Shown here: piece after piece, positions 1-64,000 of the stretch
How positions within the stretch are numbered: the first letter of the stretch is position 1
How the letters are laid out: each line of letters begins with the position of its first letter
Origin: an uncultured Candidatus Binatia bacterium
Lineage (GTDB): Bacteria; Desulfobacterota; Binatia; UBA9968; JAJDTQ01
Length of the DNA: 64,000 bases
Assembly (NCBI GenBank): GCA_965213675.1
Contig: OZ243916.1
Location: forward strand, 3,392,001-3,456,000
Direction of reading: 5' to 3'
Notes under the pieces: model-generated
The model's input: only the letters and a program-made list of their open reading frames with translations
Database searches by the model: none
Told to the model about the DNA's origin: nothing
Program-made: the position numbers and the translations under genes

Positions 1-750
1 GGGAGCCAGGCCCAGTCCGGCGCGCGGGCCGGCGCCGCCCCGTTCCACGCCCTGCGCATGGGCCTGCGCTACGTGAAAGGGCTCGGGGAAGCCGACTGGC
101 TGCGCATCGAGAGTGCCCGGCGCGCCGCCCCGTTCCGTTCCCTGGCCGATCTCGCTTCCCGCACTGGGCTGCGGCAGGACCTCCTCGACCGCCTGGCCCA
201 AGCCGGCGCGTTCACCCCGCGCACCTCCCGGCGGCGCCAGGCCCTGTGGCAGGTCCAGGGACTCCAGGCGGCGGCGGGAGACGCCCTGTCCCTCGAAACC
301 CCCGCAGCGCGGGTCCCGTTCGAGCCCCTGAGCGGCCTCGAGTCCATCGTCTGGGACTACCGCACCGCCGATCACAGCCCCCGGGGCCACCCCCTGGCCC
401 ACCTGCGCCCGCGGATCGCCGCCCAGGGCCTTCCCGACGCCGCCGCCGTGCAGCGCATGCCACACGGCCGCCGCGTGGACTACGCCGGCATCGTCATCTG
501 CCGCCAGCGCCCCAAGACCGCCCGGGGCGTCATCTTCATGACCCTCGAAGACGAAACCGGCTTCGTCAACGTCATCGTGTGGCGCGACGTCTATGAACGG
601 TTCCGGGTCGCCGTCAAGACCCTCTCCTTCATGGGCGTCAGCGGCCCCCTGCAGAACGAGTCCACCGTGGTCCACATCGTCGTGGAGTCGGTATGGCAGC
701 CGGAGATAGGCGCGGAGCCGGTGAGGAGGAAGAGCCGGGATTTTCAGTAG
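1..750 (+). CDS. dnaE2: Error-prone DNA polymerase DnaE2, C-terminal part (5' end outside window)
   Basis: GLRYVKGL HhH region and C-terminal OB-fold motif GIVICRQRPKTARGVIFMTLEDETGFVNVIVW; ends in SRDFQ, a typical DnaE2 tail. Confidence 0.93.
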   Translation, partial: GSQAQSGARAGAAPFHALRMGLRYVKGLGEADWLRIESARRAAPFRSLADLASRTGLRQDLLDRLAQAGAFTPRTSRRRQALWQVQGLQAAAGDALSLETPAARVPFEPLSGLESIVWDYRTADHSPRGHPLAHLRPRIAAQGLPDAAAVQRMPHGRRVDYAGIVICRQRPKTARGVIFMTLEDETGFVNVIVWRDVYERFRVAVKTLSFMGVSGPLQNESTVVHIVVESVWQPEIGAEPVRRKSRDFQ

Positions 751-918
751 GACGGGCTTGGCATCGTCCACAAGCAGCCCACCAGGCAACTGCTTGTTGT
801 TGCTATATTGCTTTCACTGCTGTCCCACAAGAATCAGGTGCCGGGTAGGGGGAGTTGAGGGTGCGTGGGAGGAGGGCAGAGGCAAGGTCCCCTGTGATGT
901 CCGTGTGGCGGGTATTGG

Positions 919-1143
919 TCACGCGTACTCGTAGAGCGGCACTGTACTGGCTGGCTGATTCTGCCCCTCAAGCAGGACTTCTATCCTGCGAACCGTCTCC
1001 GGCCTTAGAAGCACGTCTCCGCACACGGCACAGACCTCGGCCGGAACATGATCGATAACGATCACTTGACCACGGTACCGTACGGTGTGCATGGCTGTCC
1101 CCGTACCGTACTCTCCTGGGCATCCTTCGATACTGCACTTCAT
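919..1143 (-). CDS. YgiT-type zinc-finger protein (MqsA-like antitoxin family)
   Basis: 74 aa, MKCSIEGC...VIVIDHVPAEVCAVCGDVLL; ATG overlaps the stop of the upstream DUF4258-like fragment (ATGA). Confidence 0.85.
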   Translation of the reverse strand: MKCSIEGCPGEYGTGTAMHTVRYRGQVIVIDHVPAEVCAVCGDVLLRPETVRRIEVLLEGQNQPASTVPLYEYA

Positions 1144-1295
1144 GGCGATGGCCTCCTCTGCGTGGGAGTGAGCCACTTGGGCAACTTCGGTTCGTAAACT
1201 GTAATGATGATAAGGGTCGGCCGGCCTGATGTGCAAACAACATGAACGGCCCGCCCGGCTCGGGTGCGACCATAGATCAACCAACACGCTCCCTT
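1140..1295 (-). pseudogene. DUF4258-family putative toxin, 3' fragment only
   Basis: LIYGRTRAGRAVHVVC...LIIITVYEP..KW matches the C-terminal half of DUF4258; the N-terminal half is replaced by the end of the AAA ATPase gene. Confidence 0.75.
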
Positions 1296-1296
1296 C

Positions 1297-4200
1297 TCAG
1301 GAGCTGGCCGAGGATCTCTGGGCCCATGCCCACCAGCGTCGGAGGCAGTCGTTGGCGACGCCGTCGGGCAGGCTTGTGGCTGCGGGGGTGGTTTGTGCGT
1401 CGAGGCGAAGTTTGTCCTCGGTGAGGACGGGGCGGTCATCGAGGTGACCGCTTTCGGTGAGGTGATTCCGGAGCTTCTCGATGTTGCTCTTTCGGAAACC
1501 GCGCAGGCGCGGATCGTCGTTGTTGTCGAGGGCGTCCACAAGGCGCCTTGGGTCGCCGTTCAGGCCCTGCGCGATGACCGTGACGTCCTCGAGGAAGCGC
1601 TCGGTCAGGGCGTCGCTTTCCTCAAGGACGGCGCGGTCCACGGGCCGGTTCTTCCCTTGCATCCATAGCTCGCAGAAGGTCTCGAGGAGGTCCAGCCTGG
1701 CGGTGATGTCCGCCAGCGAAACCGAGCGTGAGCCCAGACGCTCGGCGAGCGGGCTGTCCACTACCGTTCGCCACTGTCCAGCCCGCTCGATCCCGTTCAA
1801 CAGAAAATCGTGCAGCAGGTCCGGGGCGTCCCACAGAAGGTAGAAGAAGTGCTGCTCCGCGTAGCCGAGTTCGGGGCGCAATGCCGGCACGTCCAGGGCC
1901 GCTCCGTATTCCTCGGACGACAGGCCGTCGGGGACGGGCACCGGCGGTCCAAGTTCGACCCGAAGCGCCCGCGCCCCACCCGCGCTGGCCGTCTGCGTGC
2001 GTATGAGGCCCAGGTCGATCCCGGCCGCAAGCTCGCACTCCTCCCGGCCGAGGGCGTCCCGGATTCGATCCACGTCCATGGGATCGCTGGTGAGATAAAA
2101 GATCTGCCGGTCCTGTTCCCGCGCCACGCGCCCGAGGCTCCGCACCACGGCTTCGAAGCGGCGGGGGTCGCTCTGATCCAGGGCTTCGTCGAGAAACAGC
2201 GGCATTGTCTTGTTCTGTTCCACCTCCTCGGCAAACGCGATGCGCGCCGCCAGCAGTAACTGCACCCGGGTCCCGTCCGACAACTCGTCGATCTCCCGCA
2301 TTTCACTGCTGCGCGCCTCGCGGGCAAAGAGCCGCGGAGAACCGTTGTCTTTGCCCAACTCCAGCTTGTAGCCGTGGTGGGTGAACGCGAAGAAATGGTC
2401 CCGCGCGCGTTCCAGCACCCGGGGCATCCGGGTATGTTCGAACTCCCGTTCCACCGCGCCGATGAGGAAGCGCCCCGCCCTGGCGTACACCGCGTCGTCG
2501 CGCAGGTCCCGCAGTTTCGCGCGCGTCTCTTCACGAACGGTGATGAGCCCCTGTGTGCCGTTGCCGTTCCTGGCCGCGTCCGTCCGCGTGGTGATTTCGG
2601 CGATCTCGTTCCGCAATTCACCGGCGCGCGCCTCCGCGCGCGACAGATCGCCCTTGAGCTGTTCGAGGGACAGGGCGTCGGCTTCGGCCAGTTTCTCCGC
2701 CCCAACCTTGGCTAGCTCCGTTTGATCCAGGCCGATCTGGCCTTCGAGTCCCGTCCTTTCGTTGACCAGGTCCCGGTAGGGCTCCAATGAATGAATCAGC
2801 GCCACAAGGCCCTTCATGTCGCCTTCGCTCAGCGACGCGTCCGCATAGATGCGCCTGACGGACTTGACCGTGGCCTCGCGGTCCACCGCGATCTCCTCGA
2901 TCTGAGCCGTCATGCTGCGCTCGTCGGAGAGCGCCTGTTCCAGCCGGGAACTCCGGTCGGCGACGTGGTGGATGCGCGCCTTGGCCGTGGCCGCATCGTC
3001 GGGCTTCGACTCGCCGTGCGCCTCCAGAATGTCGGCCAGGCTGGACAACAGGGCGGCATACTTCTCTTCGAGGCCTTCCACGCGGCCCGCCGCGGCCTCG
3101 TCGTCGCGCCGGGCCACGCGAAGGTGGTCCAGGGCGCGGGCGAAGTCCACCAGTTCCGCGTCCGGCGGAATGGTTTCCAGGCCCAGTCTTTCTCCGATTT
3201 CCTTCCTGCGGGCGTCCAGCGCGGCCTCCGGTTCGGACAGCCCCGCCAACTCGTTCTCCAGCCTCCGCCGTTGCAGGCTGCGGTCGCGCGCCTGCTCGAT
3301 GGCGGCCTCCATGTCCGCGGTCACGCGCTCCAACCTGTGCAGGTGCGACCCCACCGACGGGAGATCCCATTCATCAGGGGGGTCCAGGCCCAGTTCCTCG
3401 AAGGCGGCCTGCGCGGCCTGCCGGTCCACGTCGACATGTTGCCGGTCACCCAGCAGCAGCAACGCCAGCGTCGCGCCGATACCCAAGCCTCCCAACAACC
3501 CGGCGATGGGAACCCACATGGAGCCGCCCGGCAGACCCCCTCCCAAAAAGGATGTGACCGTACCCAACAGTATCATCACGCCGGCGAAGAGCAGCCAGCG
3601 CCAACGGCCGCGGACCCTGGACGCCACGTCCTCGGGCTCCGGCGCGCGCAACCACCCGCGCAGGGCTTCCGCCCCGGCGCGCAACCTCTCCAGGTCCCGC
3701 TCGGCTTCCTCGGGCAGTTCGAGGCGGTCGAGTTGGCGCAGCCGTTCCCGCAGCGTATGGACCTGTACCGTGTGTTCCTGGCTCGAACGCAGAAACGCGA
3801 ACAATTCGCCGTGCTCGGCCAGGGTCAGAGTGGTCTGGTCCACTAGGTGGGCGTCGTGGTCGCCGACCTCATGCAGCGCCGCGGCAAGTTTCCTTCGGGT
3901 GGCGTTCCGTTCGGTCCTGGAGGTGTCCAGCTCCAGCTCGATGCGGCTCAATTCGTCGGCATTCTCGCGCCAGGCCGCCAGACTGGACGGTTCCACCGGC
4001 TCGTCCAGGGCGGCCTGCTGCCGGGCTTCGCGCGCCTTGTGCAATTGCTGTTCCAGCGAGCGTGTCCGTTCCGCCAATGTGTCGGCCTGATGCTGGTAGC
4101 GCTCGACCTCCTCGACTTCCTTGCCGGTGAGCGTTGCCAGCGCCTCGGGCAGCGCATCGATCCGCTCCACGATCCCGGCCAGCTCCTGCCGCCGGCGCGC

Positions 4201-4827
4201 AAGTCCGATGGCGCGCTCCACCAGCACCAGCCGGCGCGCGGCGGCATCGGCCTGTTCGAGTTGTTCCTTGAGGGTTTCAAGCTCATCCGCGCGCCGTTGG
4301 AGGTCGGTCTGCTGGACCACCGCCTTCTGCACCTCGTCGGACGCGTTGTTGAAATCCCGGCGTTGCCGGCGGCCGGCCTGGCGGGACACGCCGGAAAACA
4401 GATCCGAACCGATCTTGTCCAGATCGAATCCGCCGGACATCTGCCTCCGGATCTCCGAGGCGATGTCGGCGGTGCCGTCCCGAGACGGATCGATGAGATC
4501 GCGCAGGCGCAGAAAGAAACAGCGGCGATTGTGGGACGGGGGCAGGTTCGGGGAACCGTGCGTGCCGTTCTCCCGCCGCCAGGCCGCGCGGTTTCCGTCG
4601 CGCTGGCCCCACCACAATTCCCCCTCCATTTCGAATTCGGCGTTAACCGAAGTGAGCGGAGAGGGGTAGCGGTCTTCCCAATAGACACTTTCGAGGGCGC
4701 GGCAGATGCTCGACTTGCCCACCCCGTTGGGTCCGAACACGACGTGGAAACCCGCACCCGCCGCTTCGATCTCGAAGGGTTGGTTGATGCCCGGCAGGCG
4801 GTTGATGGCGAGACGTTTGAGCTTCAT
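1297..4827 (-). CDS. YhaN/SbcC-like AAA ATPase with long coiled coil
   Basis: Walker A GPNGVGKS, signature LSDGT and Walker B LFLDEALD; central coiled coil with a hydrophobic segment; ATG at 4827 overlaps the upstream stop. Confidence 0.88.
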   Translation of the reverse strand: MKLKRLAINRLPGINQPFEIEAAGAGFHVVFGPNGVGKSSICRALESVYWEDRYPSPLTSVNAEFEMEGELWWGQRDGNRAAWRRENGTHGSPNLPPSHNRRCFFLRLRDLIDPSRDGTADIASEIRRQMSGGFDLDKIGSDLFSGVSRQAGRRQRRDFNNASDEVQKAVVQQTDLQRRADELETLKEQLEQADAAARRLVLVERAIGLARRRQELAGIVERIDALPEALATLTGKEVEEVERYQHQADTLAERTRSLEQQLHKAREARQQAALDEPVEPSSLAAWRENADELSRIELELDTSRTERNATRRKLAAALHEVGDHDAHLVDQTTLTLAEHGELFAFLRSSQEHTVQVHTLRERLRQLDRLELPEEAERDLERLRAGAEALRGWLRAPEPEDVASRVRGRWRWLLFAGVMILLGTVTSFLGGGLPGGSMWVPIAGLLGGLGIGATLALLLLGDRQHVDVDRQAAQAAFEELGLDPPDEWDLPSVGSHLHRLERVTADMEAAIEQARDRSLQRRRLENELAGLSEPEAALDARRKEIGERLGLETIPPDAELVDFARALDHLRVARRDDEAAAGRVEGLEEKYAALLSSLADILEAHGESKPDDAATAKARIHHVADRSSRLEQALSDERSMTAQIEEIAVDREATVKSVRRIYADASLSEGDMKGLVALIHSLEPYRDLVNERTGLEGQIGLDQTELAKVGAEKLAEADALSLEQLKGDLSRAEARAGELRNEIAEITTRTDAARNGNGTQGLITVREETRAKLRDLRDDAVYARAGRFLIGAVEREFEHTRMPRVLERARDHFFAFTHHGYKLELGKDNGSPRLFAREARSSEMREIDELSDGTRVQLLLAARIAFAEEVEQNKTMPLFLDEALDQSDPRRFEAVVRSLGRVAREQDRQIFYLTSDPMDVDRIRDALGREECELAAGIDLGLIRTQTASAGGARALRVELGPPVPVPDGLSSEEYGAALDVPALRPELGYAEQHFFYLLWDAPDLLHDFLLNGIERAGQWRTVVDSPLAERLGSRSVSLADITARLDLLETFCELWMQGKNRPVDRAVLEESDALTERFLEDVTVIAQGLNGDPRRLVDALDNNDDPRLRGFRKSNIEKLRNHLTESGHLDDRPVLTEDKLRLDAQTTPAATSLPDGVANDCLRRWWAWAQRSSASS

Positions 4828-6167
4828 GTCGCGCTGCCTCGGTCGCGGTCGGCAAGCATGGCGTTCAGGGCTGCCTTGCCGGCCTTGAAGAGTACCTCGC
4901 GCAGGGCGTTGTCCGACAACGGGTCCACGGCGCTGCGATGTTCCTGAACGGGACCCCAGACGTCCTCCCGGGCCACTTCCGCGAGCTCCGCGCGCGCCGC
5001 CTCCAGGAACGCCCGCGAGCGCTCGTCGTCGCGCGACAGCATCAGCAGCCGTTGCGCCATCAGGGCGGCGGGATCGTCGCCGGTGGCGATTTGCGTCAGA
5101 TCCAGGCGCAACTCCATGGCGTCCACCACCTTGTTGAAGAAGACCGCGGTGCGGTCGACGACGCGGCCCATGGTGCTCCACTCGCCGCCGGCGATCCACT
5201 GCCGGATATCTTCGTAACAGCCGCTGGCCCCGGCGAGCCGCACGCGCAACCCGAGCGCCCGAGGCAGCGGGGCAACCCCGGCGAGGCGCTGAACGATGCG
5301 CTCCGCTTCGCTCAGCAGCCTGTCGCCGACGTCGTCCACGTGTTCGAGTCCGTCCACCCGGATGGTCACCTGCTCCCATCGCAGCGGCGCGAAGGGGATG
5401 AGCCCAAGTTCGATGGCGCCGTTACGGGCAATCTTCAGGAACCAGGGGCCGTGAGGTCCTGTTTCCGACGGGTCGAGTCCCACCAGCGATCCGAGATAGC
5501 CACACGGCCGGGTCCCCTTCGATGCGGTCAGTTTATCAAGGGACGGCTTGTGAATGTGGCCCAGGAGCCACGCGTCGTAGCCGGTGTCGTCCAGTTCCGT
5601 CTGCCTGACCGGCGCGTAGGAGCCACGGGTGGCGCCCAGGTCCGCGTGCAGCAGGCCGATGCGCGGCACCGGACGCGACAGCGCCGGTAACGGCCGCTTC
5701 AACAACTCCGCCACTGGACTCTGGCGCACGCGCTCCTGGCCGAACGACCAGCCCACCACCTGCACCACGGGGACCTCGCCGTCGGATATCGTCCGGGCTT
5801 CCCAGCGGCCGCCGGCGCCCAGGACCGTGAACCCGTCGATCAGGGCCGCCAGCCGCGGCAAGGCCTCGACATCGTGGTTGCCGGCCACCGCGACGACTTC
5901 GATGCCCGCGTCGATCAACCGCCGGATGCAATCTTCGAGCGGCGCCATCGCCTCGAAACGAGCGTTGGTGCTTTCCACCACGTCGCCCGCGAACAACACC
6001 GCGTCGAAGCGGTTCTCGATGGCCAGATCCACCGCGAGCCGGAGCGCGGCCGCGGGCGTAATCTCGCTTGGATTCACGCCTTGGGACTCGATCCAGTCCG
6101 GCACACCCGAGCAGGCCGTACCGAGATGGACATCGCCGATGGCGAGTATGGAAACGCCGTTACTCAT
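4824..6167 (-). CDS. YhaO/SbcD-like metallophosphoesterase (DNA repair exonuclease)
   Basis: Calcineurin-like motifs GDVHLG, FAGDVV, GNHD and LGHIH; coupled to the ATPase. Confidence 0.9.
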   Translation of the reverse strand: MSNGVSILAIGDVHLGTACSGVPDWIESQGVNPSEITPAAALRLAVDLAIENRFDAVLFAGDVVESTNARFEAMAPLEDCIRRLIDAGIEVVAVAGNHDVEALPRLAALIDGFTVLGAGGRWEARTISDGEVPVVQVVGWSFGQERVRQSPVAELLKRPLPALSRPVPRIGLLHADLGATRGSYAPVRQTELDDTGYDAWLLGHIHKPSLDKLTASKGTRPCGYLGSLVGLDPSETGPHGPWFLKIARNGAIELGLIPFAPLRWEQVTIRVDGLEHVDDVGDRLLSEAERIVQRLAGVAPLPRALGLRVRLAGASGCYEDIRQWIAGGEWSTMGRVVDRTAVFFNKVVDAMELRLDLTQIATGDDPAALMAQRLLMLSRDDERSRAFLEAARAELAEVAREDVWGPVQEHRSAVDPLSDNALREVLFKAGKAALNAMLADRDRGSAT

Positions 6168-6363
6168 TCTTTAACCCTTGGCTGCGGCACGAATACACCC
6201 AACTGCCCTCAATTGATTATCCACGAATCGCGAATGTTCGCAAGACCAGCCATGCTTGCGGGTGCCGTCACTTCCCGCGGATTGCACCCGTCTGAGGTGG
6301 TCCCACATCGTTGGACAGGAAGGCGGCAGAAATAAGGTGTATTCCTCGCAGCGGGTCATGCCG

Positions 6364-6633
6364 CTAGGGTCCAGGGGGCCGCCGAACGGTTGCTGGTCCG
6401 CTTAACGCAGCGTCCGCCGCCAAACGCTCCTTGAGAGCCCGGAACCCGGCTTCGTCGAGCCCGGTGGCGGACTCGATCACGTCCCAGGCCACTCCGACCT
6501 TCAAAAAGCCCTCCACCGTTTCGACCCTGCCGCGTCGTATGCCCTGCCGCACACCATGTTGCACGCCCTGTTGCATCCCTTCTTCGAGCCCCTGCTCCCG
6601 GCCTTCCGCCAGAAGTTCGTGGGCATATGCCAT
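6364..6633 (-). CDS. Putative internally initiated small Rpn C-terminal protein (RpnS-like), copy 1
   Basis: In-frame ATG preceded by AGGAAGGAGACATC; product starts MAYAHELLAEGREQG. Confidence 0.55.
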   Translation of the reverse strand: MAYAHELLAEGREQGLEEGMQQGVQHGVRQGIRRGRVETVEGFLKVGVAWDVIESATGLDEAGFRALKERLAADAALSGPATVRRPPGP

Positions 6634-7310
6634 GATGTCTCCTTCCTGAGCGCTTCCGGGCCGCTTCAGCTTCGTGGTGAAGGTGTCCCAGGTCGCGTGG
6701 TCCTGTGTTGCCAGCACATATAGAACGAATATCCCAAGTGGGCTTCCCGCGCCACCCGATCCCGGCGACGCCAGCAGCCTCGCAGCCTCTTCCAGAGCGG
6801 CTTGAGCATGCCTTCCAGCCGCGGCCATCATCAACAACTGCGCGATGCGGCCCGCCACCCCGCCTTCGACGCTTTCGGGCTCCAACTCCGTCTGGTCCAA
6901 CAGCACATGCTCGAACCGGGGCACCCACGGCCATCCCCGAACCTCCTCTCGGAACAGGTCCGCGAACTCCGTAGAATGTTGCCACCCCCGGCTCCCTTGG
7001 TACAATACCAACGGCAGGATGGGCGACAATTTCGTAAGCCCGGGCTCGTCCCGCCGTTCCGTATCCCAGATGCGGAAGCAATACTTGAGCAATCGGAACG
7101 GCATCCACGCATCGGGAGTCGATTGGTGCTCAAACAGCAGGTAGAGCCGCACCGGGCGTACATTCTCTCCATAGCCCGCCTCGAAGAGCAGATCGGTTTC
7201 GCTCTCCCGCAGGGCGTCGTCGATGAAGGTGCCGTCGATGAGCCGGAGACTGTCCCAATGGACCTTGTCTAAGAGATCCCGGGGCAGGACGGAGCGGAGC
7301 AGGCTGGCGG
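6364..7310 (-). pseudogene. Rpn/YhgA-like PD-(D/E)XK nuclease, copy 1, 5'-deleted
   Basis: Near-identical to 11172-12248 but lacks the start codon and the N-terminal EHPHD motif; in-frame stop just upstream. Confidence 0.85.
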
Positions 7311-7373
7311 TTCCTCGACGCAGCCTGTGTCAAGACTTCACTTGAACGGGAAACGGCACGGCCACCTCAAAGC

Positions 7374-7400
7374 GTCATTCCCGCGAAAGCGGGAATCCAG
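7374..7400. repeat. REP-like palindrome GTCATTCCCGCGAAAGCGGGAATCCAG
   Basis: Same motif recurs at 46547-46641 and within 48860-49728. Confidence 0.8.
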
Positions 7401-7464
7401 GCAACCATAGTCAGCAGCGGTGTCGCTCGTTGGGGTCAGCAGGTGGAATCATGGCGTTCGCGGG

Positions 7465-7790
7465 CTATTGTCGAGCAAAGACGAACAATTCGTGCCGATA
7501 CCACAGGCGGCTGTAGACGGCGTGGTGTTGCACCACCAACCCGGCTTCGCGCGCCCGCCTGACGCCGCTTTCAAAATCGGCGTAGTGGATCCACTCGGCC
7601 GAGAACACCAAGTCGTGAATGCGGTTGGCCAAGGCTATCCACAGGGGTCTCTTGGCCATGTCTTTGCAGACGAGCAGACCGCCGGGTCGCAGGACCTCGG
7701 CGGCACGGTGCCAAACACTGTCGTGCATTTCTGGCTTCAGGTGATGCATGACGTCGATCATTGTGACGACGTCGTACAAGCCATTCCCGG
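7465..7790 (-). pseudogene. Class I SAM-dependent methyltransferase, 3' fragment
   Basis: YDVVTMIDVMHH...VLRPGGLLVCKD; motif I (GxGxG) is missing because the 5' side is occupied by an IS remnant. Confidence 0.7.
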
Positions 7791-7799
7791 AATTCTGGG

Positions 7800-7977
7800 C
7801 AGGCCATGCCGAGTCGGAACGCGAGAGGGGTTGGACTCCAGTCGCTACGCGCCCTCCGTCCAACCCCTCTCGCCCGACCGGAACCAACCGAAAAACGCCA
7901 GATCTGAACTCACGCCCTTCTCGGAACTGTGCAGTTTTCGATTGCCAAAAGTGCGCAGTTTTCGGTTGCCATTGACA
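7800..7977 (-). mobile_element. IS21-family terminal remnant (no transposase)
   Basis: Minus strand begins TGTCAATGGCAACCGAAAACTGCGCACTTTTGGCAATCGAAAACTGCAC (TGT end with tandem subterminal repeats); 16-bp perfect stem at 7821-7836/7858-7873. Confidence 0.7.
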
Positions 7978-8229
7978 GCAGGTCGAATCCACTTGATCCA
8001 AGTGTTGCTGGTCTTTATCTCGGTTTGCAGAAGGGTGCCGTCCTCAATCTGCTTGCTCAACTTCTTGACGTCGGCTTCGAGTTGTGTCAGGCGGGCTTCG
8101 AATCAAAGACATGATCAGGGTTACTCTCGGGCTGTACGACCGGTTGCTACACGACGCCCTGGACCCGAGCGAGCGTCACCTTCCGCGGATTGCACCTGTC
8201 CAAACCGACTGATAACGTCAGGAGCATTC

Positions 8230-9243
8230 GTGTCAAAGGGAGTGGGAATCATCGGTGACGAGAAGCTCGATTGCGACGGTCTTTCGATTGCCGTGGTGAT
8301 CCCGTGCCGGGACGAGGAGGCGGCCATCGCCGGGGTGGTGGAAGACTTCAGGGCGGCGCTCCCCAGCGCGCGCATCCATGTGTACGACAACGCATCCACC
8401 GACAACACCCGCGAGACCGCGGCCAAGGCAGGCGCGGTGGTGCGCTCCGAGCCGGCGCCCGGCAAGGGCCACGTGGTGCGGCGGATGTTCGGCGACATCG
8501 ACGCCGACATTTTCGTGCTGGTGGACGGCGACGGCACCTATCCCGCGGACCGTGCCCCGGAAATGATCGCGCGCTTGATCGATGGCCCGTTGGACATGGT
8601 CAGCGGCGCGCGGGTGCCGGCCCAAAAGGCCGCCTACCGGCCGGGTCATCGCTTGGGCAATCGGGTGATCACCGCCATGGTGGGCGTGATCTTCGGCCAG
8701 CGGTTCTCCGACATCCTGTCGGGCTATCGGGTCCTGTCCCGTCGTTTCGTCAAGTCCTTCCCGGCGCTTTCCAAAGGGTTCGAGATCGAGACCGAAATCA
8801 CCGTGCACGCGCTTGAGATGCGGTTGCCCAGCGCCGAGATGGAGATCCCGTATTTCGAACGGCCTCAAGGTTCGCCCAGCAAGCTCAGAACGATTCGCGA
8901 CGGGCTCTCCATTTTCAAGACCATCTTCATGCTGATCAAGGAGGAGCGGCCGCTGGAGCTGTTCTTCTCCGTGTTCATCCTGTTGGAGCTGGCCGCCGTC
9001 CTCCTCGCCTGGCCCCTACTCACGGAGTATCTTGAAACCGGCCTGGTGCCGCGCATCCCCACGGCCGTGCTCTCCACCGGCTTGGCGCTGCTGGGTTTTC
9101 TGAGCTTGGCATGCAGCCTCATCCTCGACACCGTCACCCTCGGACGCCGGGAGATCAAGCGCCTGCACTATCTCGCCCAGCCGGGCCTGCCGTCTCCGCG
9201 GCGCGCGTCGCCCGATGCCCCTGACGTTCCCCGGGCTTCGTAA
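8230..9243 (+). CDS. GT2 glycosyltransferase, polyprenol-phosphate glycosyltransferase (GtrB/DPM synthase-like)
   Basis: IAVVIPC, YDNASTD, GKG, VDGDGTY, SGYR and FEIETE motifs; two C-terminal TMs; GTG start after CAGGAG (start approximate). Confidence 0.88.
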   Translation: MSKGVGIIGDEKLDCDGLSIAVVIPCRDEEAAIAGVVEDFRAALPSARIHVYDNASTDNTRETAAKAGAVVRSEPAPGKGHVVRRMFGDIDADIFVLVDGDGTYPADRAPEMIARLIDGPLDMVSGARVPAQKAAYRPGHRLGNRVITAMVGVIFGQRFSDILSGYRVLSRRFVKSFPALSKGFEIETEITVHALEMRLPSAEMEIPYFERPQGSPSKLRTIRDGLSIFKTIFMLIKEERPLELFFSVFILLELAAVLLAWPLLTEYLETGLVPRIPTAVLSTGLALLGFLSLACSLILDTVTLGRREIKRLHYLAQPGLPSPRRASPDAPDVPRAS

Positions 9244-9313
9244 ACCCGTACGTCACGGGTCCGGCAAGGCGTGGGTGTCGCACGGCATCCCCGACCCCGA
9301 CATGGATCCATAG

Positions 9314-11230
9314 ATGACACCTCACGCCCGTGGCCAAGCCGCTACTCCCCCCGTCGAAGCCCCGCATGCACGGCCTCGTCTTCTCCGTCTCCTGACTTGT
9401 GCACTGCCTTACGCGCTGGCCGCGGTGTTGGCCTTTGCGGTTCTGTTGTCCTTCGGCCTTGGCCGGGAGGGCGGGGCCGCCAGGCTGCTGACGGGTCCGG
9501 ACGACTTCATGCGCGTGGTGCAGGTCCTCGACTGGATCGACGGACAGGGGTGGAACGACATGGTGCAGCGGCGGCTCAACCCGCCCGCCGGCGTGGACAT
9601 GCACTGGTCGCGCCTCGCCGACCTGCCTCTCGCGGCGGTCATCACGCTGGCCGAACCGTGGCTCGGCCGCGCTAGAGCGGTGGATCTTGCGGTTGTGGTG
9701 GCGCCACCCCTGCTCGGCGGCGTGCTGGTGGCGCTGTTCCTCTGGGCCGCCGTTCCCTTGATCCCGAACCAGGCAGGCGCATTCCCGGCCGCGGTGTTGA
9801 CAACGCCGGCTCTGGTCGTCCCCTTGCTGCAAACGCTGCCGGGGCGGGTGGACCATCACGGTTTGCAACTGGTGCTGACCGCCGCGGGCATCGGATTCCT
9901 GATGCGGTGCCTGCTGTCTCGAAGACCCTGGACGGCGGTGGGACTCGGGGTGACTGGCGGCGTGTCGCTGGCCGTGGGTCTCGAACCCCTGCCCTTCCTG
10001 GGAGCCGCCACCGTCATCCTGTGCCTTGCGTGGGTCTTGCGCAGCGGGTCTGCGGCCAAGGCGTTGACCTGCTTCGGCGCGGCCTTGGCGGCGACCTCCC
10101 TCGTCTTCCTGTTTCTCACTCTGCCTCCGGCCGCATGGGCGACCGTCGCCTGTGATCGCCTGTCTCTTCCCCACATCGCACTGGCCGGGACTGTCCTGGC
10201 GGCGGGCGCCGGCGCCCACGCGCTCGGGCGTCTGCGGCCCAAAGCGGGATGGCCCTTGCGGTTGGCCACGGTCGCGGCTGTGGGCATGGCCGGCCTCGCC
10301 TGGGTGGCCGGCGCCTATCCGCAGTGCGCGGGGAGTCCTCACTCCAGCTTTTCCCACGACATACGCTTCTGGCTCGATCACGTGGTCGAAGCGCGATCAC
10401 TTGTCGATCTCTTTCTGCAAGAACCGGGAACTGCCGTCGCCGCCGTCAGTCTGCCGCTCGCGGCGCTGGTTGCCGTGGGCTGGTCGTGGACGCGGGCGTC
10501 GGACCAGACGGACTCGCGGTGGCCCGGCATGGCCCTGCTGGTGCTGTCGGGCGTGGCGCTGGTTGCCTGGCAGAACCGGGGGGTAGCCTATGCCGGACTG
10601 GTGGCGAGCATCGCCCTGGTTCCGCTGGTGTCGGTAGTCAACGGACAGGTGGATGGTTTGGAAAGGGTGCTGGCGAGGATAGGGTTACGGATTTGTATTC
10701 CGCTGTTGTTGATGCTCGCCGTCGCTTTGCCGCCGCGACTGTTGCCGGGCTCGACCCGCGCGGCTGAGACGGGCAACAACCCTGAATGCGAGGTCCTGCC
10801 CGTGCTTCAAGCGCTCAACGATCCCGCGGGTTTGGGCGCCTCGGTACGGACGATTGCGGCGCCCATCGACGTGGGGCCGCGAATCCTGTTGTTCACGCCC
10901 CACAAGGTTCTGGCCGCATCCTATCATCGCAACGTCGAGGGGCTGACCCACAACCGCCGCATCTTCGCCGGCGCCGAGGATGAGGCGCTCGCCACCATAA
11001 AGGCGCGCGGCGTCGATGCGATCCTGTTCTGCTCCAGGAACAAGGCCGGGCCGGGTTACAAGGGCCAGCCAGTCTTCCTCGACGACCGGCTTGCCTCCGG
11101 GAATCCGCCCTGGTGGCTCCTCCCCGTCACGGCCCGGGATGGAACGGCGCTGTATCGGGTTCATCCGGACGTTATTCAGGCAGGTTCGGGTTCCGCCGCG
11201 AGGCTGTGGATGCCGAGCCGGTGGCGATGA
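9314..11230 (+). CDS. Multi-TM membrane protein, probable GT-C fold glycosyltransferase
   Basis: Acidic DD motif in the first loop (GPDDFMRVVQV...MHWSRLAD), DHH motif, about 12 TMs and a C-terminal soluble domain; follows a GT2. Confidence 0.65.
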   Translation: MTPHARGQAATPPVEAPHARPRLLRLLTCALPYALAAVLAFAVLLSFGLGREGGAARLLTGPDDFMRVVQVLDWIDGQGWNDMVQRRLNPPAGVDMHWSRLADLPLAAVITLAEPWLGRARAVDLAVVVAPPLLGGVLVALFLWAAVPLIPNQAGAFPAAVLTTPALVVPLLQTLPGRVDHHGLQLVLTAAGIGFLMRCLLSRRPWTAVGLGVTGGVSLAVGLEPLPFLGAATVILCLAWVLRSGSAAKALTCFGAALAATSLVFLFLTLPPAAWATVACDRLSLPHIALAGTVLAAGAGAHALGRLRPKAGWPLRLATVAAVGMAGLAWVAGAYPQCAGSPHSSFSHDIRFWLDHVVEARSLVDLFLQEPGTAVAAVSLPLAALVAVGWSWTRASDQTDSRWPGMALLVLSGVALVAWQNRGVAYAGLVASIALVPLVSVVNGQVDGLERVLARIGLRICIPLLLMLAVALPPRLLPGSTRAAETGNNPECEVLPVLQALNDPAGLGASVRTIAAPIDVGPRILLFTPHKVLAASYHRNVEGLTHNRRIFAGAEDEALATIKARGVDAILFCSRNKAGPGYKGQPVFLDDRLASGNPPWWLLPVTARDGTALYRVHPDVIQAGSGSAARLWMPSRWR

Positions 11231-11504
11231 TCGACGGTACGTTGGACGCGGACGTGACAGTGGAGTTGGAGGACGCCGCCAAACGCTCCTTGAGAGTCCG
11301 GAACCTGGCTTCATCCAGCCCAGTGGCCGACTCGATCACGTCCCAGGCCACTCCGACCTTCAAAAAGCCCTCCACCGTTTCGACCTTGCCGTGTCGGACG
11401 CCCTGTTGAATGCCCTCTCGAATGCCGCGCTGCATTCCTTCTTTGAGGCCTTGAGCTTTGCCTTCCTCTCGGCCTTCCGCGAGAAGTTCGTGAGCATATG
11501 CCAT
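11172..11504 (-). CDS. Putative internally initiated small Rpn C-terminal protein (RpnS-like), copy 2
   Basis: In-frame ATG preceded by AGGAAGGAGACACC. Confidence 0.55.
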   Translation of the reverse strand: MAYAHELLAEGREEGKAQGLKEGMQRGIREGIQQGVRHGKVETVEGFLKVGVAWDVIESATGLDEARFRTLKERLAASSNSTVTSASNVPSIIATGSASTASRRNPNLPE

Positions 11505-12248
11505 GGTGTCTCCTTCCTGGCCGCTTTCACGCCGCTTCAGCGCCGTGGTGAAGGTCTCCCACGTCGCGCGGTCCTGTGTTGCCATCACATATAGAACGAA
11601 TAACCCAAATGGGCTTCCCGCGCCACCCGATCCCAGCGACGCCAGCAGCCCCGCAGCCCCTTCCAATGCCGCCCGAGCATGCCTTCCGGCCGCAGCCATC
11701 ATCAACAATTGCGCGATGCGGCCCGCGACCCCGCCTTCCACGCTTTCGGGCTCCAGCTCCGTCTGGTCCATCAGCACGTGCTCGAACCGGGGCACCCACG
11801 GCCATCCCCGAACCTCCTCTCGGAACAGGTCCGCGAACTCCGTAGAATGTTGCCACCCCCGGCTCCCTTGGTACAACACCAACGGCAGGATGGGCGACAA
11901 TTTCGTGAGCCCGGGCTCGTCCCGCCGTTCCGCATCCCAGATGCGGCAACAATACTTCAGCAACCGGAACCGCATCCACGCATCGGGAGTCGATTGGTGC
12001 TCGAACAGCAGGTAGAACCGCACCGGGCGTACTTTGTCCCCATAGCCCGCCTCGAAGAGCAGATCGGTTTCGCTTTCCCGCAGGGCGTCGTCGATGAAGG
12101 TGCCGTCGATGAGCCGGAGGCTGTCCCAATGGACCTTGTCCGAGACGTCCCGTGGCAGGGCCGAGCGGAGCAGGTCGGCGGTTTCCTTGGCATCGGAGAA
12201 GACGGCGCGGAACAGCCGGTCATGGGGGTGTTCGATTTCTGCCGCCAT
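11172..12248 (-). CDS. Rpn family recombination-promoting nuclease/putative transposase (YhgA-like), copy 2, intact
   Basis: HPHDRLF, ETDLLF, LFEHQS and PLVLYQG motifs; EG-repeat C-terminus. Confidence 0.9.
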   Translation of the reverse strand: MAAEIEHPHDRLFRAVFSDAKETADLLRSALPRDVSDKVHWDSLRLIDGTFIDDALRESETDLLFEAGYGDKVRPVRFYLLFEHQSTPDAWMRFRLLKYCCRIWDAERRDEPGLTKLSPILPLVLYQGSRGWQHSTEFADLFREEVRGWPWVPRFEHVLMDQTELEPESVEGGVAGRIAQLLMMAAAGRHARAALEGAAGLLASLGSGGAGSPFGLFVLYVMATQDRATWETFTTALKRRESGQEGDTMAYAHELLAEGREEGKAQGLKEGMQRGIREGIQQGVRHGKVETVEGFLKVGVAWDVIESATGLDEARFRTLKERLAASSNSTVTSASNVPSIIATGSASTASRRNPNLPE

Positions 12249-12812
12249 GCAGGACCCTCCCGGACGTGAACGAGAGTGACGGGGATTGGAACATCCCTGT
12301 CCTGTAGACAGGAATCGGCAGGGCGCGGCGGAACTTTAGGTTCATGTCCGGGCGAGTCGTCCAGCGGGTCTTGGCGGTTTCTCGACGTAGTCTGTGTCAA
12401 GACTTCACTTGAACGGGAAACGGCACGGCCAACTCTGCAGCACATTTGCGCCGGTTGCATCGTGGTGGCCACGTGAACTAACTTGAACTGTTCCTGATTC
12501 ATGCCTCCGCGACGCACGACATGTCTGCAGTAGGAGCGTCGGACTGGGCGGGGCGCCGCCACGGAGGGGGTCCGGGGAGGAGCGGTTCGGTTGCGGTCGA
12601 AAGCGCATTCGTAGTTGTGGCGTGGGTGGCCACGCTACCGCTCTGGTTGGCCCCTGCGGCCATTATCGCCGAGGCTTCCGAAACGCGTTTCAGCATGGCG
12701 CGATGGGCGTAGGGGTTACGCGGTGCGTAGAGTACTTCGTCTTGACAACGACAATCTCTCGCGAAATGTACAACGGGTGGCCAGGGTGGGGCAGCGCCTG
12801 CGGCGATTGCCC

Positions 12813-14663
12813 ATGCTGCTCGTGGTCGCGATTCTGACGGTGTTGTTACAAGTCTTGTTCGGTGGACTGAACCCTGAAGGACTGGCTCCTCATCAATACA
12901 TCAAGCAAAAGACGGGTGATATTTTCTCATGGCTACCCTTGGTGGAGGCATTCCTTGAAACTGGTCGTTGGAGTCCCTTTCTTCCGCTTCACAATGCCCC
13001 TTACGGTCTGGAAACACACCTGACCCGACCCTTTGCCGAGTTCGTGCGAGTCCTGGCTTTGCCGGTTGGATTGTTTCTGCCTCCGAAAGAGACGGCGTTG
13101 GTTGCGGGTATGGTGTCATCTCCAATACTTCAGGTTGTGACGGCCGTGTTGGTGGCTTGGGGGGCTAGCACCGTTCTTAGTTCGATGGGGGCAATGCTTG
13201 CAGCGGCGGCCTTTCTGATGAACACGAGGTCGACGTTCAGCGTTTACCAATACGATCATCACGGGTTGCACTTATGCCTGGAAGCCGCCGTGATCGTACT
13301 GTTGATGCGTCATGCCGTTGGGTTTGGACGAGCGGGATGGTTGGCGGCTGCAGCGGGCGCGGTGGCTGCCATCGGGATATGGGCGGGGACGGAGATGCTG
13401 CTCACCGCTTGTGCTGGCGGTCTCGCCTTGGGGCTTGCGTGGGTTCTTTGGGGCGGCCACCGGCGCGCTCAAGGACTATGGCGTTACACTTGTACACTGG
13501 CCGTCGTACTTGCCTGTTCCCTCGCTGTCGAGCATTCGCCGGAAGACTGGATGTCGGTGGAACTGGACCGCCTCTCAGGGGTGCATGTCTTGCTGGCGGC
13601 TCTGCTCGTCAGCTCGGCTGGTTCGGTTGCGTTGGCGCAACGGTTCTGGCCCCATCTTGGCGGCATCCTGCGTGGAATGGTGGCCACGTTTGCCGTGGTA
13701 TGCGCGGGGCTCAGTCTCTGGGCCATCGTCCCGGATTTCTTTCGTGGTCCCTACGCAGCCGTCGACGCATTGGTTCAGGAATCCTTGTGGGGCATCGTAG
13801 GAGAACGCCCCGCATGGTCGCTATTTGCTGCAACCCCCGCTCTTGCAGGCTACTACCTACTTCCGTTTCTCCTGGCGGCGGCGTGTGCGACTCAGGGTCT
13901 GCAGGGTGGGCGGGGCAAGCAGCGTGAGGCGTGGTTGATTATCCTGATCGCCATGGCGACTGGGCTTCTCGCAGCTTTTTGGAAGGCTCGACTCATTCGC
14001 CACTCTTTGCTGTTTATTGCCATTCCTCTCGGCGGGGCAGCGGCGTTGCTCGGGTTGCAGGTCTGGAACCGAATGCCCAGGGAGTTACGCCCCGCAGCAG
14101 GGTTTGCGGTCCTCGGCATCATACTTTCGCCGTATGTGGGCCTGGTCGTGGGGGATTTCGCCGTAAAAGCAGACAGTGTGGATCGCTTCTGGGAGTCTGT
14201 TTCGAATCAGGAAGCCTGCGATTGGAGATCGTTGGGCAGTGCAGTGGCCCGCATGCCGCAGTTGCGTGGGGGTACGATCGTGACCGAACCCCATCACGGC
14301 GCGGACCTCGCTTACCTTAGCGGCGTGGGAGTCGTCGCAACCGGTTGCCACTGCAACGGCGAGGGACTGACCGACGCACTCGCCATCTTCGTGTCGGCGC
14401 CCGATGCGGCCCGCACACTGGCTCAGAGGCGAGACGTCGAATTCATCATGCAGTGCCCTGCCGCACGCGGGGTACACGGGCACGACTGGTACATCGCGCG
14501 CTCAGGTCCGGACGGCCTGTACGCGCGCTTGGCACGGGGACGGCCGCCGGATTGGCTCATTCCGGTGCCGGTATCCGAAATCGGGGTGGAGGGTTTTGTT
14601 ATCCATCGTACGACTTTCACAGAGTCCACCCGTACGCGTGTATCGCCAGTGCCGGTGGAGTGA
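12813..14663 (+). CDS. Multi-TM membrane protein, diverged paralogue of 9314-11230 (GT-C-like)
   Basis: Shares the DHHGL motif, TM layout and C-terminal L..G..P.WL.PV motif; start uncertain (12615-12813). Confidence 0.6.
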   Translation: MLLVVAILTVLLQVLFGGLNPEGLAPHQYIKQKTGDIFSWLPLVEAFLETGRWSPFLPLHNAPYGLETHLTRPFAEFVRVLALPVGLFLPPKETALVAGMVSSPILQVVTAVLVAWGASTVLSSMGAMLAAAAFLMNTRSTFSVYQYDHHGLHLCLEAAVIVLLMRHAVGFGRAGWLAAAAGAVAAIGIWAGTEMLLTACAGGLALGLAWVLWGGHRRAQGLWRYTCTLAVVLACSLAVEHSPEDWMSVELDRLSGVHVLLAALLVSSAGSVALAQRFWPHLGGILRGMVATFAVVCAGLSLWAIVPDFFRGPYAAVDALVQESLWGIVGERPAWSLFAATPALAGYYLLPFLLAAACATQGLQGGRGKQREAWLIILIAMATGLLAAFWKARLIRHSLLFIAIPLGGAAALLGLQVWNRMPRELRPAAGFAVLGIILSPYVGLVVGDFAVKADSVDRFWESVSNQEACDWRSLGSAVARMPQLRGGTIVTEPHHGADLAYLSGVGVVATGCHCNGEGLTDALAIFVSAPDAARTLAQRRDVEFIMQCPAARGVHGHDWYIARSGPDGLYARLARGRPPDWLIPVPVSEIGVEGFVIHRTTFTESTRTRVSPVPVE

Positions 14664-14738
14664 GTCCCGCGTCCCGCTGGAGGCTGACTGGTAACCGACT
14701 GTTGCGGGCGTGCGGCCATCTATGTGGGAGGTCGGTCG

Positions 14739-15722
14739 TTACCCGGATTCGTGCATCCCGCCCCGGTCTCCACGCAAACGAGGATGAAGAGGGCGGTCGG
14801 GCTGTCGTTGTACGTCGTGCCGAAGAAACTCCATCAGCATCGGCGTGCCCAGCAGAATCGGGAGTCCCGCCAGCATGACGGTGCCGGCCGTGGCAGGTTC
14901 GTTTGTCGTCACCCATTGCCAAGATCCGAAGAGAACGCCGAACAGTACGGAGACGCTTCCAACAACCAGGAGCATGGACGGCAAGCCGAACCCACGCAAG
15001 AAGTAGCAGTACGTCAGGCGCTTCACCAGGTTCCGAAGAGACTTGAGGGCGAACGGCAACGCCAAACGCCACAAACGGACGCCGCTCAGGGCGTCCTTCA
15101 TGTAGATCGCATCCACTGGCACCTCGACTACCTTGGCCGTCAACATGCCCACGCGAAAGAGCAGATCGGTCTCGAAGAAATAGCCTTGGTCGATCCCTTG
15201 CCACGGCAGGCGGCCGACAATCTTCCGATGGATTGCGAGGAAGCCATTGGCAGGATCGAAGAGGTTCCAGTATCCCGTCGCGGGTTTGGAAAGGAAAGAA
15301 AGCGCCATGTTCGCAACCAGCCTTCGGGGCGGCATGGAACGGATGCAATCATCGAGGTTGATGAACCTGTTTCCCTTCACCATGTCGGCCTCTCCGCACG
15401 CGATGGGCGAAACCAGTTCGGGAACCCACTCGGGGTCGTGTTGCCCGTCGCCATCGAGCTTGACAATGATCTCCGCGCCAGTTTCGAACGCTGCGCGGAA
15501 GCCGGCCACGGTGGCACCACCGACTCCGAGATTTTGCTCATTGGAGATTACGCGAACCCTGGGATCCGCGACGTTTTCCCGCACCAACCGCCCAGTTCCC
15601 TCGGGACAGCAGTCGTCCACGACAAATATCCAGGAGACGAAATCGTCGAAACGGGACAGCAGATCGAGGATCGAGTTGCTGGTCCTGTAAGCTGGAATGA
15701 CAACTGCCACGGATGTGTGCAT
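14739..15722 (-). CDS. GT2 glycosyltransferase (polyprenol-phosphate glycosyltransferase-like)
   Basis: VAVVIPAY, VDDCCP, NLGVGGA, KLDGDGQHDP and YFFETD motifs; two C-terminal TMs. Confidence 0.9.
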   Translation of the reverse strand: MHTSVAVVIPAYRTSNSILDLLSRFDDFVSWIFVVDDCCPEGTGRLVRENVADPRVRVISNEQNLGVGGATVAGFRAAFETGAEIIVKLDGDGQHDPEWVPELVSPIACGEADMVKGNRFINLDDCIRSMPPRRLVANMALSFLSKPATGYWNLFDPANGFLAIHRKIVGRLPWQGIDQGYFFETDLLFRVGMLTAKVVEVPVDAIYMKDALSGVRLWRLALPFALKSLRNLVKRLTYCYFLRGFGLPSMLLVVGSVSVLFGVLFGSWQWVTTNEPATAGTVMLAGLPILLGTPMLMEFLRHDVQRQPDRPLHPRLRGDRGGMHESG

Positions 15723-15899
15723 GGCGCCTCAAGTCATACATCAGATCGCACAATATTGCCGACCGTGATGCATTTCAGGATATGGGGTTGGCGCAGCCTT
15801 GACCGGAGCGATAAACTCCGGGACGTCAAAGGACAGCGAGCACGGCCCACAGATAAGGGAAGTAACACAACGGCGAACCCGGGTACCAATGGCGTACGG

Positions 15900-18407
15900 A
15901 TGGACCGGACGATAGGCAAATTCGTGGCTACATTACAGCGATTGGCGTTGTGGGCTCAGGCATCCGAGGGGCGGCAGGGGCGAGGGCTCGTCTTGCTCGT
16001 CCTCGTGGCGTATTTCCCCGCGTTTTCGGGCGGTTTCGTGTGGGATGACTGGATCCTGGTCACGGAGCCGCTTGTACGCCGTCTTGATGGGATTGTCTCC
16101 ATCTGGCTCTCCCCGGCGGAGGTCAGGCACGAAGGGCACTACTGGCCTGTCGTCTACACGAGCTTTTGGATTGAGCACAAGCTTTGGGGACTTCACCCTG
16201 CCGGGTACCACGCGGTCAACATTCTGTTGCACGCACTGACCTCGTTAATGATCTGGCGTCTGCTGGTCCGCTTGGCAGTTCCCGGCGCGTGGCTTGTGGC
16301 GGCGGTGTTCGCGGTTCACCCGGTGCACGTAGAGTCGGTGGCATGGATCATTGAGCGGAAGGATCTTCTCTCTGCTGTCTTCTATCTTGGAGGGGTCCAT
16401 GTATGGCTTCGGTTCACCGAGACGCGGGATCTGGCACGGTACCTTCTCTGCTTGGTGCTTTTCGTAGCGGCGTTGCTCTCGAAGTCCATCGCGGTAACCC
16501 TGCCTGCTGCCCTTGTGTTGATTCAGTGGTGGCGGGCGGGGCGCGTTACGTGGCGCGATGCCAAGTGCTTGGCACCGCTGTTCGCAGTCGCACTGGCCAT
16601 CACACTCACCGATATCGCCTTCTATCGCGATCAGGTCGACTCCAGCTTCGATTACACGTGGGTGGAGCGCGTTCTGATAGCGACCCGTGCCCTGTGGGGC
16701 TACGCTTGGAAGCTGGTGTGGCCGGTGTCTTTGCCCGTGTTCTATCCCCGGTGGGAGGTGTACGCGAGCGATGTACCCGGTTGGCTCGGGCTTGCCTTGC
16801 TGGTCACCATTGGGGTGTCGCTGTGGATTGCGCGGCATCGGATAGGGCGCGGGCCTTTCGCCGGTGCGCTCTTTTTCGTCGTAACCCTCTCGCCGGTCCT
16901 GGGGTTCGTGGATTTCAGGTTCATGGACATCGCCTTCGTTGCGGACCGCTTCCAGTACTTGGCGAGCATCGGTCCAATCGCCGTCCTGCTGGCCGTCGCA
17001 GTCTACCGGGTGGCTCAACTCGCCCCGATGGGCCGCATGGGAATGGCGGCGGCCGCCGTGGCCGTCGTCGTGGCGTTAAGCACTCTCACATGGCGTCAAT
17101 CCGGGATATACCGCGACGACCTCACGTTCGCGCGTCATGCCGTGAAGCTCAATCCGCAACACCACTTCGGACAGATATTGCTGGGCTACGCGCTGGCCTC
17201 CGAGGGGCGGCACGAGCGCGCTCTTGACGCGGCTAGGCGGGCAGTGGAGCTGTCGAAGGGTTTGAGAGGGATTGATTCGGCTGCGGCACATTTCGCGCTA
17301 GGGCGTATCTGGTTGGCCCAGGATCATCCTGTCCGGGCGGAGGCAGAACTTAGGCAGGCCTTGGCGCTGTCGATTCGCAACCGCCGACACGCCGTTCAAC
17401 TCGCGCTTGCGCGGTCGTTGGCCGTCCAAGCGCGCTACGAGGAGGCTTGGGCGCATTTCCGGGAACTCCGCATGGACGATCCCCGTAACGATTTGGCTCA
17501 CTCTGATGAGGGCCGTGCATTTCTCAAGGCCGGTCTCTGGGACGCGGCGGTCGAGTCGTTTGATCGCGCGATTGCTGTTGTGCGCGGCCCCGACGCCGAG
17601 CCCGGCCTGAATGCACTGGCGGGTGAGGCACTGCACAAGCTGGGTCGTCTGGACGCGGCGGCAGGGCGTTTTGGGGTAGCCCTCGCGTCAAGACCTGGTC
17701 ACATAAGATTCCTCCTCGCGCGTGCGGACCTGGAATCTGACCGACGCCGTGCGCGAGACCCGTGGCCGGGCGATGACGATCTCCTCATGCCGCACGTCCC
17801 TGGTGCTCGCGTCGGTGCAACGGTGCCGGGAGCCGACACCTGGCTCTCCAAAGCAAGGGAGTCGTGCAACACGCTGATCGGGCGAGAGCCGGAACACCCC
17901 CTCGTCCGAGTTTTACTAGGGGCGGTTTTGCTCCGAATGGGAGAATACGAGGCGGCGGAGGCGGCACTCGCCAAGGCTTTTTCGCTCGCCCCTGGCCGCC
18001 CGGTGGCTCGGGAAGCCCACCGTATTATGGGCGAGGTTCGCGAGAAGCAGAGACGGACGGAAGAAGCGGCGAGCCACTATCAAAAGGCGCTCGACATCTA
18101 TCCCTTGGACGCGGAGGCGCTAGAGCGTTTGGCGGCTTTGCGGTTCGTCCAGGGGCGCTATCAAGACGCCTTGCCTCTGTTTCATCAACTCGTCAAGGTC
18201 ATTCCTTTCGTGGCGCAGGCGCACTTCCAACTCGGCTTGACCTTGCGTCATTTGGGCCAGTTCTCAGAGGCTCTTCCAGTCCTGAAACGTGCTCTGGAAT
18301 TGGCAACCGGACTGGAGTCGGCGCGAAGCCTGGAGGCACGAATACGCGAGACGCTGGCGTCGACGGCTGACGCGGCTGGCGGTCCTCGGAACGAGCCGAG
18401 TTTCTGA
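15900..18407 (+). CDS. TMTC-like membrane glycosyltransferase with C-terminal TPR array, copy 1
   Basis: GFVWDD, GYHAVNILLH, FAVHPVHVESVAWIIERKD, LLSK and ADRFQYL motifs, followed by many TPRs. Confidence 0.82.
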   Translation: MDRTIGKFVATLQRLALWAQASEGRQGRGLVLLVLVAYFPAFSGGFVWDDWILVTEPLVRRLDGIVSIWLSPAEVRHEGHYWPVVYTSFWIEHKLWGLHPAGYHAVNILLHALTSLMIWRLLVRLAVPGAWLVAAVFAVHPVHVESVAWIIERKDLLSAVFYLGGVHVWLRFTETRDLARYLLCLVLFVAALLSKSIAVTLPAALVLIQWWRAGRVTWRDAKCLAPLFAVALAITLTDIAFYRDQVDSSFDYTWVERVLIATRALWGYAWKLVWPVSLPVFYPRWEVYASDVPGWLGLALLVTIGVSLWIARHRIGRGPFAGALFFVVTLSPVLGFVDFRFMDIAFVADRFQYLASIGPIAVLLAVAVYRVAQLAPMGRMGMAAAAVAVVVALSTLTWRQSGIYRDDLTFARHAVKLNPQHHFGQILLGYALASEGRHERALDAARRAVELSKGLRGIDSAAAHFALGRIWLAQDHPVRAEAELRQALALSIRNRRHAVQLALARSLAVQARYEEAWAHFRELRMDDPRNDLAHSDEGRAFLKAGLWDAAVESFDRAIAVVRGPDAEPGLNALAGEALHKLGRLDAAAGRFGVALASRPGHIRFLLARADLESDRRRARDPWPGDDDLLMPHVPGARVGATVPGADTWLSKARESCNTLIGREPEHPLVRVLLGAVLLRMGEYEAAEAALAKAFSLAPGRPVAREAHRIMGEVREKQRRTEEAASHYQKALDIYPLDAEALERLAALRFVQGRYQDALPLFHQLVKVIPFVAQAHFQLGLTLRHLGQFSEALPVLKRALELATGLESARSLEARIRETLASTADAAGGPRNEPSF

Positions 18408-20956
18408 TGGGTGAATCGAGGGAGTCTGGACGCGCTGTCGAGCGGCGCAGGTTGTACTCAACAGCGCTCCAGCGATTCTCGTCATGGGCGCAAGCCTCCG
18501 AGGGCCGCATGGGCCGCGGGCTCGTTCTGCTGGTGCTCGTCGCCTATTTCCCTGCATTCTCCGGCGGTTTTGTCTGGGACGACGTGATTCTCGTCGCAGA
18601 ACCCTTGATCCGTCGCATTGACGGGATCGCGTCTATCTGGTTCGCGCCGTCGGAACTCAAACACGAGTTTCATTACTGGCCCGTCACCTACACGAGCTTC
18701 TGGATCGAGCACAAGCTCTGGGGTCTTCACCCCGCGGGCTACCACGCGGTCAACATCGTTTTGCACGCGCTGAATACCGTGTTGCTCTGGCGCGTACTTG
18801 TCCGCCTCGCGGTACCCGGTGCGTGGCTCGTGGCCGCGGTTTTCGCGGTTCATCCGGTGCATGTGGAGTCGGTGGCCTGGATCATCGAGCGGAAGGACCT
18901 TCTCTCCGCCCTTTTCTATCTTGGCGCGGTGCATGTGTGGGTACGGTTCACCGAGACGCCCGGGCTCAGTCGCTACCTGTTCTGCCTTGCGCTCTTCGCC
19001 TTGGCATTGCTTTCCAAGTCCATCGCGGTGACCCTGCCGACTACCCTCCTGATCATTCAGTGGTGGCGCCATGGACGTGTGACTTGGCGCGATGCGGCAG
19101 GAGTCGCGCCGTTCTTGGCGCTTGCGGTTGGCATTACGCTTGCCGACCTCGCCTTGTACCAGGACAGGGCCTACCTCCCCTTTGATTACTCGTTGGTCGA
19201 GCGAGCGCTCATCGCGGCGCGGGCGCTTTGGATGTACGTGTACCAGATCGCGTGGCCGGTGCATCTGCCCGTCTTGTACCCTCGTTGGGAAGTCCACACG
19301 GGCGATATCCTGGGCTGGCTGGCGCTCGCGGCCTTGGTTTCTCTTGGCGTGATGCTGTGGTGCGCCCGCGGCCGTATCGGGCGTGGCCCCTTCGCGGCGG
19401 CGTTATTCTTCGCGGTGACCCTTTCGCCGGTCCTCGGCTTTGTGGACTTCAGCTTCATGCGCATCGCCTTCGTGGCGGATCGGTTCCAGTACCTGGCGAG
19501 CATCGGCCCGCTGGCGCTCCTGGGCGTTGTGTTTCACGGGGCGGTTCGAGGGCGGCTGTTGGCTTGGCCCGGACCACCGGGCGCGGTGTTCCTGGCCGGC
19601 GCCATTCTCTTGGTCTTGGGTGTCCTGACTTGGCGGCAAGCGGGCATCTACCGCGACGACCTTGTGTTCGCGCGTCACATCGCCGCGTCTAGTCCGCGTC
19701 ACTATTTCGGACAGATCATGTTGAACGGGGCGCTGAATGGTAGCGGTTACCACGACAAGGCTCTCGAAGCTGCGAGGCGAGGGGTGGACCTTTCCAGGGG
19801 CATCAAGGGGTATTCCCAAGGCGAGGTTGACCTGACCCTCGGTAACGCCCTGTTGGCGCAGGATCACCCCGGCGAGGCGGAGGTCATTCTTCGCCGTTCT
19901 CTGGCGTCCTGGCCACGTGGCCGTGAGGCGGGGCGTCGACTTGAGCTTGCGCAGGCTCTGGTGCGCCAAGCACGCTATGACCAAGCCCTGGAAATCTACC
20001 GAAAGTTGATCGCGGATGACCCCGGTAACGATTTGGCGCATCTTCAGCGCGGAATCGCCAACCTTCAGTCCGGGCGTTACGAGGCCGCGGTCGAATCGTT
20101 CAGCCGGGCGCTGCCGGTGGTCCGTCACGTGAACAATGAGCCTGCTCTGCACGCACTGACGGGTGAGGCCCTTCACAAGCTGGGGCGGCTCGATGCGGCG
20201 GCAGAGCGCCTCGACCAAGCCCTCGCATTACAGCCTGGCAACGTCAGGTTCCTCCTCGCGCGGGCGGACCTGGAAGCCGACAGGATACGGGCTGGGGGTG
20301 TTTCGGTTGGTGTTGGCGACAGTGGGACTCTCGGTGCACAAAACCCTTCGATTCGTGCGGGTGCGGACGCGAAGGGACTTGGCGCTTGGCTCACCCAGGC
20401 CCGGGACCGCTGCGAAGCGTTTATCGAGCACGAGCCGGACCACCCGCTCCCCCGAGTCCTTCTGGGCGCGGTGCTCCTGAGGTTGGCGCTATACGAGGAG
20501 GCGGAGGCAGCTCTCGACAAGGCCTTCTCCCTCGCGCCGAGTCGCCCGATAGCCCGCGAGGCGCATCGGATCATGGGCCAGGTTCGCGAGAAGCAGGGAC
20601 GGACGGCCGACGCGACCCGGCATTACGGGAGTGCGCTGGACATCGACCCCCTCGACGCGGAAGCGCTGGAGCCGCTGGCGGCGATTCGTTTCGCGGATGC
20701 GCGGTTCGAGGACGCTTTGGCGCTGTACCGGCGGCTCGTCAAGGTGAGGCCCTTCGTGGCGCAGGCGCACCTTCGACTTGGAATGACCCTGCATCGCCTG
20801 GACCGATATTCGGATGCGCTGGCGGCCCTGGGCCGCGCTCTGGAGTTGGCTCCGGGCTTGGAGGAAGCCTTGAAAGCGCGGGCAGGGATACGCGGGTCAG
20901 TGGGCGCGCCCCGCGCCGATTCCGATCTCCGGATGGAATCCGGTTTGATGGAATAG
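18407..20956 (+). CDS. TMTC-like membrane glycosyltransferase with C-terminal TPR array, copy 2
   Basis: Tandem paralogue with the same motifs; start overlaps the copy 1 stop. Confidence 0.82.
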   Translation: MGESRESGRAVERRRLYSTALQRFSSWAQASEGRMGRGLVLLVLVAYFPAFSGGFVWDDVILVAEPLIRRIDGIASIWFAPSELKHEFHYWPVTYTSFWIEHKLWGLHPAGYHAVNIVLHALNTVLLWRVLVRLAVPGAWLVAAVFAVHPVHVESVAWIIERKDLLSALFYLGAVHVWVRFTETPGLSRYLFCLALFALALLSKSIAVTLPTTLLIIQWWRHGRVTWRDAAGVAPFLALAVGITLADLALYQDRAYLPFDYSLVERALIAARALWMYVYQIAWPVHLPVLYPRWEVHTGDILGWLALAALVSLGVMLWCARGRIGRGPFAAALFFAVTLSPVLGFVDFSFMRIAFVADRFQYLASIGPLALLGVVFHGAVRGRLLAWPGPPGAVFLAGAILLVLGVLTWRQAGIYRDDLVFARHIAASSPRHYFGQIMLNGALNGSGYHDKALEAARRGVDLSRGIKGYSQGEVDLTLGNALLAQDHPGEAEVILRRSLASWPRGREAGRRLELAQALVRQARYDQALEIYRKLIADDPGNDLAHLQRGIANLQSGRYEAAVESFSRALPVVRHVNNEPALHALTGEALHKLGRLDAAAERLDQALALQPGNVRFLLARADLEADRIRAGGVSVGVGDSGTLGAQNPSIRAGADAKGLGAWLTQARDRCEAFIEHEPDHPLPRVLLGAVLLRLALYEEAEAALDKAFSLAPSRPIAREAHRIMGQVREKQGRTADATRHYGSALDIDPLDAEALEPLAAIRFADARFEDALALYRRLVKVRPFVAQAHLRLGMTLHRLDRYSDALAALGRALELAPGLEEALKARAGIRGSVGAPRADSDLRMESGLME

Positions 20957-21120
20957 TCGTACGGCACGGTGCTTCAGGCCTTGCAGGCCCTCTGTTGTGG
21001 CCAGTTTTTGCATACTTTGGAATCGCAATTCCTGCGCTGCACGTTTGTCAATGCACTTGAATTGGTGGTAAACGGGCACGGGAACGGCAGGGGCGAGAAG
21101 CCCGGAAGGCACGAGAAGCC

Positions 21121-22926
21121 ATGACGCACGCAAGCATATTGGTTGTCCAGAGGGACGGGCCGGATGCTGACGGTTTGGATCGGTGTCTGCGAGGTTTGGG
21201 CTACCATGTGTGCGCGGTGGCGGTTTCCGTGGACGAGGCCCTTGAGCGGGCCGCGGAAACAGCCCCTGACGCGGTATTGATAGACCTCGGTCCCGCCCTC
21301 GCCTCGGGTTCCGGCGCGGAAATGAACGGCACGGCAGCCGGCACAAACGGCGCCGACGCCGGCGCCAATGGCTCCAGCCCGGGAACGAACGGCCTTGGGG
21401 CAGCCCAACGGGTCGGGAGAGAACTCGACATTCCCGTGGTTTGCCTCACGGGCGGGTCTGGCGGCATCCCCCCCCCGCCTCCGTCCACGGGTTATCCGCT
21501 GACCTTCGTCCTGAAACCCGTCGACCCGCGGCAGCTCCGCCTGAGCCTGGACTCGGCTCTGTCTCTGCGTGAGTGGCAAGGCAGGCACAGAGAGACCCGA
21601 AGCCGGTTGGAGCAACGGGTTGAAGAGTTGCAGCAACACGTCCACATGATGGATGTCATCTTCAACAGCATGGAGGAGGGCGTGCTCGCCACGGATCAGG
21701 ACGGGGAGCGCCTGGCATTCAACGAGGGGGCGGTTCGGATCGGCGGCCTGCGTGAGCCCAACAACAACATTCATGAATGGGCGGCCATGCATGGCATTTA
21801 TCTTCTCGACGAGAAGACGCTTCTGCCGGTGGAACAGAATCCCCTTGTGCTCGCCATGCTGGGTCAGGAGACGGACGGGTGCGAGTTGTTCGTGCGCAAC
21901 GACGTGCATCCACAGGGCGTCTATGTCAGCGTCACCGGCCGGCCGCTGAAGGACACCTCCAACCGCCAGAGAGGCGGCGTGGTGGTGTTTCGTGACATTA
22001 CCGAGCGGAAAACGGCGGAGGTGGCGTTGAGGGGCGCCTTTGCACAGGGACGCCTGGAAGGGGTCGATACGGTTCTGCACAACATCGGCAACGCCATCAA
22101 CTCCGTCACCACCGGCGTCGACACCCTCCACCAAGGGCTTGGGAACCATCGGTTGACCCGGCGGCTCCGCGCTCTGGCCGACGCCATCACGGCACACGAA
22201 GACGACTGGCTCGATTATCTCCGAAGCGATCCGCAGGGCCAGAAGGTGCGGCCATTCATCCTCAGCCTGGCCGAAGACATTGCCCGGCACAACCGCAGGT
22301 TGATGAAAACCGTCGAGCGCGTGAGAGACAGGGCCAGGCACATCGCCGACATCGTGCGCACGCAGCGGTCGCCCGGCGGTCCGGCCTCCATACCGAAGAA
22401 CGTCAGTCTTCGGAAGAGTCTTTCGGATGCCGTCAGGGTCGTGCAGGATTCGCACGGCGATGACCGGATCCGGTTCCAGGTGGACTGCGCCAAGGCGCCG
22501 AAGGAAGTCGCGATTCAGGAGAGTCCGTTTCATCAGATGCTGGTCAACATCATCAAGAACGCGGCTCAGGCGATTCAACAGCGCCGGGAGGCGGACGCAC
22601 TCGACGAAGAGCCTTGCGTTCGGATACAGGCCGCCAGCGCCGACGGTTCGCTCAACCTTGAAGTGACCGATAACGGCATCGGCTTCGCGAACCGGGACAC
22701 CCGCGCGTTCTTTTCCGCGGGCTACACCACCAAGGAATCAGGCACCGGGCTGGGTCTCCATTCGGCCGCCAACTTTGTCGCGGGCGCGGGCGGCCGCATT
22801 GAGATTTCGAGCCCGGGCCTCGGCAAGGGCGCCACCGTGCGTATCGGGCTGCGGCTGCCCCCCCCCCCCGCATTACGCGCAATTGGGCCGAGTCGGCCGG
22901 TTCGGCAAGCCATGCGTCCGGAATGA
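21121..22926 (+). CDS. Soluble hybrid histidine kinase (atypical REC-PAS-HisKA-HATPase)
   Basis: H-box VLHNIGNAINSV, N-box NIIKNA, DNGIG, YTTK and GTGLGLH; PAS ending FRDITERK; no TM. Confidence 0.88.
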   Translation: MTHASILVVQRDGPDADGLDRCLRGLGYHVCAVAVSVDEALERAAETAPDAVLIDLGPALASGSGAEMNGTAAGTNGADAGANGSSPGTNGLGAAQRVGRELDIPVVCLTGGSGGIPPPPPSTGYPLTFVLKPVDPRQLRLSLDSALSLREWQGRHRETRSRLEQRVEELQQHVHMMDVIFNSMEEGVLATDQDGERLAFNEGAVRIGGLREPNNNIHEWAAMHGIYLLDEKTLLPVEQNPLVLAMLGQETDGCELFVRNDVHPQGVYVSVTGRPLKDTSNRQRGGVVVFRDITERKTAEVALRGAFAQGRLEGVDTVLHNIGNAINSVTTGVDTLHQGLGNHRLTRRLRALADAITAHEDDWLDYLRSDPQGQKVRPFILSLAEDIARHNRRLMKTVERVRDRARHIADIVRTQRSPGGPASIPKNVSLRKSLSDAVRVVQDSHGDDRIRFQVDCAKAPKEVAIQESPFHQMLVNIIKNAAQAIQQRREADALDEEPCVRIQAASADGSLNLEVTDNGIGFANRDTRAFFSAGYTTKESGTGLGLHSAANFVAGAGGRIEISSPGLGKGATVRIGLRLPPPPALRAIGPSRPVRQAMRPE

Positions 22927-22955
22927 ATGAGGCATGAACGACAGGAGGATTCCGG

Positions 22956-24851
22956 ATGGATTTCGAAGGGTACACCAACCGCCGCGTGTTGATCGTCGAC
23001 GATCAGAAGGAGATTCACGACGACTTCGCGGAGATGCTGAACCCCCGGTCGTTGGCGTCGCCGGGCAACGAATTGGCGTCCGCGTTTCTCGCCGAGGATG
23101 AGCCCTTCCTTCTGCCGGACTTCGAGATGCTGCACGCAAGGAACGGAGAGGACGCCTGCGGGATTGTGAGTGCCGGAAGGCAAGAAGACCGTCCGGTTGC
23201 CGTCGCTTATGTCGATATCCGCATGCCCCCGGGCATTGACGGAATCGAAACCATCGGCCGCATCAGAGAGATCGACCCGGACATCGAGGTGGTCATCATG
23301 ACCGCCTACACCGACCGGCCCCTGCCCGAAATCGTCCAGACCGTTGGGCCGCTTCACAAGGTGCTATACGTCCGCAAGCCCTTCGCGCGCGAGGAAATTC
23401 AGCAGATCACGCTCTCCCTGGTGGGGAAGTGGAATGTGGAGCGGAAACTGGCGGAGAGCCGTCGCCAGCTTTCCATCGGCTACACGCGGCTGGAATCCGT
23501 GCTCAACGCTTCCCGCGAGCCCATGGCCCTGTATGATCGTGACGGGCGCCTCGTGTTTGCCAATCAAGGCTATCAGACACTGGCGGGCCTCACGACAAGC
23601 GAGTTGAAGGAACTTGCGCCGGATGCGGTAACGGCCCTGATGAAAGAGCGGTTCCACGAGCCCGAGCTACCCGAGCTGGAGAGGCAATCCATCTTCGGGG
23701 ATGTGGGCGACCTCCTGGAGCAAAAAGGCGACGACGAGGCCGCGGCGAGCCGGTTGTTCTACCGCGCGACTTCGCAGGTGCGTGACAGCCAGGGCACGGT
23801 GGTGGGCGATCTCTACGTCTACCGGGATGTGTCCGGGGAGATGGAAAGAGAGCGCATGAAGGCCGAGTTGCTGTGGTTGCGCACCGAGTTGGATGCCGCG
23901 GAGTCCGTCGAGGGCATGGTCGGCGCCAGTCGGCCCATGCAGCAGGTCTACGCGCTGATGCGGCAGGCCGCGGGAAGCGACATCACCGTGTTGATTCGCG
24001 GCGAGAGCGGTACGGGCAAGGAGCTGGTGGCCCGGATGCTTCACTCCAGCAGTCCCCGGAACAAGGGACCCTTCGTGGCTCTCAACTGCGCCGCCATCCC
24101 CGAATCTCTGATGGAGAGTGAGCTGTTCGGCCACGAACAGGGGGCGTTCACGGGAGCAACCCAGACGAGAATCGGCGCCTTCGAGCGGGCCAACCGCGGG
24201 ACCATCCTGCTTGACGAAATCGGCGACATGCAGCCCGCCCTCCAGGCCAAGCTCTTGCGGGTGTTGCAGGAACGGGAAATCCAGCGTGTGGGAGGGTCCG
24301 GCACCATCCCCGTCGATGTCCGGGTCATCGTGGCCACCAACAAGAATCTTGAGGTCGCGGTGAAGGACGGGGACTTCCGTGAAGATCTGTTGTATCGCAT
24401 CGCGGCCTTTCCCATCGTGATTCCGCCCCTCAGGGAGCGTCGTGGGGACATCACGATGCTGGCGGATTATTTTCTGAGGATACACGCCCAGCGTAGCGGC
24501 CACGCACTCAAGGGAATCTCCACCGCCGCGTGCCGGTTGTTGCTGCAATACGACTGGCCAGGCAACGTACGCGAACTCAACAACGCCATCGAGCGCGCCG
24601 TCCTGCTGGAGCAGACCGACGTGCTGCAGGCGGAGAGCCTGCCGCAGCAACTTTTTCAGCGCCGTGCGGGTTCTGAGCGGCGGCGCCCCCAGGTGGCGGC
24701 GCTGTCGTTGGTGGAGGTCGAGCGGGAGGCCCTCACCCAGGCGCTCGAAGCCACCGGAAACAACATCACGCAGGCGGCCCGGACACTGGGCATCAACCGG
24801 GTGACGCTGCACCGGAAATTGAAGCGATACGGCCTGACCAACAGGAATTAA
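22956..24851 (+). CDS. Sigma54-dependent response regulator (REC-PAS-AAA+-Fis HTH)
   Basis: LIVDD/DIRMP receiver, GESGTGKE, GAFTGA, LLDEIG and WPGNVREL motifs; C-terminal HTH. Confidence 0.93.
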   Translation: MDFEGYTNRRVLIVDDQKEIHDDFAEMLNPRSLASPGNELASAFLAEDEPFLLPDFEMLHARNGEDACGIVSAGRQEDRPVAVAYVDIRMPPGIDGIETIGRIREIDPDIEVVIMTAYTDRPLPEIVQTVGPLHKVLYVRKPFAREEIQQITLSLVGKWNVERKLAESRRQLSIGYTRLESVLNASREPMALYDRDGRLVFANQGYQTLAGLTTSELKELAPDAVTALMKERFHEPELPELERQSIFGDVGDLLEQKGDDEAAASRLFYRATSQVRDSQGTVVGDLYVYRDVSGEMERERMKAELLWLRTELDAAESVEGMVGASRPMQQVYALMRQAAGSDITVLIRGESGTGKELVARMLHSSSPRNKGPFVALNCAAIPESLMESELFGHEQGAFTGATQTRIGAFERANRGTILLDEIGDMQPALQAKLLRVLQEREIQRVGGSGTIPVDVRVIVATNKNLEVAVKDGDFREDLLYRIAAFPIVIPPLRERRGDITMLADYFLRIHAQRSGHALKGISTAACRLLLQYDWPGNVRELNNAIERAVLLEQTDVLQAESLPQQLFQRRAGSERRRPQVAALSLVEVEREALTQALEATGNNITQAARTLGINRVTLHRKLKRYGLTNRN

Positions 24852-24873
24852 GAGTCGATTGCAGCCTCATGCA

Positions 24874-24909
24874 TGTTGCATTTGTCGCCCATTGTTGCAA
24901 ATTGCCACA
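24874..24909. promoter_or_regulatory. Candidate upstream activator sites (tandem TGTTGCA-N3-TGCxACA-like)
   Basis: TGTTGCATTTGTCGCCC and TGTTGCAAATTGCCACA, 19 bp apart, about 220 bp upstream of the sigma54 motif. Confidence 0.4.
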
Positions 24910-25121
24910 GTTCCGCTGTATAGCGGAAAATCCCCATTAAATTTAGCTAGTTATGCCACTTCCGTCGAGAAGGCCCGTGCATCAGGGTCGGGCAGCGATC
25001 AATGCGGTAACACGGCTGGAATCCGCGGTTGTCAGTTCCCCCTTCTCCCCCCACCACCTAACTCCCGGTAAACCCTTGATGACCGGGCAAATATCTGGTT
25101 CCGTCCCCCTTTGGGCTAAAA

Positions 25122-25137
25122 TGGCACGGTTTGTGCG
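25122..25137 (+). promoter_or_regulatory. Sigma54 -24/-12 promoter of the tad operon
   Basis: TGGCACGGTTTGTGCG: exact GG-N10-GC with TGGCACG, directly downstream of the activator gene. Confidence 0.75.
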
Positions 25138-25198
25138 TAGCATACACTCGGCTTCAAGTGGCCTTCGTGGTCGGAACGGTCATTGCCGAGCAGAGGGT

Positions 25199-25864
25199 AT
25201 GACAGAGGGTATGACATTGACGATTCGTAAATTGCTTCCATGGTTGCGCGGGCTTTCCTCCTTTTCGGTGGGGTCCTTGCGTCCTTTCGCCTTCTGCCGC
25301 CGCGCGTCGGTGGCGTTGGAGAGCGTCGCATACATCGCCTTCACGGTGGGGATGTTCGGTACCGCGTTTGAAATTGTGACGACGGTGAACACCGGCGACA
25401 TCCTGGAGCGCGCGGCCTACGCGGTGGCGCGGGACCATGTGTTGCAGGAGTACCAGGCGAGGAACCCGCAGGAGTTGGAAAGCCGCGCTTGGGAGGCCAT
25501 TCGGGCAGAGGTGGGAGACGCGCTGGACAGCAGCGTCGTGGATGTTCGGTTTGAAGTCTACGAGAACCCGACGAAGATGCTGCGTGGCGAGGTGTCCACC
25601 GACAAAAACAGCCAGAAGGGTGGGGGTCAGGGCGACATGGTGGTGGTGAAGCTGAGCTACGAGCCCACCACCGGATTTGCGTGGTTGCGACGGCAATTGC
25701 TGGACAACGGAGGGAGCGGCGAGGTCGCCTTCGCAGCGCTGGCGGTGACGCGCAACGAACTGGCATTGGCTGTCAATCCCGACAAGGCCGAGACCGTCTC
25801 GCAGACCGGCGACCCGGATTCCCAGGCCGATGGCTTACTTGACCCGAGCCAACTCACACCTTGA
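25199..25864 (+). CDS. tadE: TadE-like pseudopilin
   Basis: RRA|SVALE followed by a hydrophobic helix and LERAAYAVAR; GGQGDMVVVKLSY; start 25199 or 25211. Confidence 0.7.
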   Translation: MTEGMTLTIRKLLPWLRGLSSFSVGSLRPFAFCRRASVALESVAYIAFTVGMFGTAFEIVTTVNTGDILERAAYAVARDHVLQEYQARNPQELESRAWEAIRAEVGDALDSSVVDVRFEVYENPTKMLRGEVSTDKNSQKGGGQGDMVVVKLSYEPTTGFAWLRRQLLDNGGSGEVAFAALAVTRNELALAVNPDKAETVSQTGDPDSQADGLLDPSQLTP

Positions 25865-25873
25865 GGTAGGCCA

Positions 25874-26470
25874 ATGAACGGATTGAAACACAAGTTGTCT
25901 TCAAGTGTCCCCGCGGTTCTGTCCTCGTGGTGGCGTAGCAGGCGGGCGTCCGTAAGCGTCGAGTTCGTCGCCGGATCGGTGCTCTTTCTCGCCATAACAA
26001 CAGGTTCCCTGGACATCTACCGGCTCATCGAGACGAAGACGTTGGGCTCACAGGCTGCGAACACCATGGCTGAGTACATGTCGTTGGCGAGTACGCCGGA
26101 GGCCGAGTGGGTCAACGATTTGGCGAAATACTCTCACGAGAATCAGATAGGGGTGTCATCAAAGGTGGTCGTCGTCATTTCCGCGATCGAACAGGGCGCC
26201 ACGCCGCCTGTGCAATGGGACCACAAGGTCTTTCTGGCTCCCGACGGCGAGACTCTGCCCACCCTTGCCGAGGCTTGCGGCGCGCGCACCCTGATCGGTG
26301 ACGGCGGCGCCCTCCCCACGGAGTTGGCAATGGTTGCCGGCGAGACGGTCATGGTGGTGGAGGTTTGTGTCAATCCCGCCGGGTTGATTTCGAGCGGTCT
26401 CTTCTCCACCCCACTGTATCAATACAGGATCGTGCCGGTGCGTGCCGATCTGCCGACCATACAGTCGTGA
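25874..26470 (+). CDS. TadE/TadF-like pseudopilin
   Basis: RRA|SVSVEF followed by a hydrophobic helix; GETVMVVEVC motif. Confidence 0.72.
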   Translation: MNGLKHKLSSSVPAVLSSWWRSRRASVSVEFVAGSVLFLAITTGSLDIYRLIETKTLGSQAANTMAEYMSLASTPEAEWVNDLAKYSHENQIGVSSKVVVVISAIEQGATPPVQWDHKVFLAPDGETLPTLAEACGARTLIGDGGALPTELAMVAGETVMVVEVCVNPAGLISSGLFSTPLYQYRIVPVRADLPTIQS

Positions 26471-26489
26471 ATGTCGCGGGGTTGACGCA

Positions 26490-27968
26490 ATGAAGAAAAC
26501 GTCAAACATACTGGCCCGTTCGGCCCGGTTTGCTCGGGAAACCGCGGCGGCGGTGGGGCTTGCATCCGTCCTGCTTGGCTCAGCGGTATTTATGACCGTG
26601 GGCGCGATCAGCGATTTGGTCTGGGTTTCCCACCAGAAAAACATGCTGGAGGCCGCCATCGATGCGGGCGGAATCGCGGCGTTCAAGGAGATGTCCACCC
26701 TCTCGCCGGCCGCCACCGATGAAGAGAGCCAACAGCAAAACGATCAACTCAAGGCCACGATCAAGCGTTACGTCCTGGCCAACGTGCCGCAGGCATATCG
26801 CGCGGACTTGAGCAAAAGTCTGACGATTGATCTTCATCGCGGTACGAAGCAAAAGGAAGAATCCGTGACGGTCGAGGTGGCCGCGAAATTGCCTGGCTCC
26901 ATTCTAGGTCAGTCGTGGGGGCTTGATCTAGGCGAACAGGAGGTCAACACCCGTCTCCAGGTCAAGCGTTCTCTCGTCCCCGTGGACATTGTAGTGGCAT
27001 TGTCCGGCAGTACCGAGATGAGGTCGAGTATTTCGCAAGCTAACAAGCATTATGTGCACTTCGAGCAAAACCCGGACTCACGGCTCGTAGCCGCCAAGAA
27101 TGCAGCCAGCACGCTCGTCAGTGCCCTGTTCCTTGCCGGCGGAGAAGAGCACGTGTCGGTAGGTTTTGTGCCATATACGGCGGTCGTCAATGTCGGCAAG
27201 AATCGGTCAGGCTGGGTGGATGACATCGGTAAGGAACCCGACAAGGCCACACCGCCGAATTTCAGCCCATGGGAAGGCTGTGTCTTGCACCGAGCGGACC
27301 ACTTGTCACTCGCCACCCCCGCCCAAGCGAAGTTCCCGTCGTATTTTCATCCCAAGACGCGCACGCACTGGATGGCTGAAGAGGACTGGCTGGGTTTGGA
27401 GGGCCCGCAATTGTACTGCATCAGAACCCCAATTACGCCGCTGTCCAACGACGAATCCTCAATCCAACAAACAATCGCCGACTTGGCGCTGTGGGAAAAC
27501 ACGGGCAACATGACCCATCTTGGCGTCCAATGGGGTAGGAGGGTGCTCGCACCTGATTGGCGGGTGTCGTGGGGGGGTGAGGAGCCCGAAGGGGACCGAA
27601 AGAAGGTTCTTGTGTTGCTGACGGACGGCACGAACAATGTCGGCGCTAAGAGTTATTCGGCCTACGGCCAACCCGGAGCCGGAATCAGCGGGATGGGTAC
27701 GCAACGCGCGAACGAAAGGAGAGTGAAGCTTGACCAAGCCACTCGGGATCATTGCGACCTAGCCAGGAGCGAGGGAATTCATGTTTACGGGGTCTTGGCC
27801 GTACCCAATGACCACTCGAGACGCGAGGCGATATTTGACCTGCTTCGTGATTGCACGGGTTCTGCCGACAGGGTGTTCAGGACCGGTTCTCCAGCCAAAC
27901 TCACCGAGGCGTTCCTGAAGATCGGTAAGGCGGTAGGGGAGATACGGCGGGCGAGACCGTCAGGCTGA
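26490..27968 (+). CDS. tadG: TadG-like pilus protein with vWA domain
   Basis: N-terminal hydrophobic helix, LEAAIDAGGIAA, VGFVPY...VNVG, WEGCV and KKVLVLLTDG. Confidence 0.8.
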   Translation: MKKTSNILARSARFARETAAAVGLASVLLGSAVFMTVGAISDLVWVSHQKNMLEAAIDAGGIAAFKEMSTLSPAATDEESQQQNDQLKATIKRYVLANVPQAYRADLSKSLTIDLHRGTKQKEESVTVEVAAKLPGSILGQSWGLDLGEQEVNTRLQVKRSLVPVDIVVALSGSTEMRSSISQANKHYVHFEQNPDSRLVAAKNAASTLVSALFLAGGEEHVSVGFVPYTAVVNVGKNRSGWVDDIGKEPDKATPPNFSPWEGCVLHRADHLSLATPAQAKFPSYFHPKTRTHWMAEEDWLGLEGPQLYCIRTPITPLSNDESSIQQTIADLALWENTGNMTHLGVQWGRRVLAPDWRVSWGGEEPEGDRKKVLVLLTDGTNNVGAKSYSAYGQPGAGISGMGTQRANERRVKLDQATRDHCDLARSEGIHVYGVLAVPNDHSRREAIFDLLRDCTGSADRVFRTGSPAKLTEAFLKIGKAVGEIRRARPSG

Positions 27969-28021
27969 TGGCTGAATCTCAATGTAATGAAGTTTAAGTC
28001 TAGCAAAGGGGAGGAAACCTA

Positions 28022-28189
28022 ATGATTATACGCCTAGTTGAGTATCTTCGGAGCCGAAGGGCTATCTCGGCCTTGGAGTATGCTGTGCTTGTCGGCGTCC
28101 TTGTCGTGGGGATTGGCGCCGCCCTCGTCACTTTTGGAACCAATATCAATACTTATATAACGAATCAGACTACCAAGCTCCCAACTTAG
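28022..28189 (+). CDS. flp: Flp family major pilin (55 aa; not in ORF track)
   Basis: MIIRLVEYLRSRRA|ISALEYAVLVGVLVVGIGAALVTFGTNINTYITNQTTKLPT; RBS GGGGAGG; EY Flp motif. Confidence 0.88.
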   Translation: MIIRLVEYLRSRRAISALEYAVLVGVLVVGIGAALVTFGTNINTYITNQTTKLPT

Positions 28190-28261
28190 TATTGTGGGGG
28201 TTAGGGCATATGCAGGTGCTGTGGTGTCACGCTCGTAGCGCCATGGCACCTGCGTAATTTA

Positions 28262-29590
28262 ATGACCGCAATGTTGTTGCGTTGGGCAGTGAACATGTCG
28301 GTTTTGTGGGCATCGTGCGCCGTTATTGGGGTGGCGTTGTTGTCGGTTATTCCGCTACACGGGCAAAATGTTCCCGGCAGCCTCGTGTTGAGCGTCGATG
28401 CCGGCCAGAGTCGTATGCTCAGGTTGGACACGCCGGCCGGTACTGTGTCACTTACGGACCCAGCTATCGCCGACGTACAGGTCGTCTCTTCCGATGTTCT
28501 TCTGGTGTACGGCAACGTCGCTGGCCGAACCTCCTTGGTGGTGCTTGGGATTGACGGCCAACTTGTGGGTCGCTGGACGGTGGTGGTGACGGTGGAGTTG
28601 GAATCGGTGCGCTCGGCCCTCTCGGAGGACCGGGAACTCGGCGATGTGAAGGTTCGCCCGTGGCGCCAGGGAGTCGAACTTATCGGCGTAGTCGACTCAC
28701 CGGAGGCGGCGGAACGGGCTTTGCAGTTGGCCCGAGCGTCTTTGCCCGAGAAGTTCACGGTCGTCAACCGCCTCTCCATTACGAGTTCGCAACAGGTCAA
28801 TCTTGAGGTGCAGATCGCCGAGGTGCAGCGGACCGTAACCGAGCAGCTTGGCATCAACTGGCAGGCCATGAGTACCCAGGGTGACGGGTTGTTAGGCTTT
28901 CGCGTGGGACGTCCATTGCGCGAAGCTGTGGAGAACGAGTTCGGGGCGGCGTCGGCAGCCGGTCAGGCCCTGTCGCTGTTCGGCTCTTATCACTCACCGG
29001 GCAGTTCCGCCTCGGTGCGGGGCCTGATCGACGCTTTGGCTACTGCGGGCCTCGCCACCGTGCTGGCACGGCCCAACGTCACCGCGGTATCGGGCGAAAC
29101 TGCAAGCTTCTTTTCCGGCGGCGAGTATCCCCTGCCGAGTGGCATTGACAACGGTCAGGTGACCTTCAGCTACAAGAAATACGGCGTGTTGCTCGATTTC
29201 GTCCCGACGGTGATCGACAATGATCGGATCTCTTTGACCGTGCGACCGGAAGTCTCCCAGCGGGTCAGTACGGATTCGCTCAGGATTTTCGATGCGGAAA
29301 TCCCGGTCATCGACGTGCGCCGCGCCGAGACCACCATCGAAGTGGGGAACGGCGAATCCATCGTCATTGCCGGGCTCTATCGTAATCAGAGCGACACCAA
29401 CGAAACAGGTGTGCCCGGGCTCAAGGACGTGCCAGCGCTGGGCGTTCTTTTCGGCGGCAGGACGGTCCGTTCCAACTCCACCGAGCTCATTGTCGTGGTG
29501 ACCGCGCGTCTGCTTTCGTCTACTGGCGCGCGCTCCGAGGACACGACACGGCAAGCGTTGAGTCGCCGGGTGCAGGGCTACCATTACTGA
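28262..29590 (+). CDS. cpaC: Tad secretin RcpA/CpaC
   Basis: DPAIADVQV, QVNLEVQIAEV, LARPNVTAVSGETASF..GGEYP and PGLKDVPALGVLF. Confidence 0.92.
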   Translation: MTAMLLRWAVNMSVLWASCAVIGVALLSVIPLHGQNVPGSLVLSVDAGQSRMLRLDTPAGTVSLTDPAIADVQVVSSDVLLVYGNVAGRTSLVVLGIDGQLVGRWTVVVTVELESVRSALSEDRELGDVKVRPWRQGVELIGVVDSPEAAERALQLARASLPEKFTVVNRLSITSSQQVNLEVQIAEVQRTVTEQLGINWQAMSTQGDGLLGFRVGRPLREAVENEFGAASAAGQALSLFGSYHSPGSSASVRGLIDALATAGLATVLARPNVTAVSGETASFFSGGEYPLPSGIDNGQVTFSYKKYGVLLDFVPTVIDNDRISLTVRPEVSQRVSTDSLRIFDAEIPVIDVRRAETTIEVGNGESIVIAGLYRNQSDTNETGVPGLKDVPALGVLFGGRTVRSNSTELIVVVTARLLSSTGARSEDTTRQALSRRVQGYHY

Positions 29591-29635
29591 GCGCTTCGGC
29601 AACACCCCGAGACGCTATTCCAGGAGACACTGTTC

Positions 29636-29956
29636 ATGTGCGCTTCTTCACGAATTGCGCGAGCGTCGCTGGTACTCCTTGTTGCAGGAGGGACTGCCGT
29701 GGCGGGTTGTGCGCCGTCATCCCTTGATGCCGAGCGGGCGGCCTTGATGGATCCGGCGGGAAGAGCAGGCCGCGATGCATCCCACGCGCGGCTCGCGCTG
29801 GCCGAAGACTTGGCGCGCCAAGGGCTGAGCTTGTCCGCGGACGCGCGGTTGCGGCCCACGCCTTCCCGTGGCGCTCCCCATCAAGCCTATCTCCGATGGC
29901 TCAGAGGGGCAGTACGAGAGTTGTCGGGCGGCGAGTCAGGTGGCGGCACCGAATAG
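29636..29956 (+). CDS. Small lipoprotein in tad operon (CpaD/pilotin-like position)
   Basis: Lipobox VAGC; lies between the secretin and cpaE. Confidence 0.5.
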   Translation: MCASSRIARASLVLLVAGGTAVAGCAPSSLDAERAALMDPAGRAGRDASHARLALAEDLARQGLSLSADARLRPTPSRGAPHQAYLRWLRGAVRELSGGESGGGTE

Positions 29957-29970
29957 CACAGTGCTGACCC

Positions 29971-31143
29971 ATGGAGGCGGGAAACCAGCAGATATGCGCG
30001 TTTGCGGTGGACGCCCGCACCGAGGCGCTCCTGTTTGACGTCCTGGGCGACGACAAGGGCGCGACGGTGCATCGCGGCGACATGGCCGCGGTCATCAAGC
30101 ACTTGACCGGCGCACCCTCGCCAAAAGTCGTGATCGTCGATCTCGACGGCAGCCCGTTCCCTGCCGGGCGCATACACGAGTTGGCCGGAGTGTGCGAGTT
30201 TGGCACCAAGGTTATCGCGCTAGGTTCCAACGATACCGCTCGTCTCGCCCGTGAGTTGCTCTCGGCCGGCGTCAGCGACTACCTTCCAAAACCAGTCTCG
30301 GCGCGCGAAGTTCGCGAGGCTGTCAGCTTGGCTCTCGACGTTGAGGGCGAGGCCAACTCCGGGCGCATGCATGCCGGGCGCGTCATCGCCTTCAGGGGGT
30401 GCGGCGGCGGCTGCGGCGCCACCACGTTGGCGGCGGTCACCGTGCGCGCTTCCGCAGCTCGGGGCAGCTACGTTGCCGCGCTGGACCTTGGCCGCGTCTT
30501 CGGCGCCTTGCCGTGGATGCTTGATGTCGAGCCCACGGCAGGTCTTGCCGAGTTGCTGGAGGCGGCGGCCGCCAGCGGGGTTGCCAGCATGGAAATGCTT
30601 GATTCGGTGAGCGCTTCCGCGGGTCCACGGATCTCGGTTTACGGCTACCGATCCAGCGAAGGAGTGCCGCCGGAACCCAGTCTGGACGCGGTGCAGTGGC
30701 TTACCGAGCACCTTGCCAATCGTTCGCATCTGGTGGTGGTGGACGGCATGTTGGATGCCGACACACTGTTCCCGGTGCTCGAAAACGCGGATGAGCGGGT
30801 GCTGGTCTACGAACCCACCTTGGTGAGCCTGAGCCGGTTGACGCACACGCTGGTTTTGATGGGCGAGGGCAGGGACGCCATCCTGGTGCAGAACCACACC
30901 CGGGGACGGAAGAGTGCCCTGTCGTCCAGCCAGATACGCGACGCGTTAGCCGGGCGCGAGCCCGACTTGATCATTCCCTTCGAGGCCAAGCTGCCCTCGG
31001 CCACGGACCGGGGCAGTCCCTATGAATCTCTGGGGAAGGAGTACCGCACGGCCCTTGACAAGCTCATCGACAAGCTCACGCGGCGCACGATATCGCTGGC
31101 CGACGCCTCCGGTCCGTTGTTCGCTGTCCCCGGTTCACGATAA
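29971..31143 (+). CDS. cpaE: Pilus localisation protein CpaE/TadZ
   Basis: Atypical receiver domain (GVSDYLPKP) and deviant Walker A GCGGGCGATT. Confidence 0.88.
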   Translation: MEAGNQQICAFAVDARTEALLFDVLGDDKGATVHRGDMAAVIKHLTGAPSPKVVIVDLDGSPFPAGRIHELAGVCEFGTKVIALGSNDTARLARELLSAGVSDYLPKPVSAREVREAVSLALDVEGEANSGRMHAGRVIAFRGCGGGCGATTLAAVTVRASAARGSYVAALDLGRVFGALPWMLDVEPTAGLAELLEAAAASGVASMEMLDSVSASAGPRISVYGYRSSEGVPPEPSLDAVQWLTEHLANRSHLVVVDGMLDADTLFPVLENADERVLVYEPTLVSLSRLTHTLVLMGEGRDAILVQNHTRGRKSALSSSQIRDALAGREPDLIIPFEAKLPSATDRGSPYESLGKEYRTALDKLIDKLTRRTISLADASGPLFAVPGSR

Positions 31144-31173
31144 ACGGGATACGTTGGCCAGGAGAGACCCACG

Positions 31174-32550
31174 ATGGCCTTGAGATCATTCGGGCGCCGC
31201 CCCAAGGCGGAGGAGGAGCCCAAGGGTGAGGCCGTGGCGGCGGCTGTCGCGGCGCCCATTGTCACCCCAACTCCCACTCGGTTACAGACCCCGGACACGA
31301 CCATCGCCGAGATCGCGGCAAGGTTGCATCCGGTGGTTACCCGCGCCATCGACATGACCGAGGCGGCCAAGCTCCGTCCGGACGAACTCGCGACCCAGCT
31401 CCAGGGCTTTCTCGAACGGGAAGGGACAGAGGAAACCCAGGCGCTGACCCCCTTCGACCGGCGGCGGGTGGTCACCGCCCTGATCAACGACATCAAGGGC
31501 CTGGGGCCCCTCGAACCGCTGTTCCAGGATCCCGCCGTCTCCGACATCCTGGTCAACGGCCTTCGCTCGGTCTACGTGGAACGGCGCGGAAAACTGACCC
31601 AGGTGGACATCAAGTTTCGCGACGGCCAGCATCTGCTACGCATCGCGCAGCGCATCGCCGGCTGGGTCGGGCGGCGTGTGGACGAGTCCAGCCCCATGGC
31701 GGATCTCAGGCTTCCCGACGGCAGCCGCGTCAACATCATCATACCGCCGCTGGCCATCGACGGTCCCACCATCTCCATCCGGCGCTTTCTTTTGAGAGGC
31801 CTCACCCTGGAGGACTTGGCGACATCCGGGATGATCGCGCCGGCCATGGTGGCGCTGCTCCGGGTCTGCGTCAAGGCGCGCTTGAACGTCCTCATTTCCG
31901 GCGGCACCGGGGCGGGCAAGACCACGTTGATGAATACCCTGACCAGCGAGATAAGTCCCGACGAGCGCTTGGTCACCATCGAAGACGCCGCCGAGCTGCA
32001 GGTGCAGCAACCCCATGTGGTGCGTCTGGAGACCCGCACCATGAGCGCCGAGGGGACCGGCGAAGTGAACATGCGCGCGTTGGTCATCAACGCGCTACGG
32101 ATGCGTCCGGACCGCATCATCGTTGGAGAGGTGCGCGGGGCCGAAGCCATGGAGATGCTGCAGGCCATGAACACCGGTCATCCGGGATCCATGTCCACCA
32201 TCCACGCCAATACGCCGCGGGACGCGCTGATCCGGCTCGAGAACATGCTGCTGATGGGCACAGCGGAGATGCCGCTCCAGGTCATTCGCCAGCAGGTGGC
32301 GTCGGGCATCGATCTCGTGGTTCAGGTGGAAAGGATCCCTTCCGGTAAACGCTGCGTGACCAGCATCACCGACGTGGCCGGGATGGAGAACGATGTCGTT
32401 CTCACCGAGGAAATGTGGCGTCTTGTGCGCGACGGGACGGACGAAGTCTTCGAGGGTAGCGGCCGGCAACCGTCATGGATGACCGCGGTGGACCGGGCCG
32501 GTTTGCGCGCCGAGTTGCAACAGGCGCTTCAGTCCGGCCGCCAGGGATAG
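31174..32550 (+). CDS. cpaF: Tad ATPase TadA/CpaF
   Basis: GLGPLEPL, SGGTGAGKTT, IEDAAEL, LRMRPDRIIVGEVRG and AMNTGH. Confidence 0.96.
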   Translation: MALRSFGRRPKAEEEPKGEAVAAAVAAPIVTPTPTRLQTPDTTIAEIAARLHPVVTRAIDMTEAAKLRPDELATQLQGFLEREGTEETQALTPFDRRRVVTALINDIKGLGPLEPLFQDPAVSDILVNGLRSVYVERRGKLTQVDIKFRDGQHLLRIAQRIAGWVGRRVDESSPMADLRLPDGSRVNIIIPPLAIDGPTISIRRFLLRGLTLEDLATSGMIAPAMVALLRVCVKARLNVLISGGTGAGKTTLMNTLTSEISPDERLVTIEDAAELQVQQPHVVRLETRTMSAEGTGEVNMRALVINALRMRPDRIIVGEVRGAEAMEMLQAMNTGHPGSMSTIHANTPRDALIRLENMLLMGTAEMPLQVIRQQVASGIDLVVQVERIPSGKRCVTSITDVAGMENDVVLTEEMWRLVRDGTDEVFEGSGRQPSWMTAVDRAGLRAELQQALQSGRQG

Positions 32551-32570
32551 CGGCACGAGGAGGCGAGCCC

Positions 32571-33530
32571 ATGTTGACAGCGTGGAGCGTGGCGGGAACG
32601 TTTCTCGCGGCCTTTGTGTGCTTGGGCTTGTGGCTGAGCACCCGGGCCAGTGATAAGGCCCTGGATCGCCGGGTGCGTCGTGTGGCCGCCGTACTTGCCG
32701 GGGACTTGGACGAGGACTTGGCCCGGAATCAAGCCAACGACGCCAAGGTCAGTGTCTTCCGCACGCTGCAGGCCAAATCACGGTGGCGCGAGTCCCTCGA
32801 GAAGCGGTTCTGTATGCTCGAAGGCCACGACGCGCTTCCCAAGGCAGGCCTGGCGGGCGTGTTGGCCGCGGTGCTGGTAGCGGCTGTCGCCAACGCCATG
32901 CAATTCGGCCTTCTGGTGTTGCCCTTGGCGCTGGCGGCTTGGGCCGCCGGCGGTTGGACGTTCCTTTCCGCCTGGGATGTGCGGGTGCGCGCCAAATTCG
33001 TGAAGCAGTTCCCCGAGATCGCGGATCAGATCGTGCGTCTAGCGCGCGCCGGGTTGCCCGCGGTGGAGGCCATCGCCGAGGTAGCCAGGGAGGTGGCGGA
33101 GCCTGCCAAGCATATTCTGCAACGGATCTCGGATGAGTTGTCTTCGGGTCTGGATCCCGAGACCGTGCTGCGCGATGCCTCGTCGCACATCCGCGTGCCG
33201 GAGTTCACCCTGTTTACCTCGGCCCTCACATTGCAGCGAACCACCGGCGGCAGCATCGCGGTTACCATCGGCAATCTCGCCACCACCGTGCGCGCGCGCA
33301 TGGAGGTGCAAGCCAAGGCCCAGGCTGGCACGGCGCAGACCCGCATGACACTGTGGGTGCTGGCCGTGGTTCCATTGGTGGCTTTGTTGGGCCAGTCTTT
33401 CACGAGTCCGGAGACCGTGCAGGTGCTGTTCAACACCGAAGGAGGCGCCACGTTGTTGCGCTGGGGTTGCGGCCTGATCGTGGCGGGATTGCTGACGGCA
33501 CGCACCATTGCCGCACGGTTCATGCGATGA
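32571..33530 (+). CDS. tadB: Tad inner membrane protein TadB
   Basis: FVKQFPE...RAGLP and LQRTTGGS T2SSF motifs. Confidence 0.88.
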   Translation: MLTAWSVAGTFLAAFVCLGLWLSTRASDKALDRRVRRVAAVLAGDLDEDLARNQANDAKVSVFRTLQAKSRWRESLEKRFCMLEGHDALPKAGLAGVLAAVLVAAVANAMQFGLLVLPLALAAWAAGGWTFLSAWDVRVRAKFVKQFPEIADQIVRLARAGLPAVEAIAEVAREVAEPAKHILQRISDELSSGLDPETVLRDASSHIRVPEFTLFTSALTLQRTTGGSIAVTIGNLATTVRARMEVQAKAQAGTAQTRMTLWVLAVVPLVALLGQSFTSPETVQVLFNTEGGATLLRWGCGLIVAGLLTARTIAARFMR

Positions 33531-34519
33531 TGTCATCTCCGTTCATGGTATGGGTGTTGGGGTTTGCCGCGCTGGCGTCGCTGGTTCTGCTGGCGGCGTC
33601 CATCCGCTTTCTGTTCCAGGACAGCCGCAAGGCGCTGGCCCTGGACCGGCGCTTGCAGACGGTTCGGAAACAGGCTCTCTCCGCATGCGGCGGGATGGAT
33701 TTGCGGGTGGAGGACGGTTCCATGCGCGTCGTCTCGCTTCCGATGTTGTCCGTGTTCGCAGCGGGCGCATTCAGGATGGCTGCCATGCTGGCGCCCATCG
33801 AAGCCTCCGAGCGCGCCAAGATTGGCGTCCTGATAGTGAAGGCCGGCTTCCAGCACCGCGATGCGCTGGCGATCTTCCTGTCGCTCAAGCTGACCCTGAT
33901 GCTAATCGTGGGTGGGCTTGCCGGCTTCCTGCCGTGGTACATGCAGTTGCTGGGCGGACACCCCGTGGTCATCAGCATCGCCGTTTTGGTTGGCTTGGTG
34001 TTGGGCGGGCTGTTGCCCGAAGCGGGATTGCGGCGGGTGCTCGCCCGGCGGAAGCTCAACCTGTCTCGCGCACTTCCGGACGCACTGGACCTCATGGTGC
34101 TGTGCGTCGAGGCCGGGTACACTTTCGAACGCGCTCTCGCTATTGTTTCCAGAGAACTGCAGCCCATTGCCCCGGACCTCGCCCGGGAACTCGCCGCGGT
34201 GGAGGCCGAGTTGCGTGTGGGCGCGGAGCGCAAGAGGGTGCTTATGGAGCTCTACGAGCGCACCGAAACCGAGGGCATACGCGATTTCGCGATGACCGTC
34301 ATTCAGGCCGAACGCTACGGCACCCCTATTGGCCAGTCCATTCAGAACATCGCGGCCAGTGAACGGACGCAACGCGCGGCTCGCATTGAAGCCCAAGCCG
34401 GCCGCCTGCCCGTCGTCATGAGCCTGCCCATGCTTCTTTTCGTGGTCCCCGGCATCCTGCTCTTGCTCGGCGGTCCAGCCTTCATTCAAGCGTTACGGTC
34501 ACTGCAGGGAGGCTTGTGA
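33527..34519 (+). CDS. tadC: Tad inner membrane protein TadC
   Basis: ALPDALDLMVLCVEAG and QAERYGTPI. Confidence 0.92.
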   Translation: MMSSPFMVWVLGFAALASLVLLAASIRFLFQDSRKALALDRRLQTVRKQALSACGGMDLRVEDGSMRVVSLPMLSVFAAGAFRMAAMLAPIEASERAKIGVLIVKAGFQHRDALAIFLSLKLTLMLIVGGLAGFLPWYMQLLGGHPVVISIAVLVGLVLGGLLPEAGLRRVLARRKLNLSRALPDALDLMVLCVEAGYTFERALAIVSRELQPIAPDLARELAAVEAELRVGAERKRVLMELYERTETEGIRDFAMTVIQAERYGTPIGQSIQNIAASERTQRAARIEAQAGRLPVVMSLPMLLFVVPGILLLLGGPAFIQALRSLQGGL

Positions 34520-34531
34520 TCGTCCGAGTCT

Positions 34532-35539
34532 TTACTGCGCCACCTTCACGTCCTCCTGTTTGTTGCCCCGAAGGACCTTCACCGTGATCCCCGGTGGTTC
34601 CATCACCTCCGGCGGCAAGGGCGGGGGCGCTAGTGCGTGGGGTTGGAGCGCGGTAGGAGCTGGAGTCATGGCGGGAACCGGCGCTGACGTTGTGCTTGGG
34701 GTCCCGTCGGGTACCGGTATCGGCTCGGGTTCCGGCGGCGTCGGCAGCAGGTTCTCGAAGGCGGTGGGCGTGCGGTTCTCGCGTCGCCGGACGTCCGTAA
34801 GGGATCGCATGGCCAGCGAGATGGTGCCCTTGTTCTTGGCCAGGATCAGGCGCTCGGCGTCCGGCGGCGGCAGTTCGAGTGTCACCGTGCTGGCGGCGTT
34901 TCGAGAAAATCTTCCTCCGATCCCGCTTCCGCTGCCGCTCACACTGCTCTCCACCTGACGGTTGACGGCCACGACGCGGATGTACTCCAGGATCGTGGCG
35001 GTCACGGTATTGGTCCCGCGCCCGTCGCGCCCGTCGAGTTGCGCCGTCAGGATCACGTCGACATGGTCGCCAGGATAGATCAAGGCCGCTTCGCTGGTGG
35101 CCGCGTCCACCCGGATGGTCACGGCGCGGTGGTCTGGCTTGAGAGCCGCGGCCAGGAAGCCGTGATCCCCCGGGCGCACGATGGCCGACCAGTTCAGCGG
35201 CATCCCCTTGAACACTGCCCGGCGCACCACCGAACCGATCACGTCGGCTTCGTTGGTCTTGCCTTGGAGCATGTGCGTCGACAGCACCGAGCCGTCGCGG
35301 ACCGGTTTCCACGCGAGGTCGCCGGTGGTGATCAACCTGCCGATATTGAGGTCGTTGGCCGCGGTCAATACCACGGGCACGGGTTTCGGCGGCGGCTCCG
35401 GCTTCGGCGGGGGCGGTGCGGGTTCCGGGCGCAGGTACAGCCAACCACCCCCCAAGGTGGCGACCACGGAGACGATGCCCAGGACAAGGAAAAGCATCGC
35501 GGAGCGCGAACTTTTTGCCAAGCGGGATCTCTGCATCAC
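34532..35539 (-). CDS. cpaB: Flp pilus assembly protein CpaB/RcpC
   Basis: SAF domain (VLTAANDL), RAVTIRVD, IYPGDHVDVILT and TVTLEL. Confidence 0.92.
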   Translation of the reverse strand: MMQRSRLAKSSRSAMLFLVLGIVSVVATLGGGWLYLRPEPAPPPPKPEPPPKPVPVVLTAANDLNIGRLITTGDLAWKPVRDGSVLSTHMLQGKTNEADVIGSVVRRAVFKGMPLNWSAIVRPGDHGFLAAALKPDHRAVTIRVDAATSEAALIYPGDHVDVILTAQLDGRDGRGTNTVTATILEYIRVVAVNRQVESSVSGSGSGIGGRFSRNAASTVTLELPPPDAERLILAKNKGTISLAMRSLTDVRRRENRTPTAFENLLPTPPEPEPIPVPDGTPSTTSAPVPAMTPAPTALQPHALAPPPLPPEVMEPPGITVKVLRGNKQEDVKVAQ

Positions 35540-35548
35540 AGGCTCCCT

Positions 35549-36013
35549 TCAACTGTTCCCGGTGACGGGAAAGGCTTGCAGCACCGGGACCAGCATGGCT
35601 GGCGGCGCGATGGCCACCGCAAATGGAATGTTGTTGCGCAGCCGGCGCGTTGCGTCGAAAGGAAGCAGGCAGACGAGGCCGATGGCCAGACCCAGCAAAC
35701 CCACGCCGAACAGGAAGGTGCTGAGGCCGGCCGGTCCGATCCACAGCGCCGCCACGGCCATGAGCTTGCCGTCCCCGGCCCCCAGCGCGCCCATCAGGAA
35801 CAATCCGAAACCCACCCCGAAGAGCACCCCCCCCGTGACGAAGTGTGACCACAGCGGCATCATCCCGTGATGGCCCACCACCCCGAGCTGGACCAGGAAC
35901 AGTCCGAGAATGGCCAGCGGAATCAGGTTCGGGACTTCGCGGCTGCGCAAGTCGAATACCATCGCCGCGCCCATCAGCCCGCAATAGCCCGTCAGCAGCA
36001 ACAGTTCAGGCAC
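35549..36013 (-). CDS. cpaA: Prepilin peptidase CpaA/TadV (A24)
   Basis: DLRSREVPN and GAGDGKL catalytic Asp motifs; IPFAVAI. Confidence 0.9.
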   Translation of the reverse strand: MPELLLLTGYCGLMGAAMVFDLRSREVPNLIPLAILGLFLVQLGVVGHHGMMPLWSHFVTGGVLFGVGFGLFLMGALGAGDGKLMAVAALWIGPAGLSTFLFGVGLLGLAIGLVCLLPFDATRRLRNNIPFAVAIAPPAMLVPVLQAFPVTGNS

Positions 36014-36129
36014 GGGAACCCCTTCTTCGTCTCACGATGTCTCATGATATTCCTGGTGTACCGTCACATGAGGCCTCATGTGACAGGATTGATAGGATAC
36101 GGGTGTGGGCAGGTCTTCGCGCCGGAGCA

Positions 36130-38145
36130 CTATGGCCGGACAAAGCACTCCCGGCCGCGGCCCTTCAACGTACCACACACACGTCCCGCCTCGGTGACGT
36201 CCGGGAATGGCCCCGCGAAGAGTCGATAGAAAACCTGTTTGGGGATCTGGACCTTCACCACCCGTGGAGCCAGCGAGCCGAGCAGGTCCGTCTCGCCCCT
36301 GGACAGCCTCTTCCAAGCCGCCAGCGCCGCGGCCCGTGAGTTCGCCGCGTGAAGTTGCACCAGAACTCCCGCGCCTGAGGCCTTCTTCCCGGCTGCCACT
36401 TCAACCGCACCCGCCCCGCCGCTTCCGGCCCAGTTCTCCAGCGGAACGAAGCATTCCCGGCCGCGCCCCTTCAACAGCCGGCACAGGCGCTTGGCCGCGG
36501 CCTTGTTCGCCAGCGGACCCGCGCGAAGCCGGTAGAACACGCCCTTTCCGGGAATCCGGTTCTTCACCACGTCCGGGTTCAACGATCCGAGCAGGTCCTT
36601 CTCCGCCGCGAACAGCCGTCCCCAAGCCGCCAGCACCCCCGCCTCCGTACGCGCCGCGTAGATCTGCACCTGGGCGCCCGGCGCCGCGGAAGCCACGGCC
36701 GAACCCGCCGTCGCCGCTGGAACGGATGGCGTCTCCGAACCGGAAGTTGCCACCGAACCGGAAGCTGCCGCTACGTCCGAAGCCGCGGCCGAATCAGAAC
36801 TGCCTGCTGCATCCGATGTTGCTACGGACTCCGAAGCCGCCACCGCACCGGAACCCGCGGCCGAGTCGGGTGTGGCCGCTGCACCCGATGCCGCCCCTGG
36901 AGCCGAACTCGCTGCCTGGTCCGCGATTCCCGGTGGAGTCGGTTCAGCCGCGGTGCCGGAACCCGCCGCGGGATCCGAAGCTGCCACTTGGCCCGCCACA
37001 TCGGCTGGAGCCGAAACTGCCCCGGAACCGTGAGTTGCCGTTGGGTCCGATGCCGCTTCCCGCTGCGATGTCGTTCCCAGCCCGGCCGTGGCGGGCTTGC
37101 CCGAAAGCGCCGCCGGGTCTGCCTCACGGCCCGACTCCGTTGCCGCCCCCGCGGCCCCCGCCGTCTCGCCCCCCGAAGCCGTTTCGGAAGCGGAAGCCGT
37201 TTCGGGAGCCGAAGCCATTGCGTCGACGGAACCAGCCTCCACCGAAGTGCTCGCCACCCGGTCGCCGTCCTTGACTGGCGGCTCCCGGATCACCGTCGGG
37301 CCAAGGTCTTCCTCGACGATTCGCGCCGATGTATCGCCCGGCCCGTCGTCTTCCGCCTGCCCCGTCACCGGCCCTTGACCTTCCACGGCCAACGCGGTCT
37401 GCTCCGACCCCGATCCTGCCGCGCCTCCGCTCGAAGCCACCACCGGCTGTTCTGCCTCTTGGCCTTCTTCCAGCAGCTTCGACAGGTCGGCGGCGTCGTT
37501 GCCCAGCCAGTGGGATGCGGAGTGTCTGGCGTACAGCCGTCGCGCCTCTGCCGTCTCACCGGATTGCGCGAGTGCGCGGATCAGGTTGGCCGCGATCATC
37601 GGGTGCGACGACGACAGCCTGTCGGCTTCTTCGTAGTGCTTCCGCGCCAGTGCGTGGTCGCCTTCCAGTGTTGCCACCACGCCGAGTCCGTTGGCCACCC
37701 AGGCGGCCGCCGGCGTGTCCTTGGCCAGTTCGGACGCGGCGACGAACTCCTTCTTGGCCCCGGCCACATCGTCTTGGCCCAAGTTGGCCCGGCCCGCGCC
37801 CAGCAGTGCCGCGGCCTTGCTGCCCGGGGTGGTCGAGCGCTCTTCCGCCTCGGCGAACAGCTTGCCGGCGAGATTGAAGTCGCCGCTTCTCATGGCCAGG
37901 TATCCGAGCCCGAGTCTGGGCTCCGCGGCGTTGGGGTAGTGGCGGGAGAGTTCCCGGTACAGTCGTTCCGCGGCTGCGAACTGCCCCGCGTCAGCCGATG
38001 CGGAGGCCACGTTCAGACTGCTCTTCAACTGCTGCTGCTCTGCGGCGTCGAGTCGTTCCGGATTCTTGAAGAACGCGCAGCCGCTGGCGCCTAGGGACAG
38101 TGCTAGTCCCAGCGCCAGCATGCACGACTTCCAGAAGAACCTCAT
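36130..38145 (-). CDS. tadD: TadD-like TPR lipoprotein fused through an Ala/Ser-rich linker to two SPOR domains
   Basis: Lipobox ASGC; TPRs (NGLGV, ANL); two VQ...FYRL.AGP...A..LC..LK.RGR.CF SPOR repeats. Confidence 0.75.
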   Translation of the reverse strand: MRFFWKSCMLALGLALSLGASGCAFFKNPERLDAAEQQQLKSSLNVASASADAGQFAAAERLYRELSRHYPNAAEPRLGLGYLAMRSGDFNLAGKLFAEAEERSTTPGSKAAALLGAGRANLGQDDVAGAKKEFVAASELAKDTPAAAWVANGLGVVATLEGDHALARKHYEEADRLSSSHPMIAANLIRALAQSGETAEARRLYARHSASHWLGNDAADLSKLLEEGQEAEQPVVASSGGAAGSGSEQTALAVEGQGPVTGQAEDDGPGDTSARIVEEDLGPTVIREPPVKDGDRVASTSVEAGSVDAMASAPETASASETASGGETAGAAGAATESGREADPAALSGKPATAGLGTTSQREAASDPTATHGSGAVSAPADVAGQVAASDPAAGSGTAAEPTPPGIADQAASSAPGAASGAAATPDSAAGSGAVAASESVATSDAAGSSDSAAASDVAAASGSVATSGSETPSVPAATAGSAVASAAPGAQVQIYAARTEAGVLAAWGRLFAAEKDLLGSLNPDVVKNRIPGKGVFYRLRAGPLANKAAAKRLCRLLKGRGRECFVPLENWAGSGGAGAVEVAAGKKASGAGVLVQLHAANSRAAALAAWKRLSRGETDLLGSLAPRVVKVQIPKQVFYRLFAGPFPDVTEAGRVCGTLKGRGRECFVRP

Positions 38146-38187
38146 GGGTTCCGCCGCCACGCGTCGTGTCCCGCCTTCCACAGTAGC

Positions 38188-39642
38188 CTAGGAGCGGCCG
38201 GGCGGAGTTGTCGCCCCGGCTTCCCGAGACGCCCGCCCCGCGGCGTTCTGTTGCAGGCGTTCCGCCATCTTGACGATCATGTTGCGGATTCGGTCCAGCG
38301 CGCTGGCCAACTCCGCGAATTCGCCGGTGGCCGCCACGGTGACCCGGGCACTCACGTGGCCCTGCTCCATGCGTTGGATACGGTCGGTCAACGCGCGTAC
38401 CGGGGACAGCACCCAGCGGCTGAACACCCAGCACAACAGCAGCGAAGACAGCAGCAACGCCCCGCACAGCGTGGCGCCGAGCAACAGGAGTTGCTGTCCG
38501 AGGTTCGGCTGCTCGGCCGCGGGCGATCCGTCGAGTTCCGGCAGGGCCGTGTGATTGCTCAGATTCGGCGCCTCGGCGATGACCATCCAGTTGAAACCGG
38601 AGAAGCCGTCGATGACGGGAGCGAAGTAGGGAGTGTCGGCCGAACGCGCGAAGGCCACCAGTTGGCTGGGTGCGCCTTCCGAAGGATCCGGAGCGTTCGT
38701 CCGGGCGGCGATGAAGGATCCGGCTCGTCCGCCTTCGTAGGTTGGAGTCAAGTGTGCGAGGGATGCTTCCGTGAGCACGTTGACGTCCGGTTGCATGATT
38801 CGCCCGCGGTCGTGGGACGTGCGAGTTTCCGCGAGCAGCAACCCGTCACGGGTCACCACGGCGAATTCCGTCCGCTGCGCCGCCTCGGCGCCGTTGAGCG
38901 CGGGACCGGAAAGCCGCACGTGCAAGAGTTGGCCGGGAGCGGACAGGCGGCGCGCCACACGGTCGGAAAATAACTGGACGAAGCGCAACGGCACCACCGC
39001 CTTCATTACCCCCACGGGCTCCCCGGACCCTGGGTCGCGCATGGCCACCGCGATGTCCATGGCCCAAACGTGAGTGGATGAATTGAACACGATGTCGCCC
39101 ACGTAGAATCCTGAAGCCCAAGCCTGTTTCCACCAGTCCTCGTCGGACTGAACGAAATCCGTGGCCGGCCCGCTCAGCGCCACGTTGAAACCCATGGCGT
39201 CGGTGAAGAAGACGCCTCCGTAATTGGGGGAGCGTCTGATCTGCTCGCCCAGGAACCCGCGCGCCTCGGGCGCCAGTCCCAGGCTCTTGCGGGTTCGAAA
39301 CTTCGTCTCCAGTTGCCGCAGATTGAGGTTGTCGAACCCCTCCTTGACGTGAGCGGCCCGCGCATTTCGCGCCGCCTGGAGCACCACCGGCGACGCGGCC
39401 CAACTCCGCACCTCGGTGATGCGCTCGAGCAGGAATGCGTCGATGTTCCGCGACAGCCGCGCCGCGGCTTCCTCGAGTTTGAGCGTGTCGCTGCGCAAGG
39501 CCAGGGATTGAAGCCCGGAGGACGGGCCGCTCCCCATGCCGATCCACAACCAGTACGCTCCCGACCCGGCCGCAGCCATCAGCGGAACCCAGAGCAGAAA
39601 AAATATGGCCAACCCGAAACGAACGCCAAGGGATTGAGTCAT
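38188..39642 (-). CDS. Membrane sensor with extracytoplasmic Cache domain and HAMP, no output domain
   Basis: TM1; FFTDAMGFNVA..TDFVQSDEDWW Cache motif; TM2; HAMP (PVRAL...GEFAELASALDRIR), then stop. Confidence 0.8.
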   Translation of the reverse strand: MTQSLGVRFGLAIFFLLWVPLMAAAGSGAYWLWIGMGSGPSSGLQSLALRSDTLKLEEAAARLSRNIDAFLLERITEVRSWAASPVVLQAARNARAAHVKEGFDNLNLRQLETKFRTRKSLGLAPEARGFLGEQIRRSPNYGGVFFTDAMGFNVALSGPATDFVQSDEDWWKQAWASGFYVGDIVFNSSTHVWAMDIAVAMRDPGSGEPVGVMKAVVPLRFVQLFSDRVARRLSAPGQLLHVRLSGPALNGAEAAQRTEFAVVTRDGLLLAETRTSHDRGRIMQPDVNVLTEASLAHLTPTYEGGRAGSFIAARTNAPDPSEGAPSQLVAFARSADTPYFAPVIDGFSGFNWMVIAEAPNLSNHTALPELDGSPAAEQPNLGQQLLLLGATLCGALLLSSLLLCWVFSRWVLSPVRALTDRIQRMEQGHVSARVTVAATGEFAELASALDRIRNMIVKMAERLQQNAAGRASREAGATTPPGRS

Positions 39643-39698
39643 GGTCTCATCTCCAGCAACGGAGTCAACGAGCCAAACTGCAAGAATGCTCTATTTTC

Positions 39699-41603
39699 TC
39701 ATGGGTTGTCAAGCAATCTTGCTTCCTCGTAAAGGCGTTGGGCGTCGTCGACGTCGCCTCGGGACTCGTGGATCTTGCCCATGGCACCCAAGACGGCCGC
39801 CTCTCCCTTGCGGTTGTCCAGTTGGCGGTACAGGATCAGCGCGCTGTCGAGATACGCGAGGGCGCGCGTCAACTGGTCCTGGGCCATGAAGGCCACGCCG
39901 ATCCCGTGTTGCACCAGCGCGGCGCCGGGCCGGTCCCCGGTTCTCAGGCAGATGCGGATTCCTTCCTCCAGGTTCCTCACGGCCAGGTCGTGGGAGCCCG
40001 CTTCGGTCAGGATCGAGCTGAACTCCGCAATGGCCTGGACGTGCCCCGCGTCGTCGCCGGAATCCCTGAACAGCCGGACCGCATCGGAAAAGTGCATGCG
40101 CGCCTTGTCCGTCTGGCCCGTGCGCCGGTGCAGCCGGCCGGCGTTCAGGTGCAGCCGCGAAACCCAGCGCGCGTCCCCTTGCTGTCCCAGGCCGTCGATG
40201 GCTGTTTCGTAGGCTTCGGCCGCCTGGGCTTCGTTGCCCTGGAGGCGGTAGAATTCCGCCAGGTTGGATGAAGCCGTGGCGCGCACGCCGTCGTCCCCGC
40301 CGGTCTCCTGGAGGGCCTCCCTGGCGTAGACCACCGCCGGGGCGATCCTCCCGCGCGCCACGCTTGTGACCGCCAGCGCATTCAGGACAGGCCCCAGGCG
40401 GTCGCTGCGCGGCAGCGCCTCCTTGAGATGCGCTTCGGCCTCCTCGTGAAGGCTCAGGACGTTCTCCACAATGGCCAGCCGAAGGTACTCGGCGGCGTCT
40501 ATGGGCTGGCGCGCCGCCGCCCGCTGTTCCAGGTCTTCGCGGGCCGCGGCCACCGCGGTTTCGGCCGATTCCGGCAACGAAGTGCCGATCATCTCCAACA
40601 TCAGCAGATCGCCGGGACAGAGATCGGCCGCAAGCGCGAGTATCGCGTCCCCGGGGCGGTCTTCGGAACGGGGCGCTGCCGGCGCAGGCGCCGCCGCCGG
40701 GGTGAATACGGCTGGGGCCGCCGCGGGTATGGCGCTGCCAGGGGCAGGTTCTTGTTCGGCGAAGCCTCCGGCGAAAGACGCGGTTCTCTCGCCGCCGGGC
40801 CCCTGTTCCAGCGGTTGAGGCGCGAGGGGGCGCTCCTCCGCGTGCGCGCCTGCCGGCTCAGCCGGTCTCGCCGGTGGGGGCTGCGGCGCCGCCGCCGGTT
40901 CTTCCTGGAGTGGCTCTTGCGAGTGTGGAAAATCAGGGTTGGCAGCGGGTTCGGTCGCCTCCGTTGCCACGGGCTCCGCGGAGGTGGGCTCCACGGACAT
41001 TGGAGCGCGTCTCCACCACGGACGATCAAATTCGGGTTCTGGCGCAGTCCCGGCATCCTCTTCCGCAGGGGCGGTCCGCGGTTCCTCCGGTTCCTCGACC
41101 GGCAGTTCGGGCTCGGGAGCGCCGTACCGGATGCCCTGGTAGAAGAACCCGGGGCCGCTGTCCGCCTCGGGCTCGCCGGGGTCTTCCCCGGGCTGCTCCG
41201 GGGCCTGGGTTGGCGCCTGGGGCTGTCTCGGGGGTTCGGGCTCGGCCGCGGTTTCGCCGAACGTCGAACCGGTCTCCCACCAGGGGAGCTCGCCGGCCGG
41301 CCTCGGCGGCTCTTTCTGTGGATCGGGGACGGCCGGCTGATCCTCCGACATCACGGACCGCACGGACGGATTGACCGGATCACCCGTGGCCGCGGGTTCT
41401 TTCGCGGGCTCGCCTGAGAGTACGGACAGGACGGAGAGGTTGATCGCATCATCGGTTGCCACGGGCTCTTCCTCCGTCTGCTCCTCCGGGGTCTCATCCA
41501 TGGACGCCCCGTACCGCACTCCGCGATAGATATATCCCGTCGGCCGGGACGCATCCGTCGCCTGTTCGGTAGGATCACTGTCTTCCCTTTTCTTCCGTTC
41601 CAT
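39699..41603 (-). CDS. TPR protein with long acidic/Pro-rich disordered N-terminus
   Basis: About 320 aa of E/P/A-rich sequence followed by about 7 TPRs. Confidence 0.78.
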   Translation of the reverse strand: MERKKREDSDPTEQATDASRPTGYIYRGVRYGASMDETPEEQTEEEPVATDDAINLSVLSVLSGEPAKEPAATGDPVNPSVRSVMSEDQPAVPDPQKEPPRPAGELPWWETGSTFGETAAEPEPPRQPQAPTQAPEQPGEDPGEPEADSGPGFFYQGIRYGAPEPELPVEEPEEPRTAPAEEDAGTAPEPEFDRPWWRRAPMSVEPTSAEPVATEATEPAANPDFPHSQEPLQEEPAAAPQPPPARPAEPAGAHAEERPLAPQPLEQGPGGERTASFAGGFAEQEPAPGSAIPAAAPAVFTPAAAPAPAAPRSEDRPGDAILALAADLCPGDLLMLEMIGTSLPESAETAVAAAREDLEQRAAARQPIDAAEYLRLAIVENVLSLHEEAEAHLKEALPRSDRLGPVLNALAVTSVARGRIAPAVVYAREALQETGGDDGVRATASSNLAEFYRLQGNEAQAAEAYETAIDGLGQQGDARWVSRLHLNAGRLHRRTGQTDKARMHFSDAVRLFRDSGDDAGHVQAIAEFSSILTEAGSHDLAVRNLEEGIRICLRTGDRPGAALVQHGIGVAFMAQDQLTRALAYLDSALILYRQLDNRKGEAAVLGAMGKIHESRGDVDDAQRLYEEARLLDNP

Positions 41604-41686
41604 ATTGCGGGACCCCCGGAATGCAGATTTTCATGATTGACGAATCGCGGATCACACGCCGCGGATGACACACGGCAAATGATCGC

Positions 41687-41702
41687 GGCAAGCACTCTGC
41701 CA
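41687..41702 (-). promoter_or_regulatory. Sigma54 -24/-12 promoter of the minus-strand TPR-Cache-tadD-cpaA-cpaB operon
   Basis: Minus strand TGGCAGAGTGCTTGCC: GG-N10-GC with TTGC, 84 bp upstream of the ATG at 41603. Confidence 0.72.
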
Positions 41703-41840
41703 TCTTACGACAACTAGGGCAAAGATATCAACATGGAGCCTTTTTCACTCTTCACTCAGGGCTCTTCAAAAGACGGAAGATGCGAACCGGGAATGACGAA
41801 GGAGAATCCGGACTCTTGAATGCACCTGCTTTTTCACTAC

Positions 41841-41876
41841 TGGAAGACGCTTACGCTGCAATTGGAAGACGCTTAC
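41841..41876. repeat. 14-bp direct repeat TGGAAGACGCTTAC, period 22 bp
   Basis: Exact copies at 41841-41854 and 41863-41876 in the divergent intergenic region. Confidence 0.7.
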
Positions 41877-41970
41877 TCTACAAATGCGTCGAACACGGTG
41901 GTATCCTGACGGACAGGTTTACGCGAACGCTGCGGACGCCTTCCACAAGACACGGAGGAGGAACCCATTC

Positions 41971-43317
41971 ATGACGAGACAAGCGCGTATCGTGCGTCTA
42001 TCCATTGCCGTTGGGCTGGCGTCGGTGCTCTGGCCCGCCGTCGCGTTCGCGCTGGACGGCAGGGTGGACGGCAGCCCGGTGCCGGAGTGGCGCGTCACGG
42101 TGGATACGGTGTGGGTCTGCATTGCGGCCATGCTGGTGTTCCTCATGCAGGCGGGCTTCGCCATGATCGAGGGCGGGTTCATACGCGCCAAGAACACGGT
42201 CAACATCATGATGAAGAACGTGGGGGATTTCTCCATCGCCGCGCTGGGTTTCTGGATGCTGGGTTTCGGTATCATGTTCGGCGACGGCAACGACATCATG
42301 GGAACCACGGGATTCTTCACTTCGCCCGGTACGGGCGACCTGTACCCCTCCCTGGGCTGGACCTCCGTGCCGACCATGACGGCGTGGCTCTTTCACCTGA
42401 TGTTCTGCGCCACTGCTGCCACCATCGTGGCCGGCGCCATGGCGGAACGCACCAAATTCGTCAGTTATCTCATATTCAGTTTCTTCATTTCCCTCGTCTT
42501 CTATCCCATGGTGGGACACTGGGTGTGGGGCGGTGGCTGGCTTGCGAAGCTGGGCATGGTGGACTTCGCCGGCGGCACGGTCGTGCACTCCACCGGCGCC
42601 TGGTTCGCATTGGCGGGGGTGATCGTACTCGGACCCAGGGTCGGGAAATTCAGCGAGCGCGGCCTGCCGCAGGCGCTTCCAGGCCATAACATGATGATGG
42701 CGACCCTCGGGATGTTCGTCCTGTGGTTCGGCTGGTTCGGCTTCAACATGGGAAGCCTGATGAACAGCAACGTCTACGACATTGCGCTGGTCGCCGCCAA
42801 CACCGGCCTCGCGGGCGCCGCCGGCGTCATCGGCGCCACCGTGACGGCGTGGTTCCTCTTCGGAAAGCCCGACATCACCATGTCGCTCAACGGCGCGCTG
42901 GGCGCTCTGGTGGCCATCACCGCCGGCTGCGCCTACGTGGAACCGTGGGTCGCGGTCGTCTTCATGGGGTTCCTGCCGGGAGCCGTCGTGGTATTCTCCG
43001 TGCTGGCCTTCGACTGGATGCATGTGGACGACCCGGTGGGCGTCATATCCGTTCACGGCACCGGCGGCGTCCTCGGAACGCTTCTGGTGGGGCTGTTTCA
43101 CACCGAGGCCGGCCTGTTCTACGGCGGAGGTCCCAGCTTGCTGATGGCCCAGTTCGTCGGCGTGGTGGCCGTCTTCGCCTTCAGCGTGATCTGCGGCTTG
43201 GCGGTGTTCAGCCTGATCAAGCTGGTGGCGGGTCTGCGCGTCTCGCCACAAGCCGAGAGGGCCGGTCTGGACATGGCCGAACACGGCAACGACGCCTACC
43301 CCGAATTCCACGCATAG
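41971..43317 (+). CDS. amtB: Ammonium transporter
   Basis: MQAGFAM, GAMAER, HWVWGGGWL, DFAGGTVVH and DDPVGVISVHG (twin His intact). Confidence 0.96.
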   Translation: MTRQARIVRLSIAVGLASVLWPAVAFALDGRVDGSPVPEWRVTVDTVWVCIAAMLVFLMQAGFAMIEGGFIRAKNTVNIMMKNVGDFSIAALGFWMLGFGIMFGDGNDIMGTTGFFTSPGTGDLYPSLGWTSVPTMTAWLFHLMFCATAATIVAGAMAERTKFVSYLIFSFFISLVFYPMVGHWVWGGGWLAKLGMVDFAGGTVVHSTGAWFALAGVIVLGPRVGKFSERGLPQALPGHNMMMATLGMFVLWFGWFGFNMGSLMNSNVYDIALVAANTGLAGAAGVIGATVTAWFLFGKPDITMSLNGALGALVAITAGCAYVEPWVAVVFMGFLPGAVVVFSVLAFDWMHVDDPVGVISVHGTGGVLGTLLVGLFHTEAGLFYGGGPSLLMAQFVGVVAVFAFSVICGLAVFSLIKLVAGLRVSPQAERAGLDMAEHGNDAYPEFHA

Positions 43318-43389
43318 TTGGAACCGATGACGCTTCGCCGACCGGACCCAGGGGTTCCGGTCGGCGCGTTTCGCGGGCGCTGCACGGAG

Positions 43390-43530
43390 ACTGTCCCGAG
43401 CCTGTCGAAGGGCTCAGGACAGGCCTGCCAAGGGCTCGGAACGAAGAAAGGCACGACGGACAGGAGGGTTCGTGAAGGGTCTGCCGACTCTCTTCACCGT
43501 TCGTCCTGGGCGGAGCGAAGTCGAAGGGCG
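43390..43530. repeat. REP-like intergenic palindromic repeats (GTCGAAGG family)
   Basis: CCTGTCGAAGGGCTCAGGAC and GAGCGAAGTCGAAGGG; related inverse motif CCTTCGACTTCGCT near 55275. Confidence 0.45.
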
Positions 43531-43579
43531 CCCTTCCGGCGCCGGCAAGGGACCAGAGCCTACCGGGGGGTGGCGCCCC

Positions 43580-44185
43580 TCAATTCAACCGGATGCGTAC
43601 GACCACGCCGCCCATCACGTCGCCGTCCTTGAAGTCCGTGCGCGGGCTGTCCGGATGGTTGTTGTGGCACCTCGCGCAGGCGGGTGAGGTTGCGATGCTG
43701 GCATAGACGGCGGTCAGTTGCTTGCTCCCGTCGATGGTCGTCTCCCGGCCGTAATAGGGCTTCGTCGGATTCGCGAGGACCGTTTCGAGTCCCATGTCCT
43801 CGGTGTCGGTGCGCGGCAAGTTGCCCTTCCTGAGGGGCCACTTGGAAATGAGCGCGAAGCTGAACCGGTCGCTCTGCTTGGCCGAGCGTTCCGAGGTCAT
43901 TCGAAACATCTGGGCCGGCAACGGCAATTTGTCATGTTCGGTGGGCCATTGCTCGCTGGCCCTGATGACCCCCGCGACATCCTGCAAGCGGTACACCACC
44001 TGATTGGAATAGATGGAGAGGGCGGACGACGCCGCGACGAACAATGCGTCGGCCATCATTTCCGGGGTTACCTCGGCCTTTTTCTCAACCACGACCTGGG
44101 GTTTCCTGTCACAGGAGACAAGCGTGGCGCCGAGCAGGGCGACGGCGATGCAGAGAAGACGTTGTCTGGTGGGAAAGTGTTTCAT
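43580..44185 (-). CDS. Tll0287-like (DUF3365) c-type heme lipoprotein, copy 2
   Basis: Lipobox LVSC; LPLPAQMFR; CARCH heme motif; FKDGDVMGGVVVRI. Confidence 0.85.
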   Translation of the reverse strand: MKHFPTRQRLLCIAVALLGATLVSCDRKPQVVVEKKAEVTPEMMADALFVAASSALSIYSNQVVYRLQDVAGVIRASEQWPTEHDKLPLPAQMFRMTSERSAKQSDRFSFALISKWPLRKGNLPRTDTEDMGLETVLANPTKPYYGRETTIDGSKQLTAVYASIATSPACARCHNNHPDSPRTDFKDGDVMGGVVVRIRLN

Positions 44186-44613
44186 GGCTCCAGGTTCCTT
44201 CCCTGAGAGGCGAATCCCGCGTATCGTTGAAATGAGCTTCACCGACTCGGTTCATCAGGACCGGTTGGCCCAACGAATGCCCGTTAGCAAAGCCCGGTCC
44301 CGTGTGTCAATGGGAGCCTCGCCCGCAACTGGATGATCCCACGCTGGCCGAGCATCCGCGTCGAGGGCCGGAACGGGGTTGGGCCAAGCCCTCACGAGGC
44401 CCGTTCCGTGGAAAGGGCGCTGTTCGACCCTCCGATTGCCGCGCGAATCGCCAGCGTGGCATCGTGCGCCGCTGGTTGGCCCCGTGGGCGCCTGCGAGAG
44501 TCCGGAGGCGTTCCGGATCGTGATGGCGGATGATTGCCGAGTCCAGGCGAAGGCGCGGATCCTGTCGCAACTCCCTCACGGGCGCTTGATCGCCGGCCCT
44601 TGACCGCGCGCGG

Positions 44614-45300
44614 TTACTGCAAGGGGATGCGAATGACGACGCCGCCCATCACGTCGCCCGCCTTGAAGTCCGTTCGCGGGCTGTTGGGATGGTTGTTGTG
44701 GCAGGACACGCAGGCGGGTGAAACCGCGACATCGGCATACACCGCGGTGAAGTGCTTGACGCCCCTGATGGTTTCCTCGCCATAGGCGGGCTTCGAGGCA
44801 TTCTCGGCGACACTGTCCAGTCCGGACCGCTCCACTTCGGTTTTGGGAGAGTTGTTCTTGTTGATGGGCCAATTGGACAGGAGGGCGTAGTTGAACGTAT
44901 CGGTCTGCTTGGCGACCAATTGCGCGCCCATGCGGAACATCTGGGCCGGCAGCGGGAGGTCCTTCCGGTCGTGCCAGTCCTCGCTGGCCGTGATCACCTC
45001 ATCCACATCCTGAAGACGGTAGACGACCTGATTCGAATAGACGTTGCGGTCGGCTGACATGAGCGCGAACAGCGCGTCCGCCATGACCCTCGGGGGAATC
45101 CCGGTGGGCGCGCTGTCCGAGTTTCCGTTCGATGCGCCGGAATGACTCGGTGGAGAAACCGCGGCCGACAGGCTGGATTCGTCCGAGGGCGCGCTGTCGC
45201 AGCCGGAAAGGCCCGCAACGAGCGCCATCAGGCTCACGAGGCACACCAGATGGACTCGTTGCGGCAAGGCTCGTGTCGACAAGTGTCTCATCAATCGCAT
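44614..45300 (-). CDS. Tll0287-like (DUF3365) c-type heme lipoprotein, copy 1
   Basis: Lipobox LSGC; LPLPAQMFR; CVSCH; FKAGDVMGGVVIRIP. Confidence 0.85.
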   Translation of the reverse strand: MRLMRHLSTRALPQRVHLVCLVSLMALVAGLSGCDSAPSDESSLSAAVSPPSHSGASNGNSDSAPTGIPPRVMADALFALMSADRNVYSNQVVYRLQDVDEVITASEDWHDRKDLPLPAQMFRMGAQLVAKQTDTFNYALLSNWPINKNNSPKTEVERSGLDSVAENASKPAYGEETIRGVKHFTAVYADVAVSPACVSCHNNHPNSPRTDFKAGDVMGGVVIRIPLQ

Positions 45301-45407
45301 GATACCTTCGCGTAACAAACACGTTTGCCGCTGTCAACGAAATTGGCATCTGGAATTCAAGAAAATGCAAAGAAAATACAAATAAAATAGAAACGTATGC
45401 CGTAGCA

Positions 45408-45443
45408 TGTAACATGCTGCTACAGATGTTGCACTTTGCACTA
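45408..45443. promoter_or_regulatory. Candidate tandem operator/UAS pair
   Basis: TGTAACATGCTGCTACA and TGTTGCACTTTGCACTA, 19 bp apart, resembling 24874-24909. Confidence 0.4.
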
Positions 45444-45532
45444 ATCGCGATATTATTTTGATTCCGCCGGGGGCTAATGGTCGTTAAAAATCACTTGTGC
45501 CATAGGCGGACACGAACGAACCGCGACGCTTG

Positions 45533-45644
45533 AAGGAGACGGAACGGGAGAAGGGACAGAATACGGGTTGGGAGCCGGAATGGGAGACGGAACAGAAGAC
45601 GGAACAGGACAGGGGACAGGAGAAGGAACGGTAGACGGAACCGG
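45533..45644. repeat. Degenerate 12-bp purine-rich tandem repeat (GGAGACGGAACA-like)
   Basis: About 9 imperfect units downstream of the NYN gene. Confidence 0.6.
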
Positions 45645-45688
45645 CGGCCGTGGGCACTCGACGGGAGACGAGGAAACGGGGCGGCGGG

Positions 45689-46204
45689 TCACAGCTTGGC
45701 GAGGCGTTGGCGGCGCGCCCGCTCGGTCTTGGAAGGCTGCCGCGGGTTACCCTTCTTGCGCCGGTCAAGGCTGCCGGGAAAAGGCTCGTCGCCGGTGGCA
45801 TCCTCCTCGGACTCGGCCGCGTCCGGGTCCAACCGCAACTTCGCGAGGAACTCGTTGACGTACACGGCCACCGCCCCGCCGTTCTCCACGCTGCGGCGCA
45901 GGTCCCGGTCGGAGGTCACCACGACGCATGAGTTCCCGATCTCGCGGGCCAGGCGCTCGATCACCGCATCGGCCTTCTCGCCGTAGCGGGAGAACACCAC
46001 TGTCACGTCGCCTGCCTGCTGCCGCGTCTCTTCAATGCGTCCGTTGCGCCAACCGTCGAAGACCGTGGTCACCAAGTGCCCCGTGCGCGCCCGGTACGCC
46101 GCCATCTCCTTGACGAGCGCCGTGCGTTTCGGCTCCAGGTCGCCGCGCAACCCTTGTTCACTGCCGATGACGTTGTAGCCGTCTACGACGATATGGAACG
46201 GCAT
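45689..46204 (-). CDS. NYN domain (YacP/Rae1-like) ribonuclease
   Basis: VDGYNVI, VFDG, ADAVI and VVTSD motifs. Confidence 0.9.
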   Translation of the reverse strand: MPFHIVVDGYNVIGSEQGLRGDLEPKRTALVKEMAAYRARTGHLVTTVFDGWRNGRIEETRQQAGDVTVVFSRYGEKADAVIERLAREIGNSCVVVTSDRDLRRSVENGGAVAVYVNEFLAKLRLDPDAAESEEDATGDEPFPGSLDRRKKGNPRQPSKTERARRQRLAKL

Positions 46205-46517
46205 GGGTGCTCTCTCCGTGGGATTGGAAGTGTCGAACTTGTCAGAAACTTGTCGGAATATAGCCGTTCCGGCCCTTTGCCGCGAATGCCTGTCCTTGTC
46301 GAGGAATGGTCCTCCCTGCCTTTCCGGACCTCGATTGACACGGACACGCGTTGCGGCCTATCTTGATCGCGGTTGAACGGCGCAAACCCCAATCTTGCAG
46401 AAGCCGGAAGCCAGGAGAGGATCGGGAGGCAAGTGGGATGGGATTGGCAGGGGGAGGGGATCTGCAAGGGAGGAGGGGATTGTTGGGGAATGTCGCTGTA
46501 GGTGAAGTTGACTGGCA

Positions 46518-46750
46518 GAGTCGGGTTATCGGAAAACTTTCGAAGCGTCATTCCCGCGAACGCGGGAATCCAGAGCGAGGGACCCACTGGCCGGTGTCCC
46601 CGCCCAGGCCCCGCCTGGATTCCCGCGTTCGCGGGAATGACTTTCCGTAGGCCGTGTCTCGAACCGCTCCCCGCGAACCATTTGCGCGGGGATGACGCTT
46701 CGTAGGCCGTGTCCCGAATCGATCCCCACGAACCTTTTGCAACATTGGGG
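46518..46750. repeat. REP-doublet element (MITE-like unit) related to the 48.9-49.7 kb array
   Basis: Inverted GTCATTCCCGCG..CGCGGGAATCCA pair at 46547-46641; tail CACGAACCTTTTGCAACATTGG. Confidence 0.75.
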
Positions 46751-46841
46751 TAAACGGTGCAGACAGAGCTGTCTGGAGACAGACAGCGACAGACAGCGAC
46801 AGACGATCTCATCCAACATCCCGCATTATTCGAGTCATGCC

Positions 46842-47594
46842 ATGAAAGTACGTGAACGCATTCTTACGCCCGAGAGAGACGGCATCTACGGTTATCTGGC
46901 CGCGCCGGAAAGGGACCAGCCGGGGCCGGCGCTGCTCATGACGCACCAGAACACCGGCGTCACCGACTACATCAAGATCGAGGCGTTGAAGTTCGCCCAC
47001 CTCGGCTACACGGTGGTGATTCCGGACCTGTACTCGATGTTGGGCTACCCTGACGTGACCCACATCCACACCGGCCGGCAGATCCAGGCGCGCACCCGGG
47101 ACGGCGAGTTCGTACGGGTGATCCGGCAGGGCTGGGACTACCTCACTTCGCGAAGCGACGTGGACGCCGGCCGCGTGGCCGTGTCCGGGTACTGTATGGG
47201 CGGGCGCATCGCCATCCACTTCGTCGCGGCGACCCCGGAGGTCCGGGCCTTTGTCGGCTACTACCCCACCATTCGGGACGAACCGGCGACGGAAATCAGG
47301 CCCGTTCATCCGTGTGACGCCGCGCGCCGCATCCAGTGTCCGTCCATCATCCTCTACGGCGTGAACGACCGCATCTCCACCGTGCCCATCCAGCAGCGGG
47401 TGTGGGAAAGCTTCCTCGCCAACGGTCAACCGTTGGAGTGGCACTTCTTTCCTTTCGGCGGCCACGGCTTCGTCGACCCCGGCACCGAGGGCTACCACCC
47501 CCACACCGCCCGTCTCTCCTATCCCCTGGTGGTGGACTTCATGGGCCGGGAGCTCGGCAACGAGGTCGATGGCCTGACGTTCTCGGGAAACTGA
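46842..47594 (+). CDS. Dienelactone hydrolase family protein
   Basis: GYCMGG nucleophile motif and HGF; GYTVVIPDLY. Confidence 0.88.
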   Translation: MKVRERILTPERDGIYGYLAAPERDQPGPALLMTHQNTGVTDYIKIEALKFAHLGYTVVIPDLYSMLGYPDVTHIHTGRQIQARTRDGEFVRVIRQGWDYLTSRSDVDAGRVAVSGYCMGGRIAIHFVAATPEVRAFVGYYPTIRDEPATEIRPVHPCDAARRIQCPSIILYGVNDRISTVPIQQRVWESFLANGQPLEWHFFPFGGHGFVDPGTEGYHPHTARLSYPLVVDFMGRELGNEVDGLTFSGN

Positions 47595-47687
47595 ACCACT
47601 GGCACCGCGCCGCAGTCCGGCATCGCATGACCGCCGTGTCTTCCAGCCCACATGTTTCGACAAAACCGAGAAAGCGAGTTGCCCCTC

Positions 47688-48851
47688 ATGTTCCACAAGG
47701 CCAAACGCATTCAGGAATTACCGCCTTATCTGTTCGCGGAGATCGACCGGAAGAAACGCGCCGCCTTGGCCAAGGGCGTCGACCTCATCGACCTGGGCAT
47801 CGGCGACCCCGACATCCCCACGCCGGGAAGGATCATTCAGAGGCTCACGGAAACCGTGACGCAACCGGCCAACCACCGCTATCCCAGCAGCGCGGGCATG
47901 ATGGAGTTCCGCCAGGCGGTGGCGGACTGGTACGACCGGCGGTTCGGCGTGACGCTGGACCCCGCCACCGAAGTGGTGTCGCTCATCGGCTCCAAGGAGG
48001 GCGTGGCCAACATGGCGGTGGCTTACGTGGACCCCGGCGATGTGGTGCTGGCGCCCACCCCGGCCTACCCCGTTTACGCCATCGGCACCCGGTTCAACGG
48101 CGGCGACGTACACTTTCTGCCGTTGACGCGCGACAACGGTTTCCTGCCGGATCTCGCCGGCATTCCCGCCAGCGTGCTCAAGCGGGCCAAGATGCTGTGG
48201 ATCAACTACCCCAACAACCCCACCGGAGCGGTGGCGGACGAGAGCTTCTTCAGGGACGCGGTGGAGTTCGCCCACAAGCACGGCATCATCCTGTGCCATG
48301 ACGCCGCGTATACCGAGTTGGGCTTCGACGGGTACCGTGCGCCGAGCATCCTGCAGGTGGACGGCGCCAAGGAGGTCGCCATTGAGTTTCACAGCCTCTC
48401 CAAGACCTTCAACATGACCGGCTGGCGCATCGCCATGGCGGTGGGCAGTCCGGAGTTGGTGGGCACTCTGGCGCAGGTGAAGGGCAACGTGGACTCGGGC
48501 GTCTTCCAACCGGTGCAGGAGGCGGCCATCGTCGCCCTCCAGCACGCGGAGGAGTTCCTTGAGCCCATCCGGCAAGTGTACCAGGAGCGGCGCGACGCGG
48601 TGGTGGACGGCCTGCAGCGCGCGGGGTTCGAGCTGCCCGCGCCCCGGGCCACCTTCTACGTCTGGCTGCCCGTGCCCGGGGGATGGACTTCCACGGATTT
48701 CGCCGCGCGCCTGCTCGACGAGGCCGGTATCGTCGCCACTCCCGGCAACGGTTTCGGAGATCCCGGCGAGGGCTTCATCCGCATGACCCTGTGCTCCCCG
48801 GCCGAGCGGTTGCGGGAAGCGGTGGAGCGGCTCCAGCAACTCAGCCTGTAG
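47688..48851 (+). CDS. dapL: LL-diaminopimelate aminotransferase
   Basis: LPPYLFA, LGIGDPD, IGSKEG, NYPNNPTG and SLSKTFNMTGWRI. Confidence 0.88.
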   Translation: MFHKAKRIQELPPYLFAEIDRKKRAALAKGVDLIDLGIGDPDIPTPGRIIQRLTETVTQPANHRYPSSAGMMEFRQAVADWYDRRFGVTLDPATEVVSLIGSKEGVANMAVAYVDPGDVVLAPTPAYPVYAIGTRFNGGDVHFLPLTRDNGFLPDLAGIPASVLKRAKMLWINYPNNPTGAVADESFFRDAVEFAHKHGIILCHDAAYTELGFDGYRAPSILQVDGAKEVAIEFHSLSKTFNMTGWRIAMAVGSPELVGTLAQVKGNVDSGVFQPVQEAAIVALQHAEEFLEPIRQVYQERRDAVVDGLQRAGFELPAPRATFYVWLPVPGGWTSTDFAARLLDEAGIVATPGNGFGDPGEGFIRMTLCSPAERLREAVERLQQLSL

Positions 48852-48859
48852 CGTTCTCC

Positions 48860-49728
48860 CCAGTGCTGCAGAAGCTGGAATCCAGAGCGATGGACCCACC
48901 GGCGGTGTCCCTGCCCCCGCCCCGCCTGGATTCCCGCCCCCGATCGGGGTCGAGGGCAAGCTTTCGCGGGAATGACATTTCGTAGGCTGTGTTTCGGTTC
49001 GCTGGCCACGAACTTTTTGCAACATTGCGGTCAACTAACAGATTTTTGCAAGCTTGGGGTCAAGCTTGGGGTCAATTCACAGATCGTTGCAGTATTGGGG
49101 CCAATACACGGCTCATTGCGACGTTGGGGTCAACTAACAGCCTTTTGCAGCATTGGAGTGGGGTCATCGTAAATCTTACGAAATGTCATTCCCGCGAAAG
49201 CGGGAATCCAGGCGGGGCGGGGGTGGGGAAACCGCGAGTTGGCCCGTCTGCCTGGATTCCCGCCCCCGATCGGGGTCGAGGGCAAGCTTTCGCGGGAATG
49301 ACGCTTCGTAGGCTGTGTTTCGAATCGCTGTCCACGAACTTTTTTGCAACATTGCGGTCAACTAACAGATTTTTGCAAGCTTGGGGCCAACTCACAGCTC
49401 TTTGTGACATTGGGGTCAATTCACAGTTTTTTGCAAGTTTGGGGTTAATTCACAGATCGTTGCAGTATTGGGGCCAATACACGGCTCTTTGCAACGTTGG
49501 AGTCAACTCACGGCTTTTTGCAGCATTGGAGTGGGGTTATCGGAAATTTTACGACACGTCATTCCCGCGAAAGCGGGAATCCAGGCGGGGCTTGGGCGGG
49601 GATACCGCGAGTTGGCCCGTCTGCCTGGATTCCCGCCCCCGATCGGGGTCGAGGGCAAGCTTTCGCGGGAATGACGTGTCGTAGACTGTGTTTCGAATCG
49701 CTGTCCACGAACTTTTTTGCAACACTAG
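48860..49728. repeat. Composite array: three REP-doublet units separated by blocks of degenerate 29-bp tandem repeats
   Basis: Units start at 49018, 49047, 49088, 49117, 49146 and at 49345+29n up to 49519; consensus TGCAACATTGGGGTCAACTCACAGNTTTT. Confidence 0.85.
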
Positions 49729-49930
49729 GGTTCTGCCGGTTCGTCCGCATGATGACATGCGGACGATGATTCGCGGATGACGGTTCGTCGTCGGTCGCGC
49801 GCGACGACCGGCCGCGCGCGACGACGAGCCATGCGGGGGCTAGGCGAGGAATGCCCCGGGCTGGGGCGGTGTACTCAGCCCACGGCGTAAGGAATCCCAT
49901 GCGGATGAACGGGACAGGACGCCAACGCCC

Positions 49931-50470
49931 GTGACGCATCGTGCCTACATCGGGGTGGGCTCCAACCAGGGAGACAAGGAGCGAAACTGCCGCCGCGCCG
50001 TCGAAGAGATGGGGAAGTTCCCGGAGACACGGGTGTGTGCGGTATCGTCCTGGTTCGCCACCGAGCCTTGGGGCGCGGCGAGCACCGAATGGTACGTCAA
50101 CGGGGTGGCCGCCATTGACACGGGCCTGGAACCGAATGTCCTGCTGCAACAATGCCAGACGCTCGAGCGGAAGATGGGTCGCCCGGCCACGCGCCCGCGC
50201 TGGGCGGATCGTGTCATCGATCTGGACATCCTGTTCCATGATGATAGGGTGTTGGAAGGACCCGAGTTGATCGTTCCGCACCCGGAACTCCACCGGCGCC
50301 GATTCGTGCTCGCTCCGCTCTGCGAGCTTGCGCCGGAATTGAAGCACCCGCGCCTGGGAATCCGCATCCGGGAGCTGCTGGACCAATTGGATGACGGAAA
50401 ACGGGTGCGCGAGATCGCCGGTCACGACGCGCGGGAGACGCCTCGACCACCGACGGTGCCGATGAGATGA
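49931..50470 (+). CDS. folK: 2-amino-4-hydroxy-6-hydroxymethyldihydropteridine diphosphokinase
   Basis: AYIGVGSNQG, RVIDLDIL and VPHPELHRRRFVLAPL. Confidence 0.95.
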   Translation: MTHRAYIGVGSNQGDKERNCRRAVEEMGKFPETRVCAVSSWFATEPWGAASTEWYVNGVAAIDTGLEPNVLLQQCQTLERKMGRPATRPRWADRVIDLDILFHDDRVLEGPELIVPHPELHRRRFVLAPLCELAPELKHPRLGIRIRELLDQLDDGKRVREIAGHDARETPRPPTVPMR

Positions 50471-50694
50471 TCCTCAAGTTCCTCATACTGGGCCTGCTCG
50501 TCTACCTCTTCATCGTGCTGTTCTACTCGAGCCTCAAACGCAAGGGGAGCAACCGCGACCCCTCCGAGGGCGACTCCATGGTGCTGGACCCCCACTGCAA
50601 GAGCTACGTGCCCAAGAACGACGCCTACCGCTCCGCCGGCCACTACTTCTGCAGCGAAGAGTGCGCCCGCGCCCACGCCGCCCAACAGGTCTGA
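50467..50694 (+). CDS. Small membrane-anchored TRASH/YHS-like (PP0621-like) protein
   Basis: N-terminal TM followed by MVLDPHC.SYVP...YFCSEEC. Confidence 0.72.
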   Translation: MILKFLILGLLVYLFIVLFYSSLKRKGSNRDPSEGDSMVLDPHCKSYVPKNDAYRSAGHYFCSEECARAHAAQQV

Positions 50695-50713
50695 GTTCCG
50701 CCCCGATGTTGCC

Positions 50714-50873
50714 AGTGTGGTGTCTGGTTAATTCGCGTCATAATCTGCGGGTCTTATTCGCCGTCGGCTGCGTTGCTCTTCCTCGCGTGGTACCCGCCAC
50801 TGCTCGTCATCGCGCCTTGCCGACGACAAAAATCCTCCGCAGATTATGACGCGAATTATCCAGACACCACACT
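50714..50873. mobile_element. MITE-like element, copy 1 (160 bp, about 37-bp TIRs)
   Basis: AGTGTGGTGTCTGGTTAATTCGCGTCATAATCTGCGG and its inverse; near-identical to 55056-55216. Confidence 0.82.
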
Positions 50874-51004
50874 AGGAGCTTCGTGGAGGCGATTCCAAAA
50901 GAGCGATTCCATCCACGGCCTGCTGCACGTCATTGCCGCGAGAGTCTATCCGCGACCCTGATCGGGGGCGGGAGGGGCGGGTTGAGGTCGGCGCCGCAGG
51001 GCGT

Positions 51005-51574
<570 letters not shown>

Positions 51575-51683
51575 CGTGCCGCCAGTGTGGTGTTCCGCGA
51601 AACCGTGTAAGACGTCGCGCCGCCATTTTCGCCGCCGGCTGCGTGACTCCGGCGCCCGCCGTTGTGCAACCTGGCATCGGATC

Positions 51684-53189
51684 TCATGGGACAGGACACG
51701 GATCTTTTCTCCACGACTCCGCCAGTTCGATGGCCTTGAGCATGCCGCGGGCCTTGTTGAGGGTCTCCTGGTACTCCGTGTCGGGATCGGAGTCGGCGAC
51801 GATGCCGGCGCCGGCCTGGATCACCGCGGTGCCGTTGTGAAGGGTGATGGTGCGGATGGCGATGCAGGTGTCGAGGTTGCCGTTGAAGCCCAGGTAGCCC
51901 ACGGCGCCGGCGTAGAGCCCGCGCCGCTCGGGTTCCAGCTCGCTGATGATCTGCATGGCCCTGATCTTGGGCGCGCCCGATACCGTGCCCGCGGGGAAGC
52001 AGGAGCTGAACAACTCCAGCGTCGTCTTGCCTTGGTCGAGTTCCGCCTTGATGTTGGAGACGATGTGCATCACGTGGGAGTAGCGCTCGATGGTCATGAG
52101 CTGATCCACCTCCACCGAACCCACCTTGGCCACGCGCCCCACATCGTTGCGCCCGAGATCCACCAGCATGATGTGCTCGGCGCGCTCCTTGGGGTCGGCG
52201 AGGAGGTCTTCCTCCAGTTCCCGTTCCTCCCGGGCGTCCTTGCCCCGGGGGCGCGTGCCGGCGATGGGCCGCAGCGCGATCTGGCCGTTGGTGAGCCGCA
52301 CCAGGATCTCCGGCGAGGAGCCGATGATCTTGAGGTCGTCCAGCTCCAGGAAGAACATGTAGGGGGAGGGGTTGGTGAAGCGCAGCGCGCGGTAGATCTC
52401 CAGCGGCTCGGCCTGGGTCTTCGCCTCCAGCCGCTGGGACAGCACCACCTGAATCACGTCGCCGGCCGCGATATACTCTTTCCCTTGGCGCACCATGGCG
52501 CGGAACGTGTCCGGCGCGACGTTGGAGCGGTAGCGGACGCTCTCGCCGGACCCAGTGAGACCTCGGGCTTCCAGGGTGTTGGGCGATTTCCGCAGCGAGG
52601 ACCGCAGCCGCTCGATGCGGGCGACGGCCTCGCCGTAGAGGACCTGCGGGCTCTTGCCCTTGTCGATGTGAACGTTGTCGATGATGGTGATGGTGTGCTT
52701 GAGGTTGTCGAAGCTCACCAGGGTGCGCACCAGCATGAAGTAGACGTCGGGATAGCCGCTGCCGGCGCGGCGCACGGGGTTGGACACCCCGTGCAGCATG
52801 TCCACCGCGTCATAGGCCACGTACCCCAGGGCTCCGCCCGTGAACGGCAGGTCCGGGATGCCCGCCGCGGGCTGGTAGCCGTCGAGGATCTCGGCGAGGG
52901 CCTTCAGCGGGTCGTCGCAGGTCCAGGTCCGCTTTTTCCGTCCTTCGGTGACCTCCACCTCGCGCCCCCACGCCTTGAACACCATCTCGGGCGCGGTGCC
53001 CAGGAACGAATAGCGCGCCCAGCGTTCGCTCCTTTCCACGCTCTCCAGCAGGAACGAGTGCCCGCTCTTGCGCAGACGGTTGTAGAACGACACCGGCGTC
53101 TCGAGGTCCATGAGGGTTTCCTCGTACACCGGCACCACGTTTCCCTGATTGGCGAGGGCCTCGAATTCGCGGTACGAAGGTTGGATCAT
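51684..53189 (-). CDS. trpE: Anthranilate synthase component I
   Basis: LLES, NPSPYM, PIAGTRPRG, EHIMLVDLGRND and GTVSGAPK. Confidence 0.95.
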   Translation of the reverse strand: MIQPSYREFEALANQGNVVPVYEETLMDLETPVSFYNRLRKSGHSFLLESVERSERWARYSFLGTAPEMVFKAWGREVEVTEGRKKRTWTCDDPLKALAEILDGYQPAAGIPDLPFTGGALGYVAYDAVDMLHGVSNPVRRAGSGYPDVYFMLVRTLVSFDNLKHTITIIDNVHIDKGKSPQVLYGEAVARIERLRSSLRKSPNTLEARGLTGSGESVRYRSNVAPDTFRAMVRQGKEYIAAGDVIQVVLSQRLEAKTQAEPLEIYRALRFTNPSPYMFFLELDDLKIIGSSPEILVRLTNGQIALRPIAGTRPRGKDAREERELEEDLLADPKERAEHIMLVDLGRNDVGRVAKVGSVEVDQLMTIERYSHVMHIVSNIKAELDQGKTTLELFSSCFPAGTVSGAPKIRAMQIISELEPERRGLYAGAVGYLGFNGNLDTCIAIRTITLHNGTAVIQAGAGIVADSDPDTEYQETLNKARGMLKAIELAESWRKDPCPVP

Positions 53190-53371
53190 TCTGGAAGACC
53201 AACTTATCCGAAACGGCCTTGTCGCGCGAATCCCGACCCTGTCGGGTTCATCGAATCGTGGCGAGAGGCAACGCGACAGCGCCCGGTTTCGGGCGGACTT
53301 GAGGAGAAACTTGGGGAGGTCATGGGTCCTGTTGGACGAAACTCCAACCGAAATAACTCCAACAGAAATAA

Positions 53372-53426
53372 TTGACAGGATGATCGTGGATTGTCATGAT
53401 AATCCACAACTTTCTTGTGGATTATC
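53372..53426 (+). promoter_or_regulatory. Sigma70-like promoter overlapped by a triple inverted operator
   Basis: TTGACA-17-CATGAT; GTGGATTGTC/GATAATCCAC/GTGGATTATC at 53386, 53398 and 53417. Confidence 0.55.
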
Positions 53427-53431
53427 GTATC

Positions 53432-54580
53432 ATGCCCTCGCCCACCATCGCGCGTTACCTCAACGCTGGAGACTTGTTGCAGCGGAGGTCTTGCTTCCTC
53501 TTCGGTCCGCGCCAGACCGGCAAGTCCACTCTGATCCGCCAACAACTCGCGGATGTCCAGGCCTACAATCTGCTCGATCAGGCGCTTTTCGTCCGTCTCT
53601 CCCGAAATCCATCCTTGATCCGGGAGGCGCTGACGCCGGCGACGCGGATGATCGTGATCGACGAAATTCAGAAGTTGCCGGTGCTGCTGAACGAAGTCCA
53701 ACTCATGATCGAGGAGCACGGCGTCCGTTTCTTCCTCACCGGCTCCAGTGCCCGCGCCTTGCGACGCAGGGGCATCAACCTGCTCGGCGGCCGGGCGCGC
53801 ACCCGTGTGCTGCATCCTTTCGTCAGTGCCGAGCTGGGTGACGACTACCATCTGCAACGCGCGATGGAGTACGGTCTCCTCCCGTCCATCCACTTCTCGG
53901 ACGAACCCGCCGAAGACCTTGCCGCTTACGCGGGTGATTACCTCAAGGAAGAGATCGCGGCCGAGGCCGTGACCCGGAATATCGGGGCCTTCAGCCGTTT
54001 CCTCGAAGTGGCGGCGCTGTCGCATGGTCAGATGGTCAACTACACTCGGGTCGCCAGCGATGCGCAGGTGCCCGCGTCCACGGTCCGGGAGTATTATGGA
54101 ATACTCAAGGATACGTTCATTGCGAGGGAGGTCGCCGCCTACACGAAGACCCGCACACGCAAGGCGGTATCCACATCGAAGTATTACCTGTTCGACATCG
54201 GGCTGGCGCGCCATCTGCAGGGGCGCCGCGGCCTGCCGCCGGGAACGCCCGAGTACGGCGAGGCGTTCGAAAGCGTCGTGTTTCAGGAAATCAGCGCGTA
54301 TTGTGACTACCATCGGATCGGCCCGCCGCGGTACTGGCGGTCGACGTCGCAGTTTGAAGTGGATTTCGTTGTCGAAGGACTCGCGGTGGAAGTGAACGCC
54401 AAACGGACGGTCTCGAACCGGGACCTGAGGGGATTGCAGGCGCTCCGCCAGGAAAACCTCCTGTCGCATTACGTGGTGGTGTCCCTGGAGCCCTTGGCTC
54501 GCCGCGTCGACGGCATCGACATCCTGCCGTGGCGCGAGTTTTTCTCCCGGCTGTGGGGCGGCGCATGGCCGCTTTCGTGA
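53432..54580 (+). CDS. AAA_14 ATPase with DUF4143 domain
   Basis: GPRQTGKST, IDEIQK, LTGSS, KYYLFDIG and YWRS...EVDF. Confidence 0.9.
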   Translation: MPSPTIARYLNAGDLLQRRSCFLFGPRQTGKSTLIRQQLADVQAYNLLDQALFVRLSRNPSLIREALTPATRMIVIDEIQKLPVLLNEVQLMIEEHGVRFFLTGSSARALRRRGINLLGGRARTRVLHPFVSAELGDDYHLQRAMEYGLLPSIHFSDEPAEDLAAYAGDYLKEEIAAEAVTRNIGAFSRFLEVAALSHGQMVNYTRVASDAQVPASTVREYYGILKDTFIAREVAAYTKTRTRKAVSTSKYYLFDIGLARHLQGRRGLPPGTPEYGEAFESVVFQEISAYCDYHRIGPPRYWRSTSQFEVDFVVEGLAVEVNAKRTVSNRDLRGLQALRQENLLSHYVVVSLEPLARRVDGIDILPWREFFSRLWGGAWPLS

Positions 54581-54591
54581 AGGCGTCCGGC

Positions 54592-55041
54592 ATGAGCGCG
54601 CGGCAACGGCAGTGGCCGCTCAGCGCTCTGCTGCTGCTCTGTCTGCTGGCAGCGTGCGAGCGCGCGCCGGGGGTCGCCATCATCGGTCCGGACGGCGCGG
54701 TCAAGGCCCGGTTCAGCGTGGAACTGGCCGACACCCCGGAGAAACGGCGTTGGGGCTTGATGTACCGGAAGGACCTGGGAACCGGCGAAGGCATGTTGTT
54801 CGTTTTTCCCAACGAAGAAGATCACGCTTTCTGGATGAAGAATACCCCGTTGTCCCTGGACATGATCTTCATGGACGGGCGCCGCCGGGTGGTGGGGATC
54901 ATCCACGGCACCGTGCCGTTCTCCACGCGATCCGTGGGCGTGGGCATTCCCAGCCGCTACGTGCTGGAGGTTCGCGCCGGAACAGCGCGGCGCCACGGCA
55001 TCGCGGCGGGCGACACGGCCCGCTTCGACGGGCTGCCGTAA
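54592..55041 (+). CDS. DUF192 domain lipoprotein
   Basis: LAAC lipobox; GLMYR, GMLFVF, FWMKNT.LSLD and YVLEV. Confidence 0.9.
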   Translation: MSARQRQWPLSALLLLCLLAACERAPGVAIIGPDGAVKARFSVELADTPEKRRWGLMYRKDLGTGEGMLFVFPNEEDHAFWMKNTPLSLDMIFMDGRRRVVGIIHGTVPFSTRSVGVGIPSRYVLEVRAGTARRHGIAAGDTARFDGLP

Positions 55042-55055
55042 GAACCCATTCGTCT

Positions 55056-55216
55056 AGTGTGGTGTCTGGTTAATTCGCGTCATAATCTGCGGGTTTTTTT
55101 CGCCGTCGGCTGCGTTGCTCTTCCTCGCGTGGTACCCGCCACTGCTCGTCATCGCGCCTTGCCGACGACAAAAAATCCTCCGCAGATTATGACGCGAATT
55201 AACCAGACACCACACT
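55056..55216. mobile_element. MITE-like element, copy 2
   Basis: Same TIRs and core as 50714-50873. Confidence 0.82.
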
Positions 55217-55306
55217 ACGGGCGACCGCGGGTCGCCCCTACCGGACTATTACCATGGCCGTCGCGGGATGGCGTCCTTCGACTTCGCTGCGCTGCCCTCG
55301 GGACGT

Positions 55307-56374
55307 TCAGATCTCTTTGAAGAAGTACGGCCGGATGGGCTGGAGGCGGTCCTCGTAGGTGTCGGGATTCAGCAGCCACAGGGTGGCGGCGATGCTGCTC
55401 AGGAGCGAGTTTCCGTCCTGGGAGGTGAAGCACATGCCCACCACCTCCCGGTCCCCGCGCAGCGCGATGCTCTGGGTGACGATGGCGGTGTGGTTGAGGA
55501 TGCGTCCGAACAGGCCGTGGTCGCGGCCGAAGGAGAACACCGACGCCGACGACTTCTTGTTGGTGGTCGCGATGCGCGCGTTGGCGCGAATCCGCTGCAT
55601 GAGCTGATCCAGGGCGATGGCGCGCTTGAGGATCAGGTTGAAGTGGATGGTGTGCATGTATTGGGTGTTGATCTTGAGCGCGGACGAGTAGATGTTGAGA
55701 TCGAGACCCAGGGATTTGAACAGGAAGTAGGCGTCCCGTCCCTGGTGGGTGCCGAACCTCTCGTCGTCGTGGCGTCCCACCTCCGGCGCGGGAATGAAGT
55801 CCCCCTCCTGGCTGATGTCGTTGGCCCGGCGCATGCACACGAACCGCCCGGCTTCCAGGTTGTCTTCCTTCTCCGGCCCCAGGGCCAGGGTGTCGATGAG
55901 CACCGCTAGGTTGTGCGTGTTGCAGCTCACCACCTGGATGAAGCGGTCCTCCTCCCGGTCAAGGGCCGCGTCGTTGATGCCCCGGGCATACATCTTGCCG
56001 AACCCGAACTCGCTGCCCTGGGCGATGAACCCCTTGCCGTTCCGGCTGGCGTAGTGCTGGTAATGCTTCTCCTTGTTCTGGTTGCCCACGGGGGTGCAGT
56101 CCACCACCACCGACGCCCGTTCGATGGCGGCTTCCGAGTCGAACGACGGGTTCATCCCCAGCTTCACGAACTCGTCCCAATGGTCCCTTTCCACGCTCAG
56201 CCGGGCGCCCTTGCTCTGGAGCGCCGTGACCTTGGAACGGTCGGTGACCCGCGGCGTCTGCTTGTTGAACGTCACTTCGTCGACACCGAAGGCTTCCCGG
56301 AAGCTTGCCAGGATGCCGATCAGCGGCTCGCCGATGGTGCCCGTGCCCACCACGTGAACGATTTTCTGGTCCAT
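55307..56374 (-). CDS. Archaeal-type (type II) glyceraldehyde-3-phosphate dehydrogenase homologue
   Basis: VGTGTIG, VDCTP, AQG.E, catalytic VVSCNTH, RRAND, HQG.D and MH. Confidence 0.7.
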   Translation of the reverse strand: MDQKIVHVVGTGTIGEPLIGILASFREAFGVDEVTFNKQTPRVTDRSKVTALQSKGARLSVERDHWDEFVKLGMNPSFDSEAAIERASVVVDCTPVGNQNKEKHYQHYASRNGKGFIAQGSEFGFGKMYARGINDAALDREEDRFIQVVSCNTHNLAVLIDTLALGPEKEDNLEAGRFVCMRRANDISQEGDFIPAPEVGRHDDERFGTHQGRDAYFLFKSLGLDLNIYSSALKINTQYMHTIHFNLILKRAIALDQLMQRIRANARIATTNKKSSASVFSFGRDHGLFGRILNHTAIVTQSIALRGDREVVGMCFTSQDGNSLLSSIAATLWLLNPDTYEDRLQPIRPYFFKEI

Positions 56375-56633
56375 GGCGTCAACTCCTCGAAACAGCCTCC
56401 AGGCGCGCGCCGCGTCGTTTGATGTTCGCTTGTATTGCCTTCACGCGGTTTGCCGTTACACTGTTGCTGACGCGGCCGGGGAGGCAAGCAGCCGCAACGG
56501 GTGTCATAGCATACGAGCACGCCTGAAGTAAGAAGAGCAGTGGTTCGGGCGTCCGCTTCCGCGGCGGCGACCCGCGGGCGGAACGGACTTTCGAACGAAT
56601 CCGGGAAGAGAATCCGGAAATAAGGGGAATCTC

Positions 56634-58121
56634 TTGGACAAAAGCGACGCGAGCCTGCCGGTCTTCTCGCCGGCGGGGTTCTTCGATGAGCGGTTCGGGG
56701 TTACCGCGCGGGACCTGGACCAAGTGCTGGGCCGGGCCATGGCCGGGCAGGCGGACTACGCCGATCTCTTTTTCGAGTACCGGACCCACGATCAGGTGCA
56801 TCTTGAAGAGGGGATGGTCAAGCACGCGTCGGTATCCACCGCCAACGGCGTGGGCGCCCGCGTGTTGGCCGAGGCCAGAACCGGGTACGCTTTCACCGAC
56901 GACGTCACCATCAAGAATCTCGACACGGCCGTGCGCACGGCCAACGTCATTGCCAACGACCGGGGATCGGCGCGTCCCCAGCGGGTGCCGGCGCCGGCCG
57001 TGCCGGGCCACGACCTCTACCCCGTGCCCCAGTCCTGGACCGACATACCCCTGCAACGGAAGATCGACGTCTTGCAGGACCTGGACCGGTTCGCGCGCCA
57101 GGCCGATCCGCGCGTCAAGGGCGTGTTCGCCACCCTGTCGCTGGAGAACAAGGTGGTGCTCATCGCTTCGTCGCAGGGGTGGGTGATGGGGGACTTCCAG
57201 CCGCTGGTGCGCTGCAACGTCCGCTGCATTGTCGAGGACAAGGGCAACCGCCAGTCCGGCTATTTCGGCTGGGGCGGACGCATGACGCTGGATGACTGCG
57301 TCGACGCGGAGTGTTGCGCAGCCAGTGCCCGCGAGGCCGTGCGCCACGCGCTGGTGAATCTCGACGCGGTGGCCGCGCCCGCCGGACCCATGGACGTGGT
57401 GCTGGGTCCCGGCTGGCCCGGCATTCTCTTGCACGAGGCCATCGGGCACGGCCTGGAGGCGGACTTCAACCGGCGCAAGACCTCGGCCTTCTCCGGACGC
57501 ATCGGCGAGCGCGTGGCCACCGAGCTGTGCACGGTGGTGGACGACGGCGCCATCCCGCGGCGGCGCGGCTCCCTCAACGTGGACGACGAGGGCACCCCCA
57601 CCCAACGCACCGTGCTCATCGAAAAGGGCATCCTGCGGGGCTACATGCACGACCGGCTGAACGCCGCCCTTCTGGGCATGGAACTCACCGGCAACGGCCG
57701 GCGCGAGAGCTACGCCCACGTCCCCATGCCGCGCATGACCAACACCTTCATGCTGGCGGGGGAGGAGGACCCCGAAGACATCATCCGTTCGGTGAAGGAC
57801 GGCCTCTACGCGGTCTCCTTCGGCGGCGGACAGGTGGACATCACCAGCGGGAAGTTCGTCTTTTCCGCCAACGAGGCGTACCGCATCGAGGACGGCAAGG
57901 TGACCCGGCCGGTGCGCGACGCCACGCTCATCGGCAACGGGCCGGACGTGCTCACTCGGGTCAGCCGGGTGGGGGCGGACCTGGCGCTGGACGACGGCAT
58001 CGGCACCTGCGGCAAGGACGGCCAGGGCGTGCCCGTGGGCGTGGGCCTGCCCACCATCCGCGTGGATCAGCTCGTGGTGGGCGGCACGTCGGTGCGTGGG
58101 CCGGGCGAAAATCAGGGCTGA
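56634..58121 (+). CDS. tldD: Metalloprotease TldD
   Basis: LLHEAIGHGLEADFNR, MPRMTNT and CGKDGQGVPVGVGLPT; TTG start uncertain. Confidence 0.95.
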   Translation: MDKSDASLPVFSPAGFFDERFGVTARDLDQVLGRAMAGQADYADLFFEYRTHDQVHLEEGMVKHASVSTANGVGARVLAEARTGYAFTDDVTIKNLDTAVRTANVIANDRGSARPQRVPAPAVPGHDLYPVPQSWTDIPLQRKIDVLQDLDRFARQADPRVKGVFATLSLENKVVLIASSQGWVMGDFQPLVRCNVRCIVEDKGNRQSGYFGWGGRMTLDDCVDAECCAASAREAVRHALVNLDAVAAPAGPMDVVLGPGWPGILLHEAIGHGLEADFNRRKTSAFSGRIGERVATELCTVVDDGAIPRRRGSLNVDDEGTPTQRTVLIEKGILRGYMHDRLNAALLGMELTGNGRRESYAHVPMPRMTNTFMLAGEEDPEDIIRSVKDGLYAVSFGGGQVDITSGKFVFSANEAYRIEDGKVTRPVRDATLIGNGPDVLTRVSRVGADLALDDGIGTCGKDGQGVPVGVGLPTIRVDQLVVGGTSVRGPGENQG

Positions 58122-58138
58122 GGCGGATCGAGGGGAAC

Positions 58139-59494
58139 ATGGAACGTTTGCCGATGGATCGGGATCTGGCGCTGGGGCTGCTGGCGCGGGCGAAGGAGAA
58201 GGGCGCCTCCCAGGTCGACGTTACGCTCGTCGAGCACCAGGGCGTTCAGGTGAAGGTGCGGCTCGGCGAGGTGGAGACCGTGAGCCAGGCCCACGAAATG
58301 CGGCTCGGTCTGCGGCTGTTTTTCGGCCAGAGCGCCGCCGCCACCTCCACGTCCGACCTGTCGCGGGCGTCGCTGGACCGTCTGGTGGACGACACCTGCG
58401 CCATGGCCCGGGCCACGGCCCGGGACGAGTTCGGCGGTCTGCCGGAAGCGGCCGAGATGGCCGGCGAGGTGCCGGACCTGGACCTGATGGACGAGGAAGG
58501 GCGCGGCCTTCCCATCGAGCACGGCATCGAGGCCGCCCGAACGGCGGAGGAACAGGCGCTGCAATGCGACCCGCGGGTGACCAACTCCGAGGGGTCCGAG
58601 TTCGCCAGCTCCTTCAACCGCATGATTCACGCCAATTCCCACGGCTTCACCGGAGAGTACGCCGCCTCCAGTTTTCACCTTTCCGTGGCCCCGGTGGCCA
58701 CGTCCAACGGCTCCATGGAACGGGACCACTGGCACACCGCCGCGCGCCGCCGCGCCGCCCTGGACTCCCCGGAGGACGTGGGCCGGGAAGCAGGCCGGCG
58801 CGTGATCCGCCGGCTGGGCGCCCGCAAGGTGCGCACCTGTGAGGCGCCGGTGGTGTTCGACGCGGCCATTGCCGGCACTTTGGTGCGGCACGTGGCCCAG
58901 GCGGTGTCCGGCTACGCGCTCTACCAGCGGGCGTCGTTTTTGTGCGACCGGCTCGGCGAGCGCGTGGCGTCCGACGTCGTCCACATCGTCGACGACGGCA
59001 CGATACCGCGGGCGCTGGGCTCGCGCCCCTTCGACGCCGAAGGCGTGGGAGTGAGGCGCAAGCACGTGGTGGAGGCCGGCTGCCTGCGAAGCTACCTGCT
59101 GGACGCCTACAGCGCCCGCAAGCTCGGCGGCCGGTCCACCGGCAACGCGACGCGGGGCGCGGGCCAACCCTCCGGAGTCTCCCCCATGAACCTCCGCCTC
59201 CTTCCCGGCGCCCACGGCCCCGAGGAAATCATCGCCTCGGTGGCGGATGGCTTCTACGTCACCGAACTCATGGGCTTCGGCTTCAACGCCGTCACCGGCA
59301 ACTACTCCAGGGGCGCGTCCGGCATCTGGATCGAGAACGGCGCGCTGGCCTACCCCGTATCCGAGCTCACCATCGCGGGAAACCTCAACGACATGCTGAA
59401 CCAGGTCGAGATGGTCGGTAACGACCTCCGCGCGCAGAGCCCAGTGGCGGCTCCCACGGTCAAGATCTCGCGCATGACGGTAGCGGGGGAGTAG
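58139..59494 (+). CDS. pmbA: Metalloprotease subunit PmbA/TldE
   Basis: SRPFDAEG, STGNA, TGNYSRGASG and YPVSELTIAGNL. Confidence 0.92.
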   Translation: MERLPMDRDLALGLLARAKEKGASQVDVTLVEHQGVQVKVRLGEVETVSQAHEMRLGLRLFFGQSAAATSTSDLSRASLDRLVDDTCAMARATARDEFGGLPEAAEMAGEVPDLDLMDEEGRGLPIEHGIEAARTAEEQALQCDPRVTNSEGSEFASSFNRMIHANSHGFTGEYAASSFHLSVAPVATSNGSMERDHWHTAARRRAALDSPEDVGREAGRRVIRRLGARKVRTCEAPVVFDAAIAGTLVRHVAQAVSGYALYQRASFLCDRLGERVASDVVHIVDDGTIPRALGSRPFDAEGVGVRRKHVVEAGCLRSYLLDAYSARKLGGRSTGNATRGAGQPSGVSPMNLRLLPGAHGPEEIIASVADGFYVTELMGFGFNAVTGNYSRGASGIWIENGALAYPVSELTIAGNLNDMLNQVEMVGNDLRAQSPVAAPTVKISRMTVAGE

Positions 59495-59697
59495 GCCCGT
59501 GAAGTCCTCAAATGGCGTCATTTTGCGGTTGATAACGGCTGAAGTCACCGTCCTGCCCATCGAACATGCGTTGGGAAATCTCCAAGAGATTCTCGCCAAC
59601 GGCGCATAAGCTCTGCCGCCAGGCGAAAGACGGCTCGCATGCAGGTGCTTCATGTCGGATCCGGATATCGTGTTAGTTTGATGATCCGATCACCGAA

Positions 59698-59955
59698 TTG
59701 ACACGACGGGACCCGCCCCTCTACTTCTGGAGAGACGCCACCGGCCACGAGATCGACATCCTGATCGGCGCCGGCGGACGGCTCGTCCCGATGGAGGTGA
59801 AGTCCGGCCGGACCGTGGCCGCCGACGCCGTCGACACCCTCGTCTGGTGGACGGCGATCCCCTCCAATCCGAACCGTGGGGGCGTCCTGGTCCACGGCGG
59901 CGAGGAGAGCTTCGACTTCAAGGGGTTCCGGGTGTTGCCGTGGTTCCTGAGGTGA
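59698..59955 (+). pseudogene. DUF4143 C-terminal fragment
   Basis: LYFWRD..GHEID...PMEVKSG; ATPase portion absent. Confidence 0.72.
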
Positions 59956-60174
59956 CGAGGCCGCAGTTTCCACTCCAAGCGTACGCCGGTCAAGAAGCAA
60001 GACAATGGTTGGTCCCCTTTCCCGTGCGCTATTGTTCAGGGAAGTGAGGTGGTCCCACGGCATGGCGCGCGCCGGAGCCGCGGAGCGTCCAGTCGTGGAG
60101 TTCTCGCGGCGTGCCTGGATTCGTTCTTGTGTTGCGTGGGCCTGGCGGGGGACGGCTCGGGAATCACGCGGCGT

Positions 60175-60384
60175 TCACAGCACCTGATAGCCTTTGCCCA
60201 GTACCACGCGCATCAGCGTGTCGATGTGGGTGACCACGGGATCGAACTCGATGACGGCGACCTGCCGCTCCACCGAGAAGTCCACTTCGGCGACGCCGGC
60301 AGTGTTCTCGAAGGCCTTGGTCAATTCGGGCACTGCGGCCTCGGTCAGGTCGCCGATGGAGATGATGGCGGTCTTGGTGTTCAT
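60175..60384 (-). CDS. HMA-like (ferredoxin-fold) small protein without CxxC
   Basis: GVAEVDFS...AVIEFDP...GYQV pattern; coupled to the hemerythrin gene. Confidence 0.65.
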   Translation of the reverse strand: MNTKTAIISIGDLTEAAVPELTKAFENTAGVAEVDFSVERQVAVIEFDPVVTHIDTLMRVVLGKGYQVL

Positions 60385-60878
60385 GGCGTGTCGGAACCCG
60401 CCTCGGAATGGGCGCCGGGGTTCCCTTTCAGCACTCGCTCGATGTCCTGGCCGGCACGCGCGGCGTCGGCTTCCGGTACAAGGGCTTCGAAGGCGGGAAA
60501 GAGTTGGCGTTCCTCGCTGCGGATGTGTTGCTCCAGCAGATCGCCGAAGTCGAAGAGGAACTTCTTCAACCCCCTCGCGTCGCCGGATCGGGCGATGATC
60601 TCACGGAACTTGCCATGCTCGCCTTCGAGCCGGACCACCAGGTCCCGGCACGTTTCATGGGCGGCCATCAAGGGAAAGAGCACCGTTTCCTCGGCCTCGA
60701 AGTGCGGTTTCAGGTTCTCGTTGAAGAAGCGCGACGCTTCTGCCGCGCATGCATCCAGGGCCGCGGGGTCGCCGGGGTTCAGTTGGCCGAGGGCGTACTT
60801 GCGGCAGCGCAGGGCCAGGACCAGGCCGTGGTGGTGGTCGTGGGACAGGGGAATGAGAGCGGGGTGTCGCTTGGCCAT
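60381..60878 (-). CDS. Hemerythrin-like domain protein
   Basis: LSHDHH, HFEAEE..LFP, EH and HIRSEER.LFP. Confidence 0.88.
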   Translation of the reverse strand: MAKRHPALIPLSHDHHHGLVLALRCRKYALGQLNPGDPAALDACAAEASRFFNENLKPHFEAEETVLFPLMAAHETCRDLVVRLEGEHGKFREIIARSGDARGLKKFLFDFGDLLEQHIRSEERQLFPAFEALVPEADAARAGQDIERVLKGNPGAHSEAGSDTP

Positions 60879-60964
60879 GGAAATCGTGATGGAGCTCGAC
60901 GCAAATTGACCGTGCCGGGGCGATGGGCTACCCTTCCGGACACATATTCCTCGGAGGTTGTTAT

Positions 60965-61450
60965 ATGGCAGATGACATGATCGTCAAACGCGAAGTGGTC
61001 ATGGAGGCCGACGCCGAGATGCTGGAACGGCAGCAGAAGCGCGGCGAGGCGCGCGGCTTCACGGTGATGTGCGACGAGGGCGGGCGCATCGGCGGCGACA
61101 ACACGGCGCCTCCGCCCATGGCGTATTTCGCGCTTTCCGTCGGATTCTGACTACTCACCCAGCTTTCCCGGTACGGGGAAATGATGAAGGTGAAGATCCA
61201 CAAGGCGCGCGTGCACGTGACTGCGCGCTTCAGGAACGAGGGCTCGGTGCTGCGGGAGACGGTGCAGGCGGAAGGCGTCGGCGTGGAGACGAAGCTCGAT
61301 GTGGAGTCCGACGAGCCTCCGGAACGCGTGGCCGCGGTGATCCGCAACTCGGAGCAGGGCTGCTACATCATGCAGACGATTCGGAATCCGACCCCGGTGG
61401 AAACGCACGTCACGCTCAACGGAGCGGATTTCGACACGAGCCGGAAGTAG
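60965..61450 (+). CDS. OsmC-family protein with in-frame UGA (probable selenocysteine at 61148-61150)
   Basis: DEG...GG...APPPM.YF..SVGF[UGA]LLTQ continues in frame to C-terminal CYIMQT; hairpin follows the UGA. Confidence 0.82.
61164..61181 (+). promoter_or_regulatory. Candidate bacterial SECIS hairpin
   Basis: TTTCCCG-GTA-CGGGGAAA; G-initiated loop 20 nt after the UGA. Confidence 0.6.
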
Positions 61451-61521
61451 CCGGGAATTCCTGCGGCGCAAGCTCCCAGGGAAGGATCGGTTCGGGAGTC
61501 GCTCCGCGGGCGGAAAGAACA

Positions 61522-62391
61522 ATGCAGGGTTTTCAGGAAGAGTTGAACGCGCTGGTGTTCGACGTCGATCAGTCGGAGTTCGAGGCGCAGGTGCTGGAAC
61601 GTTCCCGGGAGACGCCGGTGGCGGTGGATTTCTGGGCGCCGTGGTGCGGTCCGTGCCGGGTGCTGGGGCCGGTGCTGGAGCGGCTCGCCGAGGAGTACGG
61701 CGGCAAGTTCGTGCTGGCCAAGGTCAACGTGGACGAGAACCAGGATCTGGCGGCGGGTTTCGGCATTCAGGGCATCCCGGCGGTCAAGGTGTTCAAGGAC
61801 GGCGCCTTGGCCGCCGAGTTCACCGGCGCGTTGCCGGAAACCGGCGTGCGCGAGATCCTCGACCGGGTGGTGCCCTCGCGCGAGGACGAGTTGACCGCCG
61901 AGGCGGACGGATGGTGGGCCCAGGGGGATGCCGGGCGGGCGCAGGCCATCTACCAACGGGTGCTGGAGACCGCGCCCAACCATGCCGGCGCGCTCCTGGG
62001 ACTCGGCCGCGGCCTGCTGGAAACGGATGCCGAACGCGCCCTGTCCCTGCTGGAGAGGGTCCCGTTGGGCGACCCGGAACGCCACGAGGCCGACAGGCTG
62101 ATCGCCCGCCAGAAGCTCAGCGCGGCCGAAGGCGCGGACATCGAGTCGCTTCGCCAGGAACTGGCGGCGGCCCCGGGCCGCCTCGACCTGCGTTTCCGCC
62201 TGGCCCAGGCGCTGGCGGCCGAAGAACGCTACGAGGCCGCCCTCGAAGAATTCCTGGCGGTGCTCAGGCAGGATCGTGCCTTCGAGGACGACGGCGCCCG
62301 CAAGGCCATGGTGCAGATCTTCGAGGTCCTGGGCCGGAGCGAACTGGCCGACCGCTTCCGCTCCGAGATGGCCAAGGTGCTGTTCAGTTGA
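61522..62391 (+). CDS. cnoX: Thioredoxin-TPR chaperedoxin (YbbN/CnoX family)
   Basis: [10 protein letters not shown] followed by C-terminal TPR with DDGARK. Confidence 0.88.
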
Positions 62392-62479
62392 ATGGCGCAA
62401 GCTCCTGGCGGGTGCGCGGGGCGCCCATGGCGCGATGGGAACAACCACGACGGCCCGATGGGAACAAGGATGCGGCGTC

Positions 62480-62941
62480 ACTGAACGGTTTGCCGGCCAT
62501 ATCCGTACACTGGGGAAATTCGGCAAACTCAAGGACTTCATTTTCGTGCTGGACGGAGACTCCCGCGGCCATGAGGGGCGTCTCCAGGTGATCGCGGAAC
62601 AGTTTGGACACCGGGTGCAGCCGTTGTTTCTCCCGGGAGAAACGTCGCCCGAGCCGTGGATATGGGAGGCTCTCCGAAGCCGCCCCGAAGACTATGCCAC
62701 GAGCCTCGGCCTCTCCGTCGTGGATGTCCAACGAACCATGCAGGAGTTTTCCCAATTGACGGGCGGCGCAGTTCGCGGGCGCCACGATGCCAAGACGGCG
62801 TTGGGAGCGTTCGCGGCCGCGCTGGACCGGACCGTGCCCGAAGTGGCCCGAGTCGTCGGACAGAAGGAAGCGGCCGCTGGCCGCGTAGCCGAGTTCATGG
62901 TGGACCTGAGAGAACAGATCAGTGCCTGGAGACAGCTATGA
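62480..62941 (+). pseudogene. C-terminal fragment of a possible ATPase/Toprim-like protein
   Basis: FIFVLDGD and LPG..SPE.WIW resemble a Toprim-like tail; no proper start. Confidence 0.4.
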
Positions 62942-63026
62942 TTCTCTTCGACGGTTTGTCGCCCGCACTCCTCTGGGTCGATTCCGCGTCAACCCTTCCC
63001 GTCGGGTCACCCGACCTGCCTGTCGC

Positions 63027-64000
63027 CTACGCCTGAGCCCGGTTGGCCTCCGCTGGCGCCACCGTGGTGGCATCCAGCCGCGCCCGTAGCCGCGGATAGA
63101 ACCTGAGCGGGTTCTCGAACAGGATCTTGTGCTTCAGTTCGTCGCTCATGTCGTCGCGCCCGAGCAGGTGCGGGATGTCTTCGCTGAAGTCCCGCTGATC
63201 CCGTTCGTGAGGATAGTCGGACGCCCACAGCAGCGTGTGTTCGGGAACCAGCCGGGCGGTTTCCGGCAGGAGCGTCTCCTCCACCTCGGCGGCAAAGTAG
63301 ATGTTGCCTTCCCGGAAATATTCGCTGGGCTTGCGCTTGCAGTTGGGCGAGTAGTGTCCTTTGCGCTCGTACTCCTCGTCCAGACGGTCCATGAGGTATG
63401 GGACCCAGCCCGCGCCGCATTCCAGGACGCCGAAGCGCAGGCTCGGGAACAGTTCGAATACGCCTTCACAGATCATCGCCACGATTTGCCGGAACTGCGC
63501 GAACGGATGCTCCAACGTGTGGGCCACCATGAAGTTCCGGGTGTCGTCGATGCCCAGGTCCGGGAAACTCATGCCGCCGTGGGGCGACACCGGCACGTCC
63601 AACCGCTGGGCTTCCTCCCATAGCGGGTGGAAATCCGCTCCGCTGAACAGCTTTCCTCCCGGAGTGGCCGACGGCAGCACCGCGCCCACCATCCCCAGAT
63701 CTTCCACCGCGCGCCGCAGCTCCTTCACGGCCTCGTCGATGTCCTGGATGGGCAACAGCGCCACGCCCACCAGGCGCGGGCTCACCCGCATGAAGCGGTC
63801 GTGCAGCCAGTCGTTGTAGGCCCGGGCCATGGTGATGGCCCATTCGTGGTCGCGGATGGCCGCGTGGGTCAGGCCTTGGGTCGGGTACAGCACGGTCAAC
63901 TCGATGCCGTTCTTGTCGAGGAAGTCGAGCCAGTGCCCGGCGTTGGGTCCGGTGCCGGCGCCGACCCAGCCGCCCGGCTGCCGCAGCGAGCGAAGGTAGC
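63027..64000 (-). CDS. Amidohydrolase family protein (amidohydro_2; 5' end outside window)
   Basis: LYPT, ARAYNDWL, LECGAGW and WASDYPH. Confidence 0.9.
   Translation of the reverse strand, partial: YLRSLRQPGGWVGAGTGPNAGHWLDFLDKNGIELTVLYPTQGLTHAAIRDHEWAITMARAYNDWLHDRFMRVSPRLVGVALLPIQDIDEAVKELRRAVEDLGMVGAVLPSATPGGKLFSGADFHPLWEEAQRLDVPVSPHGGMSFPDLGIDDTRNFMVAHTLEHPFAQFRQIVAMICEGVFELFPSLRFGVLECGAGWVPYLMDRLDEEYERKGHYSPNCKRKPSEYFREGNIYFAAEVEETLLPETARLVPEHTLLWASDYPHERDQRDFSEDIPHLLGRDDMSDELKHKILFENPLRFYPRLRARLDATTVAPAEANRAQA

Follow-up and report, generated by a model that had tools for sequence, protein, structure and literature searches.

Introduction

The NIMEs of Neisseria and the BIMEs of E. 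coli are intergenic mosaics, in which palindromic units of the REP type alternate with other short repeat modules. The insertion sequences of the IS5 family are characterised by a 4-bp duplication at YTAR-like targets. Among the palindromic repeats, the CGTC REPs have been described as predominantly head-to-head dimers lying 20–100 nt apart, and no tyrosine transposase is associated with them in that account (Di Nocera et al. 2013, PMC3733652). According to Chenal et al. (2025, PMC11893778), small nucleases of the GIY-YIG type, named Ssn, have the NTS motif as their target in single-stranded DNA. In addition, BrickBuilt, i.e., MITEPgRS/464 of Porphyromonas gingivalis, has been reported as a MITE that contains a minisatellite (Klein et al. 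2015, PMC4596501).

The locus described here is an 873-base repeat array in the gap between dapL and folK of an uncultured bacterium labelled as Binatia, and it was analysed within a window of 64,000 nucleotides, that is, the whole stretch of DNA under study; coordinates refer to this window unless a contig is named. The array is quite likely one copy of a small non-coding MITE, the product of a single insertion, in which the right end has been multiplied. It is selfish DNA of known kinds and not a new system. For annotation this means that, once explained in this way, the 873 bases need not be pursued as a CRISPR-like locus, as iterons or as a regulatory RNA.

Structure of the array between dapL and folK

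The array spans 48858–49730 and consists of three hairpin-pair units, blocks of four and six degenerate 29-mers between them, and inverted outer ends (Table 1). The initial annotation had described three REP-doublet units, the first truncated at its 5′ side, alternating with four and six 29-mers, and all of these are present in the sequence. It had also read the outer ends as inverted, with which 11 of its 14 letters agree, and had seen the right end of the unit inside each 29-mer; a degenerate copy of this end does start every one of them.

Units 2 and 3 are 93% identical (169/182 positions), and unit 1, for which the second MITE copy was compared as well, matches unit 2 at 83/89 positions over 48926–49013. 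The NTS hairpin of unit 2 (49184–49211) has one mismatch to the published motif, and that of unit 3 (49557–49584) corresponds exactly to the published consensus. In block 1, the repeat r2' (49043–49083) holds a 12-nt internal duplication, and block 2 is reported by Tandem Repeats Finder with a period of 29, 6.5 copies and 73% matches. Both unit/block junctions of the array are identical (GCAGCATTGGAGTGGGGT). Since the 29-mers stand head to tail without unique spacers, the earlier decision against CRISPR was correct; iterons and a replicon satellite were rejected together with CRISPR, there being no spacers and no rep or cas gene nearby in the ORF list of the window.

Table 1. Coordinates of the array, of its flanking genes and of the second MITE copy in the window.
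Feature	Position	Strand	Remarks
Second, simple MITE copy (364 bp)	46387–46750	+	left end, left module, NTS dimer, duplicated right module, right end
dapL (LL-diaminopimelate aminotransferase)	47652–48851	+	TIGR03540, 601.6 bits (cut-off 593.25); Pfam Aminotran_1_2 match
Target-site duplication, left copy, TTCT	48854–48857	.	identical to 49731–49734
Left terminal inverted repeat of the MITE, CCCCAGTGCTGCAGAA	48858–48873	+	3 mismatches to the family consensus
Unit 1	48874–49013	+	left module and left NTS hairpin deleted; spacer, long-loop NTS hairpin (48926–48977) and right module kept
29-mer block 1	49014–49159	+	four 29-mers, then an 18-nt end-only copy (49142–49159)
Repeats of block 1: r1; r2'; r3; r4	49014–49042; 49043–49083; 49084–49112; 49113–49141	+	
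Unit 2	49160–49340	+	left flank module, NTS hairpin, spacer, opposite-direction long-loop NTS hairpin (49252–49303), right module
29-mer block 2	49341–49532	+	six full repeats (49341–49514) and an end-only copy (49515–49532)
Unit 3	49533–49714	+	NTS hairpin (49557–49584), long-loop NTS hairpin (49625–49676), right module
Right terminal inverted repeat, TTTTGCAACACTAGGG	49715–49730	+	2 mismatches to the consensus
Target-site duplication, right copy, TTCT	49731–49734	.	
folK (HPPK)	49931–50470	+	TIGR01498, 124 bits

Flanking genes and the empty site

The neighbouring genes had been named dapL and folK, and the matches to TIGR03540 (601.6 bits) and TIGR01498 (124 bits) bear these names out. The stop codon of dapL lies 6 nt upstream of the MITE, and folK is found about 1.08 kb from dapL in this genome. 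In all 18 same-genus genomes compared (18/18), the dapL and folK alignments are at most 11 nt apart, so that the MITE site is empty there; at the sequence level, the distance from the dapL stop to the folK start is 4–40 nt in 11 relatives' loci and less than 10 nt in nine of them. The displacement of folK by about 1.08 kb thus offers a natural test of the effects of an insertion on a tightly coupled gene pair.

The position of the array within a gene pair that is tight in relatives might also suggest a working regulatory element, that is, a protein-binding array or structured RNA that is formed by the 29-mer blocks or the whole array and controls dapL/folK. Promoters are possible in MITEs with internal repeats, for which BrickBuilt is an example in its published description (PMC4596501). 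Against such a role, the array is absent from 27/27 other genomes of the genus, and a second HPPK-domain gene exists elsewhere in the genome. Moreover, no sigma-70-like promoter or terminator was matched in a scan of 48700–50050, and the Rfam scan of 45000–51000 gave no family at threshold, the only signal being sub-threshold microRNA-hairpin noise on the MITE copy at 46387–46750. The folding and the divergence of the repeats, which also bear on this question, are considered with the 29-mers below.

The MITE family and its target sites

The ends of the array belong to a MITE family with 16-nt terminal inverted repeats (consensus CCCCAATGTTGCARAA), of which 27 complete copies of 142–873 bp were collected, four relatives contributing 20 and this genome the other seven, with three of the rows duplicating the same locus. 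Perfect 4-bp target duplications flank 19 of the 27 and are absent from the other eight; three of the four bases match in 6/27, and the control gave 0/27. The targets are mostly YTAR-like (CTAA, TTAA, TTAG, TTCA). Duplications of 4 bp at such sites would fit an IS5-type DDE transposase.

With up to three mismatches, the end 16-mer occurs 69 times in the genome and six times in the reversed control, and it always terminates one of two conserved end modules. A 25-nt pattern of the left end has 14 occurrences in this genome and is present in 7/28 genomes of the genus; among 185,579 species genomes, the left end was found only in five MAGs of this genus. That is to say, the family is dispersed in the genome and restricted to this genus. 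A full-text search by sequence strings, which returned a Neisseria paper only, and a search of the IS/MITE literature on Binatia/Binatota gave no description of it. Within these searches, it represents an undescribed, genus-restricted MITE family with clean 4-bp duplications in an uncultured, Binatia-labelled lineage.

Two further copies illustrate the family. A solo unit had been noted earlier at 46518–46750; the unit does exist, but its extent was set too small, and the copy runs over 46387–46750 with inverted ends of its own. It carries a head-to-head NTS dimer at 46546–46573 and 46615–46642, its inverted-repeat arms are 27 nt long and 100% complementary, and its flanks are CAAA and TAAA. 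The gene order around it differs in relatives, so that no precise empty site can be read. The 142-bp copy is missing from the matching site in 8/9 relatives' loci, namely those in which both flank anchors could be placed, and the intergenic DNA there is too diverged to show a single-copy target.

NTS hairpins and the GIY-YIG gene

The palindromes of the array match the published NTS motif (also dRS3 or CGTC-1 REP), CGTCATTCCCGCGMAVGCGGGAATCYRG. The earlier label of "REP doublets" is therefore right in the broad sense, the palindromes being head-to-head dimers of the CGTC-1 REP (NTS, dRS3) family. In the whole genome, CGTCATTCCCGCGMAVGCGGGAATCYRG was found 31 times exactly, 52 times with one mismatch and 26 times with two (109 in total), against none in the control, and the motif occurs in 27/28 genomes of the genus. 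The 28-nt consensus is present letter for letter in unit 3 and also at 46546–46573. About 50 pairs are arranged as head-to-head dimers with gaps of 25–65 nt (mode 50–55), and 59 copies bear a 28-nt insert in the loop. The NTS hairpins are a repeat separate from, and much more abundant than, the MITE that carries them, and this lineage joins the known hosts of the NTS/Ssn hairpin repeats.

A 97-aa GIY-YIG ORF (PF01541, 56 bits) is located away from the array, at G000:C1:2885313-2885606, and its Tyr, Tyr and Glu are spaced like the residues that were mutated in SsnA. Long-loop NTS variants and variants with three mismatches lie 190–600 nt downstream of it, and up to 700 nt upstream and 1.1 kb downstream no strict NTS was found. 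The gene is present in 10/28 genomes of the genus. A search of NCBIfam gave no family for it, and the search of solved structures returned only a spurious WD40 match.

Transposase and RAYT genes

It had been proposed to look for a transposase or RAYT gene flanked by the same ends, and none was found in this genome. All 13 PF01609 matches of the genome were inspected for inverted repeats, and none of them has matching ends; PF13701, PF13546, PF13610 and PF01548 gave no match in this genome. Across six genomes (this one and five relatives), not one pair of these ends encloses a transposase gene. The single PF01797 (Y1_Tnp) match, at C1:3211923-3212258, is not flanked by such hairpins, and the closest half-site is 2.3 kb distant. 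Since no transposase with matching ends is present, the element of the array is probably immobile now.

The only two pairs of ends 1.5 kb apart in the five relatives were considered as candidate insertion sequences and rejected, as they proved to be MITEs interrupted by IS110-family elements. The IS110-type element inserts exactly within the NTS hairpin. Selfish DNA is stacked in three layers at one place: the MITE, the NTS dimers that it carries and, in relatives, the IS110-type element within the NTS hairpin.

The 29-nt repeats

Each 29-mer is composed of the right terminal repeat of the MITE and 13 further nucleotides. Ten of the 13 end copies in the same direction lie within three mismatches of TTTTGCAACATTGGGG. 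When the full 29-mer was scanned as a weight matrix, 15 sites of the genome scored above 18, compared with none in the reversed contig C1 (maximum 14.7); together with the excess of the end 16-mer over its reversed control, this excludes chance for the repeats. Ten of the 15 sites are the array's own repeats (32–45.5) and one is the half-shifted r2' (18.3), and the remaining four (18.6–25.5) are single right ends of MITEs elsewhere, with no tandem copy. The genome-wide search for the 29-mer, which the initial annotation had recommended, thus places the array at this locus only; the scan gave no other 29-mer array in the rest of the genome or in 27 relatives, and each of 62 metagenome loci has at most one copy.

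Among the 29-mers, the pairwise identity is 74% in the end part and 72% in the tail part, that is, the two parts have diverged equally. The substitutions comprise 18 transitions and 10 transversions, and the repeats of block 1 pair one-to-one with repeats of block 2. Compared with shuffled sequences, the whole array folds far better (z = −11.4), which would favour a structured RNA, whereas a 29-mer block alone is not significant (z = −1.4); the generic NTS dimers account for the strong fold of the array as a whole. With repeats that decay evenly along their length, a regulatory function for the blocks or for the array is very improbable, and the earlier suggestion of protein-binding sites or structured RNA is not supported, given the absence of the array from relatives, the even divergence, the fold of the block, which is no better than that of shuffles, and the Rfam result.

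The 13-nt tail does not match the present right flank of the array. Aligned by eye with the inner right module, it shows about 8/11 matches with two gaps, which is not decisive. The amplification may be older than the insertion at this site, or else the inner right module may be the source of the tail; the registers are indistinguishable.

It could also be supposed that the 13 end copies were made by the transposition machinery itself, either by repeated one-ended or self-targeted insertion beside the element's own end or by re-copying of a nicked end, and by extension the extra ends could act as alternative ends. In each 29-mer, the full-length end is followed by a YYAA 4-mer (TCAA, TTAA or CCAA) that resembles the target duplications of the family. 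Moreover, one relative, G031, has an independent 30-bp tandem duplication of two units that includes the right end of the MITE, as well as a junction of the form end-TTAG-inverted solo end. The register in G031 is different, however (11 inner nucleotides, the end, then 3 nt), and the array contains neither left ends in its interior nor paired duplications there. Its identical unit/block junctions are those expected from one tandem duplication. Since the array is confined to one copy among at least 27 complete ones, copying of the end is no regular by-product, and the variable number of 29-mers that alternative ends would predict is seen in no other copy. An origin through the transposition machinery is accordingly considered unlikely.

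Assembly of the array

The MAG has an estimated contamination of 8% and duplicated contigs, and no independent contig spans the whole array, which could suggest an artefact of a repeat-rich assembly, that is, a collapsed or chimeric joining of dispersed copies. Against this, each distinct junction is matched exactly by short contigs from two to four runs, apart from one junction seen in a single run (X3). The junctions confirmed are those of dapL with the left end, unit 1 with r1, block 1 with unit 2, unit 2 with block 2, block 2 with unit 3 and unit 3 with the flank, as well as those inside block 2, and the passage from 49695 into the unique right flank is contained in a short contig in 4/4 runs. 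These contigs come from four public runs (X1–X4) of one study, which may be of the source sample, and they therefore support the reads and do not amount to an independent sample. Full 29-mers occur nowhere else in the genome, so the array was not borrowed from another locus. An artefact is thus extremely unlikely, and the higher-order copy number within the array is that of the assembly, as no short contig covers its whole length.

Proposed origin

The most probable origin combines the insertion of a MITE with the growth of its right end. The MITE inserted between the stop codon of dapL and the start of folK. The right terminal repeat and the 13 bases after it would have been tandemly duplicated to about 6.5 copies, possibly by replication slippage or unequal recombination, and the 29-mer copies would have decayed neutrally. 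Subsequently, a segment of about 373 nt, comprising a hairpin unit together with a 29-mer block, may have been tandemly duplicated through short GAGT homology, and deletions would have taken away 58 nt of block 1 as well as the left module of unit 1. The inverted repeats, the target duplication, the family, the empty sites, the identity of the motif and the restriction of the 29-mer array to this locus are direct observations; the enzyme family, the sequence of events and slippage as the mechanism are inferred from them. As the last unit ends in a single end without a block, an extra deletion must be assumed.

This agrees with one part of the initial annotation, that of a MITE amplifying its own end: the terminal inverted repeats, the 4-bp duplication, the empty site in 18/18 genomes and the 29-mer built of the end and 13 nt all point to it. 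Its other version, an element that repeatedly inserts at its own end, fails on the absence of internal left ends and internal duplications and on the identical unit/block junctions, which indicate one tandem duplication and disfavour separate insertions.

It is further conceivable, though quite improbable, that amplification of the end is a by-product of transposon processing, in which the cleaved right end is copied again or repaired with slippage, giving rows of complete terminal repeats with a target-like 4-mer behind each. If so, an element with several ends might use them as alternatives in transposition or titrate the transposase, and the 30-bp right-end duplication in G031 would mark the beginning of such a process. 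On the preferred reading of a MITE with a tandemly multiplied end, it is a minor curiosity for researchers of transposition that a transposon's own end serves as the unit of an array.

Comparison with known systems

Like NIMEs and BIMEs, the array is an intergenic mosaic of palindromic units and short repeat modules. It differs from them in being bounded by transposon ends and a target duplication, and the module that is not palindromic is a tandem repeat peculiar to this locus, not a member of a dispersed family.

The likeness to NTS/SsnA concerns the consensus, which is the same letter for letter, the abundance of the motif, its arrangement mostly as head-to-head dimers about 50 nt apart and the presence of a 97-aa single-domain GIY-YIG gene as a candidate nuclease (PMC11893778, PMC3733652). 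As in the published account of the CGTC REPs, no tyrosine transposase is associated with the hairpins here (PMC3733652). Compared with the NTS/SsnA systems as described (PMC11893778), the host here is an uncultured, Binatia-labelled bacterium, 59 copies have the 28-nt loop insert, and the GIY-YIG gene has variant hairpins downstream only and none upstream. The gene is also much less widespread in the genus than the motif (10/28 against 27/28 genomes).

The IS5 family is a putative source of the MITE, which resembles it in the 4-bp duplications and the YTAR-like targets and has 7–8 inner nucleotides in common with the ends of ISPg4 and ISNme1 (PMC4596501). In Table 2 of that paper, these ends are given as GAGACTGTTGCA for ISPg4 and GAGACCTTTGCAAAA for ISNme1, and the inner TGTTGCA or TTGCAAAA is common to them and the ends here (PMC4596501). 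The outer 6 nt of the MITE ends differ, and in the six genomes no IS5-type or other transposase is enclosed by a pair of them.

The closest precedent is the BrickBuilt MITE with its minisatellite. As described in PMC4596501, BrickBuilt is likewise a small, intergenic element that lacks a transposase, with inverted ends of the IS5-family type and a limited host range, and the tandem direct repeats inside it, of 23 or 41 nt, are spacerless like those of the array (PMC4596501). The differences from that description lie in the repeat unit, which here is the element's own terminal repeat with 13 nt, in the NTS hairpin dimers that the element also carries and in the target duplications, which are regularly 4 bp here and irregular in BrickBuilt (PMC4596501). 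Finally, the internal tandem repeat of BrickBuilt is reported throughout its family (PMC4596501), whereas the array described here is found in one of at least 27 complete copies.

Structure and Assembly Support of the Array

The array between dapL (TIGR03540, 601.6 bits) and folK (TIGR01498, 124 bits) is 873 bp long and consists of hairpin units and blocks of 29-mers enclosed by 16-nt inverted ends. The window corresponds to C1:3392001-3456000 of the present genome (G000; 4.53 Mb, 21 contigs). Reading of 48600-49900 and 46400-46850, together with repeat finders, bore out the initial annotation of this region as hairpin doublets alternating with 29-bp repeats. The true extent of the solo unit noted there is 46387-46750, with both ends included. 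Block 2 was detected by Tandem Repeats Finder with a period of 29, 6.5 copies and 73% matches.

Table. Features of the array (window coordinates) and the GIY-YIG ORF
Feature	Position	Details
Left end	48858-48873	
Unit 1	48874-49013	
Block 1	49014-49159	r1, r2′ (with a 12-nt internal duplication), r3, r4, 18-nt end-only copy
Unit 2	49160-49340	
Block 2	49341-49532	six 29-mers, one end-only copy
Unit 3	49533-49714	
Right end	49715-49730	
GIY-YIG ORF	C1:2885313-2885606 (locus L050, 1489-1782), outside the window	97 aa, single-domain; PF01541, 56 bits

Four sequencing runs of one study contain about 70% of the sampled words and may be the assembly's own source. Exact short-contig matches cover 48653-48941, 48949-49043, 49277-49370, 49357-49476, 49447-49585 and 49695-50100, and 49085-49212 is matched exactly in one run only; no short contig from the four runs spans the whole array. 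The array junctions are therefore supported, and the copy number is that given by the assembly. Contig C4 duplicates part of C1:295000-313000 with a few differences, and the shared part takes in two MITE copies as well as an HPPK-domain gene; this fits the estimated 8% contamination or strain heterogeneity of the MAG.

Ends and Target Duplications of the MITE Family

The 16-mer TTTTGCAACATTGGGG (up to 3 mismatches) was found 69 times in the genome versus 6 times in a reversed-sequence control. Every 16-mer of this type closes one of two conserved modules, either the right module, containing ...GGGAATGACGCTTCGTAGGCCGTGTTTCGAATCGCTCTCCACGAAC..., or, on the opposite strand, the roughly 95-nt left module, and inverted module pairs delimit elements of 142-873 bp. 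When 27 complete copies were compared (7 from G000 and 20 from four relatives; three rows repeat counted loci, L069 being L063, L068 being L061 and the C4 copy being that of C1:312097), the flanking 4-mers were identical in 19, matched at three of four letters in 6 and at one of four in 2; for the next 4-mers outward, the control, identity was seen in 0 of 27. The duplicated 4-mers are mostly CTAA, TTAA, TTAG and TTCA. Since TTCT flanks the whole array on both sides, the array is one element. The 4-bp YTAR-like duplication presumably fits IS5-type elements. The inner 7-8 nt of the ends are shared with those of the IS5-family ISPg4 and ISNme1, as tabulated in PMC4596501; this is a resemblance only.

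The initial annotation suggested looking for a transposase carrying the same ends, and none was found in G000 or among the end pairs of five relatives. The PF01609 transposase domain has 13 matches in G000, with ends that are different or not detectable, and PF13701, PF13546, PF13610 and PF01548 have no match there. Among the five relatives, only G034 and G036 have correctly oriented ends separated by over 1 kb (about 1.5 kb each), and these pairs enclose an IS110-type ORF of 327-331 aa. This ORF was rejected as the MITE's own transposase: alignment of the G034 locus with an uninterrupted copy shows a MITE that has received a 1212-bp insertion exactly in the hairpin, with the junction CGTCAT[TCCC]–insert–[TCCC]GCGAAAGCGGGAATCCAG.

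Diverged copies of the MITE ends also delimit a 545-bp element (G000:C1:2871603-2872146; near-identical copy at C2:7785-8325), which lacks a target duplication and has an ORF of about 100 aa on the minus strand (MTEAIAFDTHRFVKRL...) that may resemble DUF1640. On its right, the element directly adjoins the left flank module of an NTS hairpin unit, at the same position as in the array's internal junctions. At another locus (L033; G031:C56, locus 440-490), the MITE left end is followed by TTAG and an inverted solo 16-nt end, so the abutted ends are separated by a 4-nt gap, which is the target-duplication length.

Empty Sites and Distribution

Thirty relatives were searched with 47652-50500. In each of the 18 same-genus genomes, at most 11 nt separate the dapL and folK alignments. 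The other 12 genomes, which are more distant, match dapL only, and folK starts 4-40 nt past the dapL stop in the 11 relatives' loci examined at sequence level. Therefore, G000 carries about 1.04 kb extra, namely the 873-bp element and 169 nt. The latter stretch (49731-49899), between the MITE and folK, is unique in G000 and absent from the relatives; it holds the hairpin GTCCGCATGATGACATGCGGAC and, at 49792-49825, a 17-nt tandem pair of GC palindromes. For the 142-bp copy (C1:1118788-1118929), both flank anchors could be placed in 8 of 9 relatives' loci, and in these 8 the matching intergenic site lacks the element; three of these genomes carry the family elsewhere.

When up to 3 mismatches are allowed, 7 of the 28 genus genomes carry the 25-nt left end, with 14 copies in G000, 18 in G031, 14 in G001, 12 in G034, 3 in G036 and one each in G015 and G018. 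An exact IUPAC scan of one genome per species (185,579 species) gave 14 loci, all in five MAGs of the same genus.

The two MITE copies of the window have a dienelactone-hydrolase-family gene between them (46840-47594). In 10 of the 11 relatives' loci, an NYN-domain gene directly adjoins dapL without it, and G008 has a homologous piece beyond the NYN gene, on its opposite side; this placement suggests that the MITEs were associated with a local rearrangement. Two further short tandem repeats occur near the second MITE copy: one with a degenerate 12-nt unit, GGAGACGGAATG (8.8 copies, 45535-45641), and, immediately right of the MITE, GACAGACAGC (2.7 copies, 46778-46804).

Hairpins and the GIY-YIG ORF

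The Neisseria Transformation Sequence (NTS) is defined as CGTCATTCCCGCGMAVGCGGGAATCYRG by Chenal et al. 2025 (PMC11893778), who describe SsnA, a 94-aa GIY-YIG protein cutting single-stranded DNA beside NTS, and report that both NTS-like repeats and homologues of ssnA are found in many phyla. The family is named CGTC-1 and equated with dRS3 by Di Nocera et al. 2013 (PMC3733652), who report that head-to-head dimers predominate and that no dedicated transposase was found. The same applies here: the initial annotation envisaged a RAYT gene flanked by the same hairpins, and the only Y1 (IS200-like) transposase-domain gene of G000 (G000:C1:3211290-3212290, minus strand, about 330 aa, with a C-terminal extension) has no flanking hairpin repeat.

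The exact consensus occurs at 49557-49584 and 46546-46573, and with one mismatch at 49184-49211. Across G000 the motif occurs 31 times exactly, 52 times with one mismatch and 26 times with two (never in the control), and a looser palindrome census gave 284 copies versus 32 in the control, with loops of 4 nt in 136 and 28 nt in 59; the commonest 28-nt loop is CCCCGATCGGGGTCGAGGGCAAGCTTTC (15 copies per orientation), and about 50 dimers are spaced about 50 nt. Only 22 of the 284 palindromes have a MITE end within 250 nt; the hairpins are therefore passengers in the MITE, and it is not chiefly the MITE that carries them.

The 97-aa GIY-YIG ORF is a candidate Ssn nuclease, in which Tyr7, Tyr18 and Glu65 are spaced like Y6, Y17 and E64, mutated in SsnA (PMC11893778). 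Hairpin variants lie 190-600 nt downstream of it, where two near-identical blocks of about 490 nt combine long-loop NTS dimers with tandem repeats of about 70 nt. The motif occurs in 27 of 28 genus genomes (0-493 copies), and the ORF, with that of G000 as query, in 10 of 28. The same query detected no such ORF in G034, G001 or G013, despite their 250-360 motif copies, so the association of motif and ORF is loose in the genus.

The IS110-family element lies exactly within the NTS hairpin of the MITE at L017 (G034:C1:3505475-3508986) and L018 (G036:C1:2234439-2237978). It is 1212 bp long in G034, with TCCC on each side, its ORF (327-331 aa) starts ...YAGIDVGK, and its left end mimics what lies upstream of the hairpin. 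A parallel is the targeting of dRS3 by a recombinase in Neisseria, mentioned in PMC11893778.

The 29-mers and Their Proposed History

Each 29-mer consists of the right terminal repeat (16-17 nt), a YYAA 4-mer and 9 more bases. A genome-wide search for it, as the initial annotation proposed, located full 29-mers at the array only and single ends elsewhere (weight matrix; control maximum 14.7). In 27 other genus genomes, the only match to the block is one 22-nt end. A degenerate junction pattern was found at 62 metagenome loci, a single time at each, and none of them has two or more weight-matrix matches. In block 2, the end and tail parts have diverged equally (74% versus 72% mean pairwise identity), with 18 transitions and 10 transversions. 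Shuffled sequences fold as well as the block does (z = −1.4), and the whole-array value (z = −11.4) is due to the hairpin dimers.

Between the blocks, r1 of block 1 is identical to r1 of block 2 and r3 to r5, r4 is similar to r6, the end-only copies are similar, and r2′ combines r2 and r4 in one hybrid repeat. Units 2 and 3 share 93% identity, and both unit/block junctions read GCAGCATTGGAGTGGGGT. The simplest history would have four steps: an old tandem amplification of the end plus 13 nt; neutral decay of the repeats; a recent event that duplicated about 373 nt in tandem via GAGT microhomology; and finally a 58-nt loss and a 12-nt slip in block 1, along with a deletion between GCTGGAA and GCGGGAA that would have taken unit 1's left module. 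The sequence now flanking the array on the right differs from the 13-nt tail, so the amplification may have come either before or after the element's arrival at this site. A G031 copy (L032; G031:C136, about 680-760, minus strand) has an independent 30-bp right-end tandem duplication (CTTCACGAACTYTTTGCAACATTGAGGTT twice) in a different register from the 29-mers; thus, right-end tandem duplications recur.

Comparison with Known Systems

The array hairpins are the described NTS/dRS3/CGTC-1 repeat. The closest described system is the BrickBuilt/PgRS-type MITE, in which IS5-like ends surround a minisatellite (PMC4596501). Two features are particular to the present array: the element's own end serves as the minisatellite unit, and the minisatellite is confined to a single copy of the MITE family.
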